The notes: generated from the letters alone by a model not told the origin. Positions 1 through 64,000 are shown, counted from the first letter of the stretch. The stretch: 64,000 nt of DNA from Candidatus Latescibacterota bacterium (GCA_965207885.1 OZ242311.1:5856001-5920000); one strand, 5' to 3'. Program-made: numbers and translations.

Positions 1-1169
1 CAAATCTCCATCACGGTCTGTGCTTCGATGCGATCCCTGTCGATTTTTCGCCCGAGTCCGGGTGTTTGCGGCACGTACATGTAGCCGTCTCGTACTTCTG
101 TCGTTTCTTCGATCAAGCCAGCAAATGCCGACGCGAGGGATCTGTCTGCGCCCGTGGGTGGCCAGGCCGAGACTTCCCACCAGTCGTCGTTTCGGACTGC
201 GGCTACGACGTGGGGATTTCCTCCGTGGCAGTTCAGTCCAAACATTTCCGCCAGGTTGGCCAATTTCATTTGTCCCGTGATGCCCAGTCCTGTTTGGCGC
301 ACGATGTCGATGGCGCCGATTGACAGGTACGGTGCAGCGAGATAGGGGTTGCCCTGGATGGATTCCAGTGCCATTACCGGAAGGTCGATTGCGTCTGAGA
401 GTCGCTTCAGGCCGTTGATGTCGAATTCCTGCAGGGGTTCTTCGATCCAGAGATAATTCAGTTCTTCGAGTCGGCGTCCGACTACGATCGCATCTTCGAC
501 GGAGTATTGTTGTACGGGATCGTGCATGAGTACCATGTCGTCGCCGACGAGGTCCCGGATGTCTTTGGCGAGCGCGAGGTTGGTTTCCACGCCGAGCATG
601 GAGTGGTCTTTGAAGCCTTTGTATCCTTCGTCAACAGCTCGTTGGGCGGATTTTAGCGTGTCTTCGTAGGGTATGCCGGTTTCGGTGAGGTAGGCGGGGA
701 CGCGATTCCGAAAGCCGCCGAGCAATTTGTGGACGGGTAATTGTGCGTGAAGACCCGCCAGGTCCCAGAGGAGGGAGTCGATGAGGGCGAGCGGTGTGGT
801 GGATGCCATGTGGAAATACCGCCGCGCCATCCACATTTTGTGCCACATATACTCCCGGTCCAGGGCGTCCGTGCCTGTGATTTCCGGTTCCCACTGTACT
901 TTGAATGTGCGCGCCGCCCATTCGAGGTCTTCCTGTGCCCAGCCTGTGGAAAAAATACCGCAGGTTTCCAGGTTTGCATCTGTGCGGATGCGAAGCAGGG
1001 TGAGGTAAGCCGGTCTTTTTGTGAGCTGAATCCCCTCGCCTTGAAAGAGCCGATGACCAAATCGCACTTTGTGCGCGCCGGGATATTCCCGCATGGTGCG
1101 CAATGGTCGCCATTCCGGGGTTACGGGTTCGCTTTTCAGGATCAGAAAGTCGATTGCTTCAATTTTCAT
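1..1169 (-). CDS. Mandelate racemase/muconate lactonizing enzyme (enolase superfamily), 3' end outside window
   Basis: Manual translation from ATG 1169 (GGAGG upstream): MKIEAIDF...LWDLAGLHAQLPVHKLLGG...GYKGFK...WIEEPL. Absent from the ORF track because it runs off the window edge. Confidence 0.85.
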   Translation of the reverse strand, partial: MKIEAIDFLILKSEPVTPEWRPLRTMREYPGAHKVRFGHRLFQGEGIQLTKRPAYLTLLRIRTDANLETCGIFSTGWAQEDLEWAARTFKVQWEPEITGTDALDREYMWHKMWMARRYFHMASTTPLALIDSLLWDLAGLHAQLPVHKLLGGFRNRVPAYLTETGIPYEDTLKSAQRAVDEGYKGFKDHSMLGVETNLALAKDIRDLVGDDMVLMHDPVQQYSVEDAIVVGRRLEELNYLWIEEPLQEFDINGLKRLSDAIDLPVMALESIQGNPYLAAPYLSIGAIDIVRQTGLGITGQMKLANLAEMFGLNCHGGNPHVVAAVRNDDWWEVSAWPPTGADRSLASAFAGLIEETTEVRDGYMYVPQTPGLGRKIDRDRIEAQTVMEI

Positions 1170-1181
1170 GGGGTTATCCTC

Positions 1182-1922
1182 CTATTTTCCTACTGAGCCG
1201 AAATATACGGCAAAATGTCCGACGCCGTCGAGTTTGAGTGCCCGATTTAATTCGTCGTCGTTGAATGCCGCACTGGTGCAGGCGCGGCAGTTTACAGCCA
1301 TGGCGCCCAGGTACAGGTTCTGTCCCACATGGCCGGCATCGAGGTGGATGTAGCGATATCCCCGGTCGCCGTAGCGCCAGGTCATTCGCGTGGCTACTGT
1401 TGTCCAGATGAATGTGGCGGCACTTGTCTGGATCAGTTCCGGTTGCAAGGTGGTGTTGGCAATTCTTTCGCCAATTTCGTCTGATTGGTCGATTATTCCC
1501 AGTTTGTGTCCCATAGATAGGTATCGATATAACCCGCGGCCCAGGCCTTCCACATTGTTCGCTACGATATAGGTTTCAAATGCGTGGCGCGCACCTGCCG
1601 ATGGTACGGTGCGAAATGTTTCGCCCTGTTCAAATTCTTTTACGCCCTGCGTTGCCCAGAGTAAGTAGGTTAGCTCATTCAGTGTGATGGGTTCATCGAA
1701 GAATACCCGCTCGCTTTTGCGCTCGTCTATGGCCTGGCGCAGGTCGATTTGCGTTGTTTCGATCTGCGCGGGTTCGGGCAGGTCTATTGTTTCGCCCCGG
1801 TAATGCAATTCGGGCATGGGCGGTGGTTCTCTGCGCGCCTGCCCGGTTGGGCCCAGGTTCTTAAACTGTGTGCGCCGCATAAATTCCGGTCCCGCTTGTG
1901 GTCGTCGTTTGCGTTTTGCCAT
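1182..1922 (-). CDS. SagB/ThcOx-family nitroreductase/dehydrogenase
   Basis: RKSER, LLWATQG, RTVPSAGARH, RYGDRGYRYIHLDAGHVGQNLYL motifs. Confidence 0.85.
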   Translation of the reverse strand: MAKRKRRPQAGPEFMRRTQFKNLGPTGQARREPPPMPELHYRGETIDLPEPAQIETTQIDLRQAIDERKSERVFFDEPITLNELTYLLWATQGVKEFEQGETFRTVPSAGARHAFETYIVANNVEGLGRGLYRYLSMGHKLGIIDQSDEIGERIANTTLQPELIQTSAATFIWTTVATRMTWRYGDRGYRYIHLDAGHVGQNLYLGAMAVNCRACTSAAFNDDELNRALKLDGVGHFAVYFGSVGK

Positions 1923-3512
1923 TTAATCTCCCTTCCCGTATGCGCCTATTGCTTTTAGGGCTTCTGTGCCCAGGCGATCTTCGAGTTGTTTTAAGTACAG
2001 ACTGCGCGGAACTACTTTTTGTCCGTGCGATTCCCAGTATCCATCTTTGCGTTTGTACCGTCCATCTCGTTTTTCGCCGATGCAGCCGATGGCGTAATTT
2101 TGCGATGTTGGGGGTTTTTGTAAGATAAAACTCTCTGCCTCGCAATTCCACAATACTTTTTGTGCGCCTGCCCAGCCGTGGCCGGTGCCCGAACTTTGCC
2201 GGTCCTGTACGTTGATGGCGTTGCCGTTTACGATTACGTTGTCAAATAGGGTGCAGACAGACCAGCGGTGATGGGGTCCGGTGTCGGAGTGCGCGATGTC
2301 CGCTACGCAATCCACGAATGCATTTGGTCCCGGTACGCGGGCGTGTAGTACATAATCGTGACGACCGCGTCGGGTATAACACCGTTGTACGAGGGATAAT
2401 TGTCCGTAGATGGGGAAGGAGTAGCGCCGCGATCCGGTGATTTTTGATACGGGGTCGAGGCACTGACTATCCTGTACGGTCATCCATTTTGCCTGGTTGC
2501 CAATGGTTACACACGCATAGCCAAAGTGGATCGAGGTGATGTCGCGCGCCCAGGCATTTTGTACATAGGAGAATACGACGAAGTTCCAGGCGTGGTCTTC
2601 GTCGATGTATTCGTTTTCTCGCCGAGGATCTTTTTTGCGGTTGTCAAATTCCGATACACCGCGCAAGTTTTCGATGCCGACCTGTTCAATGCGCCCGGGG
2701 TATTCGTATTTGTAAATCGATCCGCCGCCGTATTCGCGTTCTATCGCGTTGCCCATTGGTGCGTCGATTGTTATCTGGTTGCCTTTTATGGCTGTTATGG
2801 TGCGGTCAAAGAGGAAGTCGTAGGAGCCGGGTTTCCATTGCCGAACGCCGGGGTGTTTCATTTCTATGCGGTCCATGCCTATGGTTGCGATCCACTTTGC
2901 GGTGCTGGGGCGATGTACGATGATCGCGTCGCCTGGTGCGAAATTCGAAGCATCTTCTATAGAAAATATTTTTGCGCCTACGGGGACGTAGTTATCTACG
3001 ATTTTCTGTCGCGTGTTTTCTATTTCTCGCGGTCTGCGTCCCTGGCCTTTAAATTCGATCAATGTGCGCTTTCCTTTTCCCGTTGCGATCAATGCTGTGC
3101 CGTTTTCACCTTCGCCCTGACCGCGGAGTACGACGCCGCTTGTCCGAATGTGCAGGGTTCCACCAATGCGATATTTTCCGCGTTTGAGTAATAAGGTTCC
3201 GCGAAATCCATTGGCGTCCGGTGCGCGCGCAGATAGGTCGTCAATTGCCGCTTGCAATCGCGCTGTGTCGTCTCCTTCGGCCTGGGGGCGAACGGTCAAT
3301 ACGACGGGTATATCTGGCAGTGCCACACCGCCACCCATGTACCCGCAGTGCGAGAAGTCCGGGATTATATTGCCCTTTTCATCCGGTACATAGACCAGCC
3401 GTCCGTCAGGTCCCGGATATACCAATTTGCTGTGGTTTCCTTCTGCCCACGCGGTTGTGGCGCAGGAGATTAATACGCAGAGTACGACGATAAAGCTCAG
3501 TAGATCAATCAT
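1923..3512 (-). CDS. Secreted pectate-lyase-like beta-helix protein
   Basis: Signal peptide; IPDFSHCGYMGG, DDTARLQAAID, SGVVLRG, GPHHRW, GHGWAG. Confidence 0.65.
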   Translation of the reverse strand: MIDLLSFIVVLCVLISCATTAWAEGNHSKLVYPGPDGRLVYVPDEKGNIIPDFSHCGYMGGGVALPDIPVVLTVRPQAEGDDTARLQAAIDDLSARAPDANGFRGTLLLKRGKYRIGGTLHIRTSGVVLRGQGEGENGTALIATGKGKRTLIEFKGQGRRPREIENTRQKIVDNYVPVGAKIFSIEDASNFAPGDAIIVHRPSTAKWIATIGMDRIEMKHPGVRQWKPGSYDFLFDRTITAIKGNQITIDAPMGNAIEREYGGGSIYKYEYPGRIEQVGIENLRGVSEFDNRKKDPRRENEYIDEDHAWNFVVFSYVQNAWARDITSIHFGYACVTIGNQAKWMTVQDSQCLDPVSKITGSRRYSFPIYGQLSLVQRCYTRRGRHDYVLHARVPGPNAFVDCVADIAHSDTGPHHRWSVCTLFDNVIVNGNAINVQDRQSSGTGHGWAGAQKVLWNCEAESFILQKPPTSQNYAIGCIGEKRDGRYKRKDGYWESHGQKVVPRSLYLKQLEDRLGTEALKAIGAYGKGD

Positions 3513-3524
3513 GAGATCTCCTTT

Positions 3525-3980
3525 TTATGTTATATCTCCATATCGCGGCAGTGTGTCTATAAAGCGATATGCGTTGTTTTTTCGATCAATTGCGCAGCAA
3601 TAATGTTGCAGGCCATTCGTCACTATGAGATAGGTGGCCTGTACGACTGTATTGTATCGCCCAATCTGGTCAAAGACCTGTTGGGTGATTTTTATTTCGG
3701 GGGCTTTGCATTCTGCCATTAGAAGTGCTTTTCCTTTTGCGTCATATACGAGTACATCGGCGCGACACTGCATGCCCTGAAATACAAATCCGGTTTCGAT
3801 TGCGGTGCGTCCATGTGGGTAGCCCAGTCCTTCAATTAAATACCGGACAAAATTCTGGCGCACCCATTCTTCAGGGGTTAATACCACGTATTTTTGACGG
3901 AGAGGATCTAAGATCATTTCGCTTCCGTCGCGATTTGCAATATCAAATGTGGATGAGATTGGGAAGTTCAATTTTTGCAT
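3525..3980 (-). CDS. Stand-alone type I restriction HsdR N-terminal-domain protein
   Basis: LTPEEWVRQ, RAD, AECKAP, QIGRYN, VTNG; start taken at MQKLNFP. Confidence 0.8.
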   Translation of the reverse strand: MQKLNFPISSTFDIANRDGSEMILDPLRQKYVVLTPEEWVRQNFVRYLIEGLGYPHGRTAIETGFVFQGMQCRADVLVYDAKGKALLMAECKAPEIKITQQVFDQIGRYNTVVQATYLIVTNGLQHYCCAIDRKNNAYRFIDTLPRYGDIT

Positions 3981-3985
3981 GGTGT

Positions 3986-5257
3986 TTATTCTCTCAATGC
4001 CACGATGGGGGCGAGTGAGGCGGCTTTGCGGGCGGGCAAGAGGGCGAATGCGAAGCACAGGCCTACAGATGCGAGAGAGATACATACAAAATCAATGGCG
4101 AGCATTTTTACGGGCAATGCCTGGATGATGTAAATTTGACCGGGGAGTTTGATCCATTCAAAGGTTTGTTGCGACCAGCACAGGAGATAGCCAATTGCAT
4201 TGCCAAAGACGACGCCCGTCAGGCCAACGCCCAGGCCCTTGAGTGTGAAGATTTTGCCAATTGCACGCGGTGTTGCGCCCATTGCTTTTAATATGCCGAT
4301 GTCGCGCTGTCTGTCGCCTACTGTCATGGTCAAAATGCTGACGATATTGAATCCGGCTACCATTACGATGAGACACAGTACCAGGGAGCTAAACCATTTT
4401 TCCAGACGGATGGATGCATACAGATTGCGGTGTGTGTCCATCCAGGTTATGACGTCAAAATCCGTTCCTATGGGAAGGGTGGGTGCGATGTGATGTGCTT
4501 CAAATGGCTCGGCGAGCCGAATCTGGATGCCCGAGATCTGATCGCGCCACCCCAGGTCACGTTGTGCCGCTTCGAGCGATACAAAAGCGAGTGCGGAGTC
4601 GAGTTCATCCAGTCCGGTGTGAAAGATGGCTGTTACTTTGTAGGGCCATAATTGCGGTTGTTGTCCCATTAAGACTTCTTTGGGGACCAGTCCCAGCATG
4701 ATTTCGGTGCCGATTACTGCGCCGAGCCGGTCTGCGAGTACGCGTCCAATGGCCGTGCCATATATTTTGGCGCGTCTGGTAGCGCGCGCGTCCTGATCGG
4801 GGTCGGGTGGTTGAATGTTCAGGTCGAGGTCGCCTGCCCATAAATATGCATTCAGGTCTGTAATTTTTGCGAGTTGCGCGGCGTCTATTCCCCGCACGGC
4901 TACGCCAGCCTGGATCATTTCGCCGCCAGGGGGTCGCCGGAGCGCAAATCCTTCGGTCGATACAAAAGGTGCTGCTGCGCGTACAGAGGCCAATTTTTCT
5001 AATTGTTCGATTTGTTCTTCGTTGGGCGGCATGGGCTGTGCATGGGGTTTTTGTACGACGATATGCGGGCTTACGCTCAACAGGCTGTCCCACAATAATG
5101 CCGAAAAGCCGTTGAAAACGGACAGGACAATGACGAGGGCGGCAACGCCAATGGTTACGCCTGTAATAGCTATGGCTGCGGTAAACGATATCTGACGCTG
5201 CTGGCGCATGGCGCGCATGAGTCGCCGCGCGATGAAGTATTCATAGGTATTATTCAT
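3986..5257 (-). CDS. Lipoprotein-releasing ABC transporter permease (LolC/E family)
   Basis: IGVAALVIVLSVFNGF, DIGILKAMGA, PARKAASLAP. Confidence 0.85.
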   Translation of the reverse strand: MNNTYEYFIARRLMRAMRQQRQISFTAAIAITGVTIGVAALVIVLSVFNGFSALLWDSLLSVSPHIVVQKPHAQPMPPNEEQIEQLEKLASVRAAAPFVSTEGFALRRPPGGEMIQAGVAVRGIDAAQLAKITDLNAYLWAGDLDLNIQPPDPDQDARATRRAKIYGTAIGRVLADRLGAVIGTEIMLGLVPKEVLMGQQPQLWPYKVTAIFHTGLDELDSALAFVSLEAAQRDLGWRDQISGIQIRLAEPFEAHHIAPTLPIGTDFDVITWMDTHRNLYASIRLEKWFSSLVLCLIVMVAGFNIVSILTMTVGDRQRDIGILKAMGATPRAIGKIFTLKGLGVGLTGVVFGNAIGYLLCWSQQTFEWIKLPGQIYIIQALPVKMLAIDFVCISLASVGLCFAFALLPARKAASLAPIVALRE

Positions 5258-6479
5258 ATCTAATGGATTCTACGGGGTCCAGTGTTGCCGCTCGTTTTGC
5301 GGGCCAGCGAGCAAATACGAGGCATAGTAACAATGCCAGTGCAGAGGTCATCGCGAAGTCCCCTATGTTTATGGTTACGGGGAGGGCGTTGATGAAATAA
5401 ACATCGCCGGAAAGCGATATGGGCGCATAGACTTTTTGTATCCAGCACAGGCCCCCGCCCAGTATGTTGCCCAATAATACACCACTCGCTCCGATTATCA
5501 GGCCTTCACGGGAAAAAATTTGGGCGATGCTTTTGGGTGCTGCTCCCATTGCTTTTAAGATGCCAATTTCGCGTCTGCGCTCATTTACGGTCATGGTTAG
5601 TATGCTGATGATGTTGAATCCCGCGACGACCACGATCAAGCTCAAGACCACAAAACTCGCCCATTTTTGCAACTGGATCCACGCGTACAGATTGCCCTGG
5701 GCATACATCCACGATGTGGGGAACATATCGGAATACGTTGCCGCCAATGTCTCTCGCAATTCAACGCTGACGCGATCGGCTTCAAATGCATTGACGAGGC
5801 GTACTTGAATGCCCGTTGCCAGGTCGCCCCATTGCAGGTCCCGTTGTGCAGCCGAGAGGGATACGTAGATTAGTGAGGCGTCAAATTCGTAAAATCCCGT
5901 TTCAAAAATGCCGGTTATCACATATTGTCGAAGGGGGGGTATGTTGGTGAGGTCTTTAGGGGCGGCCAGCAGGCGAATTTTTGATCCCACGGAGGCACCC
6001 AATTTTTCGGCGAGTGTTTTGCCTATTGCGATTCCAAAGGTATTGCCTTCAATGTGGGTTAATTCCATTTTCCCTTCGGTTATGTGATGGGCGATGTCGC
6101 TGCTTTTCACAATGCCATCTACGCCCCGCACCAATACGCCCGATGTGACAGTGCCCACATCTTTGACCCTGCTCAGTACATAACCTTCTGTTTCTATGAC
6201 GGGATTGGCGCCGACTACTTCGGGATGTTTTTCGAGCAATTGGACGATGGGTGCGTAATTTTCTATGCGTTCGCTGTACGGGCGCCGCACGGTTATATGG
6301 GGATTGATGCCTACCTGGCGGTCAAAGATCATGTCTGCATAGCCATTCATTACCGATAGGGTGATGACGAGTGCCCCAACGCCCAGCCCGACACCGATGA
6401 TGGCAATGATTGTGGTTAATCCCATGCGACGACCAACGCTGAAGAGGTGTCGTCTGATTATGATCCATTCATAGCCCAT
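5250..6479 (-). CDS. Lipoprotein-releasing ABC transporter permease (LolC/E family)
   Basis: LSVMNG, EIGILKAMGA, PAKRAATLDP; tandem paralog. Confidence 0.85.
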   Translation of the reverse strand: MGYEWIIIRRHLFSVGRRMGLTTIIAIIGVGLGVGALVITLSVMNGYADMIFDRQVGINPHITVRRPYSERIENYAPIVQLLEKHPEVVGANPVIETEGYVLSRVKDVGTVTSGVLVRGVDGIVKSSDIAHHITEGKMELTHIEGNTFGIAIGKTLAEKLGASVGSKIRLLAAPKDLTNIPPLRQYVITGIFETGFYEFDASLIYVSLSAAQRDLQWGDLATGIQVRLVNAFEADRVSVELRETLAATYSDMFPTSWMYAQGNLYAWIQLQKWASFVVLSLIVVVAGFNIISILTMTVNERRREIGILKAMGAAPKSIAQIFSREGLIIGASGVLLGNILGGGLCWIQKVYAPISLSGDVYFINALPVTINIGDFAMTSALALLLCLVFARWPAKRAATLDPVESIRYE

Positions 6480-6502
6480 TGACGGCCTTTACAGGTGAGA
6501 TA

Positions 6503-6553
6503 CAAAAAATCCCGATTCGAAAACACATCGGTGTTTAGAATCAGGATGTTTTT
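6503..6553. terminator. Long imperfect hairpin / likely terminator
   Basis: aaaaatcccgattc...gaatcaggatgttttt with inner aaacac/gtgttt stem. Confidence 0.45.
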
Positions 6554-6579
6554 GCATTGTGATGCCCGGGTTGAGGCTT

Positions 6580-7329
6580 TTACAAATTGTTTTTTTCCAG
6601 CGAGATGAGCTTGTCTCTCAACCGAGCCGCTTGTTCATATCGCTCTTCGGCAATGGCTTTTTGGAGTTTTTGTGCCAGTTTTTGTTGCAAGGTGATTGGA
6701 CGATCGCGTTCTATTTCTTCGGCCCATTCCGAGAGGGCTTCGATTTCTTCGTCTGCTTCAATGCCGGAATTTGCCATACATGTTTGAATTTTGTCGATTC
6801 CGTTTTCAATGTGATTCAGGGCACCGGAATGATCGCCTTTTTGCAAACAGACTTCACCTCGCGCACGGGTGTGTATCATGAGTACGTAAGGCCGATAGTG
6901 TTCAAATATTTCCCGGTCTTGTTCATTTTTGGCATAAGCCCGCACGAGATCCAGTAGTGCCAGATTGTGGGCGGTGTCGCGCGCGACTGCTTCAAAATCG
7001 CCCAATCGCATCAGACAGACATAGCGGTGATAAAATAACAATCCCTCTTGACTCAATTCGAGGCACGCCTCTCTGTCGAGATAAAAGTTTTCATCTGTGC
7101 CAGATTGCGCTTGTTCGGCTTCGAGCTGGTCTAAATAGTATTCGAGCAATGAAAAATGGCCGTGCGGACGCGTTCCGTCGGGCCGATCATTTAACTCCAT
7201 TTGCATTACGCCCAGATCCAGGCGTACTTGCAATTTTTTCCGTCCGTCCAGGCCCTGAATTTTGCGTACACAAATATCAGTGGGGTCATAATCCCAGTTC
7301 GACAAAAATGGGTTGAGGTCGCGTCTCAT
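6580..7329 (-). CDS. UvrB/UvrC-motif-containing protein
   Basis: QVRLDLGVMQME..RPDG..PHG; C-terminal LQKAIAEERYEQAARLRD. Confidence 0.75.
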   Translation of the reverse strand: MRRDLNPFLSNWDYDPTDICVRKIQGLDGRKKLQVRLDLGVMQMELNDRPDGTRPHGHFSLLEYYLDQLEAEQAQSGTDENFYLDREACLELSQEGLLFYHRYVCLMRLGDFEAVARDTAHNLALLDLVRAYAKNEQDREIFEHYRPYVLMIHTRARGEVCLQKGDHSGALNHIENGIDKIQTCMANSGIEADEEIEALSEWAEEIERDRPITLQQKLAQKLQKAIAEERYEQAARLRDKLISLEKNNL

Positions 7330-7486
7330 TATTTTTCCTTTTTTTAGTCAGTCTGTAAATGTCGGGGAAATATGGAGAAAACCCCGTTAAATGTCAACCC
7401 GTTTGCAAAGGCTGCGGCGCTTGACAAGTACATCTGGCGGGCGTTATTTTGGGGCGTCCATTACAGTGAGAAGGCTCTGAGTAGCT

Positions 7487-8452
7487 ATGTCTAAATCTGA
7501 TAATGAAGGTACTGTTATCCGCCATCACCTCGGCAATTATGTCGTCCAGACCGCCGATCGCGTGGTGATGTGCGCGCTTTCGACTCGTTTGCGGAAACAG
7601 CTCGAATATCCCGAAGCTGCGCCGGGTTCGCGCCGCCGCCGCGTGCAGTCGGTCAGGCGGGTGCGCGTGATTGATCCGGTTGCGGTTGGGGATCGCGTGA
7701 TTTTTTCTGAGGGTGCCGATAATAGGGGTATGATTCGCGAGGTGTGTCCCCGCAGTAATAAGGTTTCTCGGCGCGCGTCTGGCGGATCTTATAGAGAGCA
7801 GCTTTTAGCTGCCAATATCGATCAGGTTGTTCCCATTGTGTCTGCGGGTGAGCCAGATCCGGATTGGATTTTGCTGGATCGCATGTTGGGTATTGCAGAG
7901 TGGCAGCAAATACCGGTGTCACTGTGTCTCAATAAGCTCGATCTCGCCGATGAGGCCTGGGCAGATCGGGTTATGCGTCCGTACAGGGCAATGGGATATC
8001 CCGTGGTTTATACCAGTATTATTTCCGATGCGGGTAGAGAGGTGTTTTTCGATCTTCTGCGCGGGAAGATTACCCTTTTTATGGGGGCTTCCGGCGTTGG
8101 AAAGTCGAGTTTGCTCAATTGGTTGCAACCGGGATTGCAATTGCGTACAGGACCTGTTAGCAAGGCTACGGGCGAGGGCATACATACGACGACCCATACG
8201 GAATTGGTCGCGCTTGATGGGGGAGGGTTTGTCGGCGATATGCCCGGTGTTCGAGAGTTTTATCTGTACGATATAAGTCCCGAAGATGTTCCCGTTCTTT
8301 TTAGAGATTTTCACCCGTTTCTCGGCGGTTGTCGGTTTCGGGATTGCTCGCATGTCCACGAACCCGATTGTGCGGTGAGGGCGGCTGTGGATGATGGGGA
8401 GATCGCGCTTCAACGCTACGAGAGTTATCTGAGGCTGCGAGAGAGGCCGTAG
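7487..8452 (+). CDS. rsgA: Ribosome small subunit-dependent GTPase A
   Basis: NKLD, GASGVGKSS, HTTT, DMPG, CRFRDCSHVHEPDC. Confidence 0.95.
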   Translation: MSKSDNEGTVIRHHLGNYVVQTADRVVMCALSTRLRKQLEYPEAAPGSRRRRVQSVRRVRVIDPVAVGDRVIFSEGADNRGMIREVCPRSNKVSRRASGGSYREQLLAANIDQVVPIVSAGEPDPDWILLDRMLGIAEWQQIPVSLCLNKLDLADEAWADRVMRPYRAMGYPVVYTSIISDAGREVFFDLLRGKITLFMGASGVGKSSLLNWLQPGLQLRTGPVSKATGEGIHTTTHTELVALDGGGFVGDMPGVREFYLYDISPEDVPVLFRDFHPFLGGCRFRDCSHVHEPDCAVRAAVDDGEIALQRYESYLRLRERP

Positions 8453-8456
8453 GTAT

Positions 8457-9398
8457 TTAAAAAATCCGCGTTAGAAATAGAGATAAAAATGCTTCGGCAT
8501 TGACGTGCATCGCGCAGTTGACGGGTTCTCCAAGACGATAGGGCGGAGGCAGGCCGCGGCGGTCTGTGACGACCTGGCCCATGGTGAGGTCGCCCGATGT
8601 TTCTATGTCGATGTACAGGGTTTCTGAGCGGAGGAGTTCGGGTGCGATGGCCGCGCCTACGGCGAGTGGGTCGTGCAGGTACACGATTGGCTCGCGTTCG
8701 AGTTGTCGATAGAGTGCGAATACGTTTTGTACGGCATCGACGACGAATTGAGATGCGACTGTTTTCAGAGATGCGATCTGGTTTTCGATATCTGTTTCGG
8801 ATAATACGACCTGACGCGTTGCGTCTAATGGTACGATCAGAAGTGCCGCGTCCGAATGGACGACTATCTGGGCAGCGTGAGGGTCGGCGTAAAAGTTGAA
8901 TTCTGCGACGGGTGTTGAGTTGCCCGTTTCTGCAATGGCGCCGCCCATTACGATGACCTGTTTGGCTTTTTGAAGCGTTCCCGGCTGGCGCTGTTCTGCC
9001 AGTGCCAGATTTGTCAGGGGTCCGACGGCTATTATTGTGATTTCGCCCGGTTGGTCGGATAGGGTTTGCACGAGGAAATCAACCGCATTGCCACGCACGT
9101 CCAGGGCGGGTTCTGGCAATACGGCTTGTCCCATGCCGCTTTCGCCATGGACTTCGGTTGCAAATACGGGGTCGCGTTTTAAGGGCTGGTCCGCGCCTGC
9201 GAAGACGGGTATTTCTGTGCGGTCCAATAGTTGCAATAATCCCTGTGCGTTGCGCGTGCCGGTGTTGAGAGGGACGTTGCCGCTTACTGTGCAGATGCCT
9301 ATTACATCGAGTTCCGGAGATCCCAATGCCAGCATGATGGCCAGCGCGTCATCCACGCCGGGGTCGGTGTCTAAGATGATGGGTTGTTTTGTCGCCAT
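8457..9398 (-). CDS. Inosine/uridine-preferring nucleoside hydrolase
   Basis: DTDPGVDDA, VHGESG, GPLTNLA, AEFNFYADP, HDP. Confidence 0.93.
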   Translation of the reverse strand: MATKQPIILDTDPGVDDALAIMLALGSPELDVIGICTVSGNVPLNTGTRNAQGLLQLLDRTEIPVFAGADQPLKRDPVFATEVHGESGMGQAVLPEPALDVRGNAVDFLVQTLSDQPGEITIIAVGPLTNLALAEQRQPGTLQKAKQVIVMGGAIAETGNSTPVAEFNFYADPHAAQIVVHSDAALLIVPLDATRQVVLSETDIENQIASLKTVASQFVVDAVQNVFALYRQLEREPIVYLHDPLAVGAAIAPELLRSETLYIDIETSGDLTMGQVVTDRRGLPPPYRLGEPVNCAMHVNAEAFLSLFLTRIF

Positions 9399-9402
9399 AT
9401 CA

Positions 9403-10917
9403 CTAAATCCCATACAACGGTTCGTACTTTGCCCTGAGATGCCGCATCAAGGGTTCATGGCTCAGGGGTTTTCCGGTTACGACTTCGATGAGTTCATTTG
9501 CGCGATAGCGTTGGCCTTGAGAATAGATTTTTTCCGTTAGCCAGTTCTTCAGGGGTTCAAATACGCCTTCGGCAAATTGTGCATTCAGGTCGCCTACTTC
9601 CTGGCGCGCTTGTTCAAAGAATTGCGCGGCGTACAAGTTGCCCAGGGCATAGGTTGGAAAGTACCCTATCCCTCCGCCGCTCCAGTGTATGTCTTGCAAA
9701 CACCCCAGGGCATCGTCCGGGGGTGTTAGTCCCAGATATTTTTCAAATGTTTCGTTCCAGACGCCGGGGACGTCTTCGGCTTTTAATCCGCCATTGATCA
9801 GTGCTTGTTCGAGTTCAAAGCGCAGCATGATGTGCAAATTGTACGTGGCTTCGTCGGCTTCTACGCGGATATATGAGGGGGCGACGGCGTTGATTGCGGC
9901 GTAGAAGTCGCGTTCGGATACGTCGTTTAGTGCGTCTGGGAATGCGGCTTGCACTTTGGGGTAGAAGTGTGCCCAAAATGCTTCACTGCGGCCGACGAAG
10001 TTTTCCCACATGCGCGATTGCGATTCGTGTATGCCCAGGGATACAGATCCTCCCATGGGCGTGCCGTAATGTTCGTCGTTTAAGCCCTGGTCGTATATGC
10101 CGTGGCCCGCTTCGTGCATGATGCTGAAGAATGATTCGGAAAAGAAGTGTGTGTTATACCGCGTGGTCAGGCGGGTGTCGCCCGGTCCAATGCCGCTGCA
10201 AAATGGGTGGGTGGTGATGTCTAAGCGCCCGTTGTCAAAGTTGAAACCGATTTGTGCGGCGGCGGTTTTTCCAAATTCTTCTTGTTGGTCTATGGGATAT
10301 GTGCGCGTTAGAATATTTTCATCGGGTTTTTTGCCGGATTCGGCGATTGCACCCACGAGTTCGACGAGTTCGTCGCGCAGGCCCGAGAAGACCCGGGTCA
10401 GGTTTTCAGTGGTTTCGCCGGGTTCGTAGTCGTCTAATAACGTGTCGTAAGATGTTTCGCCCGTGTTCAGCGCATTTACTTGTTGATGTTTCAGGTCGAG
10501 GATCTTTGTGAGGTGGGGTTGGAACAGGGCGTAATCCGATTTTTCGCGGGCTTCTCGCCATACTTGCTGCGAGATGGTGGCTACGCGGGCGAGTTCTTCG
10601 ACGAGGGACCGGGGCAGTTTGATAGCCCGATCGTAGTCCCGGCGGAGTTCTCGTATGTTGATTGCGGCTTCGGAATGCGGTTCGGAGATGAGGTCGCTGT
10701 TTTCTATTTCTGTGAGATAGTCGCCGATTTGAGGGGCGGTTGCACGTTCGTGTATCATGCCGGTGAGTAGTGCGAGTTGCTCGGCGCGATGCCCGGCTCC
10801 GCCTTTGGGCATGTAGGTCTGTTTGTCCCAGCCCAATACACCGGCACAGGATCCCAGGAGGGAAATTTGTTTTATTTCTGCAATCAATTTCTGATATGTG
10901 GATTCGACATCGGCCAT
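9403..10917 (-). CDS. Carboxypeptidase M32 (Taq family)
   Basis: HPF, HEAGH, HESQSR, IRVEADE, QDIHW, GYFPTYALG; start MADVES. Confidence 0.95.
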   Translation of the reverse strand: MADVESTYQKLIAEIKQISLLGSCAGVLGWDKQTYMPKGGAGHRAEQLALLTGMIHERATAPQIGDYLTEIENSDLISEPHSEAAINIRELRRDYDRAIKLPRSLVEELARVATISQQVWREAREKSDYALFQPHLTKILDLKHQQVNALNTGETSYDTLLDDYEPGETTENLTRVFSGLRDELVELVGAIAESGKKPDENILTRTYPIDQQEEFGKTAAAQIGFNFDNGRLDITTHPFCSGIGPGDTRLTTRYNTHFFSESFFSIMHEAGHGIYDQGLNDEHYGTPMGGSVSLGIHESQSRMWENFVGRSEAFWAHFYPKVQAAFPDALNDVSERDFYAAINAVAPSYIRVEADEATYNLHIMLRFELEQALINGGLKAEDVPGVWNETFEKYLGLTPPDDALGCLQDIHWSGGGIGYFPTYALGNLYAAQFFEQARQEVGDLNAQFAEGVFEPLKNWLTEKIYSQGQRYRANELIEVVTGKPLSHEPLMRHLRAKYEPLYGI

Positions 10918-11160
10918 TTTTGCTCCTTGTGATGGTTTTTCAATGCGATGCACAGTAGGACAAAATCTACGTGCCTTCCATGCACCCGTCAAGCTCAAAC
11001 ACGGTTCTTCAAGTATCCGTCGCGCCTCTGATCTTAAAAGCAGGATATTTGAGCGCACAATCAGAAAAGCACTTGAAAGAAGACACAATTCTGAGTATGC
11101 TTTGTGAGGCTTGTCTTGTTATGAGGCGCATGCTATGCTTTCGATGGCGGAAAGAGATGT

Positions 11161-11919
11161 ATGAAAAATAATCGCGATATTATCCAGGCACTTGTCGATG
11201 CGTTTCCAACAGAACCCGTGTGTGTGGCTGATGCGCTGTCGGATGGGCGGTTTTTTCTGGATGAGAAATACGATGCGCTGTCCCGGCGGCTCGGTGAGGT
11301 GTTCTGGTTGCCGGTGTCACATGCTTATGTCGTGTTCTGTTATGCGTATAGTGCGCTGTTTGGCATTCCAGATTTTACGCGTGAAGCCCTGATGCGGCAG
11401 CCCGATCGGTTTTCGCAGAAGCGTTTGGCACTGACGATTCGCTCGACGAGTGGCTTTGTGCTCGATGGTTTTGGCTATGACCGCCGCACGGAGCGGTATC
11501 GCAAAGATATTTATTGGCCCGGTCCGGTTATTCGCACTGTGCATGTGGAGAGTCCCAGGCACAATAAGGCGCGGATTTCCAATCCGGCAATGGCGTATTT
11601 TGGGTATCATCTCATCCGCGCAGCGGAATGGCTTTCTGTACATTGCAAGGATGCGGATTTTTCCAGAGAACGTCGTCGGCACTATGATTTTGTTGGTGAC
11701 TTTTTCCGCACGGCTGATTATCCTTTCCCTGTGGATCGCGGAGAGGCGAGGGAGTTTTCGAGACAGGTTGATGGGTTGCTCGCCGGAGATGACTGTGCGG
11801 ATTGCTGGCACAACATCCGTCATGCGGCGAGAGATCTGGACGTGGATCTCGATCTCGAAGATCTCGCGTCTTTTCTGCCCAGACGCACGGGTGCGTTTTT
11901 TAGACAGGTTATTTTTTAA
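11161..11919 (+). CDS. Hypothetical protein, possibly MpaB/Lcp-like oxygenase fold
   Basis: Long ORF; KRLALT...IRTVH...ISNPAMAY pattern is only reminiscent of that family. Confidence 0.4.
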   Translation: MKNNRDIIQALVDAFPTEPVCVADALSDGRFFLDEKYDALSRRLGEVFWLPVSHAYVVFCYAYSALFGIPDFTREALMRQPDRFSQKRLALTIRSTSGFVLDGFGYDRRTERYRKDIYWPGPVIRTVHVESPRHNKARISNPAMAYFGYHLIRAAEWLSVHCKDADFSRERRRHYDFVGDFFRTADYPFPVDRGEAREFSRQVDGLLAGDDCADCWHNIRHAARDLDVDLDLEDLASFLPRRTGAFFRQVIF

Positions 11920-12011
11920 TTGAGTTATAATGTAGGAGGCATGATATGTCGAAGAGCCTCTTTAACAAGGTCGCTCATTCTCTCTTTACTCTCTTCAAAA
12001 GGAGGCGTCAC

Positions 12012-12251
12012 ATGGCCCGGATAGAAATTGAATATTGTGCATCTTGAGGCTATGAACCACAATCCGTCGGGATGACGGATCAAATTGTCAATGCGTTTAA
12101 GCAGGATATCGAAGCTATTACCCTGATTCCGTCCAGCGGTGGTCGCTTTGAGGTTACGGTTGATGGCGAACTGGTGTTCTCAAAACTCAAGGAGAAACGC
12201 TTTCCCGAATACGAGGAAATTCAACCGCATATTCAAAGTCGGATTTCGTGA
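12012..12251 (+). CDS. Rdx (SelW/SelT/SelH) family selenoprotein with in-frame UGA
   Basis: MARIEIEYCASUGY...SSGGRFEVTVDGELVFSKLKEKRFPE; UGA at 12045-12047; GGAGG RBS. Confidence 0.9.
12062..12080 (+). promoter_or_regulatory. Putative bacterial SECIS hairpin
   Basis: atccgtc-gggat-gacggat, perfect 7-bp stem starting 15 nt after the UGA. Confidence 0.75.
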
Positions 12252-12272
12252 ATTGGGGATGCAGGAAATAAA

Positions 12273-12300
12273 TGAGCCGGGGTAAAAAAACTCCGGCTCA
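12273..12300. terminator. Hairpin between the Rdx and oxidoreductase genes
   Basis: tgagccgggg...ctccggctca. Confidence 0.45.
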
Positions 12301-12312
12301 AAGGAGGCTTTC

Positions 12313-13350
12313 ATGAGCGATCTCAATGTCGGCATTGTTGGACTCGGCTGGGTAGCTGGGGCGCATATTGATACGTTTAAGGCGGTCAATGGTGCAAATG
12401 TCACGGCGATATGTTCTCGCCGGGATCACAACGAAGATGATCTTGCAGCAGAATACGGCACGCCTTTGAAGGCGTATAAGAATTACGATGAGATGATCGC
12501 AGATCCCGATATTCATATTATCGATATTTGCACGCCGCACAAATTTCACGCCGATCAAGCGGTTGCGGCTGCCGAGGCGGGCAAACACTTGCTGATCGAA
12601 AAGCCTATATGTCTGTCTTATGAGGATCTCAAACGGGTGCGCGATGCGATTGTAGCAGCCGGTGTGCAATCATGTGTGTGTTTTGAGTGTCGCTTTAGTG
12701 CGCACTTTTCTATGATCCGCTCGATTATTGACGAGGGGTTGCTCGGCGAGTTGCACTATGGCGAGGTTGATTACTACCACGGGATTGGTCCCTGGTATGG
12801 TCAATTTGAATGGAATGTGAAGAAGGATTTTGCCGGGTCGAGTTTGCTCACCGCGGGGTGTCACGCCCTGGATGCGTGTCTGTTTTTCATGGATGGCGAT
12901 GTGGAGGAGGTGACCAGTCTGGCGACGAGATCGAGGTCCGAGATTTTTGAGCCTTATGAATACGATACCACCACGGTTTCTCTTCTCAAATTTGCCAATG
13001 GGAATGCGGCGAAGGTGACGTCGTGTGTCGATTGCTTGCAGCCCTATTATTTTCATATTCATCTCGTGGGTTCCGAAGGCAGCTTGCTGGATAATCGGAT
13101 CTATTCGCACAAGTTGCACGGTATGAGCAAAGAGAGGTGGAGTACGCTCGAGACATCGCTGATTGATTCTGGCGATGTGGCAGATCATCCCTATGAGCCG
13201 CAGTTCCAGGCTTTTGTGGATGGTATTAATGCCAATGAGCCGATGGAGCGCACGAATTTTGATATTGCTTTTGAGACCCACCGCGTCAATTTTGCCGCTG
13301 ATCTTTCGGCGTCGGAGGGCCGCACGGTCAATCTTTCGGAATTTGATTGA
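12313..13350 (+). CDS. Gfo/Idh/MocA-family oxidoreductase
   Basis: [23 protein letters not shown]. Confidence 0.9.
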
Positions 13351-13370
13351 TGGGATGATGAGAATCGCAG

Positions 13371-13406
13371 AAACCCACTCGCGAGGATGGCGGGTGGGTT
13401 TTTTTT
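13371..13406. terminator. Bidirectional intrinsic terminator
   Basis: aaacccactcgc...gcgggtgggttttttt between convergent genes. Confidence 0.75.
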
Positions 13407-14175
13407 ATTTTTGCGAGAGATTAAAGAGCAGGATGCCGGTTGCGACTGCGATGTTGAGCGATTCGACCGGGGCGGCCATGGGTATGGTGACGGTGTGGTC
13501 GGATAGAGGGAGGAGGGCGGGGTCGATGCCAAAGGCTTCGTTGCCGAGGAGGAGGGCAACGGGTTTTTTGGTTTGGAGATTGTGGAAGGAGATGCCGCTG
13601 GTGTGTGCTGCGATGATCCGGATGTTGCGCTGGCGGAGTTGGTGTAACAGGGCGGGTCCGTCCTGGAGGGGGAAGACGGGCATGCGAAAGATGGCGCCCA
13701 TGGTGGCGCGCACGACTTTGGGGTTATAGATTTCGACCGATCCGCGGGTGAGAAAGATGCCTTTGCATCCGGCGGCTTCGGCTGTTCGCATGATGACGCC
13801 CAGGTTGCCAGGGTCAGAGACGCGGTCGAGGATGAGGAATGGGCCATTGGTGTTGAGGACGGTTTTGGGATCATAGGTGGGCATTGATACCACGCCGAGT
13901 ACGCCTTGCGGTGTGTCGGTGTCTGACATGTGTTTGAAGGCGCGCCAGTCGGTTTGCTGGATGGGGATGCGTTGTGCAAGGGTCGTCTGGTAGAGGTTTT
14001 CGAGGCGTGTGTTGCGGGCGATGCTTTCGCGGCAGAAGATGAGTTGTTCGAGGGTGTCACTGCTTTTGAGTGCTTCTTCGCAGAGGCGGATGCCCTCTAT
14101 GAGGTATTTTTGTTCTGCCTGACGCATTTTGCGGCGTTTCAGGTTCAGTATTTTTTTGGCGTTTTTGATGGCCAT
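13405..14175 (-). CDS. TrmH/SpoU-family RNA methyltransferase
   Basis: DPGNLGVIMRTA, LGNEAFG, IPM...ESLNIAVA. Confidence 0.92.
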   Translation of the reverse strand: MAIKNAKKILNLKRRKMRQAEQKYLIEGIRLCEEALKSSDTLEQLIFCRESIARNTRLENLYQTTLAQRIPIQQTDWRAFKHMSDTDTPQGVLGVVSMPTYDPKTVLNTNGPFLILDRVSDPGNLGVIMRTAEAAGCKGIFLTRGSVEIYNPKVVRATMGAIFRMPVFPLQDGPALLHQLRQRNIRIIAAHTSGISFHNLQTKKPVALLLGNEAFGIDPALLPLSDHTVTIPMAAPVESLNIAVATGILLFNLSQK

Positions 14176-14178
14176 GGG

Positions 14179-14328
14179 CTATGGGGTGTGGTTTTTGGTG
14201 ATGGTGGCGCGCAGTTCACGCAGTTCTTCCCATATTGCTTTTTCGCGTTTGGACAGGCTTAAGAAGTAGAGCAGGATGGCGACCCATATTATGATGTACG
14301 CCGCGGTCATGTATTCGAGGTGTTGCAT
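14179..14328 (-). CDS. ccmD: CcmD-family heme exporter small membrane protein (49 aa)
   Basis: MQHLEYMTAAYIIIWVAILLYFLSLSKRE..., GGAGG RBS, directly after ccmC; below ORF-track cutoff. Confidence 0.75.
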   Translation of the reverse strand: MQHLEYMTAAYIIIWVAILLYFLSLSKREKAIWEELRELRATITKNHTP

Positions 14329-14346
14329 AAGTTCCTCCGGAAAAAA

Positions 14347-15024
14347 TCATATTTCGGCTTTGAGTGATTCGAGTTCGTCTTGTGCTTTTGCGAGTGATAC
14401 GCGCTTGAAGAGCAGGGCGAAAAAGAGCGCGAAGAAGGTGATGACGCAAAAGAAAAAAGCGATTTTCATGTCGGGTGGCAGGCTGATTTCTTCGCCGCGA
14501 ACCACTTCGGGATGGTGCGTGCGCCACAGTTTGGTGGCGTAGTGGATGAAGGGTACGTTGAGGAAGCCGATTATGCCGAGTACTGCGCGATAGCGCGCAC
14601 TTTGAACTGCGTCTTCGATGTAGGTGCGCAACATGTGATACGCCGCGAGAATGAGCCAGAGTATGAGGGTGAGGGTGAGTTGTGCATCCCAGACCCACCA
14701 CGCGCCCCAGATGGGTTTTGCCCAGATCGCGCCTGTGATTAAGACCAGGGTGCCAAAGAGCAAGCTCACTTCGGCTGAACACGCCGCCCATAAGTCGCAG
14801 TTTTTGTCGCGTTTCCAGAGATAGAAGATGCTAAAGACGAAGCAGAGAAAGCTTCCCAAGAACATTGAGAAAGCAGATGGGACGTGGTAGTAGAAGATTT
14901 TTTGTGCCAGTCCCATTTCTTTTTCTATTCCGGCGTAAATGAATACCAGATAGGGCGCGATAGATAGGCAGATGAGCGCGAGAATGCCGAAGACAAATGG
15001 AAGGATGTAGGGTTTTTGGGGCAT
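14347..15024 (-). CDS. ccmC: Heme exporter / cytochrome c assembly protein CcmC
   Basis: YYHVP, TGAIWAKPIWGAWWVWD, WRTHHP. Confidence 0.92.
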   Translation of the reverse strand: MPQKPYILPFVFGILALICLSIAPYLVFIYAGIEKEMGLAQKIFYYHVPSAFSMFLGSFLCFVFSIFYLWKRDKNCDLWAACSAEVSLLFGTLVLITGAIWAKPIWGAWWVWDAQLTLTLILWLILAAYHMLRTYIEDAVQSARYRAVLGIIGFLNVPFIHYATKLWRTHHPEVVRGEEISLPPDMKIAFFFCVITFFALFFALLFKRVSLAKAQDELESLKAEI

Positions 15025-15026
15025 TG

Positions 15027-15698
15027 TCAATCCTCCAGGACATATTCGAATAAGAGCAGGCATGCGGCGATGTAGAGTGTGACAAAGGCTCCGCTGAGCA
15101 CGAGCCAGTCTGTGATTTCACTGCCTTCGAGAACTGCGCGAAAGGATTCGATGGCTGCGAGAAGTGCCGGGATGAAAATGGGCAGTGTGAGCAGGGGCAA
15201 GAAGGCTTCTCGCAGTCGGGTGTTGAGCGACATTGCAGAGAAGAGGGTGCCAATGGCTGCAAGACCGAGGGTGCCCAGCAAGATGGGCAGAATTAGACGC
15301 GGGAGTGCTTGTGCGATTTGCAGGTTGAGGAAGATGACGATGATGGGCAAGATGAGTGCCTGGAGTATGAGCATGGTGAGGATGTTGCCCAGCATTTTGC
15401 CCAAAAAGATCGCGCCCGGGTCCGCAGGTGTGAGGCGCAGTCCCATCAGGCAGTCATTTTGTGTTTCGATGGCATAAGATCTGCTCAGGCCCAGTAGCCC
15501 TGCAAAAGCTGTGGCGATCCAGAAGATGCCGGGGGCTACGGTTTTTATGATTGGCGATCCGGGTTCATATGTAAAATTGAAGATGATGACGACCAGAAAT
15601 GCGAAGAAGGCCATGGCGCTGAGGCGTTCTCTGGTGCGCCATTCGGTTTTGAGATCTTTTTGGAGAATGGCGAGGGTTTGTGTGAAGAAAAGAGGCAT
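15027..15698 (-). CDS. ccmB: Heme exporter permease CcmB
   Basis: KDLKTEWR, IFLGK, LPLLTLP. Confidence 0.9.
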   Translation of the reverse strand: MPLFFTQTLAILQKDLKTEWRTRERLSAMAFFAFLVVIIFNFTYEPGSPIIKTVAPGIFWIATAFAGLLGLSRSYAIETQNDCLMGLRLTPADPGAIFLGKMLGNILTMLILQALILPIIVIFLNLQIAQALPRLILPILLGTLGLAAIGTLFSAMSLNTRLREAFLPLLTLPIFIPALLAAIESFRAVLEGSEITDWLVLSGAFVTLYIAACLLLFEYVLED

Positions 15699-15700
15699 TT

Positions 15701-16411
15701 TCAAAGGGTGGTTTTGTTTTCGTAGAGGGTTTGCAATTCGGATTCACTGATGTCTTTTGTCGATGCTTCGTGTACCAATTGGCCCTGGAAGAGGATGCCA
15801 AAGCGGTCTGCGAGTGCGAGGCCCCGCGCGAGGTCGTGTGTGACCAGGAAAATGGTGCGTCCTTCTGCTTTGAGGGTGGTGATTATGCTGGATAATACCG
15901 ACTGAGCCGATGTATCGAGGCCGGTGAAGGGTTCGTCGAGCAGGAGGATCGATGGGTGGTGTAAGATGGCCCGGGCAATGGCCAATCGCTGTTTCATGCC
16001 CCGTGAGAATTTTTGTATCCGATCGCGCTGGCGATTTTTCAGGCCAGCGGCGAGGAGGACTTCTTCAATGCGGGTATTGAGGTTTTGGAGACCGTACATG
16101 CGTCCGTAAAATGCGAGGTTTTCACGCGCCGTGAGGTCGTCGTAGAGCATGGTTTGATGCGAGATAAATCCGATGTTTTTTCGTATTTCATGCGGGTTGC
16201 GCCGGGTGTCTATACCGCTGACCCAGATGTCGCCCGATGATGGTTTTGATAGTGTGGCGATAAGGCGCAACAGGGTTGTTTTGCCCGCTCCGTTTGGGCC
16301 AAAGAGTGCAAATATACATCCCGTTGGTACGGTGAGGTTTATGTTTTGCAGGGCCGTGATATGACCAAAACGGCGGGTTGTGTTCTGTATGTCGATGGCC
16401 GATGTGTTCAT
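15701..16411 (-). CDS. ccmA: Heme ABC exporter ATP-binding protein CcmA
   Basis: GPNGAGKTT, FSRGMKQR, LLLDEP; adjacent to ccmB. Confidence 0.88.
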   Translation of the reverse strand: MNTSAIDIQNTTRRFGHITALQNINLTVPTGCIFALFGPNGAGKTTLLRLIATLSKPSSGDIWVSGIDTRRNPHEIRKNIGFISHQTMLYDDLTARENLAFYGRMYGLQNLNTRIEEVLLAAGLKNRQRDRIQKFSRGMKQRLAIARAILHHPSILLLDEPFTGLDTSAQSVLSSIITTLKAEGRTIFLVTHDLARGLALADRFGILFQGQLVHEASTKDISESELQTLYENKTTL

Positions 16412-17439
16412 TAGTTGCTATCTGACAGATCAATGACTTCGGCTTTGAGGGCATTGCGCCTGTTTTTGTAATCGTCTTCTGAGAGTTCGCCGCTTTCATA
16501 TCGCTCGTCGAGGTCGGCGATTTGTTCGAGCAGTATTGTGCGCCGATTGGGCACTGTTTTGAGCGTGCGCATGTACAGGACGAGGATTGCGACGACGACC
16601 ATACTGGCAGCAGCGATCCATATTGGGGTTTGTAAGTTGGATGCGGTCTCGGGCGATGAGAGTGCGATGTCGATCTGTGTGCCGGGCGCGAGTTGTTCGG
16701 CGCCAAAGCGCCGAAAGACATTGGTGCCCAATGTCACGTCCCCGAGGTCTCGAAGTACTGTTGTGGAGACGGGAGTATCAGTCGGCTGGACGAGCAAGTC
16801 CATGCCCGCGGTGGGATAAGTGATGCGTTGTGCGATGCGGTTGGACGGGGGTATGGAGAATGTGAAAAAGGTCTGGCTATTTCCGGGGATGATGGGACGC
16901 GGATCTACGAGTAATGTGCCGTGCAGGTGTACGCCTTGCGGTGCGCGGATAAAGTCGGTTACGCCGTCGGGCAGGGGTATTTCCAGGCCGTGACCGTGGT
17001 CGCCGCCCGTGAGGTAGGTGCGGTCGCCGTGGTTGTGGACGATGAAGATGTACGTGGCCGTGCCAGCCTGGGCGTCGAGGAGGATGTGGTGTGAAGATAG
17101 GGATATGGCGGTGTCGGATTCCGTGGTTTCAAATACGGGGATGTCAACGGTGTCGCCCGCGGGTGCCGGGTTGCCGGGATAGTCTATGCCGTTGTATCGG
17201 GCAAATAGCATGGGCGGTGGTTCGGCGCCCGGGTCTGAGGGAACGTCGAGGATGAATTGGCCTTTGCTGTCGGTGGTGTCGCGCATTACAGTGACGTCTC
17301 CAGTCTCATGGAGGATGTACGAGACTTCGACATCGGGTTCGGGACGGTTGAGGGTCTGGTTGATGACGCGACCCGTGAGCGCGAAGAGAGGGGTGGAAAT
17401 AAAAAGTATGAGAAATACCACATATGTCTGCCGTTCCAT
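16411..17439 (-). CDS. ccm-associated membrane-anchored hypothetical protein
   Basis: Signal peptide, beta-rich periplasmic part, TM helix, C-terminal IADLDERYESGELSEDDY. Confidence 0.6.
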   Translation of the reverse strand: MERQTYVVFLILFISTPLFALTGRVINQTLNRPEPDVEVSYILHETGDVTVMRDTTDSKGQFILDVPSDPGAEPPPMLFARYNGIDYPGNPAPAGDTVDIPVFETTESDTAISLSSHHILLDAQAGTATYIFIVHNHGDRTYLTGGDHGHGLEIPLPDGVTDFIRAPQGVHLHGTLLVDPRPIIPGNSQTFFTFSIPPSNRIAQRITYPTAGMDLLVQPTDTPVSTTVLRDLGDVTLGTNVFRRFGAEQLAPGTQIDIALSSPETASNLQTPIWIAAASMVVVAILVLYMRTLKTVPNRRTILLEQIADLDERYESGELSEDDYKNRRNALKAEVIDLSDSN

Positions 17440-17491
17440 GTATCTCCCTGTTTTTTGAAAATAGCGGTGTCCCTGTATTTCGTCATGCTTT

Positions 17492-17600
17492 GAATCATAC
17501 TCTAACCTACTCAATATCATCAACCTGCCCAAAACAGTCAATCTTTATTGATTCATCCACTGGCAGAGCATTCGTCGCGTGAACACACGCAACACAATGA
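17492..17600. pseudogene. Chimeric remnant: Rpn-gene fragment joined to a DUF433 3' end
   Basis: 17493-17580 aligns by eye with 18369-18456; aacacacgcaacacaatga matches 21015-21033. Confidence 0.7.
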
Positions 17601-17649
17601 GTTTATTTTCGGACTTGTTCACTTTTGAAGTCACACATCGCGTTTACTC

Positions 17650-17717
17650 AATCCATAACTTCTGGCAAACAACAAAGGCTACGTCTTTCGAGGCGTAGCC
17701 TTTCTCATTTTCTTTTT
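17650..17717 (+). repeat. Repeat A copy 1 (terminator-like hairpin)
   Basis: ataacttctggcaaacaacaaaggctacgtctttcgaggcgtagcctttctc. Confidence 0.9.
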
Positions 17718-17724
17718 GTTCAAT

Positions 17725-17859
17725 CTATCCCATAACCTCTATTTTCACATCTCCAGTTGTGCCATCATAAGAAAGCCCAACAAGAACCATCATTGTTGGG
17801 CCTGATGCGATTAGGTCATCCGGATTCTCAAATCCTACTTTGGTAGATTTTGTTGGCAT
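17725..17859 (-). pseudogene. 44-aa ORF, probably an internally deleted retropepsin-like protease gene
   Basis: MPTKSTKVGFENPDDLIASGPTMMVLVG fused to LSYDGTTGDVKIE; no DTG core. Confidence 0.4.
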
Positions 17860-18134
17860 TGTGCGCTCTCAAATTTAATAGTGGGAGCTGCACTCAAAAC
17901 TGTAGGTAATCCACTTCTGTATAGACTTTCTGGTGCTCCAACTTGAAGGATCAAGAAAACGCGGTCTCTGAATTTTTTGACAGCTTCGAGTATCGCTTCA
18001 TCCTCCGTATCAAAGACCCCATTGAGTTCACCTTCGTAGATAATGATCCACTTACCAAAGTGGTCAAGCTCAAGCCCTTCTTCGCACAATTTGTTGTACG
18101 CGGAAATTTCATCTTTAAGTGTCCTGGCCTTCAT
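17835..18134 (-). CDS. Small DUF5678-like protein
   Basis: HFGKWIIIYEGELNGVFDT..EA....FLILQVG. Confidence 0.55.
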   Translation of the reverse strand: MKARTLKDEISAYNKLCEEGLELDHFGKWIIIYEGELNGVFDTEDEAILEAVKKFRDRVFLILQVGAPESLYRSGLPTVLSAAPTIKFESAQCQQNLPK

Positions 18135-18256
18135 GGCTGCATCTCTCTTTGGGTTGGAGTATCTCTTTAAGATTTTTTACAATAGGTCTTCCATGATCTA
18201 TTGTCAACACATTGTATGAGGCAAGGAGACCTTCAATGGCGCGTTGCCTACCCGCC

Positions 18257-18964
18257 TTACTCTCTGCCTTGCTCAATGCCTTCTTGCTTAATGTATTGTG
18301 CAAAAGACGATTCACGCATAATAGCATCCATAAGACCCTCCTGTGATAGAATACGATTGATTAGTGTCGAATCATACTCTAACCCACTCAATATCATCAA
18401 CCGACCCAAAAGGTCAACTTTTATTGATTCATCCATCGGCAGCGCATTCGTCGCGTCAACACAGTGACGCAACCACGCCTCCGAATCCATTCCAGCAGGA
18501 CGTTTCATCAAAGGCACGAACGGAAACAAGCCCGAAGGTCCGCCATCAATAATGTCCTGTCCTTCTATCTCACTGAGCCGAATCACTCTGTATTCTACCA
18601 AAACATCATAGCCGGGCAAGTCCTGGATATAGCGTCCCGGATCGCGCCGACCTGCACTGCGCCGCAAGTAGATCACACTGGAATAAATCGGCAGACCGTG
18701 ATGCCCAATCGCACGCATAATATAGCCAGCCATGCGGCGTGGCATAGATGGGTCGTCAGTGGTTTGAAATTTGTAGTGTATCAATGCCTCCTCACCTGCG
18801 ATATGGGTGCGGATGAGGCTATCGGTATGCCGTGTATCAACCGTGTCTTGCTCTGTGTCGAGTATGTCCAGAACTTCTACATCGTCCTGTCCAAACGTGA
18901 ATCGGATGAAGTCTTTGGGATAGGTCTGGATGAGATGTTTGGAGATGGTTTCGTATTTGGCCAT
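18257..18964 (-). CDS. Rpn/YhgA-like (PD-(D/E)XK-type) protein, C-terminally truncated
   Basis: TDSL...HYKFQT..DPSMPRRM..Y; MRESSFAQYIKQEGIEQGRE then premature TAA. Confidence 0.7.
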   Translation of the reverse strand: MAKYETISKHLIQTYPKDFIRFTFGQDDVEVLDILDTEQDTVDTRHTDSLIRTHIAGEEALIHYKFQTTDDPSMPRRMAGYIMRAIGHHGLPIYSSVIYLRRSAGRRDPGRYIQDLPGYDVLVEYRVIRLSEIEGQDIIDGGPSGLFPFVPLMKRPAGMDSEAWLRHCVDATNALPMDESIKVDLLGRLMILSGLEYDSTLINRILSQEGLMDAIMRESSFAQYIKQEGIEQGRE

Positions 18965-19258
18965 GTGAAATACCTCGCGTCTGATGGGGTGAGTAAGTGG
19001 GATACGCGCAACATTCAGACCTAAAGCAAATGGCAGGCCAAAAATGGTAATTCTCCAAAAATTGAGCGATAATTTGTGTTAGAATATGTCTAAATACTTT
19101 AAATATGATATTTTACGCACTTGTTCACAATCTGAATTTAAATCTGCAGATGGCCGCACAGCCGCACAGATGAAAGGCGAGAGGGTACATTTTGAGCGAT
19201 GAATGGGCAGTCAGGTGAAAGATATGTACCGCTTGACCATGTGGTGATGATTCTTGCG

Positions 19259-19316
19259 TAATCTATAACTTCTGGCAAATAACAAAGGCTACGTCTTTCG
19301 AGGCGTAGCCTTTTCT
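19259..19316 (+). repeat. Repeat A copy 2
   Basis: taatctataacttctggcaaataacaaaggctacgtctttcgaggcgtagccttttc. Confidence 0.9.
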
Positions 19317-19537
19317 TATACCCTTGCAAAATTTTCTGCCTGATCTACGCAACTTCACAATACTTCGTTTTCGGGCCTTGTGTGGAGCGATTTGGGAAAT
19401 TTTTTGAAAAATCGGTTGCGCTGTAATCCCTAATCCCGTATGATCAAAAAATTATACTCGCACAGGTGAAAAGCCTTTGGGTGGGCTGCGTTAGAGGTGA
19501 TGTAGGCCACCCGAAAAAGACACCGAAGGAGGTTGTT

Positions 19538-19936
19538 ATGGCTGAAGCCACCGTGAAGTCAATACAGGAAGAAAATCCTATCTATCCATTCTCTTATCAG
19601 TTGTGGAGAAATGCTTTACATTTAGATGAGAATCTACGCTCCTCTGTTGAAAATATAGAATTACAAACGGAATTTATACTATCTACTACTGGTCAATGGC
19701 CTATCGTTGCTGAAAAATCTGATGATGGGTCGTGGGCAGTGTATTTTAAGGATTCTCCAGATATAATCGCGGGGAGTAATGATAGTTTGGAGGACGCATT
19801 AGTTGGTTTAGCAGAAATTGTTAATGACGATCTTCAGGACAGCAGAGAAAACAAAGATAACATCTCTCCGTATCAGGCAAAACGGCATCAGTTTCTGAGA
19901 AAGGTTTTCTATCGCGAGGCTGAAATTATCACTTAA
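19538..19936 (+). CDS. Hypothetical protein with HicB-like segment
   Basis: GGAGG RBS; DDGSWAVYFKDSPDIIAGSNDSLEDAL. Confidence 0.5.
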   Translation: MAEATVKSIQEENPIYPFSYQLWRNALHLDENLRSSVENIELQTEFILSTTGQWPIVAEKSDDGSWAVYFKDSPDIIAGSNDSLEDALVGLAEIVNDDLQDSRENKDNISPYQAKRHQFLRKVFYREAEIIT

Positions 19937-19995
19937 TCTATAACTTCTGATAAACAACAACGGCTACGTCTTTCGGGGTGTAGCCTTTTCTCATT
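19934..19995 (+). repeat. Repeat A copy 3
   Basis: taatctataacttctgataaacaacaacggctacgtctttcggggtgtagccttttctc. Confidence 0.88.
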
Positions 19996-20114
19996 GCGTC
20001 AACATATTGACGCAGCCACGCTTTCAAACTGCTCTAAATTCACGTCTTTCCATTAGCCACACGTCCTTTGCAAATAACCTTGACGTGTGCATCATTTGTG
20101 CATATATTTGTTTT

Positions 20115-20390
20115 ATGAATTATCAATGGGATCCAGAAAAAGCAGAATCAAATTTTCTTGCACATGGTGTTGATTTCGCTGACTCAGTTGGCGTATTTGA
20201 GGATGTCTGGGCATTGACCTTGAAAGAAGAGATTGAATCGGGAGAGCAAAGATTTGCCACTCTTGGTACCGATTTTTTTGGACGAATTTTGGTTGTCGTT
20301 TATACATATCGAAATGAAGACATCCGTTTAATTTCCGCTCGTCCCGCAACGCGTCGGGAAAGGAGAATATATGAGAAAAAAAGAATATAA
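20115..20390 (+). CDS. BrnT-family toxin
   Basis: WDPEKAESN...HGVDF...EQR...VVVYTYR...IRLISARPA. Confidence 0.9.
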   Translation: MNYQWDPEKAESNFLAHGVDFADSVGVFEDVWALTLKEEIESGEQRFATLGTDFFGRILVVVYTYRNEDIRLISARPATRRERRIYEKKRI

Positions 20391-20631
20391 TTTTGAGACC
20401 GCCCAACAAGGCCCTGTAGTTCAGCCGCCACCCGGCAAGACGCGCATCACCATCCGCCTTGACACAGACATTCTGAATTGGTTTAAGAGACAAGTTCACG
20501 AAGCAGGGGGCGGAAATTATCAGACGCTTGTGAACCAGGCCCTCAGAGACCACATCCAGGCTAACAATGGCGCATTGGAACAAACACTACGCAAAGTCAT
20601 TCGCGAAGAACTCGGTTCACACGCAGTATAA
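20371..20631 (+). CDS. BrnA-family antitoxin
   Basis: KTRITIRLDTDILNWFK...GNYQTLVNQALR. Confidence 0.9.
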   Translation: MRKKEYNFETAQQGPVVQPPPGKTRITIRLDTDILNWFKRQVHEAGGGNYQTLVNQALRDHIQANNGALEQTLRKVIREELGSHAV

Positions 20632-20706
20632 CAAATTTGCATCCCAAAAACATTTGACAATGTATAAAATCTCGGGCTTGCCAATGGGGTGTACGTAATT
20701 CGAAAA

Positions 20707-21033
20707 ATGAACCAAAACGAGGCCCAGTATGTCATCTACAAAACGGGATTTCGAGGGTGTCCGGGAACATCCCATATCATCACAAATAATCAGATTTTGG
20801 GCGGAGAGCCAATTATCAAAAATACGCGCACACCTGTTCGGGCAATTGTTGAAGTTTGGCGTTTGGGCACACACCCCGAAAATATTCCAAACCACCTTCC
20901 CCATTTGTCTTTGAGACAAGTTTTTGATGCCCTGAACTATTACAACGACCATCAAGAAGAAATAGAAAAATATATTGAAGAAAATCGCATTCCCAACAGA
21001 TTGATCGATCCCCTAACACACGCAACACAATGA
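20707..21033 (+). CDS. DUF433-domain protein (possibly frameshifted at 5' end)
   Basis: ILGGEPIIKNTRTPV...HLSLRQVFDALNYY. Confidence 0.75.
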   Translation: MNQNEAQYVIYKTGFRGCPGTSHIITNNQILGGEPIIKNTRTPVRAIVEVWRLGTHPENIPNHLPHLSLRQVFDALNYYNDHQEEIEKYIEENRIPNRLIDPLTHATQ

Positions 21034-21094
21034 TAAATCAGATCCGATATATCTAATATATATCGGCCGTGATGCTCAATCGCACATCCGATGA

Positions 21095-21149
21095 CAAACA
21101 ACAAAGGCTACGTCTTTCAAGGCGTAGCCTTTTCTCATTCTCTTTTTTT
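21095..21149 (+). repeat. Repeat A copy 4 (5'-truncated); probable terminator of the ccmF-H unit
   Basis: caaacaacaaaggctacgtctttcaaggcgtagccttttctcatt. Confidence 0.85.
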
Positions 21150-21205
21150 ATCACAGGCCTGAAATCCAAGTCCTAAATACTCCACCTAAACGGGGTAACT
21201 CCACC

Positions 21206-21598
21206 TTAATTTTTTCCTGCTCCACCGTGTTTTCTTCTGGTGCGGCGAATGGCGGCGATTTCTTTTTCTATCTGGTCGGAGATTCCCTGCGGTTTGGGGG
21301 CGGGACGGTCTGCCTGGCTGGAGGCTTTGTCGAGGGATTTGATGAGTTCTACGGCCTGCGCTGTATAACGGGCGCGGGTTTGCCGGTAGTCGTCTTCTTC
21401 GACTTTTCCCATGCGGTGGTCAAAGTCGAGTTCGCGGATGGCTTCATAGACCATGTCGCGCTGTTCGATCAGTTCGCGGCGTCGCGCTTCTCTGCGGGAG
21501 ATCTGGTTGATGGTATTGGCGTCGCGGGGGTCGAACAGTGGTGTGAATACAAAGAGCAAGATGCCCGCTGCGATGAGGATAAAAGCGGCAATGGTCAT
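21206..21598 (-). CDS. ccm-associated small membrane protein (CcmI N-terminus-like)
   Basis: TM helix then AIRELDFDHRMGKVEEDDY. Confidence 0.65.
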   Translation of the reverse strand: MTIAAFILIAAGILLFVFTPLFDPRDANTINQISRREARRRELIEQRDMVYEAIRELDFDHRMGKVEEDDYRQTRARYTAQAVELIKSLDKASSQADRPAPKPQGISDQIEKEIAAIRRTRRKHGGAGKN

Positions 21599-22056
21599 CA
21601 CTCGCGCTCCTTGAGATCGCTTTCGAGGCGGTCGAGGTACGGGTCGTCGCGCGCGGGTTGTGCTGCTGGTGTGGCGGGACTTTTTGTTTTTGACCAGGCG
21701 CGGAGTACGCTGCGTACGGCGAAGAATCCGATGAGGAGAACGAGGGGCGGCATGAGCCATGCCGTGAGGTTGAAGCCTTTGGCTGGCGGTTTGGAGAGGA
21801 TTTCCAGGCCAAATTCACTGATATAAGCATCGACAATGGCCTGTGGCGTTTGACCGGAGGCCAGCATTTTTTTGATGCGTTCGTGCTGTTGTTGTGCATA
21901 TCCGCAGATGCATTCGTCCAGTGGTCTGCGCGGGCAGTCGCCGCACAGGCAGGCGAGTTCTTTGCCGACTTCTTTGATCTGTTCCCGGGTCACTTCGGCG
22001 CGGACGGGTATTGCGAAGAGGAGAAAGAATATTGGGATCAGGAGTGCGGGCTTCAT
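21598..22056 (-). CDS. ccmH: Cytochrome c biogenesis protein CcmH
   Basis: LACLCGDC, FGLEILSKPP..GFNLTAWLMP. Confidence 0.8.
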   Translation of the reverse strand: MKPALLIPIFFLLFAIPVRAEVTREQIKEVGKELACLCGDCPRRPLDECICGYAQQQHERIKKMLASGQTPQAIVDAYISEFGLEILSKPPAKGFNLTAWLMPPLVLLIGFFAVRSVLRAWSKTKSPATPAAQPARDDPYLDRLESDLKERE

Positions 22057-24038
22057 GCCATCGCCTCCCGCATTTGCAATGCCTGTTTTTCGCGTTTGTC
22101 GGGCCACATGACGACGATGGTGCCGATTGTGATTATCCACGCGCCTATCCAGACCCACATGACGAGGGGGTTGATGTACAGGTGAAAGAGGGCGACTTCT
22201 TCGCCGTCTCGCATGTCAACGCCCTGATAGAGCGCGTAGAGGTCTTCGCGCAGGTTGGAGCGGATGGCGACTTCTGTGGTGGTTTGTTGATCCTGTCGTT
22301 TGTGATAGACTTTCTGGTGGGGCCACATGGTGCCCAGTCGCTGTCCGTGTTTATAGACGCCGAGCTGGGCGACGATGTCCCAGGTGAGTGGATTGGCGGA
22401 TTCGGTAATGCCTTCATACGTGAGGGTGTAGGGTCCGATTGAGGTGGATTCCATGTATTTGAGTTCGACCTGGGAATCTTTGTTGAATGCATTGCCGGTA
22501 AATCCGATGAAGAGCAGGACCACGCCAAAGTGGATGATATAACCGCCATATCGGCGGCGATTTCGCCGGGTGAGGTTGACGATGGCGCGGAGATAGGATT
22601 CGCCAGAACTGCTGCCGCGTGCACGCGCGCCGCGGTGAAATTCGGTGATGATTGTGCCTGTGACAAAGCCGCAGAAGAGGAAGGAGATGATGGCGTAGAT
22701 GTCGCGTACACCGAGGGCGATGGCGACGATGCCGCAGATCAGTCCCATGATGCTCGATCCCGTGAAGTGTTTTCTCAGGCTTTTGCCCGAGGTGCGCCGC
22801 CAGGCGAGCAGAGGTCCTATGCCCGTGAGTACGAGCAGGAGCAGGCCGATGGGGACCATGACGGTGTTGAAGTAGGGGGGACCTACGGTGATTTTGTCAC
22901 CGGTAACGGCTTCGGAGATCACGGGAAACATGACGCCCCAAAAGACGGCGAATGTGGCGGTGAGGAAGAGCAGGTTGTTGAGCAAAAATCCACCTTCGCG
23001 CGAGATGGGGGATTCGTATTGTGTTTTGGTTTTGAGCAGGTCCAGGCGCGAGACGAGGAGGAGGCTTGAGAAGATGACTATCAGGACGACGAGTACGCCA
23101 AACCAGGGTCCAATGGGGGACTGGGCAAATGCGTGTACAGAGGATACGACGCCGCTTCGGGTGAGGAAGGTGCCGTAGATGCACAGGGTGTAGGTGGCGA
23201 TGATGAGGACCATGTTCCAGATTTTGAGCATGCCTTTTTTTTCCTGGATCATGACGGAGTGCAAGAAGGCCGTGCCCGTTAGCCAGGGCAAGAGGGCGGC
23301 GTTTTCGACCGGGTCCCAGCCCCAGTATCCGCCCCAGCCGAGGACGACGTAGGCCCATTTGCCGCCGAGGAGTTGGCCCGTGCCCAGGAAGAACCAGGCG
23401 AGGAGGGTCCAGCGGCGGGTGGTGCGAATCCATTCTTCGTCGATTTGTCTGGATAATAGGGCGGCCATTGCAAAGGCAAAGGGTACGGTAAAGCCGACGT
23501 AGCCGTGATAGAGCATGGGGGGGTGGATGGCCATGACGGGATGGACGAGCAGGGGGTTCATGCCCGTTCCATCGGGCAGGGCGCGCGGCATGGTGACAAA
23601 TGGATTTTCGTGGATGCAGATGAGCGCGAGGAAGAAGGTCAGCGTGAAGGACATGATGGCCGTGGCATAAGAGGCGAGGGGTCCGCGAAAGGCACGGGTT
23701 TTGATGACGGCAAAGAATATGAATCCGGATAGGATCAATGCCCAGAGGAGGAGCGATCCCTGCATGCCGGACCAGACGGCCGTGAATTTGTAACCGGTGG
23801 GCAGGTCGCGGCTGGAGTGGGTGGCGATGTAGTAGATGTCGAAGCGGTCTGTGAGGAAGAGCACTTCGAGAATGGCCATGGCGGAGAGGCAGAGTACAAA
23901 ACCCGTGAGGACTGCACGTTCAGTGCTCAGTATAAGGCCCATTCGCCGGGTTTTGGCTGCTAATATTGCGGCGATTACCGCATAAGCCGAGGTGAATAGG
24001 GCGATGTAAAGAAGAAAGTTGCCGAGTTGTGGGAGCAT
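22053..24038 (-). CDS. ccmF: Heme lyase CcmF/NrfE
   Basis: HPPMLY, LGWGGYWGWDPVEN, TRSGVVSSVHAF, NPLVMWVWIG. Confidence 0.95.
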   Translation of the reverse strand: MLPQLGNFLLYIALFTSAYAVIAAILAAKTRRMGLILSTERAVLTGFVLCLSAMAILEVLFLTDRFDIYYIATHSSRDLPTGYKFTAVWSGMQGSLLLWALILSGFIFFAVIKTRAFRGPLASYATAIMSFTLTFFLALICIHENPFVTMPRALPDGTGMNPLLVHPVMAIHPPMLYHGYVGFTVPFAFAMAALLSRQIDEEWIRTTRRWTLLAWFFLGTGQLLGGKWAYVVLGWGGYWGWDPVENAALLPWLTGTAFLHSVMIQEKKGMLKIWNMVLIIATYTLCIYGTFLTRSGVVSSVHAFAQSPIGPWFGVLVVLIVIFSSLLLVSRLDLLKTKTQYESPISREGGFLLNNLLFLTATFAVFWGVMFPVISEAVTGDKITVGPPYFNTVMVPIGLLLLVLTGIGPLLAWRRTSGKSLRKHFTGSSIMGLICGIVAIALGVRDIYAIISFLFCGFVTGTIITEFHRGARARGSSSGESYLRAIVNLTRRNRRRYGGYIIHFGVVLLFIGFTGNAFNKDSQVELKYMESTSIGPYTLTYEGITESANPLTWDIVAQLGVYKHGQRLGTMWPHQKVYHKRQDQQTTTEVAIRSNLREDLYALYQGVDMRDGEEVALFHLYINPLVMWVWIGAWIITIGTIVVMWPDKREKQALQMREAMA

Positions 24039-24062
24039 GTGTTCGGGTCTCGTGTCTATACG

Positions 24063-24308
24063 CTATGAACTCTGTTCATGTGCTTTCAGCAGGCGTGCTG
24101 GGTCCTTTGCATACAGTTCAGTATAGCCGCATGCTCCGCATACCTGTGCCTTTAATCGCACGCGAACCCCACCTTTGAAAAGCCGGGCGTGAGGTTTCGT
24201 TTGCACTCGAACTGCCAGACTCTCCGCATGGCTTTCTAGATCTATAACCTGGACATCGTTTATTACCTGAGTAGATTCACATTTGAGACATTTTTCGGGG
24301 TTCGTCAT
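24063..24308 (-). CDS. Small zinc-ribbon protein
   Basis: CLKC...VCGACGYTELYA. Confidence 0.7.
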   Translation of the reverse strand: MTNPEKCLKCESTQVINDVQVIDLESHAESLAVRVQTKPHARLFKGGVRVRLKAQVCGACGYTELYAKDPARLLKAHEQSS

Positions 24309-24349
24309 GAGGCACCTCGGATGATGTGTTTGGGTCTTTTGTTAGAGAA

Positions 24350-24502
24350 TCAGTCCTCGAGTAGCATTTCTAACACTTCTTTCAGGTTTCTATTCAGTTC
24401 ATCCAGTGTCTTACCCTGAGAATGTGCACCGGGAAAATCAGGTACATAACCTACATATAATCCAGTATTCTTACAATATTCTATTACAGCCGTAAAAGGC
24501 AT
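24350..24502 (-). CDS. HicB-family antitoxin (50 aa, orphan)
   Basis: YVGYVPDFPGAHSQGKTLDELNRNLKEVLEMLLE; below ORF-track cutoff. Confidence 0.8.
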   Translation of the reverse strand: MPFTAVIEYCKNTGLYVGYVPDFPGAHSQGKTLDELNRNLKEVLEMLLED

Positions 24503-24575
24503 TCTCTACCTCACTGAATGATTTAACCAATGGTGCGAGGTGGAAATGACAGCAACCTCTTCGTGTGTATCTCAA

Positions 24576-25086
24576 CTAAAATGGCAGACCGCCATCATCG
24601 GACAGGATTTTCTCTTCGATCAATGACAGCAAATTCTTCAACGTGTCTGTTGTTCGCTTTGAACTCAACATTTTTTGCAACTGATCGCGAAATTCCTGTC
24701 CGCTATTGCATTCGGATAGTTCATCATCTTTGTCGCCAAGATCATCAGACAGGACAAGTGGATAGTAGTCTCTCAGTGGATAAGGATAAATCACCGTAAC
24801 TATATCCAGATGATAGTCTTCCAGAGACGGAACTGTGATGGCAAGGGTTGAGCAGAGTTTTTGTTCCAGCGCATTGCTTGTAGAGCGGAGTTTTTGTTCC
24901 AGCCCACTTTCATCATTGTTGTAGCGGAGGTTGAGTGTTTCTTCCCAGTCCCTTTGTAGCAACCGATGCTCTGATCCGTGGCGCGGTTCTTTCATTTAGA
25001 GCACTTGCCTGCTCCTGTAGTATCTGGACAGGTGTCATCTGCTCAGTAGTAAGTTGGAGGTCGCCCCAGTAGTCTGGTGTTACCAT
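24576..25086 (-). pseudogene. Frameshifted conserved hypothetical gene
   Basis: N-terminus MVTPDYWGDL...TPVQILQEQA starts at 25086 in a different frame from the C-terminal ORF (total 511 nt). Confidence 0.55.
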
Positions 25087-25108
25087 CTCAAAACACTCCT
25101 CAATGTTG

Positions 25109-25282
25109 CTACCGCTCGATTGGGTCCAACAGTTTCTTGGGTCCCGGATTTAGCACTGGACGGTCAGAATCCCGTTCGCGCTTGCGGAGTGCTTGAACAA
25201 TGCGTCCAAGGTCATTCCCATGTTCAGCGGCATGTGCTCTACGATGCTGACGAATTTCCTCAACAATAGGATCTTTAATCAT
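25109..25282 (-). CDS. Small PIN-partner protein (putative antitoxin)
   Basis: MIKDPIVEEIRQHR..HA, overlapping the PIN gene stop. Confidence 0.65.
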   Translation of the reverse strand: MIKDPIVEEIRQHRRAHAAEHGNDLGRIVQALRKRERDSDRPVLNPGPKKLLDPIER

Positions 25283-25757
25283 CAGAAGTTCCTCCGAGTT
25301 CTTCGGGTGAACAGATTTGTGGACATACAAATCCTCGCGATTCTACAACCCTTGCAATAGCCGATTTCGTCTCGGCATTGTTAATATGGCGAAAATTCCA
25401 GGTCAGGAGGAAATCCGCGCCCTGAGCAGCAGCAATGGCGATGTGCAACGCATCGTCCGCACTCCCGCCAGGAATAGCGCCTTCATCCAGCAACTGTCTT
25501 GCCAGTTCGGTTGCCTCGTCAGATATTCCCAAGCTCGCAATCTCGGCTACCCAACTCAGACGGCGTTTGGCCGCATCGTCGTCCCCACGGCCAATCTCTT
25601 CTTCAACCAGTGTAGAAATACGAAGATTAAACCGGTGTCTGTGGTTGCGCCACCAATCGTGTGAGATCGCTTGTCGAGCCGCCACGATTACGTCTCGGCT
25701 GGGTCGCGATGCTAAATAGCTGATTACAGATGATTCAATGTAGATCGAAGATTTCAA
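25275..25757 (-). CDS. PIN-domain (VapC-like) protein
   Basis: IYIESSVISYL, DALHIAIA, LLTWNFRHI. Confidence 0.85.
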   Translation of the reverse strand: MKSSIYIESSVISYLASRPSRDVIVAARQAISHDWWRNHRHRFNLRISTLVEEEIGRGDDDAAKRRLSWVAEIASLGISDEATELARQLLDEGAIPGGSADDALHIAIAAAQGADFLLTWNFRHINNAETKSAIARVVESRGFVCPQICSPEELGGTSDD

Positions 25758-25791
25758 GGATCCTCAATCCTATGTGTTTTGTCGGTGTCGT

Positions 25792-25815
25792 CTGGGAAGC
25801 GATTTAGCTTCCCAG
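25792..25815. repeat. Palindrome just downstream of ccmE
   Basis: ctgggaagc-gattta-gcttcccag. Confidence 0.5.
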
Positions 25816-25825
25816 CGCTCTTAGT

Positions 25826-26263
25826 CTATTCATACGACGCTTTGATTTCTTCGTAGCTCTGGCTTTCGTATTTGGAGGGGCATTTGGCGAGCATGTCGTC
25901 GGCTATGAAGATGCCATTGGGTCCGATTTTGCCTTCGAGTACGACGTCGGCTTCTTCTCGGAAGGTGTCGGGTACGACGCCGCTGTAGCGGATGGTGCGT
26001 TTGCTGGCAGATGGGTCCTGGTCGATGAGGTCAGAAATTTCAAATTCGACGGTGCGATTGCCGTCTCGGGAGATGATGGAGCCGGGGATGACTTTGCCGG
26101 CGAGTTTGAAGCGGGTGTTGGCAAATTCGGTTTCGCGCGCTTCCAGTTCGGAGACGGTGAGGTAGTACAGCGACATTTTTTCAGAGCTGTACACGATCAT
26201 GGTGAGCAAGCTGGCGACAATGACGGCAAATCCCGCGATGAATTTTATTTTTTTGGTGGTCAT
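25826..26263 (-). CDS. ccmE: Heme chaperone CcmE (CxxxY variant)
   Basis: YSGVVPDTFRE, VVLEG, MLAKCPSKY. Confidence 0.92.
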   Translation of the reverse strand: MTTKKIKFIAGFAVIVASLLTMIVYSSEKMSLYYLTVSELEARETEFANTRFKLAGKVIPGSIISRDGNRTVEFEISDLIDQDPSASKRTIRYSGVVPDTFREEADVVLEGKIGPNGIFIADDMLAKCPSKYESQSYEEIKASYE

Positions 26264-26340
26264 CTCAACCTCTGCGCTTTTTGGTAACTCAATGGGGTTT
26301 TCAGACGATTAAAGATAGATAAGTCGCTTGAAATTCACAA

Positions 26341-27207
26341 CTATTTTAAGCCCAATTGTGCGCGATGGACGATGTCTTCAATTTTGTTTTTGTTCCAGTA
26401 GTCGATCATCGTAGCATGCGTTTTGCGCGCTGTGGTCGTGGTCCAGCGGCCCCGGCGTTGCGTGGATTCTTCCCAGCCGAGGATGGCGTGGGGATAGTTT
26501 TTTTCAAAGGTTATGGCGAGTTTGCGGCCAATGGAGGTGTACGCGAGGGTGTAAACCGAGGTCTCGTCGTCTGCGGTGAGTTCCGCATTGGCGGTCTGGA
26601 TATCGGGTAGGGTGTGTGTCAGGCGCTGGAATAGCATGCCGGGGATGATCTGGATTTCACCTGTGGGCAAGCGCTCGGGTGCCAATCGGATGCGTGTCCA
26701 GATTTCGTCTTCGAGGATGGCGCTGGGCAATGTGAGGTCGTGGTCGCCATCGCTTTGAAAGTACGATCGCAGTGTGGCTTTGTATTTGCCGTTGCGATGG
26801 TTTATCTGGGCAAAGGTGTGTCCGCACCATTCCTGGGCTGTGCTGGTGACTTTGAGCGTGCGCGTTTGGTCGGGCGCTACGGGTGTGAATACAGAGGTCA
26901 TGATGGAGTAGGGATAAAGGCCCGTTGTAAATTGGCGCATGGCGTTGAGTTTGAGTACGGAGGTGCTCGGTCCGTCGCCGCGTTCGTGCTTTACGTGTTT
27001 GTCTGTGAGAAAGTTCTCGGTTACGAAGATGAGTACGGCGTCGCCGTCATAAATATCGCGGTATTGCGCCTGTTTGAGTTCATAGCGGGTGATTTCCGCG
27101 AGTCCAGCGTACCATTGTTTTTTGAATGCGTCATCCCAGGGTTTTACTTCTGCATGGGTTGGGGCGAGGAAGATGATGGTGAAAAGAATGGTGACTAAGT
27201 GTCGCAT
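26341..27207 (-). CDS. Conserved secreted hypothetical protein
   Basis: Signal peptide; WYAGLAEITRYEL.Q, FVTE, TGLYPYS, QEWCGH. Confidence 0.7.
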   Translation of the reverse strand: MRHLVTILFTIIFLAPTHAEVKPWDDAFKKQWYAGLAEITRYELKQAQYRDIYDGDAVLIFVTENFLTDKHVKHERGDGPSTSVLKLNAMRQFTTGLYPYSIMTSVFTPVAPDQTRTLKVTSTAQEWCGHTFAQINHRNGKYKATLRSYFQSDGDHDLTLPSAILEDEIWTRIRLAPERLPTGEIQIIPGMLFQRLTHTLPDIQTANAELTADDETSVYTLAYTSIGRKLAITFEKNYPHAILGWEESTQRRGRWTTTTARKTHATMIDYWNKNKIEDIVHRAQLGLK

Positions 27208-27321
27208 TGTGTGCTCCTTTTGAGGGATATGGGTAGGGGTTAATATAGTACCGCGAAATTTTTGTATTGGTCGTATATTGGTATGTGCGCGGGCATGAAT
27301 ATAACAATATGGAGTGATAAT

Positions 27322-28818
27322 ATGCGACCGAATTTTTTGATTTTTTGTGTGGATCAGATGCAGGCGTATTGTATGGGTTGCAATGGGCATCCGGATGTAC
27401 AGACGCCCAATCTGGATCGTCTGGCACAGGATGGCGTTTTATTTCGCCGCAATTATTGCTCGCATCCGGTGTGCCAGCCGTCGCGGGCTTCTTTGATTAC
27501 CGGATTGACGCCTTCGCAACACGGGTTGATACAAAATGGTATGAGTTTGTCTGAAGATATGCCGACTGTGACGGGGGCGTTGTCCGAAGCGGGGTACCGC
27601 ACGCATGCGGCGGGTAAGTTGCATTTACAGCCTTTTTCGGGCGGTGATTCTTGGGAGAACCGACATCGGTGGTATAGCGGTGAGGTGACCCATTTGCCCG
27701 AGGGGTATTACGGTTTTGGAGAGACAGATTATGTGGGTGGACATGTGAATTACGTTTGTGGCGATTATCGAAATTGGTTGGAAGAAGAATATCCCGATGT
27801 CGCGCAAAAGGATCATCCGGAAGACGGTCCTTCAACATGTGTTCCCTATGCTCAGTTTTCGGCGTATCAGAATTTTGGCTATCAGACCTGGAAGATTGAT
27901 CAAATTCCGGCTGAGTTGCATTACAATCACTGGATTACAGATCGCACGATGGCTTTTATAGATGGTTTGGGCGCGGGTGAAAATTTTTTTGCGTGGTGTT
28001 CTTTTCCGGATCCGCACCATCCGTTTGTGGCTTGCAGGCCTTATAGTGAGATGTATGACCCCGGGTCTTTAACGCTGCCGGAGACGTTTGTTGTTGACGA
28101 AGACCCAGCTTCTGATAGTTTGCTGCGGAGAGTGGGTCCCGCATGGTTTAATGGCGATGAGGAGGATTTGCGGCAGGTGATGGCGCAGACTTATGGTATG
28201 ATTTCGCATATTGATGATAATGTGGGTCGCGCGATTGATTTTTTGCAGGCGAATGGTTTGTACGATAATACGGTTGTTGCTTTTATCGCAGATCACGGCG
28301 AGTACCTGGGGTCACACCATTTGTGGCATAAGACGCCCTATCAGTGGGAGGAGTTGTTGCGCGTGCCGTATATTTGGCGCGTGCCCGGGGGGCGGACGGG
28401 TGTTTGCGATGATGTGGTGAGTAATCTGGATTTTGTGCCTACGGTGCTGGATTATGCGGGGATAGATCAAAGTGCTATGCGGTTTCGGCGCGAGGATTGG
28501 GCTGTTGAGGGTTTTGAGTTGCCCGGGCGTTCGTTGGGCGCTTTTATAAATGATGGTGCGGATATGTCCGATCGCGCGGCTTTGGTGGAGATGGGGTCCA
28601 TGCGGACGCTGATCACAGAGCGCTATAAAATTGTGGTGGATGCTTCGGGTATTGGACATAATGTGCTGGTGGATCTGGAGAGTGATCCACGCGAGAAAGT
28701 AAATTTGTGGGATCATTCAGAGGCGCGGGATGTGAAGGCGGGTCTTTTGACGCGCTTGATGCGGGAGAGTATTCGCTGTACGCGTATGGATAATCCCAAA
28801 ATTACACCTGGTGCATGA
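27322..28818 (+). CDS. Cys-type (formylglycine) sulfatase
   Basis: RPNFL, CQPSRASLITG, GKLH, DPHHP, DHG. Confidence 0.92.
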   Translation: MRPNFLIFCVDQMQAYCMGCNGHPDVQTPNLDRLAQDGVLFRRNYCSHPVCQPSRASLITGLTPSQHGLIQNGMSLSEDMPTVTGALSEAGYRTHAAGKLHLQPFSGGDSWENRHRWYSGEVTHLPEGYYGFGETDYVGGHVNYVCGDYRNWLEEEYPDVAQKDHPEDGPSTCVPYAQFSAYQNFGYQTWKIDQIPAELHYNHWITDRTMAFIDGLGAGENFFAWCSFPDPHHPFVACRPYSEMYDPGSLTLPETFVVDEDPASDSLLRRVGPAWFNGDEEDLRQVMAQTYGMISHIDDNVGRAIDFLQANGLYDNTVVAFIADHGEYLGSHHLWHKTPYQWEELLRVPYIWRVPGGRTGVCDDVVSNLDFVPTVLDYAGIDQSAMRFRREDWAVEGFELPGRSLGAFINDGADMSDRAALVEMGSMRTLITERYKIVVDASGIGHNVLVDLESDPREKVNLWDHSEARDVKAGLLTRLMRESIRCTRMDNPKITPGA

Positions 28819-28849
28819 TGTCGGGTGTTTTTCAAATAGAGGAGATGTT

Positions 28850-30256
28850 ATGGATAGCAAACCAAATGTTATTGTCTTTTTTACGGATCAACAGCGCTGG
28901 GATTGTATGGCAGCGCATGGCAATCCCCTCGGTATTACACCCAATCTGGATCGCGCGGCGCAGCACGGGACACATGTGTACAATAGTTTTACATGCCAGC
29001 CCGTGTGCGGTCCGGCGCGTGCGTGTTTGCAGACGGGGATGTACGCGAGTGAGACGGGTGTGTATCGCAATGGGGTTGCGCTGAATCCGGATCACAAGAC
29101 GCTTGCGCATTGTTTTAATGATGCGGGTTATCACACGGGATATATTGGGAAGTGGCATCTGGCGACGAGTGGACGCGGTTCTGTGCCCGTAAAAGCGCGC
29201 GGTGGGTACCAGTACTGGCTCGCGGCAAATGCGCTGGAGGGGACATCTGATACGTATGATTGCGTTGTTTACGATCATGACAATCAGGAGGTGAAGTTGC
29301 CCGGTTATCGGGTGGATGCGCTGACCGATGCGGCGATTCGGTATGTGGATGAACATCAGAGCGATCCCTTTTATCTGTTTATTTCGTTTTTGGAACCCCA
29401 TCACCAGAATCATCTGGACGATTATCCGCCGCCGGATGGGTATCGCGAGATGTATGCCGGGTACTGGACACCGCCCGATCTGGCGGGATTGCCCACGCAT
29501 CCTTTAGCCGAGGGCGAGTATCCCGGCGCGGTTCCTGCAGGGGGGAGTACACAGCAGCATTTGGGCGGGTACTGGGGGATGATTAAGCGTTTGGATGAGG
29601 CTTATGGGCGGTTGCTTGATTCACTGAAGAGTCTGGGGCTTTTAGAGGATACGATTGTGCTGTTCACTTCTGATCACGCCTGCCATTTCCGCACCCGCAA
29701 TAAGGAATACAAGCGTTCGTGTCACGAGAGTTCTATCCGCGTTCCAACGGTGTTGACGGGTGGTCCGTTTACGGGAGGGGGTACGTTGGGCGAGTTGGTG
29801 AGTCTGGTGGATTTGCCGCCTTCGCTGTTGGATGGCGCCGGGTTGGAGATTCCCGATCAGATGTCGGGGCGTTCCATGCTTCCCATTTTGGGGGGTGGTG
29901 GTCGCTCGCTCGCAGATCCATGGCCGGATGATGTGTTTGTGCAGATTTCAGAGAGTGGTATTGGTCGCGCTGTTCGCACAAAGCGATGGAAGTACGCGGT
30001 CCAAAGCGATGCGGTGCCGCCCGGTGCAGAGGGTGCGAGGAGTTATGAGGAGGCGTATCTCTACGATCTGGAGGCAGATCCGTACGAGTTGCGCAATTTG
30101 ATTGGCTATGAAAGCCACCGTCCGGTTGCAGACCGAATGAAGGCGCGGTTGCTGGGCTATATTCGAGATGTTGAAGGGTATGTTCCCGAGATTGTCGATG
30201 CAGAAGAACGGCAAGGTGGTCAACGGCGGGTGTCCGATGCCGAGGTTGAGAGTTAA
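28850..30256 (+). CDS. Cys-type (formylglycine) sulfatase
   Basis: KPNV, CGPARACLQTG, GKWHL, SDH, LYDLEADPYE. Confidence 0.92.
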   Translation: MDSKPNVIVFFTDQQRWDCMAAHGNPLGITPNLDRAAQHGTHVYNSFTCQPVCGPARACLQTGMYASETGVYRNGVALNPDHKTLAHCFNDAGYHTGYIGKWHLATSGRGSVPVKARGGYQYWLAANALEGTSDTYDCVVYDHDNQEVKLPGYRVDALTDAAIRYVDEHQSDPFYLFISFLEPHHQNHLDDYPPPDGYREMYAGYWTPPDLAGLPTHPLAEGEYPGAVPAGGSTQQHLGGYWGMIKRLDEAYGRLLDSLKSLGLLEDTIVLFTSDHACHFRTRNKEYKRSCHESSIRVPTVLTGGPFTGGGTLGELVSLVDLPPSLLDGAGLEIPDQMSGRSMLPILGGGGRSLADPWPDDVFVQISESGIGRAVRTKRWKYAVQSDAVPPGAEGARSYEEAYLYDLEADPYELRNLIGYESHRPVADRMKARLLGYIRDVEGYVPEIVDAEERQGGQRRVSDAEVES

Positions 30257-30332
30257 AAATTAAGGAACGGTTACAACTGCTTGGCAGTTTATTGGGATGT
30301 GAGGAGCAGTCAGGAACATGCGTTGTAGAGCC

Positions 30333-30364
30333 GTCATTGCGGCAGGGTTTTAGCCGCAATCCAG
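30333..30364 (+). repeat. REP-like palindrome, family GTCATCGCGG...CCGCGATCCAG
   Basis: Related copies at 33956-34014, 39168-39199 and 62443-62474. Confidence 0.8.
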
Positions 30365-30410
30365 TGGGTGGCTGGGCGGGGACTGATAGCTATACAGGAG
30401 GCGATGAGAG

Positions 30411-31430
30411 ATGTATATTCAAGATCAGGTTCATTACGATAATTTGGACGATGATATTTTGAGTTTTTACAGGGCGATTAGTGTGGATTCGATTCATCTC
30501 GAGTTGCGGGGTGGACGACCGCCTGCAAAATCAGCGAAGCGCAGTAGTACGGGTGTGGCGAATACGACGCTGGCACAACGGCTTCGCGCGGGGGAGGATT
30601 GTACAGAGGCGTTTGAGAAGGCGCGGGAGTTGGTGGAATCCCATGGTATGAGGTTGAATAATATTTTTATGCCGTGCTGGGAGGAGATTGCGCTGGCTAT
30701 GGAAGATCGGGATGAGAAGATCGGATTCTGGTGTCAGATGCTGGAGTCGCTGGGGAGGGCGGGAATTCCGTGTTTGGGCTGGAATTTCAAGCCGATGGGG
30801 AATTTTCGGACGCCTTCGGATACGGGTCGCGGCGGGGTGAGATATAGCACGTTTGATTATGCGTATTTTAGTGAGAATCAGCCAGAGCAATACGATCCGC
30901 CTGTTTCAGAAGAGACGATGTGGGCAAATATGGAGGCGTTTTTGCAGGTGGTGATTCCCGTTGCAGAGAAGGCGGGGGTGCGTATGGCGCTGCATCCGGA
31001 CGATCCGCCGATTCCAGAGCCTCTGGGCGGTATTGCACAGATTTGTTCGTCGCTGGATCAGTTCAGGCGCACGCTTTTTGAGATTGCGCCGGGTGAGCAC
31101 AACGGGATGTTATTTTGCCAGGGGTGTATGACGGAGTTGCTGGGTGAGGGTGTTTATGATGCAATTGCCGAGATGGCTTCGAATAATAAGATTGTGTGGG
31201 TGCATTTCCGCAATGTGAAGGGTCAGTTGCCGCGGTTTGTCGAAGTTTTTATGGATGAAGGCGATATTGATATGAAGCGCGCGATGGAGGTTTATCGCGA
31301 TAATGGGTTCAATGGTCCGTATATGATGGATCACACGCCGGGTTTTGCACATTCTGCGTACACGCGATTGCACGGGAAGGCGTATGCGATTGGGTATATC
31401 CGCGCGTTGATTGACGATGTTTATGGGTGA
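30411..31430 (+). CDS. uxuA: Mannonate dehydratase (UxuA family)
   Basis: MALHPDDPP, FCQG, VHFRNV, EVFMDEGD, DHTP, AIGYI. Confidence 0.75.
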   Translation: MYIQDQVHYDNLDDDILSFYRAISVDSIHLELRGGRPPAKSAKRSSTGVANTTLAQRLRAGEDCTEAFEKARELVESHGMRLNNIFMPCWEEIALAMEDRDEKIGFWCQMLESLGRAGIPCLGWNFKPMGNFRTPSDTGRGGVRYSTFDYAYFSENQPEQYDPPVSEETMWANMEAFLQVVIPVAEKAGVRMALHPDDPPIPEPLGGIAQICSSLDQFRRTLFEIAPGEHNGMLFCQGCMTELLGEGVYDAIAEMASNNKIVWVHFRNVKGQLPRFVEVFMDEGDIDMKRAMEVYRDNGFNGPYMMDHTPGFAHSAYTRLHGKAYAIGYIRALIDDVYG

Positions 31431-31481
31431 CGCAAATTTTGGAATTGACGATGTGAGTTGGCATAATTATTCTGTGCGTGC

Positions 31482-31594
31482 GAATCAGCGAATCAACGAA
31501 TCAACGAATCAACGACGGAGTTTGTAACGACTTTGGGTGGTTGGGCAGGGTTCGTCTATTCGTCTATTCGTCTATTCGTCTATTCGTCTATTCG
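31482..31594. repeat. Two 8-mer tandem microsatellite tracts
   Basis: (cgaatcaa)x~4 at 31482-31513 and (ttcgtcta)x5 at 31551-31594. Confidence 0.85.
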
Positions 31595-31616
31595 CGCTTT
31601 TTTCGGAGAAGGGAAG

Positions 31617-33893
31617 ATGTTTGGATTTTTGAAGCGGTATATGCACTGGTTGCACACGCGGTGGCCCTCGGGCACGGTGGAGAAGTTGCCAGAGATGAAT
31701 GAGGATGGGTCAACGGCGGTGCCGGGGCTTTATATTGTGGGGGATTTGACGGGGATTCCGCTGTTGAAGTTTTCGTCGGATACGGGGGCGCGGGCAGTGC
31801 AGACGATTGTGGGTGATTCGGGTTTTGAGCGTCGGACGCATAGGGATGGGGTGCGCGATCTGGTGATTATTGGTGGTGGGGTTTCTGGTATGGCAGCGGG
31901 TATTGAGGCGCGAAATCGGGGATTGGATTTTGTGCTGCTGGAGGCGTCAGAACGGTTTTCTACGGTGGTGAATTTTCCAAAGGCAAAGCCGATTTACACG
32001 TATCCGACGGATATGGTTCCGGCAGGTGATTTGCAGTTTTCGGATCGGGCAGATGTGAAGGAGCGGTTGTTGGATGAGTTGGAGGAGCGGACCGCGGATA
32101 TTGAGCCGGTGTTTGCGCGGGCGGAGTGCGTGCAGCGGGAAGGGGATGTGTTGCGGGTGGTGATTCCCGAGGGTGAGGATTTGCTGGCGCACCGGGTGAT
32201 TGTGGCGATTGGTCGATCGGGCAATTTTAGAAAGTTAAATGTGCCGGGCGAGGATCTGGATAAGGTGATGAACCGGTTGCACGATCCAAAGGATTATGCG
32301 GATCAGGATGTGCTGGTGGTCGGTGGGGGTGATAGTGCGCTGGAGACGGCGATTGCGATTGCCGAGTCCGGTGGGCGGGTGACGCTGTCGTATCGGCGCG
32401 CAGAATTGAGTCGCCCCAAGCCCGAGAATGTGGAGAAGATTGAGGTGCTTTCGGGCGGGGAACACTTGCGAATGGCGCTGGCGAGTGAGGTGAAGGCGAT
32501 TGGTGAGCAGGAGGTGGTGCTTTCGACGGGTGAGGGTGATGAGGCGATGCCCAATGATGCGGTGTTTGCGATGATTGGGCGCGAGGCGCCGCTGGATTTT
32601 TTTAGGCGGTCAGGTGTGCCGATTAGAGGGGAATGGCGCGTGGGCACTTGGGTGTCTTTTGCGCTGGTTATGCTGGCGTGTGTGTTTGTGTATCACTGGA
32701 AGACGGGTGCGGGGATTCCGATTTACGAGTGGTTTAAGGGGGCAGAGCTGTTTCCGTTTAATTTGATGCCTGCAGAGGATAAGTCGGGTCTTTTCGGGAC
32801 GGTGTGGACGTCGATGACGCAGCCGGGTTTTTATTATTCGCTGGCTTATTGTGCGTGTGTGGTGGGGTTTGGGATTCTCAGGATTAATCGACGGCAGACG
32901 CCTTATGTGACGGTGCAGACGGTGACGCTGATGGTTATTCAGTGTGTGCCCCTGTTTTTGTTGCCGTACATTTTTTTGCCGTGGCTGGGTCACAATGGTT
33001 GGTTTTCCGATGGGGCTTTTTTAAAGCCTGTGGCGGATGCGTTGTTCCCGGCGACGGAGTGGGATGCACACGGACGGGAGTACTGGCGGAGTTTGGGCTT
33101 TATTCTGGCGTGGCCGCTGTTTTTCTGGAATGTGTTTACGAGCCAGCCGCTGGGGTGGTGGTTGGGTATTAGTCTGGTGCAGACTTTTGTGGTGATTCCT
33201 CTGATTATCTGGCGCTGGGGCAAGGGGGCTTATTGCGGGTGGATTTGTTCGTGCGGGGCACTGGCAGAGACGATGGGGGATATGCACCGGCAGAAGATGC
33301 CGCACGGTCCTGTTTGGAATCGGATGAATATGGTGGGGCAGGTGATTCTGGTTCTGGCTTTTGTGCTTCTGGCGTTGCGTATTGCGGGCTGGTTGTTGCC
33401 TTATGACCACTGGGTGAATGCGGGGTATATGGGACTGTTTATGGGGAAGGATGTGAATTGGGGCGGTCTGGTGTTTCCGCTGACGTTTTTGAATTATCAG
33501 TGGTTTGTGGATTTGTTTTTGGCGGGTATTATTGGGGTGGGTTTTTACTGGCATTTTAGCGGGCGGATGTGGTGCCGGTTTGCGTGTCCCCTCGCTGCGT
33601 TGATGCATGTTTATGCGCGGTTTTCGCGGTTTCGGATTTTTGCGGATAAGAAGAAGTGTATTTCGTGTAGTGTGTGTACGTCGGTGTGTCATCAGGGTAT
33701 TGATGTGATGAATTTTGCGAATAAGGGTTTGCCTATGGAGGATCCGGAGTGCGTGCGGTGTTCGGCCTGTGTGCAGAGTTGTCCGACGGGTGTGTTGTCG
33801 TTTGGGCAGATCGATCCTGTGACTGGACAGGTCGCCAGGGTCGATGGGTTGGCAGCGTCGCGGGTGGTGATGGCAGAGGAGGGTGAAGTGTGA
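31617..33893 (+). CDS. Thioredoxin-reductase-like flavoprotein fused to a membrane polyferredoxin (NapH-like) domain
   Basis: IIGGGVSG, VVGGGDSA, TM helices, CGWICSCG, CRFACP, CISCSVCTSVC, CVRCSACVQSCP. Confidence 0.8.
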   Translation: MFGFLKRYMHWLHTRWPSGTVEKLPEMNEDGSTAVPGLYIVGDLTGIPLLKFSSDTGARAVQTIVGDSGFERRTHRDGVRDLVIIGGGVSGMAAGIEARNRGLDFVLLEASERFSTVVNFPKAKPIYTYPTDMVPAGDLQFSDRADVKERLLDELEERTADIEPVFARAECVQREGDVLRVVIPEGEDLLAHRVIVAIGRSGNFRKLNVPGEDLDKVMNRLHDPKDYADQDVLVVGGGDSALETAIAIAESGGRVTLSYRRAELSRPKPENVEKIEVLSGGEHLRMALASEVKAIGEQEVVLSTGEGDEAMPNDAVFAMIGREAPLDFFRRSGVPIRGEWRVGTWVSFALVMLACVFVYHWKTGAGIPIYEWFKGAELFPFNLMPAEDKSGLFGTVWTSMTQPGFYYSLAYCACVVGFGILRINRRQTPYVTVQTVTLMVIQCVPLFLLPYIFLPWLGHNGWFSDGAFLKPVADALFPATEWDAHGREYWRSLGFILAWPLFFWNVFTSQPLGWWLGISLVQTFVVIPLIIWRWGKGAYCGWICSCGALAETMGDMHRQKMPHGPVWNRMNMVGQVILVLAFVLLALRIAGWLLPYDHWVNAGYMGLFMGKDVNWGGLVFPLTFLNYQWFVDLFLAGIIGVGFYWHFSGRMWCRFACPLAALMHVYARFSRFRIFADKKKCISCSVCTSVCHQGIDVMNFANKGLPMEDPECVRCSACVQSCPTGVLSFGQIDPVTGQVARVDGLAASRVVMAEEGEV

Positions 33894-33898
33894 AGTGC

Positions 33899-34014
33899 GT
33901 AGGGGCGAGTTCCCGTATAAAGGCACTACGGGACAGGCCCTGTGCCCGCCCGTTTGTCATCGCGGCATGGTCCCTGCTTAAACCATGCAGGGACATGCGT
34001 TAGCCGCGATCCAG
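33899..34014 (+). repeat. Cluster of two REP-like palindromes, each with a nested hairpin
   Basis: gtaggggc..[tcccgta..tacggga]..gcccgccc and gtcatcgcggc..[gtccctgc..gcagggac]..gccgcgatccag. Confidence 0.7.
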
Positions 34015-34089
34015 AATGTTTTGGTTAATATAGAGCCGGGGGTAATTTTCACAGGACTCTGCTGAGTCTAAAGTTAGAGGAGGGTAGTA

Positions 34090-34755
34090 ATGTTGAGAGT
34101 CATACGTTTGTTGTGTTTGGGGCTGGTGTCATCGCTTGTGATGGCGGATACGGGTTTTGCCGAGAAGTACCAGATTGATCGGTCGCATTCGTCGGTCGGG
34201 TTTTCGATTCGGCACTTTGTGAGCCGCACGGCGGGCAGGTTTAATCAGTTTAGTGGCACGATTGATTACGATCCTGCCGCGCCCGAAAAGACGATGATTG
34301 AAACGACGATCCAGGCGCGGAGTGTCGATACGGGGAATCAGCGTCGCGATGATCATTTGCGCGGACCAGATTTCTTTGAGGTGGAGACTTTTCCGACGAT
34401 TACGTTTAAGAGTACGTCGGCTGTGAAGGAAGGGGAAAAAATTCTGGTGACGGGAGATTTGACGATGCACGGCGTGATGAAGAGTATTACGATGCCGGTG
34501 ACGGTGCTCGGTATTGGTACGCATCCGCAGCGCGGCACACCTCTGGCTGGTTTTGAGACCGAGTTAACGCTGCTGTGTTCGGATTTTGGCGTGAATAGCT
34601 GGGCGAATTTTGCCAATGTGCTGGGGGATGAGGTGCGGGTGAATATTACGATTGAAGCGGGTCCGCCAAGACAGGCTCGAGGCCAGCAGGGCCGTCGCGG
34701 TGGCGGGCGCGGTGGTCAGGGTGGCCGTGGTGGTCGCGGCGGTGGCGGGAATTGA
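34090..34755 (+). CDS. YceI-family protein with Gly/Arg-rich tail
   Basis: IDRSHSSVGFSIRH, SVDTGNQRRDDHLR..DFF. Confidence 0.9.
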   Translation: MLRVIRLLCLGLVSSLVMADTGFAEKYQIDRSHSSVGFSIRHFVSRTAGRFNQFSGTIDYDPAAPEKTMIETTIQARSVDTGNQRRDDHLRGPDFFEVETFPTITFKSTSAVKEGEKILVTGDLTMHGVMKSITMPVTVLGIGTHPQRGTPLAGFETELTLLCSDFGVNSWANFANVLGDEVRVNITIEAGPPRQARGQQGRRGGGRGGQGGRGGRGGGGN

Positions 34756-34774
34756 GTTGCGTAGATCAGAGATT

Positions 34775-34810
34775 AAAAAAATCCCATCCTGCATTCAGGG
34801 TGGGATTTTT
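34775..34810. terminator. Bidirectional intrinsic terminator
   Basis: aaaaatcccatcctg-catt-cagggtgggattttt between convergent genes. Confidence 0.8.
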
Positions 34811-34831
34811 GTTTATAGTTTTTCTATTGTT

Positions 34832-36055
34832 TCACATCTCAGTAACTACAACTCTTTTTTTCAATGTGTCGAGGTCGATTTTTTGGCTGGCGTAGGCTTC
34901 AATGTCGCGTTTGGCAATGCGAAAGAGGATGCGACTGGGAAGTTTAATCTCGGTTGTTTTGTCTTTGTGTCCAATTTTGAAGTGGCTCTGTCCAGTGAGG
35001 TTGGTGTGAACGATGATGGATTCCTCCGGTGATAAGCCGCGCAGAGTTGCACTGTAGTAGGCGAGAGTTGCCAGGACCTCGGCTTTGAATGCGTCGGTGT
35101 TCCTGGTTTCGAGATGTAACGGATCGACCTTTTGCGAGACGAGAAAGAGTGCGCCTATGCCCTTTTGATAGAGACCCGTGCTTTTGGTGCCACTCAGAAA
35201 GTGGAGATCCGTATCCTTTTTGAGTGTATTGGTCAAAATGTCGGCCATCATGTCGATTGAGTTGCTGCGTACACGCTCTGGTTCGTACTCGCGAAAGGTT
35301 ATTCGATCACGGAAGGCTTTTTCGTCAATTTTCCCCCGGTTGTATGCTTCGATATCGCGTTTGGTGACGGTGGCTTCGAGGAGGATACGGGTAATTTTGA
35401 ATGCCCTGTTTTTGAAGTGTTCAGATTTTTTAAAAGTCTCCATTACGTGTTTTTTGATACGTATTGAGTCGGATTGGATGGACCTGATGAATTCTATGGA
35501 TGGAGATCGAAAGCTGTGGAAGTCGCGTTCTGATGAGTTCAAGAGAATGGTTACGCGATCGTCATCTTTGAGTTGTCCAATGGCATTTGCATAGGTGCCT
35601 AAAAATTCAGTGAGTTGTTTTTTTAAGGATTCATTTTGATCTTTTGAGGCTTCTGGTTTCTTTGCGAACATGGAAAATTTGAAGATGACGTCTTCATTTT
35701 CACTGCTTTTATCGTCTCTACTCTTATATATTCGCCAGGTACCCCTGAAGGAGTTAGTGGGTGTAGCAATGTCACCGCTTTCGTCTTTACGGATTACCTG
35801 CACTTGAAGCCTATTTATTTCACCGTATTTTATTCCGCCGTGGGCAATGAGCAAGACGCCGTGGTTTTCGATATAAAGACCGGTTGTGGAAACATTTTTT
35901 TCGTCAAAAAATTGGTCGAGTATGCTTTCCTGAATAGAGAGGTCGCGTTTCATGCGTTTCCAGTCCATATCCGCAAAGGTCGAAGTGCAAAATGTAAAGA
36001 GAGCTATTCCCGCAAAGAGGACGGTTTGCGCGATTTTTGTCACAATATGTCTCAT
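34832..36055 (-). CDS. Secreted hypothetical protein (ECF operon)
   Basis: Signal peptide; two internally similar halves (TGLY..G.LL...TKRDIEAY...KID). Confidence 0.6.
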   Translation of the reverse strand: MRHIVTKIAQTVLFAGIALFTFCTSTFADMDWKRMKRDLSIQESILDQFFDEKNVSTTGLYIENHGVLLIAHGGIKYGEINRLQVQVIRKDESGDIATPTNSFRGTWRIYKSRDDKSSENEDVIFKFSMFAKKPEASKDQNESLKKQLTEFLGTYANAIGQLKDDDRVTILLNSSERDFHSFRSPSIEFIRSIQSDSIRIKKHVMETFKKSEHFKNRAFKITRILLEATVTKRDIEAYNRGKIDEKAFRDRITFREYEPERVRSNSIDMMADILTNTLKKDTDLHFLSGTKSTGLYQKGIGALFLVSQKVDPLHLETRNTDAFKAEVLATLAYYSATLRGLSPEESIIVHTNLTGQSHFKIGHKDKTTEIKLPSRILFRIAKRDIEAYASQKIDLDTLKKRVVVTEM

Positions 36056-36089
36056 TTTGATTTCTCCTTCCGTCTGGGGGATACCTGCA

Positions 36090-37310
36090 TCAACCATCGG
36101 TATCATTTACGACCAGGAATTCAATCTCCCGCTGTTCTTTCCGAACTTGTAACCCGAGTTGTTCTTTCAGAGCCGCGAGTACGGAATTGGGATCGTCTTC
36201 GTCATAGGTGAGTTCCCAATCGTATTTTCCTTCTATCCCAGTACCATCCTCTACGATACGCTCTAAAACGGATTCCAATGAGTTTGCCAGCATGCCAATT
36301 TCACCGTTCATTGCCTTTATCTTGCCACGCCCACCGCTTGTCATAGATCTCGATGAACCCATTACTGTGGGCTTCAACTTTTCTGCGCTGTCTTCGCCTG
36401 CCGTGAGTACGAAGACTTCAACAGATTTTTTCTGGTTGGAAACGCGCAACTTTAGCGATGTCGTCAATGCTTGTTGGAGTAGCAAATCGAACTGGTCTCT
36501 CGGCAATTTGGCTGAGATTGTGTACCACGAGTCTAAAAGTGTCTTTGGACCCAGAATCCGCGTTTTAGGGATATCGTAAGCCGAGCTTAAAGCCTGGTGC
36601 AATGTAATGCCTTCTGCGTCCAATTTTCTGTATCCTTGTGAACTACCTGTACCGAATGACGGCCACTTTCTCTTTTCTGTAGGTGCAATCGATATTTTGA
36701 AGATGGGATCGGTGCCTTCGTTTTCGACAGTTTTCGGTTTTGGCAATTTGGGAAGCTCTATTTTTTCTCCAGCGATGACCTTTTCGATCATGTCAGATGA
36801 AAGTCCTACCGGGTGAAGCGATGCGGCGATTATGCCCTTTTGGTTAATCAAAAATGTCCGTGGAATTCCCCTGACACCATAAGCTTCAAAGGCTGATCGG
36901 TCCGTGTCCAGTCCAATCCACGATTTCATTTCTTGTCGTTTCAGAAATGGCGCGATTACGTCTTCACCTTCATCTGTTACCGAGATAAACTGTACCTGCT
37001 TGTCGCGAAATTCCTCGCTTAGCTGGTTCAGGTGTGGGATTTCTGCCACGCAGGGGGCGCACCAGGTTGCCCAAAATTCCAGGACGACAACGTTGCCCTT
37101 TAATGCCGATAAGCTCTTTTCACCTTTTGATGCTTGCAGGTATTTTTCAATGCCCAGTTCTGGGGCAGTCTGCCCAATCAGGCTCTGCTCTCCCATTACA
37201 TTCATAACCAACACTTCTTTGGCTTTCTCAACTGAGATCTCCTGCGCTATGACACTTGTAGCAAATATCTGAACAATTATTGCGATTTTTAGTAGATGAG
37301 AGTTATACAT
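36090..37310 (-). CDS. TlpA-like redoxin fused to a TIGR03435-like domain
   Basis: EFWATWCAPC; VEDGTGIEGKYD, ALKEQLGL. Confidence 0.75.
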   Translation of the reverse strand: MYNSHLLKIAIIVQIFATSVIAQEISVEKAKEVLVMNVMGEQSLIGQTAPELGIEKYLQASKGEKSLSALKGNVVVLEFWATWCAPCVAEIPHLNQLSEEFRDKQVQFISVTDEGEDVIAPFLKRQEMKSWIGLDTDRSAFEAYGVRGIPRTFLINQKGIIAASLHPVGLSSDMIEKVIAGEKIELPKLPKPKTVENEGTDPIFKISIAPTEKRKWPSFGTGSSQGYRKLDAEGITLHQALSSAYDIPKTRILGPKTLLDSWYTISAKLPRDQFDLLLQQALTTSLKLRVSNQKKSVEVFVLTAGEDSAEKLKPTVMGSSRSMTSGGRGKIKAMNGEIGMLANSLESVLERIVEDGTGIEGKYDWELTYDEDDPNSVLAALKEQLGLQVRKEQREIEFLVVNDTDG

Positions 37311-37324
37311 TGGGATATCTCCTT

Positions 37325-37699
37325 TTAGTGTTGTACAGGCGTGGGATGGGGCGAGATAAATATAGAATTTATGTTGTCGCCGGGTCTCAGGAGCAGGTCG
37401 CTTGTGGTGTAGATGGCTTTGTCAGCCGGGCGGAGAAGCAGGTCGCGGGTGTTGGATTTGTAGTGTGATTTATAGCGTTCTGAGATAAAAATTCTAACTC
37501 TTCTGCGTATGGAATCGGAGAGTGCCTTGCTTAGGGAATCGAAGGGTGCAGTATGGGGTACTGATATTGTATCAAGTTGTACGGTTTTTGCCCGTGTGTC
37601 CGATGATGGTGTTTTGTCAGATGCGTGAATATTCCAGACGAGGGATAGCAAGATCGGCGCTGTCATAAGTACTGTGAGTTTTCCGATTTCGCGCTTCAT
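37325..37699 (-). CDS. Small secreted hypothetical protein
   Basis: Translationally coupled; duplicated DLLLRP motif. Confidence 0.5.
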   Translation of the reverse strand: MKREIGKLTVLMTAPILLSLVWNIHASDKTPSSDTRAKTVQLDTISVPHTAPFDSLSKALSDSIRRRVRIFISERYKSHYKSNTRDLLLRPADKAIYTTSDLLLRPGDNINSIFISPHPTPVQH

Positions 37700-38457
37700 G
37701 GGGTCTTTCTTCTTGTGGGAATCGTGCGGTATGGTCGGTTATCTTCAGGTACGATGAGAACTTCAGCTGCGTTATCATAGAAGAATAGCTCTTTTTTCAC
37801 AGAGTCCATCTGTGTCAGGATATGTCCATAGCGGGTTTCCTGTGTGTTGTAGAGGATCTGTAGTCCGCGGTCAATGTGCAGGAGGTCCTGTTGGCGCTGG
37901 GTTTCGAGTTCGCCTACGAGGCGAATGAAGGTGTTGTTGACTTCATTGCGCTGCTGGTTTTGCGATGTTTGGACGAGGCGATTAGTGTAGTCGATTAGAT
38001 TTTGTTGATGGATGATAAATTCGCCGAGGGTGATGGGGGCGTCTAATGAGGGGGTTTCAGTGGTGTCGGTGATGGCGGTTTGTTCAGACGGGTCGCTGGA
38101 TCGCAGGCCAATAGAGGTGTGGAATGCGCCGTCTCGTATGGCAAATTCGATGTTGAGAAAGGTGAGGATGAGGATTGCGGCAATGGCTACGCCCGCAGTT
38201 GCCCAGGTTTTGGGATATCGCGTAGGGAGCAGGTTTTGCCAGAGGGTTTGGCGTTCTTGCACGAAGACGAGGTTCAGGTCGGGTTGTTCGTCGCCCCAGG
38301 CATTGAGGATGCGGGATGTGCTGCCCAGTTCTTCAAGGGTTTGGCTGCATGATGGGCAGGTTTCGATGTGATCTTTGAGGCGTTCACGCGCTTCTGGACG
38401 GATGTCTTCGTCGTAGAGGTAGGCGATGAGTTGTTCGCGGGTGATGTCACAGTTCAT
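37696..38457 (-). CDS. zf-HC2 transmembrane anti-sigma factor
   Basis: HIETCPSC motif plus TM helix, directly after ECF sigma. Confidence 0.85.
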   Translation of the reverse strand: MNCDITREQLIAYLYDEDIRPEARERLKDHIETCPSCSQTLEELGSTSRILNAWGDEQPDLNLVFVQERQTLWQNLLPTRYPKTWATAGVAIAAILILTFLNIEFAIRDGAFHTSIGLRSSDPSEQTAITDTTETPSLDAPITLGEFIIHQQNLIDYTNRLVQTSQNQQRNEVNNTFIRLVGELETQRQQDLLHIDRGLQILYNTQETRYGHILTQMDSVKKELFFYDNAAEVLIVPEDNRPYRTIPTRRKTP

Positions 38458-39007
38458 AACGCACCATGTCCTCGCTGATGTGCCAGCGGTCAAATATTTT
38501 TTTCAGGGCAGAGAGGCCGTAATACATTCTGGATTTGACGGTGTTGATGGGCACTTTGAGTGTTTCGGCAATTTCGGTGAATTTTAGTCCCTGATATTCT
38601 TTCATGATGATGACGACGCGCTGTTCCTCAGGCAGATTTTGCAGTGCGCGGTTGAGCAGGTCCCGAACGCTTTGTTCGTGGACCATCGCGTCTGGGGGAT
38701 TTGTTGTGTCTGCTATAGGGGTGTCGAGTGTGTCGAGGGAGATGAGGCTGCGACGGCGGCCTGCGTCTCGGCAGGCGTTGAGCGCGATTTGATAGATCCA
38801 CGAGGTGAATTTGTCGGGGTCGCGCAGACGCCGCATGTTTTTGTACGCGCGGATAAAAGTTTGCTGACATAGGTCGCGCGCGTCGTCTCGATTGCCCACA
38901 TAGCGCAGGACAAAGTTGTAGATCGGACACTCCCAGCGTTTGACCAGGGTGTTAAAGGCCGCGATTTGCCCGGCTCGGAACTGGGCAATCAATTCCGCGT
39001 CGTTCAT
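38447..39007 (-). CDS. ECF RNA polymerase sigma factor
   Basis: DLCQQTFIRAY, FTSWIYQIALN, EIAETLKVPINTVKSR. Confidence 0.92.
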   Translation of the reverse strand: MNDAELIAQFRAGQIAAFNTLVKRWECPIYNFVLRYVGNRDDARDLCQQTFIRAYKNMRRLRDPDKFTSWIYQIALNACRDAGRRRSLISLDTLDTPIADTTNPPDAMVHEQSVRDLLNRALQNLPEEQRVVIIMKEYQGLKFTEIAETLKVPINTVKSRMYYGLSALKKIFDRWHISEDMVRYEL

Positions 39008-39055
39008 TAAATGAGAGACCGTGTTTGGGGTTCTGTGTGTTGGTTCACCTTTCAA

Positions 39056-39082
39056 GACGTTTGGTTGGGGCGAAAAGTTTTA
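39056..39082 (-). promoter_or_regulatory. Putative autoregulatory ECF promoter
   Basis: TAAAAC-N17-CGTC upstream of the sigma gene. Confidence 0.6.
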
Positions 39083-39167
39083 ATGATGGTTGAATTTTTT
39101 CATATTTTGAAGAAAAGTGGCTTCATGGTTAAATTTTTTACTTTAACTCACTCCTGACAACAGAGCC

Positions 39168-39199
39168 GTCATCGCGGCAATGTTTAAGCCGCGATCCAG
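39168..39199 (+). repeat. REP-like palindrome (GTCATCGCGG family)
   Basis: gtcatcgcggcaatgtttaagccgcgatccag. Confidence 0.8.
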
Positions 39200-39220
39200 A
39201 AGGTTTCACAGAGGTATTAT

Positions 39221-42193
39221 ATGCAAATTCTAATTCTATTCATAGCTTTTGTGAGCACAGCAGGTTTTGCGAGTGCCAGTGAATTAAAGAACTATTTGTT
39301 CGATATGGGTGCTGCAGATTCAAAGGTGGCATCGGGCTATATACGGGTGACGCCAGGTGATGTCTATACGGCTGAACGCGGGTATGGGTTTACCTCGCGG
39401 GTTTCCGGTGCGGTTGAAGCTGCCGAGGCATTTTCCTATTTTGGCGCGTTGTTGACGGATGGTGTTGGTGGGCGCTACGGGCGTCGGGACTATGCGCGAG
39501 AGGGGCTGGTGTTTCGGGTGGATGTGCCAGCGGGGTATTATATGGCTGAGATCGGTGTGCCCGATGGTCCAGATGCGCGGTCGCTACAGGTTTATGTGAA
39601 TGGCGTTTTTGCGGCGCGTACCAGGGATGACCCGATGCGTCAGAGGGGGTGGGATCAAACATCACCGGCACTGTTGCGTTTTCCGGTGTCTGTGTCGGGA
39701 GATTCTGTGCTGATTCGCATTGAGGGTGTGGGCAGTGGCAAGCTCTATGAGTCGCAGCGGGTGGGGTTGATGTCCGTGGCGTTGCGTCCCAGCTATCCCC
39801 ATTTGTTTCAACGGGTGAGTGGTCGTTTAGAGCCGGTTGATCCCGATGTTGTATTAGATCCCAATTTGCAACAGGGGCTTGCCTGGTATGATCGCGGAGA
39901 TTTTGAGGGTGCCGCATCGGATTTTCGGAAGGCAGACGTTGCACCGTCAGTGAAAGCCGAGCTTCTGTTGTGGACAGCAGGCCATGTGTCTTGTCCGAAT
40001 CACCGCGCTTTAATAGAGGAGGCTCTGGATTTATTAAAAAGAGATACTGCGGATGTTCGAAGTCAAAATCGCGTGCGGGATGTTCTTACTTATTTAGAGG
40101 GTCTTGATCGGGTTGAAGCGCGCAATTGGAGTTGGGCAAGGGAGAAGTTTGGGATGGGTCAGGGCGGTCGCTTATGGTATGCACAGGTGCATCTTCGCCT
40201 GGTTGCGAGCGATCCCGGAGAGCCACTTCGATTTCGCGCATTGTACGCTCTGGGCAAGGTGTATTTTGGCTATTTTATGGAGTTGCATGATGTGCGTTTT
40301 TTGGAAGCGTCGGATGAAATTTTTTTGGAGCTTCGAGAGGCATTTCTGGAAGATCGGATGATTCGCATGTATTTGGGTGAGCGTTTCGCTTATGACGATC
40401 CCAGATATACCGAAGGCGCAGAAGATGCGCCGGTCTGGGCGGCAAAACAGCGCGAAGCGCTCAAGCGGTTGCTCGATGTAATTCATTACTGGACGGATGA
40501 GCGGCAGGCTGAAAATGGCGAGATGGGTGGGCATTATGAAGATGATTGTGAGATGTTTCGGCATTGGCAGCCCGCCCTTTTTGCGGCAGATGATGCCCGC
40601 GCTATCAGCGCAATACGGCGTATGGCCGATGGTGTTTGGAATAGCGATTTGATTGCGGATGGGTACAGCAAGCGCGCGTATGATGTGGAGCATTCTTCAG
40701 AGTTGATTTCCGATACGCATCCGATTCTTCTGGCAGCGGAATACGGGAATCCAGAGTATGTGGAACGCGCGATGGCAACGGCGCGGGTGATGCGCGATGT
40801 GTGGGTGGGTAAGACCGAGCGGGGCAATTTGCATTTTAAGTCGATGCGTATTGGGGCGCACGAGGTGGATGAACGGGCGCCGTATAATGTGGATTTGCCG
40901 TATAATGCGCGGGCGGTGAAACCGATTCGATGGTTGGCCTGGTACAATCGACACCCAGAGGCTGTGCGTCTGATTTCGGAGTGGGGAAAAAGCTGGGTTG
41001 AGGCGATTGCTCGAGAGGCAGATGGAAAACCCGCAGGGGTGATTCCGGCGGCAATTACGTTTCCGGAGAATAAGCTGAGCGGTCCGGGAGATACGTGGTA
41101 TGATACGGGTATGGGATGGCTTTATTCTTTTCCGAGTGCTTCGGGGATGATTTACGATCATCTTTTGTCTGTTTGGTGGATTACGGGAGACGAGGCTTTT
41201 TTGCAATCGCACCGCGATGGGCTGGCGATTCTCGAAAATTTGGATGATCTGCCCGCAGATGCCGAGGTCGGCTCTCGCGCCTGGGCTTTGCGCCGGGTGC
41301 TGGATCCGGGACGCTTTTCGAGCTATCGATTGCTTACGGGTGATGCGCGATACGATGCCCTGTTTCGAGAGGGTGGGTCGAGTTATTTGCGATGGCGATT
41401 GACGGGTGATGTGTCGTATCTAATTTCGGGGTGTGAGCATAGTATTAATAGTATGCGGATTAACCGCCCGTTTCTGACTTCGGAAGTTTATTTCACGGAT
41501 CGCGTGTTTGTTCGAGGGGCTGAGCATTTGCTGGCGATGTACACAGGTGATGTGACCCGGGCAGGCGATTTTCCGAGTTTTGCCGTGACGTGGAAGAATA
41601 CGGGTGCTGATTTTGCCGCGCTGGTGACAGAGAGTAGCGATAGGGCGCTGCGTGTGTTGGTTTATAATTTTGAGGCTGAGGAGAAGATTGTGGGTATGCG
41701 TCTGTGGCGCTTGAAGGATGGGGTTTATTCGGTTGTCGGCAAAGGGATGGGTCAGGCAGATGTTTTTCGGCGGGATGGGGTGCGTGTTCGACGGGGAACA
41801 GAGGTTGAGGTTGATTTGCCCTCAAGGCAGTTGATGCGGATTTCAATTGATCTTACAGGTGAGGTTCAAGAGGTGGCTGAGTATTTGCCAGATGCGGGTA
41901 TTTCCGCGCGCGATGTGGTGGTGGATGGCGATCGTGTACGGGTGACGGTACACAATATTGGTACTGTGGATGTTGAAAATTTAACGGTTGCTCTGTACGA
42001 TGGTGAGACGGCTCTGGGGCGCAGGGTAATTCAGAATTTAGAAGTGCCTCTGGATTTGTTGCCGAGAACAAAGCAGGTCGCGTTTTCCATTGGTTCTGAT
42101 ATGCCGGATGTTGTTACCGTGGTTCTCGATCCCGAGGAGAAGTTGGAAGAGATTACGCGGGTGAATAATCGGGTGACTGTGGCTGTGAAATAG
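39221..42193 (+). CDS. Large secreted protein: galactose-binding-like N-domain, helical core, CARDB-like C-domain
   Basis: Signal peptide; FDMG...YTAERGYGF; VHNIGT...DPEEKLEEITRVNN. Confidence 0.6.
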   Translation: MQILILFIAFVSTAGFASASELKNYLFDMGAADSKVASGYIRVTPGDVYTAERGYGFTSRVSGAVEAAEAFSYFGALLTDGVGGRYGRRDYAREGLVFRVDVPAGYYMAEIGVPDGPDARSLQVYVNGVFAARTRDDPMRQRGWDQTSPALLRFPVSVSGDSVLIRIEGVGSGKLYESQRVGLMSVALRPSYPHLFQRVSGRLEPVDPDVVLDPNLQQGLAWYDRGDFEGAASDFRKADVAPSVKAELLLWTAGHVSCPNHRALIEEALDLLKRDTADVRSQNRVRDVLTYLEGLDRVEARNWSWAREKFGMGQGGRLWYAQVHLRLVASDPGEPLRFRALYALGKVYFGYFMELHDVRFLEASDEIFLELREAFLEDRMIRMYLGERFAYDDPRYTEGAEDAPVWAAKQREALKRLLDVIHYWTDERQAENGEMGGHYEDDCEMFRHWQPALFAADDARAISAIRRMADGVWNSDLIADGYSKRAYDVEHSSELISDTHPILLAAEYGNPEYVERAMATARVMRDVWVGKTERGNLHFKSMRIGAHEVDERAPYNVDLPYNARAVKPIRWLAWYNRHPEAVRLISEWGKSWVEAIAREADGKPAGVIPAAITFPENKLSGPGDTWYDTGMGWLYSFPSASGMIYDHLLSVWWITGDEAFLQSHRDGLAILENLDDLPADAEVGSRAWALRRVLDPGRFSSYRLLTGDARYDALFREGGSSYLRWRLTGDVSYLISGCEHSINSMRINRPFLTSEVYFTDRVFVRGAEHLLAMYTGDVTRAGDFPSFAVTWKNTGADFAALVTESSDRALRVLVYNFEAEEKIVGMRLWRLKDGVYSVVGKGMGQADVFRRDGVRVRRGTEVEVDLPSRQLMRISIDLTGEVQEVAEYLPDAGISARDVVVDGDRVRVTVHNIGTVDVENLTVALYDGETALGRRVIQNLEVPLDLLPRTKQVAFSIGSDMPDVVTVVLDPEEKLEEITRVNNRVTVAVK

Positions 42194-42201
42194 GTGGAGA
42201 A

Positions 42202-42915
42202 ATGATGTCTTTAAGCCAGTTTGAGTTTTTCGGTTTTGCTCACATCGCTGCGATGGGCGTGATTCTCGCTGTGCCGATTGTTTTGACGCTTGTTGTCAGG
42301 CGGCTGGATTCGGAGAGGACGACTCAGGCAATTTGCTACGCGTTTGCGGGGGTGATTGCGCTCAACGAGGTGCTGAACTGGAGCTATCGATTGGCGACGG
42401 TTGGAGTGCATGAGTTTGTGCGGGAGTATATGCCGTTGCATGTTTGTGGGATTGCTGTTTTTGCGGCTGTGATTACACTCGTTTTCCGGCGGCAGACGGC
42501 TTACGAGATCGTTTATTTCTGGGGGCTTGTCGGCGCGACGAATGCGGTTGTGACGCCTCAGCTTGAGTTCGGCTATCCGCAGTATCGCTTTTTTCAATAT
42601 TTTATCGCGCATGGCGGTATTGTGGCTGCTGCGCTGTTCGCCACATGGGGCCTGGGTATGCGGCCGACAGCGAGATCGGTGTTGCGCGTTTTTGTTTTGC
42701 TGAATGTTCTGGCGATTGTTTTGATTGGGGTCAATCTGATGCTGGGGAGCAATTATATGTTTCTTTGCCAACCGCCTGATACAAAATCGCCTTTTTTCTT
42801 TTTGCCGTGGCCGTGGTATCTCTTATTCCTCGATGGGGTGGCATTGGTGTTATTTTATGTGCTTTTTATTCCGTTCGCGAAGAGAAAGTTATACGCTTCA
42901 AATTCGTTGAGATGA
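42202..42915 (+). CDS. YwaF/TIGR02206-family membrane protein
   Basis: MPLHVC, AVVTP, FIAHG, SNYMFL, PWPWY. Confidence 0.85.
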   Translation: MMSLSQFEFFGFAHIAAMGVILAVPIVLTLVVRRLDSERTTQAICYAFAGVIALNEVLNWSYRLATVGVHEFVREYMPLHVCGIAVFAAVITLVFRRQTAYEIVYFWGLVGATNAVVTPQLEFGYPQYRFFQYFIAHGGIVAAALFATWGLGMRPTARSVLRVFVLLNVLAIVLIGVNLMLGSNYMFLCQPPDTKSPFFFLPWPWYLLFLDGVALVLFYVLFIPFAKRKLYASNSLR

Positions 42916-45900
42916 TAGATCAATACGCAAAATGCCTGATTCTCTTGATACTTGTGGGCGCGAGTGCGTGTTTTGCGGCGACGCCTTTTACGCCTCGTCA
43001 CCCAGATCCCGTGCATGAGTCCTGGCGCTGGCGATTTTTTCCAGAGTTGAAGGGGCAGGGGGCGTCGTGTTTGGTGGAGGATGGGGATGGTAATTTTTTA
43101 TTTGGAACGGATGATGGTATTTATCGCTATGACGGGATGAACTGGCGCGTTTTTCCGTTTGATGAGGGGATGGTGGGGGCGCAGATCAATGCGCTTTACG
43201 TCGCTCGGGACGGAGGTGTTTATGTGGGGTCTGATCGGGGTGTTAGTCGTTTCGAGAATGGGACATGGGAACAGGTATTTCCATTACAAGGAGATAAATG
43301 GAATACCTATGATTTGATGGAGGCACAGGATGGGAGCCTGTGGGCGGGTACGGAGTGGGGTGCGCTCAGGTTGACGCCTGAGGGAGCAAGGCTTTTTGTA
43401 GCTGCGGAGGATACAACGGGTATTCGGGAGATGGTATCCGATGCCGTGACTTTTGTTGTGGTTCCTTTGGACAATCGGAGGTTGATGGTTTATGACGTGT
43501 GTGAAGGGTCCGACGGAGCGATCTGGTTTGGGACTTACGACGGCGATTTGATTCGTTTTGATTTTGCATCGGGCTATCGGCGTTTCAGTGGGGAAGATGG
43601 GATCGATCAGGGTACGTATCCGAGGATCTGTGTGACAGAGGATGGCGTTGTTTGGGTCGTGTATGGCGATAATAGCAAGCGCGTCAACCGGTTTGATGGC
43701 GAGAAGTGGGAGGCTCTCGAAGTTGGTGATCTGGGTCGCGATCACTATTATACGTCTATTCTGGAGAGTGGGGATGGGACGCTCTGGATTGGCGGTAGCC
43801 GTTTAATTACCCATAGGGATAGTGTGTGGCGTGTCTATGATTCGAGCGTGTCTTTACACCGTATGGAACTCCACGAAGCCACGGACGGCGCGCTCTGGAT
43901 TGTGGGAAGGGGAGAGGAAGCTGTGCGTCTGGATTTGAGTGAGAACCAGACGCAGACTTATGAGGGTCTCATTTTTCAGTGTGATACGCCCGATGGAGCA
44001 CAGTGGTTTATCTCGCAGGATAACGGCGTTGTGCGTTACGATGGGCAGGGATGGACGCGGTTTGGGGTGGAAGATGGTTTGATGGATACGCCGAGTAAGC
44101 TTATCGCGACGCGAGATGGCGCGCTTTGGGCTGCGGGTAGTCACGAACATGTCGCAGCTACAGCGCGGTTGGATGGCTCTGTATGGGTTCTTAAACGCCA
44201 TCCCCAGCTTTCCTGGAGTGTTGATCCGCGTTCGGTTTACGAAGCGTTTGATGGCTCTTTGTGGTTTGCCGCGGCTGAGGATTGGTGGTTATATGACTTT
44301 CTCGGTGGGGTCGCGGTTTTCGATGGGACGAGTTGGATACATCACACCGCTCCGGGTATGACGCATTATGTTTATGGGATCGGGCAGAGTTCTGATGGGG
44401 TTTTGTGGTTTGGCGGGAGGTTGTTTGGCTTTGATGGGGTGCGAAGCGTGCCGTTCACGGGTCCAGGGGTGTTGGTTGAAGATTTTATTGATGCTGTCTA
44501 TACCACGCTACAGGGCGACCTGTGGTTGGGGTCCCGAACTTATGGGGTGTTTCGGTATGACGGGACGGAGTGGCTGCGGTTCGATTACGGAGACGGGCTG
44601 GCGGACAATAGAGTGCGAAGCATTTTTCAGGATCGGGACGGTGCGATCTGGGTGGGGACAGCAGAGGGGGTCAGCCGCTTTGATGGGCGCACATGGTTAA
44701 CACAGGCTTTACCTCCTGATTTTCCGCGCACAGAGTTTTATGATCCGGTTCTCCAGTCTCGAGACGGGACACTCTGGCTCAATTCTGTATCTGATTTAGA
44801 TGCCTGGTACAGACGGTCGGAATCTCGGGGTATAGCAGCACCCTGTACTCTGCGTACTATCCGATATGTGCCAGAGACCGATCCACCTGAGACCCTGATG
44901 TCCCTTTCTCCGGATGAAGTGTCTGAGGATGGAGAGATAACTTTTGCGTGGACAGGGACAGATCTCTGGCGAAGCACATTGCGCGAAGATTTGCAATTCG
45001 CCTATCGTTTGGATGGCGGGGAGTGGTCGCCATACAGCGGGCATTCGGTCCGTTCTTTTGAGAATCTGGATGTGGGGGCGCATACGTTGGAGGTTAAAGC
45101 ACGCGATCTGGCGTTTAATGAAGATCCCGTGCCGTCGCTGGTGCAATTCAATGTTGTTCCGCTGGTGTGGCGCCGTCCGTGGTTTATTGGGTTGATTGCG
45201 GGGTTTGTGATTCTCACGGGGTATCTGATCTCGCGGATTATTGTCAGGGATCGGAGGCTGCGGCAAGCAAATGAAGATCTTGCATCTGCTAACGAGACGC
45301 AGCTTTTGCAGTCCGCGCGTCTGGTGTCGCTGGGGCAAATGGTTGCGGGTGTGGCACACGAGCTCAACCAGCCGCTGACGGTTGTCGAGACGACTGCTGG
45401 GGATATTTCCCTGCGGCTGATGGAGGGGATACCGCTTGAGACGGATGAATTGCGGGAGATGATGGCGGATGTTCGGGGTGTGGTCAACAGGATGGCGGGT
45501 ACTGTCGATCATTTGCGCGTGTTTTCGCGCGATGCGTCCGAGGAGCCGCGCCAGGCGATGGATGTGAATACGGTGATTGCGAGTAGTCTGAAGTTGATGG
45601 GGTCACAGCTCGAGAATCGCGGGATTGATCTCGTACAGGATCTATCCGACGCGCTCCCAGAGGTTTGGGGACATCCGCATCCGCTCGAGCAGGTGGTTCT
45701 CAATTTGCTGTCCAATGCCCGGGATGCAGTGGATGAGCGGGCGGAGATGGAGGGGATGGGTTATGATAAGTGGATCTGGATCCGGGCGCGGGCTGAGGAC
45801 GATGCGGTCGTTATCGAGGTGGAGGATAATGGAGTTGGGATGGATGAGGCGACCCGGCAACGTCTTTTTGAGCCTTTTTTTACGACGAAGGATGCTGACC

Positions 45901-46028
45901 GGGGCACGGGTTTGGGTTTGTCGATTATTTATGCTATTGTTCGCAAGCACAATGGGGAGATTACTGTGGAGAGCGAGCAGGGCGTGGGGACGACGTTTAA
46001 GGTGATGTTGCCGGTGGAGGAGTGGTAG
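42912..46028 (+). CDS. Beta-propeller/YYY sensor histidine kinase
   Basis: DG.LW repeats, FAYRLDG, TM, AGVAHELNQPL, NLLSNARDA, DNGVG, FEPFFTTK, GTGLGL. Confidence 0.92.
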   Translation: MIDQYAKCLILLILVGASACFAATPFTPRHPDPVHESWRWRFFPELKGQGASCLVEDGDGNFLFGTDDGIYRYDGMNWRVFPFDEGMVGAQINALYVARDGGVYVGSDRGVSRFENGTWEQVFPLQGDKWNTYDLMEAQDGSLWAGTEWGALRLTPEGARLFVAAEDTTGIREMVSDAVTFVVVPLDNRRLMVYDVCEGSDGAIWFGTYDGDLIRFDFASGYRRFSGEDGIDQGTYPRICVTEDGVVWVVYGDNSKRVNRFDGEKWEALEVGDLGRDHYYTSILESGDGTLWIGGSRLITHRDSVWRVYDSSVSLHRMELHEATDGALWIVGRGEEAVRLDLSENQTQTYEGLIFQCDTPDGAQWFISQDNGVVRYDGQGWTRFGVEDGLMDTPSKLIATRDGALWAAGSHEHVAATARLDGSVWVLKRHPQLSWSVDPRSVYEAFDGSLWFAAAEDWWLYDFLGGVAVFDGTSWIHHTAPGMTHYVYGIGQSSDGVLWFGGRLFGFDGVRSVPFTGPGVLVEDFIDAVYTTLQGDLWLGSRTYGVFRYDGTEWLRFDYGDGLADNRVRSIFQDRDGAIWVGTAEGVSRFDGRTWLTQALPPDFPRTEFYDPVLQSRDGTLWLNSVSDLDAWYRRSESRGIAAPCTLRTIRYVPETDPPETLMSLSPDEVSEDGEITFAWTGTDLWRSTLREDLQFAYRLDGGEWSPYSGHSVRSFENLDVGAHTLEVKARDLAFNEDPVPSLVQFNVVPLVWRRPWFIGLIAGFVILTGYLISRIIVRDRRLRQANEDLASANETQLLQSARLVSLGQMVAGVAHELNQPLTVVETTAGDISLRLMEGIPLETDELREMMADVRGVVNRMAGTVDHLRVFSRDASEEPRQAMDVNTVIASSLKLMGSQLENRGIDLVQDLSDALPEVWGHPHPLEQVVLNLLSNARDAVDERAEMEGMGYDKWIWIRARAEDDAVVIEVEDNGVGMDEATRQRLFEPFFTTKDADRGTGLGLSIIYAIVRKHNGEITVESEQGVGTTFKVMLPVEEW

Positions 46029-47544
46029 GGGTTTCTATATAGGATGCATACGCCGATCGCACGATTTCTTCGGACGGTTTGTCGCGAATAGAATACGTGC
46101 GGCGACGTGCCCAGTATCTCGCCCACCGTTCGTCGCTGGCTATCCAATTATCCCAATAGAAGACACCATTTACTATCCCAGGGTACTGAGTCAGGGTGTT
46201 GATTAATGCCTTGTAGATGTTGGCCTGAGTTTCTCGCCCGTCATCCAGTCCATTGCGGTTCGAGTCGGTAAATACGAATCGTCGGTTTTGCGCTGATGTA
46301 TCACCTGGTCGTTCGGATGTTTCAATCACGTCCATAGCACCGTATTCGGTAAATACAATTGGTCGGTCGGGATTTGTGTTTGCAAGCGGAATAAGCTGGT
46401 TTTGGAATATCTGCCTGTAACGCGTCTGGAAACTTTCGACGCTCAGTACGGTTGACGGACGGGAGTCCGTCAGTGGAAACCACGCACTGATGCCAATGAT
46501 GTCGAGGTCCAGATCTGCCCATAGATGACCTGCGCCCGATCCCGATCCGTAAAAGTGGGATGCTGTGAGTACGTCGTAGTGCATGTCATAGGTTAGCAGG
46601 CCGCTGTACACGGCACGCACACTTTGTACCATTGATCTGAGTTCTCGACCAAAATCATTTGTCATATAACTTCCTGAACGCGTGCGAAAGAGCCGGTCGG
46701 TTTCCGTGCCCAACGAGTATAAGCGCACGCCCTCGTCCTCTGCTATTCTGGCGAAGTGTACCGCCTGTTGCGTGTAGGTTGCCCAGAATTCGGCGACAAA
46801 ACGCCGATGATGTGGATGATCTGGACGCCAGGGCCAGTATTGGGGCAATATCAACCCATAGATATTCGGATTATCAGGCGGAACGCCGCCAGGTGCCGAG
46901 TCTCCGAGTTGCCACCTGCGTACCGGGTGTGCGGCGGTTTCAGCCTCATAGGCTTCGAATGCCAGGGTCAGATAGACGTCAATCCCGTGATTTCTGAATT
47001 CTCGGATCAATTGTCTGAGTGCTTCATCTGAAAAAGTGGGAATATCGACATTTGATGAGTACACGCGCTCGACCGTGCTGTCCATGCTGTCGTCGTAATG
47101 CAGCGCGACGGATAGGCCGATCCAGTTTACATGCAGGCTCTTTAGCCATTGGATATAGTCCATAGGTATGAGCGTTCCGATCCTTCCAGCGGCTTCCCAT
47201 TGATCTACGACATAGCCAGTATCTCCCCAATTACCCGCAGCATGAATGGCGCGTAGTGGAAAATTTATTTTCGTGTCTATCGCCTGGGGCACTGTTTTGC
47301 CAAAGTCGCTGGCAAAGATCAGAAAGTCTGAAAATGCAATCGCGCCATCGCCATTCAGGTCGAATCGGTCTTCATATTTCTCATCACCACGACTCGTCCC
47401 GAAGTGTTCGACAAATAGCAAAAAGTCTGGAAGATCCACGACGCCGTTTTCGTCAAAGTCGGGGAGAGGGCTGGATTGTGATGCATGCGCGAGAGATAGA
47501 CTGATCCATAGACAGACCACAAGCGGGATACACAAACGCTTCAT
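45997..47544 (-). CDS. Secreted dockerin/EF-hand plus GH113-like TIM-barrel protein
   Basis: PDFDENGVVDLPDFL..FG; SLGTE, LTYD, IGISAWFPL, FTEYG. Confidence 0.65.
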   Translation of the reverse strand: MKRLCIPLVVCLWISLSLAHASQSSPLPDFDENGVVDLPDFLLFVEHFGTSRGDEKYEDRFDLNGDGAIAFSDFLIFASDFGKTVPQAIDTKINFPLRAIHAAGNWGDTGYVVDQWEAAGRIGTLIPMDYIQWLKSLHVNWIGLSVALHYDDSMDSTVERVYSSNVDIPTFSDEALRQLIREFRNHGIDVYLTLAFEAYEAETAAHPVRRWQLGDSAPGGVPPDNPNIYGLILPQYWPWRPDHPHHRRFVAEFWATYTQQAVHFARIAEDEGVRLYSLGTETDRLFRTRSGSYMTNDFGRELRSMVQSVRAVYSGLLTYDMHYDVLTASHFYGSGSGAGHLWADLDLDIIGISAWFPLTDSRPSTVLSVESFQTRYRQIFQNQLIPLANTNPDRPIVFTEYGAMDVIETSERPGDTSAQNRRFVFTDSNRNGLDDGRETQANIYKALINTLTQYPGIVNGVFYWDNWIASDERWARYWARRRTYSIRDKPSEEIVRSAYASYIETPTTPPPATSP

Positions 47545-47641
47545 GCTGCACCTTTCTGTGCGTTGTTGAAAAGAACACGCGCCCAAAATATATTTTCAAG
47601 GGCGATAGGGAAAGCGTGTTCCATTGAAGCCCTGATAACAA

Positions 47642-47690
47642 AAGCCCAACGGTCTATAGGAGGCCGTTGGGCTTTTGTTTGGTTTTCTAT
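47642..47690 (+). repeat. Repeat B copy 1 (terminator-like hairpin)
   Basis: aagcccaacggtctataggaggccgttgggcttttgtttggttttctat. Confidence 0.9.
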
Positions 47691-47720
47691 TTTGTTTGGC
47701 GAGAATGCGATACAAGTCCT

Positions 47721-48011
47721 TCAAAACGGGTCAAGTTCAAGTTTTGGAATCTTTTTTGGCAGTCGGGTCTTAGCCAGATCGTAATTGCGTTGAAGATTCA
47801 TCCATAACTCAGGTGTTGTCCCCAGTGCTTGAGAAAATAACCAGGCTGTCTCAGGCGTTACCCCCCGCTTGCCACGGATGATCTCATTAACTCTTTGAAG
47901 TGGCACTTCAATGTGTTTGGCAAACGCTACCTGAGTTATTCCCAAGGGCTTCAGAAACTCTTCCAAAAGGATTTCACCTGGATGCGTCGGAATACGATTT
48001 TCGGGCAGCAT
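47721..48011 (-). CDS. higA: HigA-family antitoxin
   Basis: HPGEILLEEFL, VNEIIRGKRGVT, WMNLQ. Confidence 0.9.
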   Translation of the reverse strand: MLPENRIPTHPGEILLEEFLKPLGITQVAFAKHIEVPLQRVNEIIRGKRGVTPETAWLFSQALGTTPELWMNLQRNYDLAKTRLPKKIPKLELDPF

Positions 48012-48028
48012 GATTGTCTCCAAATGGT

Positions 48029-48319
48029 CTAATGATAGTCCGTCAGCGATACCTGATGTGCAGAATTTTCGGACCATCGAAAAATGATCCGCCATTGCTC
48101 GTTGACACGGATGCTGTAAAATCCCTGAAGATTGCCTTTCAGGGCTTCCAGGCGATTGCCCGGAGGTGTCCGAAAGTCTTGCAGGCGATGTGCAGTCTCA
48201 ATGACATCCAATTTTCTTAAAGCGGCACGTATAATATCTGGCGGAAAGCTGCGGGCGCGTCGCGTTTGTCTGTTGTGAAATAAATCTTCTGTTGCAGGAT
48301 CTCCAAATGACTCAATCAT
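48029..48319 (-). CDS. higB: HigB/RelE-family toxin
   Basis: PPGNRLEALKG...SIRVNEQWRIIF...DYH. Confidence 0.9.
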   Translation of the reverse strand: MIESFGDPATEDLFHNRQTRRARSFPPDIIRAALRKLDVIETAHRLQDFRTPPGNRLEALKGNLQGFYSIRVNEQWRIIFRWSENSAHQVSLTDYH

Positions 48320-48563
48320 GAAGTGTTCTTTTTTGAATTTTATCGATTTCACGGTAATCGTGTAAAATATAGTCAATCCTAACTCTATTATCAATAAAAA
48401 TTTATAGGCATCTGGTAATTTGAGAGTCGATATTTTAAGTGAGAGGTAAGGTCTGAAAGGCGTGATCAGTGAGAGAATTTTTGATCTTTTTTTGATTTAT
48501 TACCTTATTTGTAAATTTCATATCTCAATTATATATAATAATTTACGTCGATTTTTTATTTTT

Positions 48564-48636
48564 CGACAAATTTGTTGACAACAGTTTTGTTGTCTATTAT
48601 ATTTATACGACAAATTTGTTGACAACAATTCTGTCG
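48564..48636 (+). promoter_or_regulatory. Sigma70-like promoter overlapped by four 14-bp palindromic boxes
   Basis: TTGACA(48575)-N17-TATATT; CRACA-N4-TGTYG boxes; 20-bp direct repeat at 48564 and 48608. Confidence 0.65.
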
Positions 48637-48661
48637 AATCTCAAAAAGGAAAAAAGAAGCC

Positions 48662-49894
48662 ATGAAATCATCAATTGGTCCTTGGGTAAGCAGAGACAAC
48701 TTTTTCGCTCGCGAACGCGATTTGCAGATATTGAAGACGCGGGTCCGTGACGGCAACCACGTATTGTTGACCGGACAGCGGCGTATGGGAAAGACCAGTA
48801 TTGCCCGGGAACTCGGGCGATGGCTTGAAGCTGAGGGTTGGGTCTTTCTCTTCGCTGATGTCGAGGGAGCGACCTGTGCAGAGGACGTAATCGCAGACAT
48901 CGCACAGGCGACCCACTCGGTTCGCCCGATCATGTCGCGTATTGGTACCACGATGAAACGCTTGGTCGGCCGTGTCGAGGAGATCAGCGCACACGACTTT
49001 CGCGTGAAATTCCGGGATGGGCTGAATGCCGGGAACTGGCGGCGCCACGGGGAAGAGTTGCTTCGTCATTGTGCCGCGCATGAACAGCCGGTTCTTCTCG
49101 TCATTGACGAATTGCCGATATACCTCAAGCGTGTACTTCCCAGAAAAGATGGCGTCCAACAGGTCGATGAGTTCCTGAGTTGGCTGCGCGGCGTGCTTCA
49201 AGGCATCGGATATGGCTCCCTTGTCCTAATCGTATCTGGCAGCATTGGGCTTACACCTATCGTAAACCGGCTCGGCATACCTGATCGCATTAATCATCTC
49301 TATCCTTTTCGCCTGGGACCTTGGGACCGCGATACCAGTGTTGCGTGTTTTCAACGTCTCGCGGAGAGTTACAAATTACAAGTTGAGGATGGGGTGGCAA
49401 ACGCGGTATATGACGCGCTCGGTGTTGGCATACCTTACCATGTGCAGTCCTTTTTTGCTCGTTTGCGGGACCATGCCACTAAGCTAGAGCGAGGGGTGAA
49501 GTTGGAAGATGTCCAGAAGGTCCGCAAGGAGCTTCTCGGTCCTTCCGGGCAGAACGACCTTGCACACTACAAGACGCGCCTCAACGAGGCATTGGAAGAT
49601 GAGAACCATACCATCGCCATGGAGATTCTCGCCGAGGCTGCCACCCAGGAGGTGTTCACGCCAGGAGCGCGGCGTTGCCTCGAAGGACTGTACGCAGGGG
49701 AGGGTAACGATGCCCGGAGGCGCATCGAGGATACACTGGAAATTTTGATGCACGACGGCTATCTCGAAGCCTGCGATGATGGCCATCGCTTCTCGTCGCA
49801 CCTGCTAAAGGACTGGTGGTCGTGGAAACACGCCTACCACATCCCCCTCGAAAACCGACGCTCTGACGACAAATCACTGGGAGACGCGCAATGA
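48662..49894 (+). CDS. STAND-like / archaeal-type AAA ATPase with C-terminal wHTH-like region
   Basis: FFARERDL, Walker A GQRRMGKTS, Walker B VLLVIDE, GIPYHVQ. Confidence 0.8.
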   Translation: MKSSIGPWVSRDNFFARERDLQILKTRVRDGNHVLLTGQRRMGKTSIARELGRWLEAEGWVFLFADVEGATCAEDVIADIAQATHSVRPIMSRIGTTMKRLVGRVEEISAHDFRVKFRDGLNAGNWRRHGEELLRHCAAHEQPVLLVIDELPIYLKRVLPRKDGVQQVDEFLSWLRGVLQGIGYGSLVLIVSGSIGLTPIVNRLGIPDRINHLYPFRLGPWDRDTSVACFQRLAESYKLQVEDGVANAVYDALGVGIPYHVQSFFARLRDHATKLERGVKLEDVQKVRKELLGPSGQNDLAHYKTRLNEALEDENHTIAMEILAEAATQEVFTPGARRCLEGLYAGEGNDARRRIEDTLEILMHDGYLEACDDGHRFSSHLLKDWWSWKHAYHIPLENRRSDDKSLGDAQ

Positions 49895-52620
49895 ACAAGT
49901 CCGATCAACGAATTCGCAAGTTCAATCCGGGGACGTTTCAAACCGACGAGGAAGTGATTGAGCAGTTCGTAGTCAGGAAACGCGAACTCAGTATCGTGCT
50001 TGAGGTGCTACGCGGAAATATCGATTCACCATCGTGCCAGCACGTTTTGGTGGTTGCACCTCGTGGTCGGGGAAAGACCATGCTGCTCGCGCGGATCGCG
50101 GCGGAGTTGAATACTGATGACGGACTCTCCGAATGTCTTCTACCAGTTCGGTTCATGGAAGAGAGTCACGAGGTACTCAATATTGCCGATTTTTGGCTCG
50201 AAACCCTGTTCCACCTTGCGCGGGAGAGCGCCAGGCACGATTCCGATCTCGCACGGGAACTGCGAGAGACACACGCCGATCTGATTGATCGCTGGCGCGA
50301 AAAGGAACTCGCAGATCGCGTCCTTGCTGCTGTCCTGGACGCATCGGACCGGCTGGGCAAAAAACTCGTTCTCATGGTCGAAAATCTACAGACACTCTGT
50401 GAAAACGTGGACGCCGATTTCGGCTGGCAGCTACGTGGCGCATTGCAATCGGAACCACAGATCATGCTGCTCGCCACCGCTACGAGTCGCTTCAAGGGTC
50501 TGGAAGATGCCAAGGAGCCGTTCTTCGAGCAGTTCCGAATACTGGATCTGGAACCATTAAACACAAAAGAATGTCGTCGTTTGTGGCAGGTCGTCAGCGA
50601 CGACCAGGTGAGCAATCGCGATATCAGGCCGCTCGAGATTCTGACCGGTGGCAATCCCCGCCTCCTGGTCATCGTCGCCGAATTCGCGCAGCACCGGTCA
50701 TTGCGCCAGTTGATAGAAGAACTGGTGACATTGATTGATGACCATACCGAGTATTTCCGCAGTCATCTGGAGGTCCTGGCCAGCGTCGAACGCCGTGTGT
50801 ATCTCGCGTTGCTTGACCTTTGGGATCCCTCTAAGGAACCGTCAAGTGCGGGTGAGATCGCGGCGCGCGCGCGCATGGATGTTCGAATCGCATCGACTAT
50901 GCTCAGACGACTCGTCGATCGGGAGATGGTCATCTTTAAGGGTACTGGTAGAAAGAGATGGTACGAAGCTGCAGAAATTCTCTACAAATACTACTACAAA
51001 CTGCGACGCGAACGCGATGAGACAGCGGTTGTAGCAAATCTAATCCACTTTATGGCGGTGTTTTATAGCAAAGCGGAACTGGCTGAGATGTCCGATAAGC
51101 TGATTGCGGAGGCGGCGCAATTGCCGGTGATTCGCAAGGGTGTTGAACGGGTAATCGCCGAACAGCCTCAAGTCGGCAGTGTGTTCTCTAACATAGTGCG
51201 GCCAAGCATTGATCAGACATCTGAACTCGCTACATTAATTGACAAAGAGAGCGTCGAACGATTGTTCGAAGATATTACTACAGCTTTAACAGAAGAGGCA
51301 TTCGAGAAGGTTATCGAGACTGTGGACCGAGCTTTTGCTGCTTGGAGCGCAAATGGGTATCAAGTGCCAGAGCCATTGATCGCTGTGGGATTTTTTTGCA
51401 AGGCGTTTGTACACGAGCAATTCGACGATTACGCAGTGGCGTTAGCGTCTTATGGTGAAGTGATCGCGCGTTTAAGTAGCAGCGGTGCACCCGCTTTCCA
51501 GACTTTGGTCGCTTGGGCATTGTTCAGCAAGGGAAATGTGCAAGTAAAACTTGAGGAATTTGCATCGGCGATAGCGACTTATGATGAAGTGATCGCCCGC
51601 TTTGGCTCCAGCGATGCACCGGATCTCCAGGCTCCGGTCGCATGGGCATTTTCCAAAAAGGGAGATATGCAAGTAAAACTCGATGAGTTTGCGTTGGCGT
51701 TAGCATCTTATGACGAAGTGATCGCCCGCTTTGGCTCCGGCGATGAGCCGGATCTCCAGGCTCCGGTCGCTTGGGCATTGTTCAGCAAGGGAGATGTGCA
51801 AGTAAAACTCGACGAGTTTGCGTTGGCGATAGCATCTTATGACGAAGTGATCGCCCACTTTGGCTCCAGCGATGCGCCGGATCTCCAGGCTCCGGTCGCT
51901 TGGGCATTTTCCAAAAAGGGAGATGTGCAAGTAAAACTCGATGAGTTTGCGTCAGCGATAACGTCTTATGATGAAGTGATCACACGTTTTGGAGACAGCG
52001 ATACACCCGATCTCCAAGTGGTAGTAGCTTTGTCATTGTCTGACAAGGGAGATGTGCAAGTAAAACTCGGCGATTGCGTAGCGGCGGTAGCGTTTTATGA
52101 TGAAGTGATCGCGCGCTTTGGAGACAGTGATGCACCCGGTCTCCAGGTTCCAGTCGCTTTGACATTGTTCAAAAAGGGTTTGACACAAATTAAGATGGGC
52201 AGTGCGGAAGAAGTTCTACACACCTGTGAAGAGCTTGAAAGAAGACTCGATGCCTTAACTGGCAATGAGAAGGTCGAGTTTACATGGCGCGCAAGGTGTG
52301 TGCGGGCTTTGGCACTACTGGTCCAGAAAAAACGTCAAGCCGCCGTGAACGCGTTCCGGTCTGCGTATGCTGTGTTCGAATCTGACAACGAAATGGTGAT
52401 AAATGAGATGCTATATTTTGTGACCGAATTGATCGCAAAAGGTGCCTCGGAGCGTGACCTTATCGAGATCCTGTCCAGCGACAAAGAGAAATCTGATACT
52501 TTAGTACCCCTCATCGTTGCTCTGCGACAGCGTACCGGCGAGGGGGTTCGCGCGCCTGTAGAAGTCCTTGAGGTCGCGAAGGATATCAACAAGCGCATTG
52601 AAAAAAGAATGGCGAATTGA
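49891..52620 (+). CDS. STAND-like ATPase-wHTH-TPR-repeat protein
   Basis: APRGRGKT, atypical Walker B LVLMVEN, TGGNPR, EIAARARM, six 42-aa TPR-like repeats; ATGA-coupled to the upstream ATPase. Confidence 0.8.
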   Translation: MNKSDQRIRKFNPGTFQTDEEVIEQFVVRKRELSIVLEVLRGNIDSPSCQHVLVVAPRGRGKTMLLARIAAELNTDDGLSECLLPVRFMEESHEVLNIADFWLETLFHLARESARHDSDLARELRETHADLIDRWREKELADRVLAAVLDASDRLGKKLVLMVENLQTLCENVDADFGWQLRGALQSEPQIMLLATATSRFKGLEDAKEPFFEQFRILDLEPLNTKECRRLWQVVSDDQVSNRDIRPLEILTGGNPRLLVIVAEFAQHRSLRQLIEELVTLIDDHTEYFRSHLEVLASVERRVYLALLDLWDPSKEPSSAGEIAARARMDVRIASTMLRRLVDREMVIFKGTGRKRWYEAAEILYKYYYKLRRERDETAVVANLIHFMAVFYSKAELAEMSDKLIAEAAQLPVIRKGVERVIAEQPQVGSVFSNIVRPSIDQTSELATLIDKESVERLFEDITTALTEEAFEKVIETVDRAFAAWSANGYQVPEPLIAVGFFCKAFVHEQFDDYAVALASYGEVIARLSSSGAPAFQTLVAWALFSKGNVQVKLEEFASAIATYDEVIARFGSSDAPDLQAPVAWAFSKKGDMQVKLDEFALALASYDEVIARFGSGDEPDLQAPVAWALFSKGDVQVKLDEFALAIASYDEVIAHFGSSDAPDLQAPVAWAFSKKGDVQVKLDEFASAITSYDEVITRFGDSDTPDLQVVVALSLSDKGDVQVKLGDCVAAVAFYDEVIARFGDSDAPGLQVPVALTLFKKGLTQIKMGSAEEVLHTCEELERRLDALTGNEKVEFTWRARCVRALALLVQKKRQAAVNAFRSAYAVFESDNEMVINEMLYFVTELIAKGASERDLIEILSSDKEKSDTLVPLIVALRQRTGEGVRAPVEVLEVAKDINKRIEKRMAN

Positions 52621-52660
52621 GATGGGTGGTTGGCAGGTTTTACATATCAGAAGCTCTCAT

Positions 52661-52709
52661 AAGCCCAACGGTCTATAGGAGGCCGTTGGGCTTTTGTGTG
52701 GTTTTCTAT
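52661..52709 (+). repeat. Repeat B copy 2
   Basis: One mismatch to 47642-47690. Confidence 0.9.
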
Positions 52710-52722
52710 GCTCATTACATTG

Positions 52723-52979
52723 TCAAGTCTGACGTTCTGAAATTCGCACTGGCTTCCGCCAGGGCCAAGGTCGAAAGATTTTTAGATTGAGTTCGTTGAT
52801 TTGGCGGTAGTGTTTTCTATTGGCTGTGCAAAGTGTTACATGATTTTCAATTTCTCAAATTGCGGACGTAAGCATCGACATCTGCCATATCTTTTCTGTC
52901 TCGCCACATCCCAAAAGCTGCGTGGTCTTTTACAGATTCGTCTGTTCGCTGTCGGGTGGGAGAAAGGATGGCTTTTTCC
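52723..52979 (-). pseudogene. Collapsed antitoxin/VapC (PIN) remnant
   Basis: Antitoxin tail KEKAILSP...AFGMWRDRKDM..VDAYVRNLR abutting PIN tail IENHVTLCTANRKHYRQI. Confidence 0.65.
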
Positions 52980-53339
52980 TTACGTTCCATGTTCCATTGA
53001 TAGGAGCGTTCCGACTCTTTGTAAAACCGCATCCACTATCTCCGTGGGCAAAGGACATATCAACGTTGCATTTCTCGCCCGCCAATCCATATTCTTGACC
53101 TGGTCTGAAAGAATAATACCCGTCACATCCAATCCCGCAGGAATGGCGACCTCAAAGGGATACCCCTTCACTTGATTGGTAATTGGACAGAGTATTGCCA
53201 AATGGGTCTTGCCATTATAAGCACCCGGTGAGAGCACAGCGGCGGGGCGACGACCGGCTTGCTCATGTCCTGCTTGTGGATTGAAGTTAATCCAGACCGC
53301 ATCGCCGCGCTGTGGAACGTACTCGTCTGGCTTCACCAT
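52980..53339 (-). CDS. mazF: MazF/PemK toxin
   Basis: FNPQAGHEQAGRRPA.VLSP, CPITNQVKGYPFEV. Confidence 0.92.
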   Translation of the reverse strand: MVKPDEYVPQRGDAVWINFNPQAGHEQAGRRPAAVLSPGAYNGKTHLAILCPITNQVKGYPFEVAIPAGLDVTGIILSDQVKNMDWRARNATLICPLPTEIVDAVLQRVGTLLSMEHGT

Positions 53340-53575
53340 ATTTCACCGCCTACAGCAGGTCCAGTATCTATTTCACCGTGTAAGTTGTGTTCGGTCACCT
53401 TGGATAGAAGATCGTCCAATTTCAAGCCAGATGGCTTTACAGGTTCAATGACCAATTCCTTACCACGCAGCGATAATTCGACCCGCGAATTGGGTTCAAG
53501 CCCGATCTGGACAGCGAGTGGTTTGGGAATACGCAGGGCTAAACTATTGCCCCATTTCTGCACACGGGTTTCCAT
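53333..53575 (-). CDS. mazE: MazE (AbrB-fold) antitoxin
   Basis: VQKWGNSLALRIPK, G.AVGGEIW. Confidence 0.9.
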   Translation of the reverse strand: METRVQKWGNSLALRIPKPLAVQIGLEPNSRVELSLRGKELVIEPVKPSGLKLDDLLSKVTEHNLHGEIDTGPAVGGEIW

Positions 53576-53822
53576 ATCTTCCTCCTCTAAATAGTAGATA
53601 CAATGAAGATACATTGAGACTTAGAACTTATCAAGGCCAATTTTGTATCCCTCACGCAGTGGCAATACAATACGCGATATTGCATGTCATATCATACTGG
53701 TAGAGAATGACTTATATCAGCCTCTCAGTTTTGTCCACAATTTTGTTGACTTTTTTGTATAAGATATTATTTTGTCAACAGTTTCGTTGACAATGGTTTA
53801 ATGAATTACTGGGAGATGCGCA

Positions 53823-56282
53823 ATGAACAATTCCGATCGCCCGATCCGCAAGTTCAATCCGGGGACGTTTCAGTCCGACGAGGAGGTGATTGAGCAGTTC
53901 GCGGTGAGGAAACACGAACTCGATACGGTGCTTGGGGTCTTGCGCAGGAATATCGGTTCACCATCGTGCCAGCACGTTCTGATGGTCGCGCCTCGGGGTC
54001 GGGGAAAGACGATGTTGCTCGCGCGCGTCTCGGCGGAGTTGAATGCTGATGGCGAGCTTTCCAGATGTTTTTTACCGGTTCGGTTTATGGAGGAGAGTCA
54101 CGAGATATTCGATCTCGCGGATTTTTGGCTCGAGACGCTGTTTTATCTTGTGCAGGAGAGCGTCAGGCACGATTCCGCGCTCGCACAGGAGTTGCGAGAG
54201 GCGCACGCCGATCTGGCCGATCACTGGGACGAGGCGTCGCTCGCGGATCGCGTCCGTGACACTGTTCTGGACGCGGCGGACCGGTTGGGCAAAAAACTCG
54301 TTCTTATGGTGGAAAATCTGCAGGCGCTCTGCGAAGATATAGATGACGATTTTGGCTGGCAGTTGCGCGGCGTGTTGGAGTCCGAGCCTCGGATCGTGTT
54401 GCTTGCCACTGCGACGAGTCGCTTTGAGGGTCTGGAAAATGCGGCGGAGCCGTTTTTTGAGTTGTTCCGAATTGTCGATCTGGAACCGCTGAGTACCGAG
54501 GACTGCTGCCGTCTGTGGGAGGTGGTCGGTGGAGACGCGGTGACTGAGCACGAGATCAGGCCGCTCGAGATCCTGACCGGTGGCAATCCCCGTCTTCTAA
54601 TTATGGTCGCTGAGTTCGCGCAGCACAGGTCGTTGCGCCAGTTGATGGAGGAACTGGTGACGCTGATTGACGAGCATACCGAGTATTTCCGCGGTTATCT
54701 GGAGGCTTTGCCCAGGAGCGAGCGCCGCGTGTATCTCGCGTTGATTGATTTTTGGCGACCGTCGAGTACGAGCGAGATCGCGGCGCGGGCGCGTATGGGG
54801 GTTCGGCCCGTATCGACTATGCTCGGCCGACTTGTGAACAGGGGTGCGGTCGTCGTGGAGGGGGCTGGCAGGAAGCGATTGTACGCCGCAGGGGAACCTC
54901 TCTATAGCATCTATTACAAGTTGCGGCGCGAGCGCGACGAGGCGACAAGTATGAGGCGTCTGATCCATTTCATGATGGCGTTCTACGGGATAGGCGAGTT
55001 GTACCAGATGTCTGGTCGGCTGAGTTTGGAGGCGGCAGAGTCAAAGGTTATTCGCGAAGGTATTGAGCGTGCGCTCGTCGAACCACCGGACGTTGAGGAC
55101 AGTTTTTTACGCGTGGCAGGGTCGGCTGTCGAATATATATCGGACAGGGCGACGGCAAATGCGCCATTCACAGCGGAACTGCGTTTAAAAGAGGAGATCC
55201 AAACGGCGCTCGATGAGAAAGAATTTGAAAGGATTATCGAGATTGGTGACCATTTTATCGCTTCAGGAAGCGTGGATGCATCTCTGATGCCAGAGTCTCT
55301 GCTTGCCTACATATTGCATATGAGGGCTATTGCTTATGAAAAATTGGAGGATTTCCAGGGGGTGGTCGCGGTTTGCGATGAGATGGTTGAGCGTTTCGAC
55401 GACGCGAGCGACCATACACTCCTGGCGCGGATGGCCCGCGTATTGATCCACGGGGCAAGAGCGCGATATGAACTCGGAGAGTTGGGGTTGGTGATGTCGG
55501 CATATGAGGCGGTGATTGAGCGTTTTGGTTCCAGCGACGCGCCCGATTTCCAGTTTCCGGTCGCTCTGGCGCTGTTAAAAAAGGGAGATTTGCAAGTTCA
55601 ACAGAGAGAGTTGGGGCTGGCGGTGTCTGTATATGAAGAGGTGATTGCCCGTTTTGGCTCCAGCGATGCATCGGGGATTCAGCTTATGGTCGCCTGGGCG
55701 TTGTCCCAAAAGGGAGATTTGCAAGCCCAACTGGGAGAGTTGACGCTGGCAGTATCTGCGTATGAGGAAGTGATCGAGCGTTTTGGTACCAGCGATGTGC
55801 CAGCGATCCGGGTTCTGATCGCCTGGGCATTGTCCCAAAAAGGTATGATACAAATTAAGGTGGGGCGTATGAAAGAAGCTATGCTCATAAGTGAAGAGCT
55901 TGAGGGAAGACTCGGTGCGTTGGCTGACGATGAGAAGGTGGTGTTTGTATGGCGAGCAAGGTATGTCCATGCTTTGGCACTGCTGCTAAGGAACAGACTA
56001 CGGATGGCTATGGATGTGTTTCAGTCGGCGTATGCGGTGTTCCTACCTGACAATGAGACGATGATGTACGAGATACTACAACTCGTGCCCGATTTGATCG
56101 CAAACGGTGCCTCGGAGCCTGATCTTGTCGATATTCTCCTGTCCAGGGGGAAATCCGATGCGTTGGAACCTCTTATTGTTGCCCTACGACAGCGTTCCGG
56201 CGAGGTGGTTCGTGCGCCTGTGGAGGTTCTTGAGGTGGCGAGGGATATTAACAGGCGTATTGAGTTTTTCCGAAATGAATGA
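53823..56282 (+). CDS. Second STAND-like ATPase-wHTH-TPR paralog
   Basis: Same N-terminus (IRKFNPGTFQ), APRGRGKT, LVLMVEN, TGGNPR; about four repeats. Confidence 0.8.
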   Translation: MNNSDRPIRKFNPGTFQSDEEVIEQFAVRKHELDTVLGVLRRNIGSPSCQHVLMVAPRGRGKTMLLARVSAELNADGELSRCFLPVRFMEESHEIFDLADFWLETLFYLVQESVRHDSALAQELREAHADLADHWDEASLADRVRDTVLDAADRLGKKLVLMVENLQALCEDIDDDFGWQLRGVLESEPRIVLLATATSRFEGLENAAEPFFELFRIVDLEPLSTEDCCRLWEVVGGDAVTEHEIRPLEILTGGNPRLLIMVAEFAQHRSLRQLMEELVTLIDEHTEYFRGYLEALPRSERRVYLALIDFWRPSSTSEIAARARMGVRPVSTMLGRLVNRGAVVVEGAGRKRLYAAGEPLYSIYYKLRRERDEATSMRRLIHFMMAFYGIGELYQMSGRLSLEAAESKVIREGIERALVEPPDVEDSFLRVAGSAVEYISDRATANAPFTAELRLKEEIQTALDEKEFERIIEIGDHFIASGSVDASLMPESLLAYILHMRAIAYEKLEDFQGVVAVCDEMVERFDDASDHTLLARMARVLIHGARARYELGELGLVMSAYEAVIERFGSSDAPDFQFPVALALLKKGDLQVQQRELGLAVSVYEEVIARFGSSDASGIQLMVAWALSQKGDLQAQLGELTLAVSAYEEVIERFGTSDVPAIRVLIAWALSQKGMIQIKVGRMKEAMLISEELEGRLGALADDEKVVFVWRARYVHALALLLRNRLRMAMDVFQSAYAVFLPDNETMMYEILQLVPDLIANGASEPDLVDILLSRGKSDALEPLIVALRQRSGEVVRAPVEVLEVARDINRRIEFFRNE

Positions 56283-56394
56283 AGACATTAAAATGCATTA
56301 AGACATAATCTGAATGCGTGATCTTGCTTTTTGCCATTTCCGTCTTATTTTCCCAAAAACAAACGATTGTAAATGTGGGAAGAAGGGAATAAGA

Positions 56395-57795
56395 ATGGCT
56401 GAGCAGGTCAGCATGACGGTTCTGGTGATCGATGATGATGCACATATTCGGTCTTCGATAGGGAAGTTTCTCATCGCCAGGGGGCATACGGTTATCGAAG
56501 CGGCAGATGGCGAGAAGGGTGTGGAGGTGGTGGAGAGCCAGGCTGTGGATATTGTGATTACGGATGTGAAGATGCCTAAGATGGATGGATTTGAGGTGCT
56601 TCGGCGGGTGCGGTCTGTCTCTCCTGAGACCGAGGTGATTGTGATTACGGGTGTGAAAGAGGCGGAGAATGCGTTTCGCGCGTTGCGAGAAGGGGCGTTT
56701 GATTTTTTCAACAAGCCTTTTCAGGTGGAGGAGTTGAATGCGGCTATCCAGCGCACTGTGCGCTACCAGGCGCTTCGAAAAGAGAAGGATAGGGTTCAGG
56801 CGAGGCTGGATAGGATGGAGGCAAAGGAGCGAGAGAAGAGCGGTTTGAATGCGGTTATAGGGGAGAGTGAGGCGGTTGTGAAGATGAAGGCGCAGATTCA
56901 GCAGGTGGCTGCGACTGATTATACGACGGTGCTGATTGTTGGGGAGACGGGTACGGGGAAGGAACTGGTTGCGCGAGCGGTGCATAGCGAGAGCGACCGC
57001 GCTGGCGGTCCGTTTGTTGCCGTGAATTGTTCTGCTATTCCGGGCAATTTGTTTGAGAGCGCGTTTTTTGGGCATAAGAAGGGCGCGTTTACAGATGCGA
57101 AGGCAGATCAGAAGGGCCATTTTGAGCTGGCAGATGGGGGTACGCTGTTTCTGGATGAGATCGGAGATATGCCACTCGAGATGCAGGTGCGTTTGTTGCG
57201 TACGCTGGAAGAGCGATGCATTCGACCCGTGGGGAGTAGTGATGAGATCGCTGTGGATGTGCGCGTGGTTGCTGCTACTAATAGGGTGCTTAGTGTAGCG
57301 GTGCAGGAGGGGAATTTCAGAGAGGATCTGTATTACAGGTTGAATGTGTTCGCGATTCAGGTGCCGCCGTTGCGCGAGCGAGCAGGGGATGTTCTGTTCC
57401 TGGCGCAGCACTTTTTGGCTGGTTATGCCCGCGATTTGCGGAAGCCGCTGATGGGATTTTCGAGGGAGGCAGAGGATTTGCTTCAGAAACAGGTGTTTCC
57501 AGGCAATGTTCGCATGCTGAAGAATGCGGTTGAACGGGCTGCTATTTTGTGCGGGGGTAGGGAGATTGATGCGGATGATCTGAGTTTTGAGCTATTTGAG
57601 ATTGGTCCGGCCAGTAGCGTTGATCGCGTGGTGCAGTCCTTCCCCGAGGATCAGATGAGTCTGCCCGCATTTGAGAAGGCACTGCTTTGTGAGGCTTTGC
57701 GACGAACAGAGGGGAACCAGGTTCAGGCAGCCGCGCTTCTGGGGATTTCGAGGATGGTTTTGAGGAATAGGATGAAGCGGTATGGGTTGTTTTGA
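56395..57795 (+). CDS. Sigma54-dependent response regulator (NtrC family)
   Basis: REC (IDDD, DVKMP), GETGTGKE, GAFTDA, FLDEIG, REDLYYRL, Fis HTH. Confidence 0.93.
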   Translation: MAEQVSMTVLVIDDDAHIRSSIGKFLIARGHTVIEAADGEKGVEVVESQAVDIVITDVKMPKMDGFEVLRRVRSVSPETEVIVITGVKEAENAFRALREGAFDFFNKPFQVEELNAAIQRTVRYQALRKEKDRVQARLDRMEAKEREKSGLNAVIGESEAVVKMKAQIQQVAATDYTTVLIVGETGTGKELVARAVHSESDRAGGPFVAVNCSAIPGNLFESAFFGHKKGAFTDAKADQKGHFELADGGTLFLDEIGDMPLEMQVRLLRTLEERCIRPVGSSDEIAVDVRVVAATNRVLSVAVQEGNFREDLYYRLNVFAIQVPPLRERAGDVLFLAQHFLAGYARDLRKPLMGFSREAEDLLQKQVFPGNVRMLKNAVERAAILCGGREIDADDLSFELFEIGPASSVDRVVQSFPEDQMSLPAFEKALLCEALRRTEGNQVQAAALLGISRMVLRNRMKRYGLF

Positions 57796-57878
57796 TGCAC
57801 CTCGACAGGGCAACTGGTATAAATCAATCAGCACTCGCCGATTTAAAAAAAGCTCGCAAAATCCTGAGAAGACTCAAG

Positions 57879-59936
57879 TTATGACGTTTTTTTGCCGAAG
57901 GCACTGGCAAAGATCAGAAAATCGCTAAACCCAATCATGCCATCCCCATCCAGATCGAATCGCGCTTCATATCCTTCGTCGTCCTGACTTAACCCGAATA
58001 GTGCTACAAATTGCAAAAAGTCGGCAAAATCAACAGTGCCATCGCCATCAAAATCGGGTATAGGAGATTGAGGTATTATATATGGCGACATATCCCACAG
58101 CAGAATGATGCCATATAATGATCCGGAAGCGAGTATTTTTCCATCTGGCGAAAACGACAGGGAATGGCTATCGAGCAAGTGTCCTTCAAGAGTAGCGATA
58201 TTTTCTTTCGTTGCAACATCCCATAGCCTGACCGTGCCACCACTTGGTCCGGAAGCGAGTATTTTTCCATCTGGCGAAAACGACAGGGAACGGACTGAGA
58301 ACACATGTTTCAGAGTAGCGATATTTGTGTGTGTCTCAACATCCCACAGTTTGACCGTGCGATCATTTGCTCCGGAAGCGAGTATTTTTCCATCGGGTGA
58401 AAACGATACTGAATAGACCAAAGACTTGTGTTCAAGAGTAGCGATATTTGTGTGTGTCGCAACATCCCACAACTTGACCATGTTGTCACTTGCCCCGGAA
58501 GCGAGTATTTTTCCATCGGGTGAAAACGATAGCGAATTGATATAAGACGTATGTCCTTCAAGAGTAGCGATATTTGTGTGTGTCGCAATATCCCACAGCT
58601 TGACCGTATTATCGGCTGCCCCGGAAACGAGTGTTTTACCATCTGGCGAAAACGATACAGAACGGACCAAAGACGTATGTCCTTCAAGAGTAGCGATATT
58701 TGTGTGTGTCGCAACATCCCACAGCTTGACCGTATTATCGGCTGCCCCGGAAACGAGTGTTTTACCATCTGGCGAAAACGATACAGAACGGACCAAAGAC
58801 GTATGTCCTTCCATGGTAGCGATATTCGTGCGTGTCTCAACATCCCACAACCTGACAGTGCGATCCCCGAATCCAGAAGCGAGTATTTTGCTATCGGGTG
58901 AAAACGACACAGAATAGACCCGAGGCGTATGTTCCATGGTAGCGATATTTGTGCGTGTCGCAACATCCCACAGCTTGACTTTATCGTTACTTGCCCCAGA
59001 AGCGAGTGTTTTGCCATCTGGCGAAAACGATATGGAATTGATATAAGACATATGTTCCATGGTAGCGATATTTGTGCGTGTTGCAATATCCCACAGCTTG
59101 ACCGTATTATCGGCTGATCCAGAAGCGAGTATTTTGCCATCTGGTGCAAACGATAGAGAATTGATAAAAGACGTATGTCCTTCCAGAGTAATGATATTTG
59201 TGTGTGTCGCAACATCCCACAGCTTGACCGTGTCATCATTTGATCCAGAAGCGAGTATTTTGCTATCGGGTGAAAACGACACGGAATAGACCGTAGAAGT
59301 ATGTTCCAGAGTAGTGATATTTGTGCCTGTTGCAACATCCCATAGCTTGACTGTATCATCATTTGACCCGGAAGCGAGTATTTTGCCATCTGGCGAAAAT
59401 GATACAGAACGGACCAGACCTGTATGTTCTTTAAAGGTAGCGATATTTGCGCCTGTTGCAACATCCCACAGTTTGACCGTTTTATCCCATGACCCGGAAG
59501 CGAGTATTTTGCCATCTGGTGCAAACGATACGGACGTGATAAAAGATGTATGTCCTTTAAAAGTAGCGATATTTGTGCCTGTTGCAACGTTCCACAGCTT
59601 GATATTGCCATCGTTAGCTCCGGAAACGAGAGTCGTCCCATCTGGTGCAAACGATACGGATTCGACATGTGTCATGTGTCCAGCCAGTAGCGCGAGTTCA
59701 CGAGAGGTTGTCACATCGTAAATCCACACACCAACGGTACTTGCCACTGCGAGGCGTTGACCATTCGGAGAAAATACAATAGCCTTATCACTGCCGCGAC
59801 CGAGGCGTCCTTTGCCCAGACGGGCGATTGCCCCATTGGGTAAATGCCACTGCGGAGACGCATAGCTGACAGACAAGAGGCTGAGCAATGCAAAAAGGCA
59901 GATGCACAATCGGATTGGAAAGACGAAGGCTTTCAT
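57879..59936 (-). CDS. Secreted WD40-repeat protein (14 blades) with C-terminal dockerin/EF-hand
   Basis: Repeated SVSFSPDGK.LASG..D.TVKLWD; PDFDGDGTVDFADFL. Confidence 0.92.
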   Translation of the reverse strand: MKAFVFPIRLCICLFALLSLLSVSYASPQWHLPNGAIARLGKGRLGRGSDKAIVFSPNGQRLAVASTVGVWIYDVTTSRELALLAGHMTHVESVSFAPDGTTLVSGANDGNIKLWNVATGTNIATFKGHTSFITSVSFAPDGKILASGSWDKTVKLWDVATGANIATFKEHTGLVRSVSFSPDGKILASGSNDDTVKLWDVATGTNITTLEHTSTVYSVSFSPDSKILASGSNDDTVKLWDVATHTNIITLEGHTSFINSLSFAPDGKILASGSADNTVKLWDIATRTNIATMEHMSYINSISFSPDGKTLASGASNDKVKLWDVATRTNIATMEHTPRVYSVSFSPDSKILASGFGDRTVRLWDVETRTNIATMEGHTSLVRSVSFSPDGKTLVSGAADNTVKLWDVATHTNIATLEGHTSLVRSVSFSPDGKTLVSGAADNTVKLWDIATHTNIATLEGHTSYINSLSFSPDGKILASGASDNMVKLWDVATHTNIATLEHKSLVYSVSFSPDGKILASGANDRTVKLWDVETHTNIATLKHVFSVRSLSFSPDGKILASGPSGGTVRLWDVATKENIATLEGHLLDSHSLSFSPDGKILASGSLYGIILLWDMSPYIIPQSPIPDFDGDGTVDFADFLQFVALFGLSQDDEGYEARFDLDGDGMIGFSDFLIFASAFGKKTS

Positions 59937-60198
59937 GTTTAATACTCTTTAAGTTGATTTGTGTAGCTGGCTGTTGCCTCCCTAAGGGAGCGCACACGAC
60001 TTGAATTGTGTTAGAAATGTATTTCGCAATAGCGCAAACTATACATCAGAAATACAAGTAGCAAGCTAAAAACGCATTACGGTGGGATGATTGTTATATC
60101 GACCAGTCATTATGAGTATCAGGATCATTGTTTCGCGCATTATGTGTCTCCCGGTATGCGAATGAATAATGTGCCGCTGAATCGCACATGTGCGCGTT

Positions 60199-61320
60199 TC
60201 AGTGTTTCGATTTTTTTCTTTTTTCTGTAAGTTCTTGTTCCATTCGACTCAGTTCGAGGTAGTGAATTGGCGGATAAGCCATTTTTGCGATTTCCAGTTT
60301 TTCACAAATTCTCAATATTTCCTCTGATAGATTTTTTACGCGTTCTGATAAATTTTGAAGGACGGGCTGAAGCCGCGAGATATCTACTTTTCGGGCAAAT
60401 TGAAATTTCAATGATCGGGAGGTGATGGTGATGGTATTGGGGGTTTCACGCCCGGGGTAGAATGTTTCAGTTGCTTTGAGTTGCCCAGATACAAAACTGT
60501 TTTCGGGGATCTGATTTACCAGTTGCTCATAGGTTTCGTCTTTTAACTGGAGCTTCTGAATTTGTACGGGGCGATCCGTTTCGCGCACGCGCACTTTGTC
60601 CGGTAAGATGGCGCCGTGTTCTCCACACGTTTGAACCTGTCCGTTGACTACGATCCAGAACATGGCGGGTCTGGCATCGAGGATCACACCTTCTCCGCGT
60701 ACGTGCTCCCGCGTGTGTCGCCCGCGTCCTTCAAAGGTTAAGATGGTTTCTGTGTCAGCTTGTCGATAATCTGCGTATGCCGCAGAGGGTGTGGCCATGA
60801 GGTATCTGAATGATTGCCAGATGCCTCCCATGTGCAATATGGGCAGGAATATCAGGAGCATAAGCAAAAGTCCGATTGACAGATAGCTTTCTCCCATAGA
60901 TCCAGTTTTGATTCTGTATTTCTCGCTGCCAGGGAAGACACAGGCCGCGGGATTGGGATAAAATAGGGGTACGCCGCTTTTGGTGGCGCAATCGGCGATT
61001 ATATGGCTCATATAGCCCAGAAGCAGGGCCGCGTAACACGGGATTTGATAGATGAGTAAGGGCCAGATCATGACCGATAGGGCGAGCAGACAGAGCAGCG
61101 AGTGTGTGATTGTGCGGTGTCCCCATTGCCGTTCGATGGGGATGGATGCAAACGGGAGCACGCGACCGATATAACTGCGCGGGGAATCTATATCCGGGAG
61201 CACGCTTCCTATGATAGCGCATGCGATTGCGGGAAGGTTGCGGTGAAGGGGCAGGGAGAAGAATGAAAAGGAGCCCGCTACGGTGAGTAGTCCAAATGCT
61301 ATATGTGTGGGTGCGGTCAT
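60199..61320 (-). CDS. YdjM-like metal-dependent membrane hydrolase with C-terminal extension
   Basis: TH, LPDID, HRTITHS, SHIIAD, GVPLFYP. Confidence 0.8.
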   Translation of the reverse strand: MTAPTHIAFGLLTVAGSFSFFSLPLHRNLPAIACAIIGSVLPDIDSPRSYIGRVLPFASIPIERQWGHRTITHSLLCLLALSVMIWPLLIYQIPCYAALLLGYMSHIIADCATKSGVPLFYPNPAACVFPGSEKYRIKTGSMGESYLSIGLLLMLLIFLPILHMGGIWQSFRYLMATPSAAYADYRQADTETILTFEGRGRHTREHVRGEGVILDARPAMFWIVVNGQVQTCGEHGAILPDKVRVRETDRPVQIQKLQLKDETYEQLVNQIPENSFVSGQLKATETFYPGRETPNTITITSRSLKFQFARKVDISRLQPVLQNLSERVKNLSEEILRICEKLEIAKMAYPPIHYLELSRMEQELTEKRKKSKH

Positions 61321-62162
61321 CGTTTGAACCTGTACGTGAAGAATCGTATGCCTACGAGTATCGCGCTGCCGATGCCGGCGAGTACATAGCCTTCCATGCT
61401 CCCGATGCCACGCATGAAGAATCGCGCTGCGACGACGACCAGCAGAAGCAATACCACGGCGAACGTAAGATCAATCTGGTTTCGGGCACCTGTGTGAGAT
61501 ACATGTCGTACAGTAGATCGGGTTACGGCGGGTTCTTTGCGGAGTCTTTCGACGATTTCGATGATGGCGCGCGGGTTGCCAGCACTTTGTTGCAAGATGG
61601 AGGTTTCGGTCATGTGGTAGTCTTCTATGTTGGCGCCAGCAGTACACTGTCGGATGAGTTTTTTGGCTTCTGGTGTGGATAAGGGTTCTATTTCTATGCG
61701 GTCGAATTTCCAGAAGTGTTTCTCGTAGGTTTTTACAATTTCGCGCAGGGCGGCTATGATGATGTATTTGCTGTTGAGTTTGTCGATTAGTCGCCCGATG
61801 GAGGGCGTTATGTCGGACAGGTCATCTACGATTAAGACGCATTCGTTTTTTGCCACTGAGTCGAGTACTATATCTGTCCAGGCTTGAATGGTTTCGCGGG
61901 TGTGTCGTTTTTTTATTTTTTCAAAGTCCTCAATGTGCGGATAGAGTTTTCCGCTTTTGTGAAGTTCTTCCGCAATATTTATGAGGGCTTCTTTTATTGG
62001 GGATAGGGTTTTTACTTTGAGTACATAGTCTGCATTGACTTGCGCGAGGAGATGGCTTTTGCCTATGCCGATGGGACCGATTATCAGGGTGTCGATGCGT
62101 TTGGATAGGTTTTCTTTAAGCAGATGGAGTTTTTCCTTTCGTTCTACTGACTGGTGTATCAT
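61317..62162 (-). CDS. P-loop/AAA ATPase with two C-terminal TM helices
   Basis: GPIGIGKS, VLIVDD, AGNPR; hydrophobic tail. Confidence 0.75.
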   Translation of the reverse strand: MIHQSVERKEKLHLLKENLSKRIDTLIIGPIGIGKSHLLAQVNADYVLKVKTLSPIKEALINIAEELHKSGKLYPHIEDFEKIKKRHTRETIQAWTDIVLDSVAKNECVLIVDDLSDITPSIGRLIDKLNSKYIIIAALREIVKTYEKHFWKFDRIEIEPLSTPEAKKLIRQCTAGANIEDYHMTETSILQQSAGNPRAIIEIVERLRKEPAVTRSTVRHVSHTGARNQIDLTFAVVLLLLVVVAARFFMRGIGSMEGYVLAGIGSAILVGIRFFTYRFKR

Positions 62163-62309
62163 GAGAAACGCCCTCCTGTATGGGTTAGAACTGAAACTTC
62201 GTGCCCTTCATGTAGGGCAAAAACCGTGCCAAACAAGCTAAAAATCCGTAACTGCTTGCAGGAGAGCGTGTTTTTAAAAAATGCCCAAAAAAGGATATGC
62301 GGAAAAGTA

Positions 62310-62342
62310 TTTCAAATGAAACAGTTGGTGTTTCATTTGAAA
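62310..62342. promoter_or_regulatory. Perfect 14-bp inverted repeat (operator or element end)
   Basis: tttcaaatgaaaca-gttgg-tgtttcatttgaaa. Confidence 0.55.
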
Positions 62343-62442
62343 CAGTTGGATTAGAATGAAATAAGGGGATTATTAAAGAGGTTACACAAAAAAAGCCCTG
62401 AAAAACACAGGGCATGGCTGGAGGATGGGCTGGTTGGGTGTT

Positions 62443-62474
62443 GTCATCGCGGTATGGTGTTAGCCGCGATCCAG
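62443..62474 (+). repeat. REP-like palindrome (GTCATCGCGG family)
   Basis: gtcatcgcggtatggtgttagccgcgatccag. Confidence 0.8.
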
Positions 62475-62509
62475 GAGGTTTTGGCTGACTGCTGACCGCT
62501 GATGGCTAA

Positions 62510-63310
62510 TTACCAGACAATTTCGTGGGCGTTGACGACGGGTCCTTCGAGGCAGACGCAGCGATAGCGGCGGTCTTCGGTGGGATATGTTTTGTATTCG
62601 ACTACGCAGCCGACACAGGCGCCAAAACCGCAGGCCATGTGGTTTTCGAGGGAGGCATAGCAGGGGGTGTTTGATTCGGCGGCGATGTGGGCGACGTGCG
62701 CCATCATGGGATGGGGACCGCAGGTGAGGATGGTGGTGTGGTTTGGGAGGGTGTGTTCGGCGATGAGTTCTGTGACAAATCCGCGGTGTCCTATGCTGCC
62801 GTCATCGGTGGCGATGTGAAGGGGTAGGTCGGCGGGTAGGAGTGCGGACATGTCGGGCAGGCGCGCGGTATTTGCCGCGCCCATGAGGTAGATCATGTCG
62901 GGACGGCGGTCGGGGTGTTCCCACGCCAAAAATGCGAGGGGGACGAGACCGACGCCGCCTGCGACGAGGAGGATGCGTTTGGTTTTTGGGGGGGCAAAAG
63001 GGTTGCCCAGTGGTCCGCTGGCGTCAAATTGATCGCCGCATTGGGCAGTGGATAAGCGTTCGGTGCCGGGTCCGATGACGTCGTAGATGAGGTCGAGCCA
63101 GCCGGCTTTGCGATCTGCGCGCAATACGCTGAAGGGGCGGCGAAGATATGGGGAGGAGCCAGGATCGGTCAGGATTTGCAGGAATTGCGCCGGGCGAGAG
63201 GCGGTTGCGAGCCGGGGCGCGTGCAGGCGCATGAGGTAGATGCCCTGGGCTATGGGTTCATTTTTTTCTACGATGGCAGATTCAGAGATGAAGTTTGGAA
63301 TTTCGGGCAT
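62510..63310 (-). CDS. pyrK: Dihydroorotate dehydrogenase electron transfer subunit
   Basis: LRRPFS, GPLGNPF, AGGVG, CGP, MACGFGACVGC, VCLEGPV. Confidence 0.9.
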   Translation of the reverse strand: MPEIPNFISESAIVEKNEPIAQGIYLMRLHAPRLATASRPAQFLQILTDPGSSPYLRRPFSVLRADRKAGWLDLIYDVIGPGTERLSTAQCGDQFDASGPLGNPFAPPKTKRILLVAGGVGLVPLAFLAWEHPDRRPDMIYLMGAANTARLPDMSALLPADLPLHIATDDGSIGHRGFVTELIAEHTLPNHTTILTCGPHPMMAHVAHIAAESNTPCYASLENHMACGFGACVGCVVEYKTYPTEDRRYRCVCLEGPVVNAHEIVW

Positions 63311-63312
63311 TG

Positions 63313-64000
63313 TTACTCTGGTGGTTCAAAATTGATGGTTATATCTACCCACATGTCGCGCGGCGCGTCTTCGTGTATGCCGGGTTCAAAGGTGTATTGT
63401 TTTGCTGCTTCTACTGCGGCACTGTGAAATAGTTCGGGTCCCGAGGTTACGTGGACTTCGCCCACATTGCCGTTTTTTAAGATGAGCAAGCGCAAGAAGA
63501 CAGTGGCGGGTTTGCCTTCGGCTCTGGCTTCTTCGGGGTATTCGGGTTCAACTTCTTCTATGATCTGAGGTTCTTCATCGGCATCTACGGCTTCCATGAT
63601 ACCGCCTCCGATAATGACATTGGGTTTGAAGGCGGGTTTTGGAGGGGGTGTTTTTTGCGTTCTGAGCTTTGAGATATCAGGCGGGGTAGCCGTTGTATCC
63701 GGTGGTGCATCTGCTGGATCAGTTCGCGTTGTGTCGGGTTGCGTATCAGACGGTTGCGTTTGGGTGGAGTCTGCTGGCTCGGGCGGAGGGTCGAGAAATT
63801 TGCCCTTGAGTTTGTCGGTTGCAATTTTGCCGTATTGTGTGAGGGGGTATCGCTCCTGCACTTGTGCGTAAACGGTTTTTGCCTGTTCGCGCTGGTCCAG
63901 GTCATTTTCGTAGGTCCAGGCAAGGGCAAAAAGAGCCTTTGGGGCAAAGAGGCTGTTGGGATATTCGTCGGCTATTTGTTGGTAGATGGGTAAGATATCC
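63313..64000 (-). CDS. TonB C-terminal-domain protein, 5' end outside window
   Basis: Pro-rich linker, PEYPEEAR, AAVEAAKQYTFEPG; frame appears open to the window edge. Confidence 0.75.
   Translation of the reverse strand, partial: DILPIYQQIADEYPNSLFAPKALFALAWTYENDLDQREQAKTVYAQVQERYPLTQYGKIATDKLKGKFLDPPPEPADSTQTQPSDTQPDTTRTDPADAPPDTTATPPDISKLRTQKTPPPKPAFKPNVIIGGGIMEAVDADEEPQIIEEVEPEYPEEARAEGKPATVFLRLLILKNGNVGEVHVTSGPELFHSAAVEAAKQYTFEPGIHEDAPRDMWVDITINFEPPE

Follow-up and report, generated by a model that had tools for sequence, protein, structure and literature searches.

The gap in the ccm cluster of a Candidatus Latescibacterota bacterium holds a variable islet of toxin-antitoxin (TA) and defence genes, which is divided by four direct copies of a terminator-bearing repeat, termed R here. 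The window, i.e. the whole stretch of DNA that was analysed, is 64,000 nucleotides long, and the islet lies at 17,492 to 21,149. R is specific to this locus, the content of the locus differs from relative to relative, and some of the differences are exact R-to-R units. On balance, we favour a reading in which the islet is anchored on an rpn-type gene and the shared terminator R acts as portable homology for ordinary recombination; we infer this recombination pathway via R from comparison of the sequences. The original prediction, which saw a hot spot of cassettes exchanged at a repeat, is partly supported overall, and the new cassette mechanism that it suggested is not demonstrated.

Conserved flanks and cargo of the islet

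The host lineage is sponge-associated Latescibacterota, with a 6.2-Mb genome in a single contig. The ccm cluster has a single intergenic gap, which separates p342-ccmABC from ccmFH-p184 and is the variable one; ccmB and ccmC follow ccmA on the same strand. The p342 gene is present in eighteen of the twenty other genomes of the genus and stands at the islet edge in all fifteen that carry R, while p184 adjoins ccmH in every genus locus compared. Both are weakly characterized by family models (p342, SHOCT, 23.1 bits with a cut-off of 27; p184, TIGR03142, 17.7 bits with a cut-off of 29.3). The islet gap is exactly where the cluster is split in G011, G016, and G018. The features are listed by window coordinates and strand.

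15701..16411, minus: ccmA, ABC ATPase, left conserved flank (Pfam ABC_tran, E=4e-35)
16411..17439, minus: p342, conserved, function unassigned, upstream of ccmA, left anchor of the variable interval (weak SHOCT match)
17492..17587, minus: relic, middle of the Rpn-like gene, duplicated from 18369-18463 (direct repeats 85-93% identical)
17583..17649, plus: relic, DUF433 3' end and 3'UTR, running into R copy 1 (match to the second haplotype)
17650..17714, plus: R copy 1, hairpin 17674-17703 (-19.6 kcal/mol, z -5.05)
17725..17859, minus: small ORF (no family match)
17835..18134, minus: DUF5678-like ORF (DUF5678, E=0.005, 17 bits, cut-off 23.2)
18257..18964, minus: Rpn-like gene, short form, 235 aa (TIGR01784 below cut-off)
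18965..19258, no strand: upstream flank of the Rpn-like gene, into R copy 2 (common to other rpn paralogs)
19259..19324, plus: R copy 2, hairpin 19284-19313 (-22.1 kcal/mol, z -4.96)
19539..19936, plus: HicB-like ORF, tentative label (Atlas lead 0.84 to HicB antitoxin clusters)
19934..19999, plus: R copy 3, hairpin 19959-19988 with two G-U wobbles (-12.0 kcal/mol)
20115..20390, plus: BrnT toxin (Pfam BrnT_toxin, 88.7 bits, cut-off 34.5)
20371..20631, plus: BrnA antitoxin (Pfam BrnA_antitoxin, 43.7 bits, cut-off 26.1)
20689..21033, plus: DUF433 gene without a DUF5615 partner (Pfam DUF433, 57.4 bits)
21095..21143, plus: R copy 4, hairpin 21103-21132, left arm diverged (-19.4 kcal/mol, z -6.01)
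21206..21760, minus: p184, CcmI-like, right anchor of the variable interval (TIGR03142 below cut-off)
21598..22158, minus: ccmH, right conserved flank (Pfam CcmH, 67.1 bits)
22053..24038, minus: ccmF, right conserved flank (Pfam CcmF_C, 194.5 bits)

Rpn-like proteins of the genus have about 1-13 EQGI-type four-residue repeats followed by a conserved C-terminal domain; the protein of the window stops within the four-residue repeat and is without that domain. The predicted Rpn assignment holds as a distant likeness, supported by the four-residue repeats, but not as membership in TIGR01784, for which the scores were 12.9 bits in the window, 17.9 in G003, and 30.2 in G015 (cut-off 52.1); no Pfam match was obtained for these proteins. 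A full-length relative matched DUF4351/'Rpn family' clusters of the Atlas at 0.96-0.97. The full-length copies and four paralogs read H-x-EFQT, and HYKFQT stands at this place in the window copy and in the other short forms; D ... E-x-Q is presumably a catalytic motif of the PD-(D/E)XK type. The window genome has four more rpn paralogs in which the EFQ motif is intact, and the homology of one rpn paralog, at 4.553 Mb, to the window extends to the start of R. Rpn relics and second gene copies are found within the islet; the relic at 17492..17587 translates as LGRLMILSRLEYDS, resembling Rpn-like proteins. The relic next to it belongs to DUF433, since the sequence that follows DUF433 in the second haplotype matches window 17582-17710 with 95.5% identity.

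The short Rpn-like gene is followed downstream by the pair of the small ORF and the DUF5678-like ORF, which is also found in G005, G006, G007, G010, G012, and G014. The DUF5678 assignment predicted for the latter corresponds to a match that stays under the cut-off, and the 'protease relic' that had been placed in the same spacer matched no family even with a threshold of E<=10. The HicB-like ORF, the start of which was placed at a ribosome-binding site, had no match in Pfam or NCBIfam, so that its predicted name keeps the Atlas lead as its one basis. Its HicA-like partner (93 aa; HicA_toxin 20.4 bits, cut-off 27) is present in G001, G004, G005, G012, and G015, and is deleted in the window.

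The BrnTA and DUF433 cargo agrees with the prediction, as BrnT, BrnA, and DUF433 all exceed their Pfam cut-offs. The brnT and brnA genes are adjacent and overlapping, as in type II toxin-antitoxins, with a promoter-like site ahead of BrnT (20080-20108), and they apparently form the sole intact TA pair of the islet. A 94% identical BrnTA copy at genome position 353,040-353,610 has another terminator and is without R. The DUF433 gene of the window is probably frameshifted near its 5' end: other samples have one extra C there, at position 20770, and the L033 homologue begins at another ATG. G008, G015, and G019 have retained its DUF5615 partner.

Structure and distribution of repeat R

A direct-repeat search of the window placed four direct copies of R at 17640-17709, 19250-19319, 19925-19994, and 21069-21138, which are 70-100% identical to the reference copy. 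The 30-nt hairpin core is at 17674, 19284, 19959, and 21103, always on the plus strand, with 0, 0, 3, and 1 mismatches, respectively, and it had no match in any of 100 shuffled sequences. These are the four same-oriented repeats that had been predicted at about 17650, 19259, 19934, and 21095, but the consensus unit is about 62-76 bp instead of about 55 bp. In copy 4, clear likeness is limited to the right-hand 50 nt or so, and the left arm is strongly diverged.

R contains a 13-bp stem, a UUCG loop, and a T-tract, TTTTCTCATT, which is the architecture of an intrinsic (Rho-independent) terminator on the plus strand; a terminator scan recovered copies 1 and 3 in full. Among the stem cells, 99.3% are paired, and the four variable pairs give no other changes than to G-U or A-U when read on the plus strand; no compensatory covariation was found in the stem. 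The core is a near-perfect 12-6-12 palindrome with a centre of 4-6 nt, as any terminator hairpin is. Copy 3 contains the TAA stop of the HicB-like ORF (19934-19936), and copy 4 lies about 60 nt past the DUF433 stop; copies 1 and 2 are preceded by no intact plus-strand gene in the window genome. The proposal that R begins at the stop codon of the preceding plus-strand ORF is therefore correct for copy 3 and fails for copy 2, where no plus-strand ORF of at least 40 aa ends and just a 19-codon frame does. R looks like an intrinsic terminator joined to about 30 nt of upstream sequence resembling the upstream flank of rpn itself, and it is predicted to end plus-strand TA operons. The idea of a duplicated native terminator is not supported, since the left arm of R looks like part of that rpn flank, and the ccmFH-p184 block of G011, which is without R, has no R-type hairpin after p184.

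The window genome contains eight copies of R, four at the locus and four in a near-identical second copy of the locus. R is carried by fifteen of the twenty other genus genomes, in one to four direct copies each and always between p342 upstream of ccmA and the CcmI-like p184; all 38 copies compared are in direct orientation. In 40 genomes from other genera R was not found, and the best match there (E=0.0076) was an unrelated terminator. The exact hairpin was found in a genome contig collection only in this genus and in one misbinned contig with the same locus, had one match in metagenome contigs, and had no match in viral contigs; neither a second locus nor any plasmid-like or viral contig was found to carry R. 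As a search of the genome and its relatives thus shows a locus-specific element, a dispersed repeat of the REP/MITE type was rejected.

An artefact of assembly in a metagenome bin rich in repeats is hardly credible as the source of the array. The first 125 kb or so of the contig is a patchwork of 95-99.7% identical copies of two other regions, which includes the islet locus in inverted orientation; this suggests that a strain haplotype was built into the chromosome during assembly. However, a contig of another study (run X5) spans window 18524-21033, crossing R copies 2 and 3 with three other letters and two gaps, and the assemblies of fifteen other species, several of them single contigs, carry R at the same locus; these two observations refute an artefact as the source of the array.

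Variation of the islet and its possible origin

The p342-p184 interval is 0.58-9.2 kb long in the fifteen R-bearing genomes, and its cargo varies among Rpn-like, BrnTA, HicBA-like, and DUF433/DUF5615 genes, methylases, and IS elements (DDE, IS256-type, and TnpB). A Pfam search of 17+45 proteins detected no recombinase gene in any of the fifteen islands. Comparison of the ccmH-ccmA interval across relatives thus confirms an integrase-free hot spot of differing content within the ccm cluster.

Exact R-to-R units distinguish the members of two species pairs: G003 equals G017 plus [BrnTA-DUF433+R], and G000 equals G010 plus [HicB-like+R+BrnTA-DUF433+R]. The BrnT module is preceded by Rpn flank in G003 and by the HicB-like gene in G000, and the DUF5678/Rpn-short module was found behind three different left contexts. 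Informative polymorphisms in R place the exchange points at several positions, with no single nucleotide in common. A cassette+R tract of G001 is 92.0-93.9% identical to that of other species over 775 bp, its flanks of about 12 kb being 74.8-85.1% identical, and the high identity stops at the right end of R; the sequence identities thus show that one such tract was exchanged between species. A milder case is G008 versus G019 (96.0% vs 88.8-93.1%).

Exchange at repeat boundaries, as originally proposed, therefore applies to these exact units, but most recent variants break elsewhere, and just one among those seen has an edge at R. The two haplotypes of the assembly differ by a TnpB IS between BrnA and DUF433, away from R, and by 2.27 kb of extra cargo that begins at the right edge of R copy 4. 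None of four joints in contigs of other samples (17416>17764, 17819>18287, 19909>20662, and 20635>20024) is R-to-R. Modules are also joined without R (BrnA to HicB-like in G004, DUF433 to HicB-like in G012), and in G002, G008, G014, G015, G019, and G020 much cargo is bounded by the last R on one side only. Breakpoint clusters fall near R in 77 of 315 cases against 23.0 expected, an enrichment weakened because the repeat itself partly forces it and the genomes are kin.

According to the favoured reading, a genus-specific hypervariable TA/defence islet would be anchored on an Rpn-like toxin-antitoxin nuclease gene in the ccm gap, and R would have two roles. It would terminate plus-strand TA operons, the transcripts of which would otherwise run antisense into ccm genes, and as a direct repeat of 62-105 bp it would provide portable homology. 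Extra copies may have arisen when the rpn region underwent segmental (tandem) duplication and, as a second source, through a few illegitimate joins that placed other TA modules before R. With several copies present, homologous recombination could delete R-to-R units and reassort modules, and DNA from related strains, anchored in R and the neighbouring ccm genes, could replace modules, so that no dedicated recombinase would be involved. Crossovers at varied positions within R form the pattern that homologous recombination would give and lend no support to an undescribed cassette mechanism. However, the starts of five to seven different right-hand contexts cluster at one point past the T-tract, give or take a few bases, and homologous recombination alone gives no explanation for this shared start point.

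It is conceivable, though we doubt it, that the R copies are passive scars of tandem duplications in the rpn region and that the variability comes from IS insertion, illegitimate recombination, and deletion in a poorly constrained gap. The available text of Zhong et al. 2023 (PMC10400941) reports that rpn arrays arise through tandem direct duplication and that rpn genes are located in defence islands. The Rpn relics that adjoin R copies, the IS elements and unrelated cargo, the lack of an edge at R in most recent variants, and the split of the ccm cluster at the gap in three genomes are also what such scars would leave. Mere scars do not account for the exact unit differences in two species pairs, for the same modules joined at R to different neighbours, or for the transferred tract of G001 that terminates at R; moreover, in any RecA-proficient cell, recombination is to be expected between direct repeats that are 62-105 bp long and about 90% identical.

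Alternatively, R may be a site- or structure-specific recombination site at which an enzyme encoded in trans would recognise the 12-6-12 palindrome and insert or excise [module+R], comparable to integron cassettes or Xer-dependent dif modules, which we regard as unlikely. Direct near-identical sites that separate unrelated modules, the right-hand contexts starting just past R, the almost perfectly palindromic core, and the tract transferred between species would all suit such a site, and candidate enzymes exist: the genome has two Xer-like and two other tyrosine recombinases, as well as the four additional rpn paralogs with intact EFQ, one of which could be the nuclease. Against it, none of the fifteen islands has a recombinase gene, the closest tyrosine recombinase lies outside the window at a distance of about 57 kb, and neither IntI nor attC cores were detected. 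In addition, the sites are all direct whereas pdif sites alternate, polymorphisms imply crossovers at several positions in R, the window Rpn-like copy is truncated and has KFQ where the catalytic ExQ is presumed, R is limited to one locus, and recent variants seldom have edges at R. A related and distinctly improbable version makes R the site of recombination in a cassette system that needs no integrase and is driven by a structure-specific nuclease. The chromosome would be broken at the base of the R hairpin, which would explain why unrelated modules start near one point past R, and repair of the break would capture, delete, or swap [R+module] units; the best candidates would be intact Rpn-like 'recombination-promoting' nucleases, which are islet anchors in several species and are represented by four paralogs in the window genome. 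If true, this would give Rpn proteins a part in building defence islets.

Comparison with known systems

An integron or CALIN was rejected, in line with the original prediction, which saw neither a GTTRRRY end nor an intI gene. A PF00589 search of the genome gave four tyrosine recombinases, none within the window, and the best IntI score (TIGR02249) was 88.6 bits with a cut-off of 265. The attC cores are RYYYAAC (R'') and GTTRRRY (R'), and no pair 40-140 nt apart was found in any of the 38 R copies on either strand. Moreover, the Rpn-like and DUF5678-like genes are on the strand opposite to R, unlike the co-oriented and mostly promoterless single-ORF cassettes of integrons. The islet resembles CALINs, as far as these are described in the available text of Cury et al. 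2016 (PMC4889954), in its array of small modules, many of them TA, each followed by a same-oriented imperfect-palindrome repeat, in repeats much alike within an array, and in the absence of an adjoining integrase. It differs in that R is a perfect terminator hairpin at one locus in one genus, and in that modules have their own promoter-like sites and some are on the other strand.

Sites of the pdif type are 28-bp Xer sites in alternating orientation, mostly on plasmids. The Acinetobacter dif modules share with the islet, according to the available parts of PMC6449649 and PMC13141974, small modules, often TA pairs, between short palindromic sites, as well as an unlinked recombinase and shuffling between replicons or strains. 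In contrast, all 38 R copies are direct, chromosomal, and at a single locus, and R has no likeness to dif by eye.

The rpn arrays of Zhong et al. 2023 are similar in several respects: the anchor gene of the islet is Rpn-like, with a variable number of four-residue repeats before the C-terminal domain, a feature described in the available text of PMC10400941, it has relics and a second copy alongside and defence/TA neighbours, and inverted repeats and target duplications are absent. A terminator repeat shared between unrelated neighbouring TA modules is not described in that portion of PMC10400941. A further difference is that the Rpn-like proteins of the islet are under the TIGR01784 cut-off. 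The 'minimal mobile elements' of Neisseria are variable hot spots between core genes that are exchanged by homologous recombination in the flanks, and the islet resembles them in its fixed site between conserved genes and its strain-specific cargo without an integrase; it differs in that the cargo is subdivided by an internal locus-specific repeat, with some exact repeat-to-repeat differences.

The repeat R and its confinement to the ccm locus

A repeat search of the window placed four direct copies of a single repeat family, R, in the region 17492–21149, and no match to the 30-nt core of R was obtained in any of 100 shuffles, which confirms the four same-oriented copies reported in the original prediction.

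17640–17709, direct: R copy 1; core at 17674, + strand, 0 mismatches
19250–19319, direct: R copy 2; core at 19284, + strand, 0 mismatches
19925–19994, direct: R copy 3; core at 19959, + strand, 3 mismatches
21069–21138, direct: R copy 4; core at 21103, + strand, 1 mismatch

The core folds into a hairpin with a 13-bp stem and a UUCG-type loop, after which comes TTTTCTCAT, and R is detected by a simple terminator scan. The fold energies of copies 1, 2, and 4 range from -19.4 to -22.1 kcal/mol (z of -5 to -6), and that of copy 3 is -12.0 kcal/mol. Aligned over 35 copies from 16 genomes, the unit spans ~76 columns with a mean column identity of 85%; in copy 4 and its relatives, the right ~50 nt are clearly common and the left arm is much diverged. 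At the four stem pairs that vary, pairing is kept solely via G-U or A-U on the + strand, and the U-G pair seen most often would become a mismatched A-C if read on the other strand; no compensatory covariation was found in the stem among the aligned copies. This pattern fits an RNA hairpin of the + strand, i.e. a putative terminator for the + strand toxin-antitoxin (TA) operons of the islet, which aim into the - strand ccm genes. In six RNA runs, 0.05–0.07 of the words were present. The sole Rfam match to R, STnc380 at copy 4, is at chance level (27.6 bits vs. 60). A minus-strand mini-ORF across R (an 18-codon frame seen by eye) was rejected, as in an informal reading of the alignment its stop is unconserved and most changes within R are non-synonymous.

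The genome of the window (G000) is a single contig of 6,228,721 bp, in which R occurs at this locus, in a second, inverted and nearly identical copy of window 1–36858 at the contig start, and nowhere else. Therefore, R is not a dispersed REP-type element, and the search against this genome and 60 relatives shows it to be locus-specific. Of the 20 genus members besides G000, 15 gave strong matches (E values of 4e-16 to 3e-30), and the remaining five and the 40 genomes of other genera gave no strong match. The best match outside the genus (G024, E = 0.0076) is a terminator unrelated to R that follows another gene, beside an apparent tRNA. All 15 genomes with R carry it between p342, the conserved gene upstream of ccmA, and p184, the CcmI-like gene after ccmH, in one to four copies that are always direct. 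In a species-representative genome collection, the exact 24-nt hairpin was present only in records of Candidatus Latescibacterota or uncultured Latescibacteria and in one 4.2-kb contig binned as Poribacteria; the latter holds the same ccm locus, with the N-terminus of p342, BrnA, the HicB-like gene, and DUF433, and is probably misbinned. The hairpin gave one match in the metagenome collection and was absent from the viral contigs searched.

The first ~125 kb of the contig, which lie outside the window, form a patchwork of 95–99.7% identical copies: ~1–66 kb is an inverted copy of 5.83–5.89 Mb, including the ccm islet locus, and ~66–125 kb is a direct copy of 6.155–6.225 Mb. This stretch looks like the haplotype of a second strain assembled into the chromosome, and in the probable source run the two variants are present at similar depths (59.7 and 86.6).

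The variable interval and its Rpn-like anchor gene

Comparison across the relatives, as proposed for the interval between ccmH and ccmA, showed that its length and cargo differ widely. The distance from p342 to p184 is 578 bp in G017, which has a truncated Rpn-like gene and one R, 1.4–3.8 kb in most genomes, and 6.8–9.2 kb in four (G002, G014, G015, and G019).

Flanks and contents of the p342–p184 interval in the genus
Left flank, all - strand: ccmC-ccmB-ccmA-p342
Right flank, all - strand: p184 (CcmI-like)-ccmH-ccmF
Recurrent module: Rpn-like gene, as a long form adjoining p342 or a short form with a DUF5678-like gene and a small ORF
Recurrent module: HicB-like gene, with or without a HicA-like partner
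Recurrent module: BrnT/BrnA
Recurrent module: DUF433, with or without DUF5615
Cargo past the last R: DDE, IS256-type, and TnpB transposases
Cargo past the last R: two DNA methyltransferases
Cargo past the last R: LRR protein
Cargo past the last R: HigB-like/HTH pair
Cargo past the last R: zinc-ribbon proteins

The cargo labels given earlier to the window genes held in part: BrnT/BrnA and DUF433 exceed their Pfam cut-offs, whereas DUF5678 falls under its own, the HicB-like label is a weak lead, and the supposed protease relic has no family match at E<=10. In G000, the HicA-like partner of the HicB-like gene is deleted and DUF433 stands without DUF5615. Near the 5' end of DUF433 (20729–20800), contigs from two other samples have one extra C behind 20770, and the homologue on the Poribacteria-binned contig begins at an ATG that is out of frame in the window copy; the window gene thus seems to be frameshifted, and BrnTA looks to be the sole intact module in G000. 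A second BrnT/BrnA copy (genome positions 353,040–353,610) is 94% identical to window 20064–20635 and has its own, different terminator without R. Therefore, the modules themselves are not bound to R.

Two further features of the window were observed. Just upstream of ccmF, a second small TA-like insertion lies beside the ccm cluster (24063–24502), and two other stretches (51437–52178 and 58119–59660) are internally repetitive, with self-matches of 78–83% identity at offsets of ~126–130 bp and multiples, which are probably tandem repeats within large genes.

24063–24308: zinc-ribbon ORF, upstream of ccmF
24350–24502: HicB_lk_antitox/UPF0150-like ORF, 50 aa, upstream of ccmF

The minus-strand anchor gene is, by its sequence, a distant Rpn-like protein. 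Its TIGR01784 matches are sub-threshold (best 30.2 bits vs. a cut-off of 52.1), and the Atlas clusters that it matches at 0.96–0.97 contain DUF4351 or bear the name 'Rpn family'; the most telling sign is a run of EQGI-type four-residue repeats, which number ~1 to 13 depending on the genus member and precede a conserved C-terminal domain. According to Zhong et al. (2023, PMC10400941), Rpn toxin-antitoxin nucleases bear repeats of just this kind, and rpn genes tend to sit among defence genes, lack terminal repeats, and form arrays by tandem direct duplication. Among the Rpn-like genes compared, which included window 18257–18964 and those of two other loci of the genus (L052 8323–9372 and L021 9339–10667), the window copy (235 aa) stops inside the four-residue repeat without the C-terminal (antitoxin) domain, and it has KFQ in place of the EFQ that is found in full-length copies and in four paralogs at other sites of G000. 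This copy looks inactive. All of the short forms ending in the repeat, except that of G012, carry Lys for the presumed catalytic Glu, and they offer a natural example of toxin inactivation alongside loss of an intragenic antitoxin domain. A relic of the middle part of the gene is present at 17492–17587, adjoining p342.

In three genomes without R (G011, G016, and G018; loci L025–L027 and L051–L053), the ccmFH-p184 and p342-ccmABC blocks are 0.4–1.2 Mb apart, so the break in the ccm cluster falls precisely where the islet sits in the other species. In G011, p184 is followed immediately by an Rpn-like gene, and no hairpin lies between the two. Therefore, the Rpn-like gene at this site predates R. 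The view of R as a native ccm terminator finds no support. The left arm of R looks like a continuation of the upstream flank of the Rpn-like gene, and an Rpn paralog at 4.553 Mb has the same flank up to the first bases of R, without the hairpin.

Joints at R and the possible origins of the array

Two pairs of genomes differ by exact units: G003 equals G017 plus one BrnTA-DUF433+R unit, and G000 equals G010 plus HicB-like+R+BrnTA-DUF433+R. In both pairs, the one R present in the shorter form aligns with each of the two copies that bound the unit in the longer form. Modules also change neighbours: to the left of the BrnT module, which carries an R variant of its own, stands the Rpn flank in G003 and the HicB-like gene in G000, and the left neighbour of the DUF5678/short-Rpn module is a DUF433 relic in G000 and G010, an Rpn relic in G005, G012, and G014, or a HicA-like end in G007. 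In comparisons of G001 with G012 and G015, ~12 kb of core-gene flanks are 74.8–85.1% identical, whereas a 775-bp tract of HicB-like gene, HicA-like gene, and R is 92.0–93.9% identical and stops ~20–35 nt past R. Therefore, this cassette with its R was exchanged between species at the locus; G008 and G019 are a milder case (96.0% vs. 88.8–93.1%). Of 315 breakpoint clusters, 77 fall within 25 bp of R vs. 23.0 expected, an excess that is partly forced by the repeat and comes from events that are not independent, and as evidence for R as the joint it is partly circular and gives weak support.

Crossovers were mapped from polymorphism patterns in R, over few events; a single crossover point taken from the ends of homology was uninformative because every copy has the whole repeat. 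Informative variants inside R track the left context in some comparisons and the right in others. The variant ...CTGATAAAC... is common to G003 copy 1 and G017, where the left context is the same and the right differs, and also to G003 copy 1 and G000 copy 3, where the right is the same and the left differs. Therefore, exchange points lie at several positions in R. From these few events, such a spread would be the prediction of homologous recombination, unlike a fixed site-specific crossover, and recurrent change or conversion may also account for it.

We favour, with modest confidence, the interpretation that the locus is a variable TA/defence islet anchored on rpn, where one multiplied terminator would serve as terminator and insulator and, at the same time, as portable homology by which ordinary recombination could delete, reassort, or replace modules; the extra copies may have arisen through segmental duplication together with a few illegitimate joins. 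The sequencing runs that contain the stretch are sponge metagenomes, and a contig from a different study covers 18524–21033 across copies 2 and 3 with three differences. The array is real, and the concern that it is an assembly artefact is hardly credible. It is unlikely, though a serious competitor, that the copies of R are passive scars. Against R as the chief place of change, most contig joints and haplotype differences lie away from R, some modules abut without it, and large cargoes beyond the last R have no second copy. None of four joints in the contigs of other samples is R-to-R, and the Logan contigs of four sequencing runs (X1, X5, X7, and X11) hold no R-to-R joint, which is uninformative either way as contigs drop rare forms. 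The two haplotypes of G000 are set apart by a TnpB insertion located away from R and by an extra 2.27 kb of cargo that begins at the right edge of copy 4. Passive scars, however, are at odds with the exact R-to-R units by which G003 and G017, and G000 and G010, differ.

The TnpB insertion in the second haplotype (locus L001, 5415–6539, between BrnA and DUF433) is an IS605-type TnpB-only element of 374 aa with OrfB_IS605 and Cas12f1-like TNB domains; it deletes the 5' end of DUF433 and is missing from the window copy.

A true site- or structure-specific system with an enzyme acting in trans seems improbable. Five to seven unrelated right-hand contexts have starting points no more than a few bases apart past the T-tract, as such a system would have it, but the exchange points at several positions in R speak against it and there is no sign so far of a new enzyme. 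Of the cassette hotspot originally predicted, the variable cargo and some R-to-R units were upheld, and the proposed new mechanism was not. Ordinary recombination between copies of a multiplied terminator, if it alone acts, would make the locus a neat example and not a new principle.

Comparison with known cassette systems

The earlier remark that neither intI nor a GTTRRRY end is visible was borne out. None of 62 proteins scanned (17 from the window and 45 from the other islands) is a recombinase; the four tyrosine recombinases of G000 all lie outside the window, the genome has no integron integrase (best 88.6 bits vs. a cut-off of 265), and attC core motifs were found in 0 of 38 R copies. 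Therefore, an integron or CALIN reading fails at its defining features. A literature search, in the portions of the sources that were available, returned no described repeat-punctuated TA array, nor this locus in Latescibacterota.

TA/defence hot spots between core genes are common, and the entry and exit of modules without a recombinase is seldom visible; here, one locus-specific terminator repeat marks the joints. The fifteen related species form a natural series with one to four copies of R, which makes it testable whether shared 3' sequence alone is enough for module turnover or the hairpin is a target, and it is a clean series for testing the turnover of integrase-free islets. The case further connects the growth of a small defence islet, in sponge symbionts not yet cultured, with an Rpn-like gene and with the four-residue repeats and decay forms of that gene. 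Although by its features it belongs neither to the CALINs nor to the dif modules, the islet works somewhat like both.
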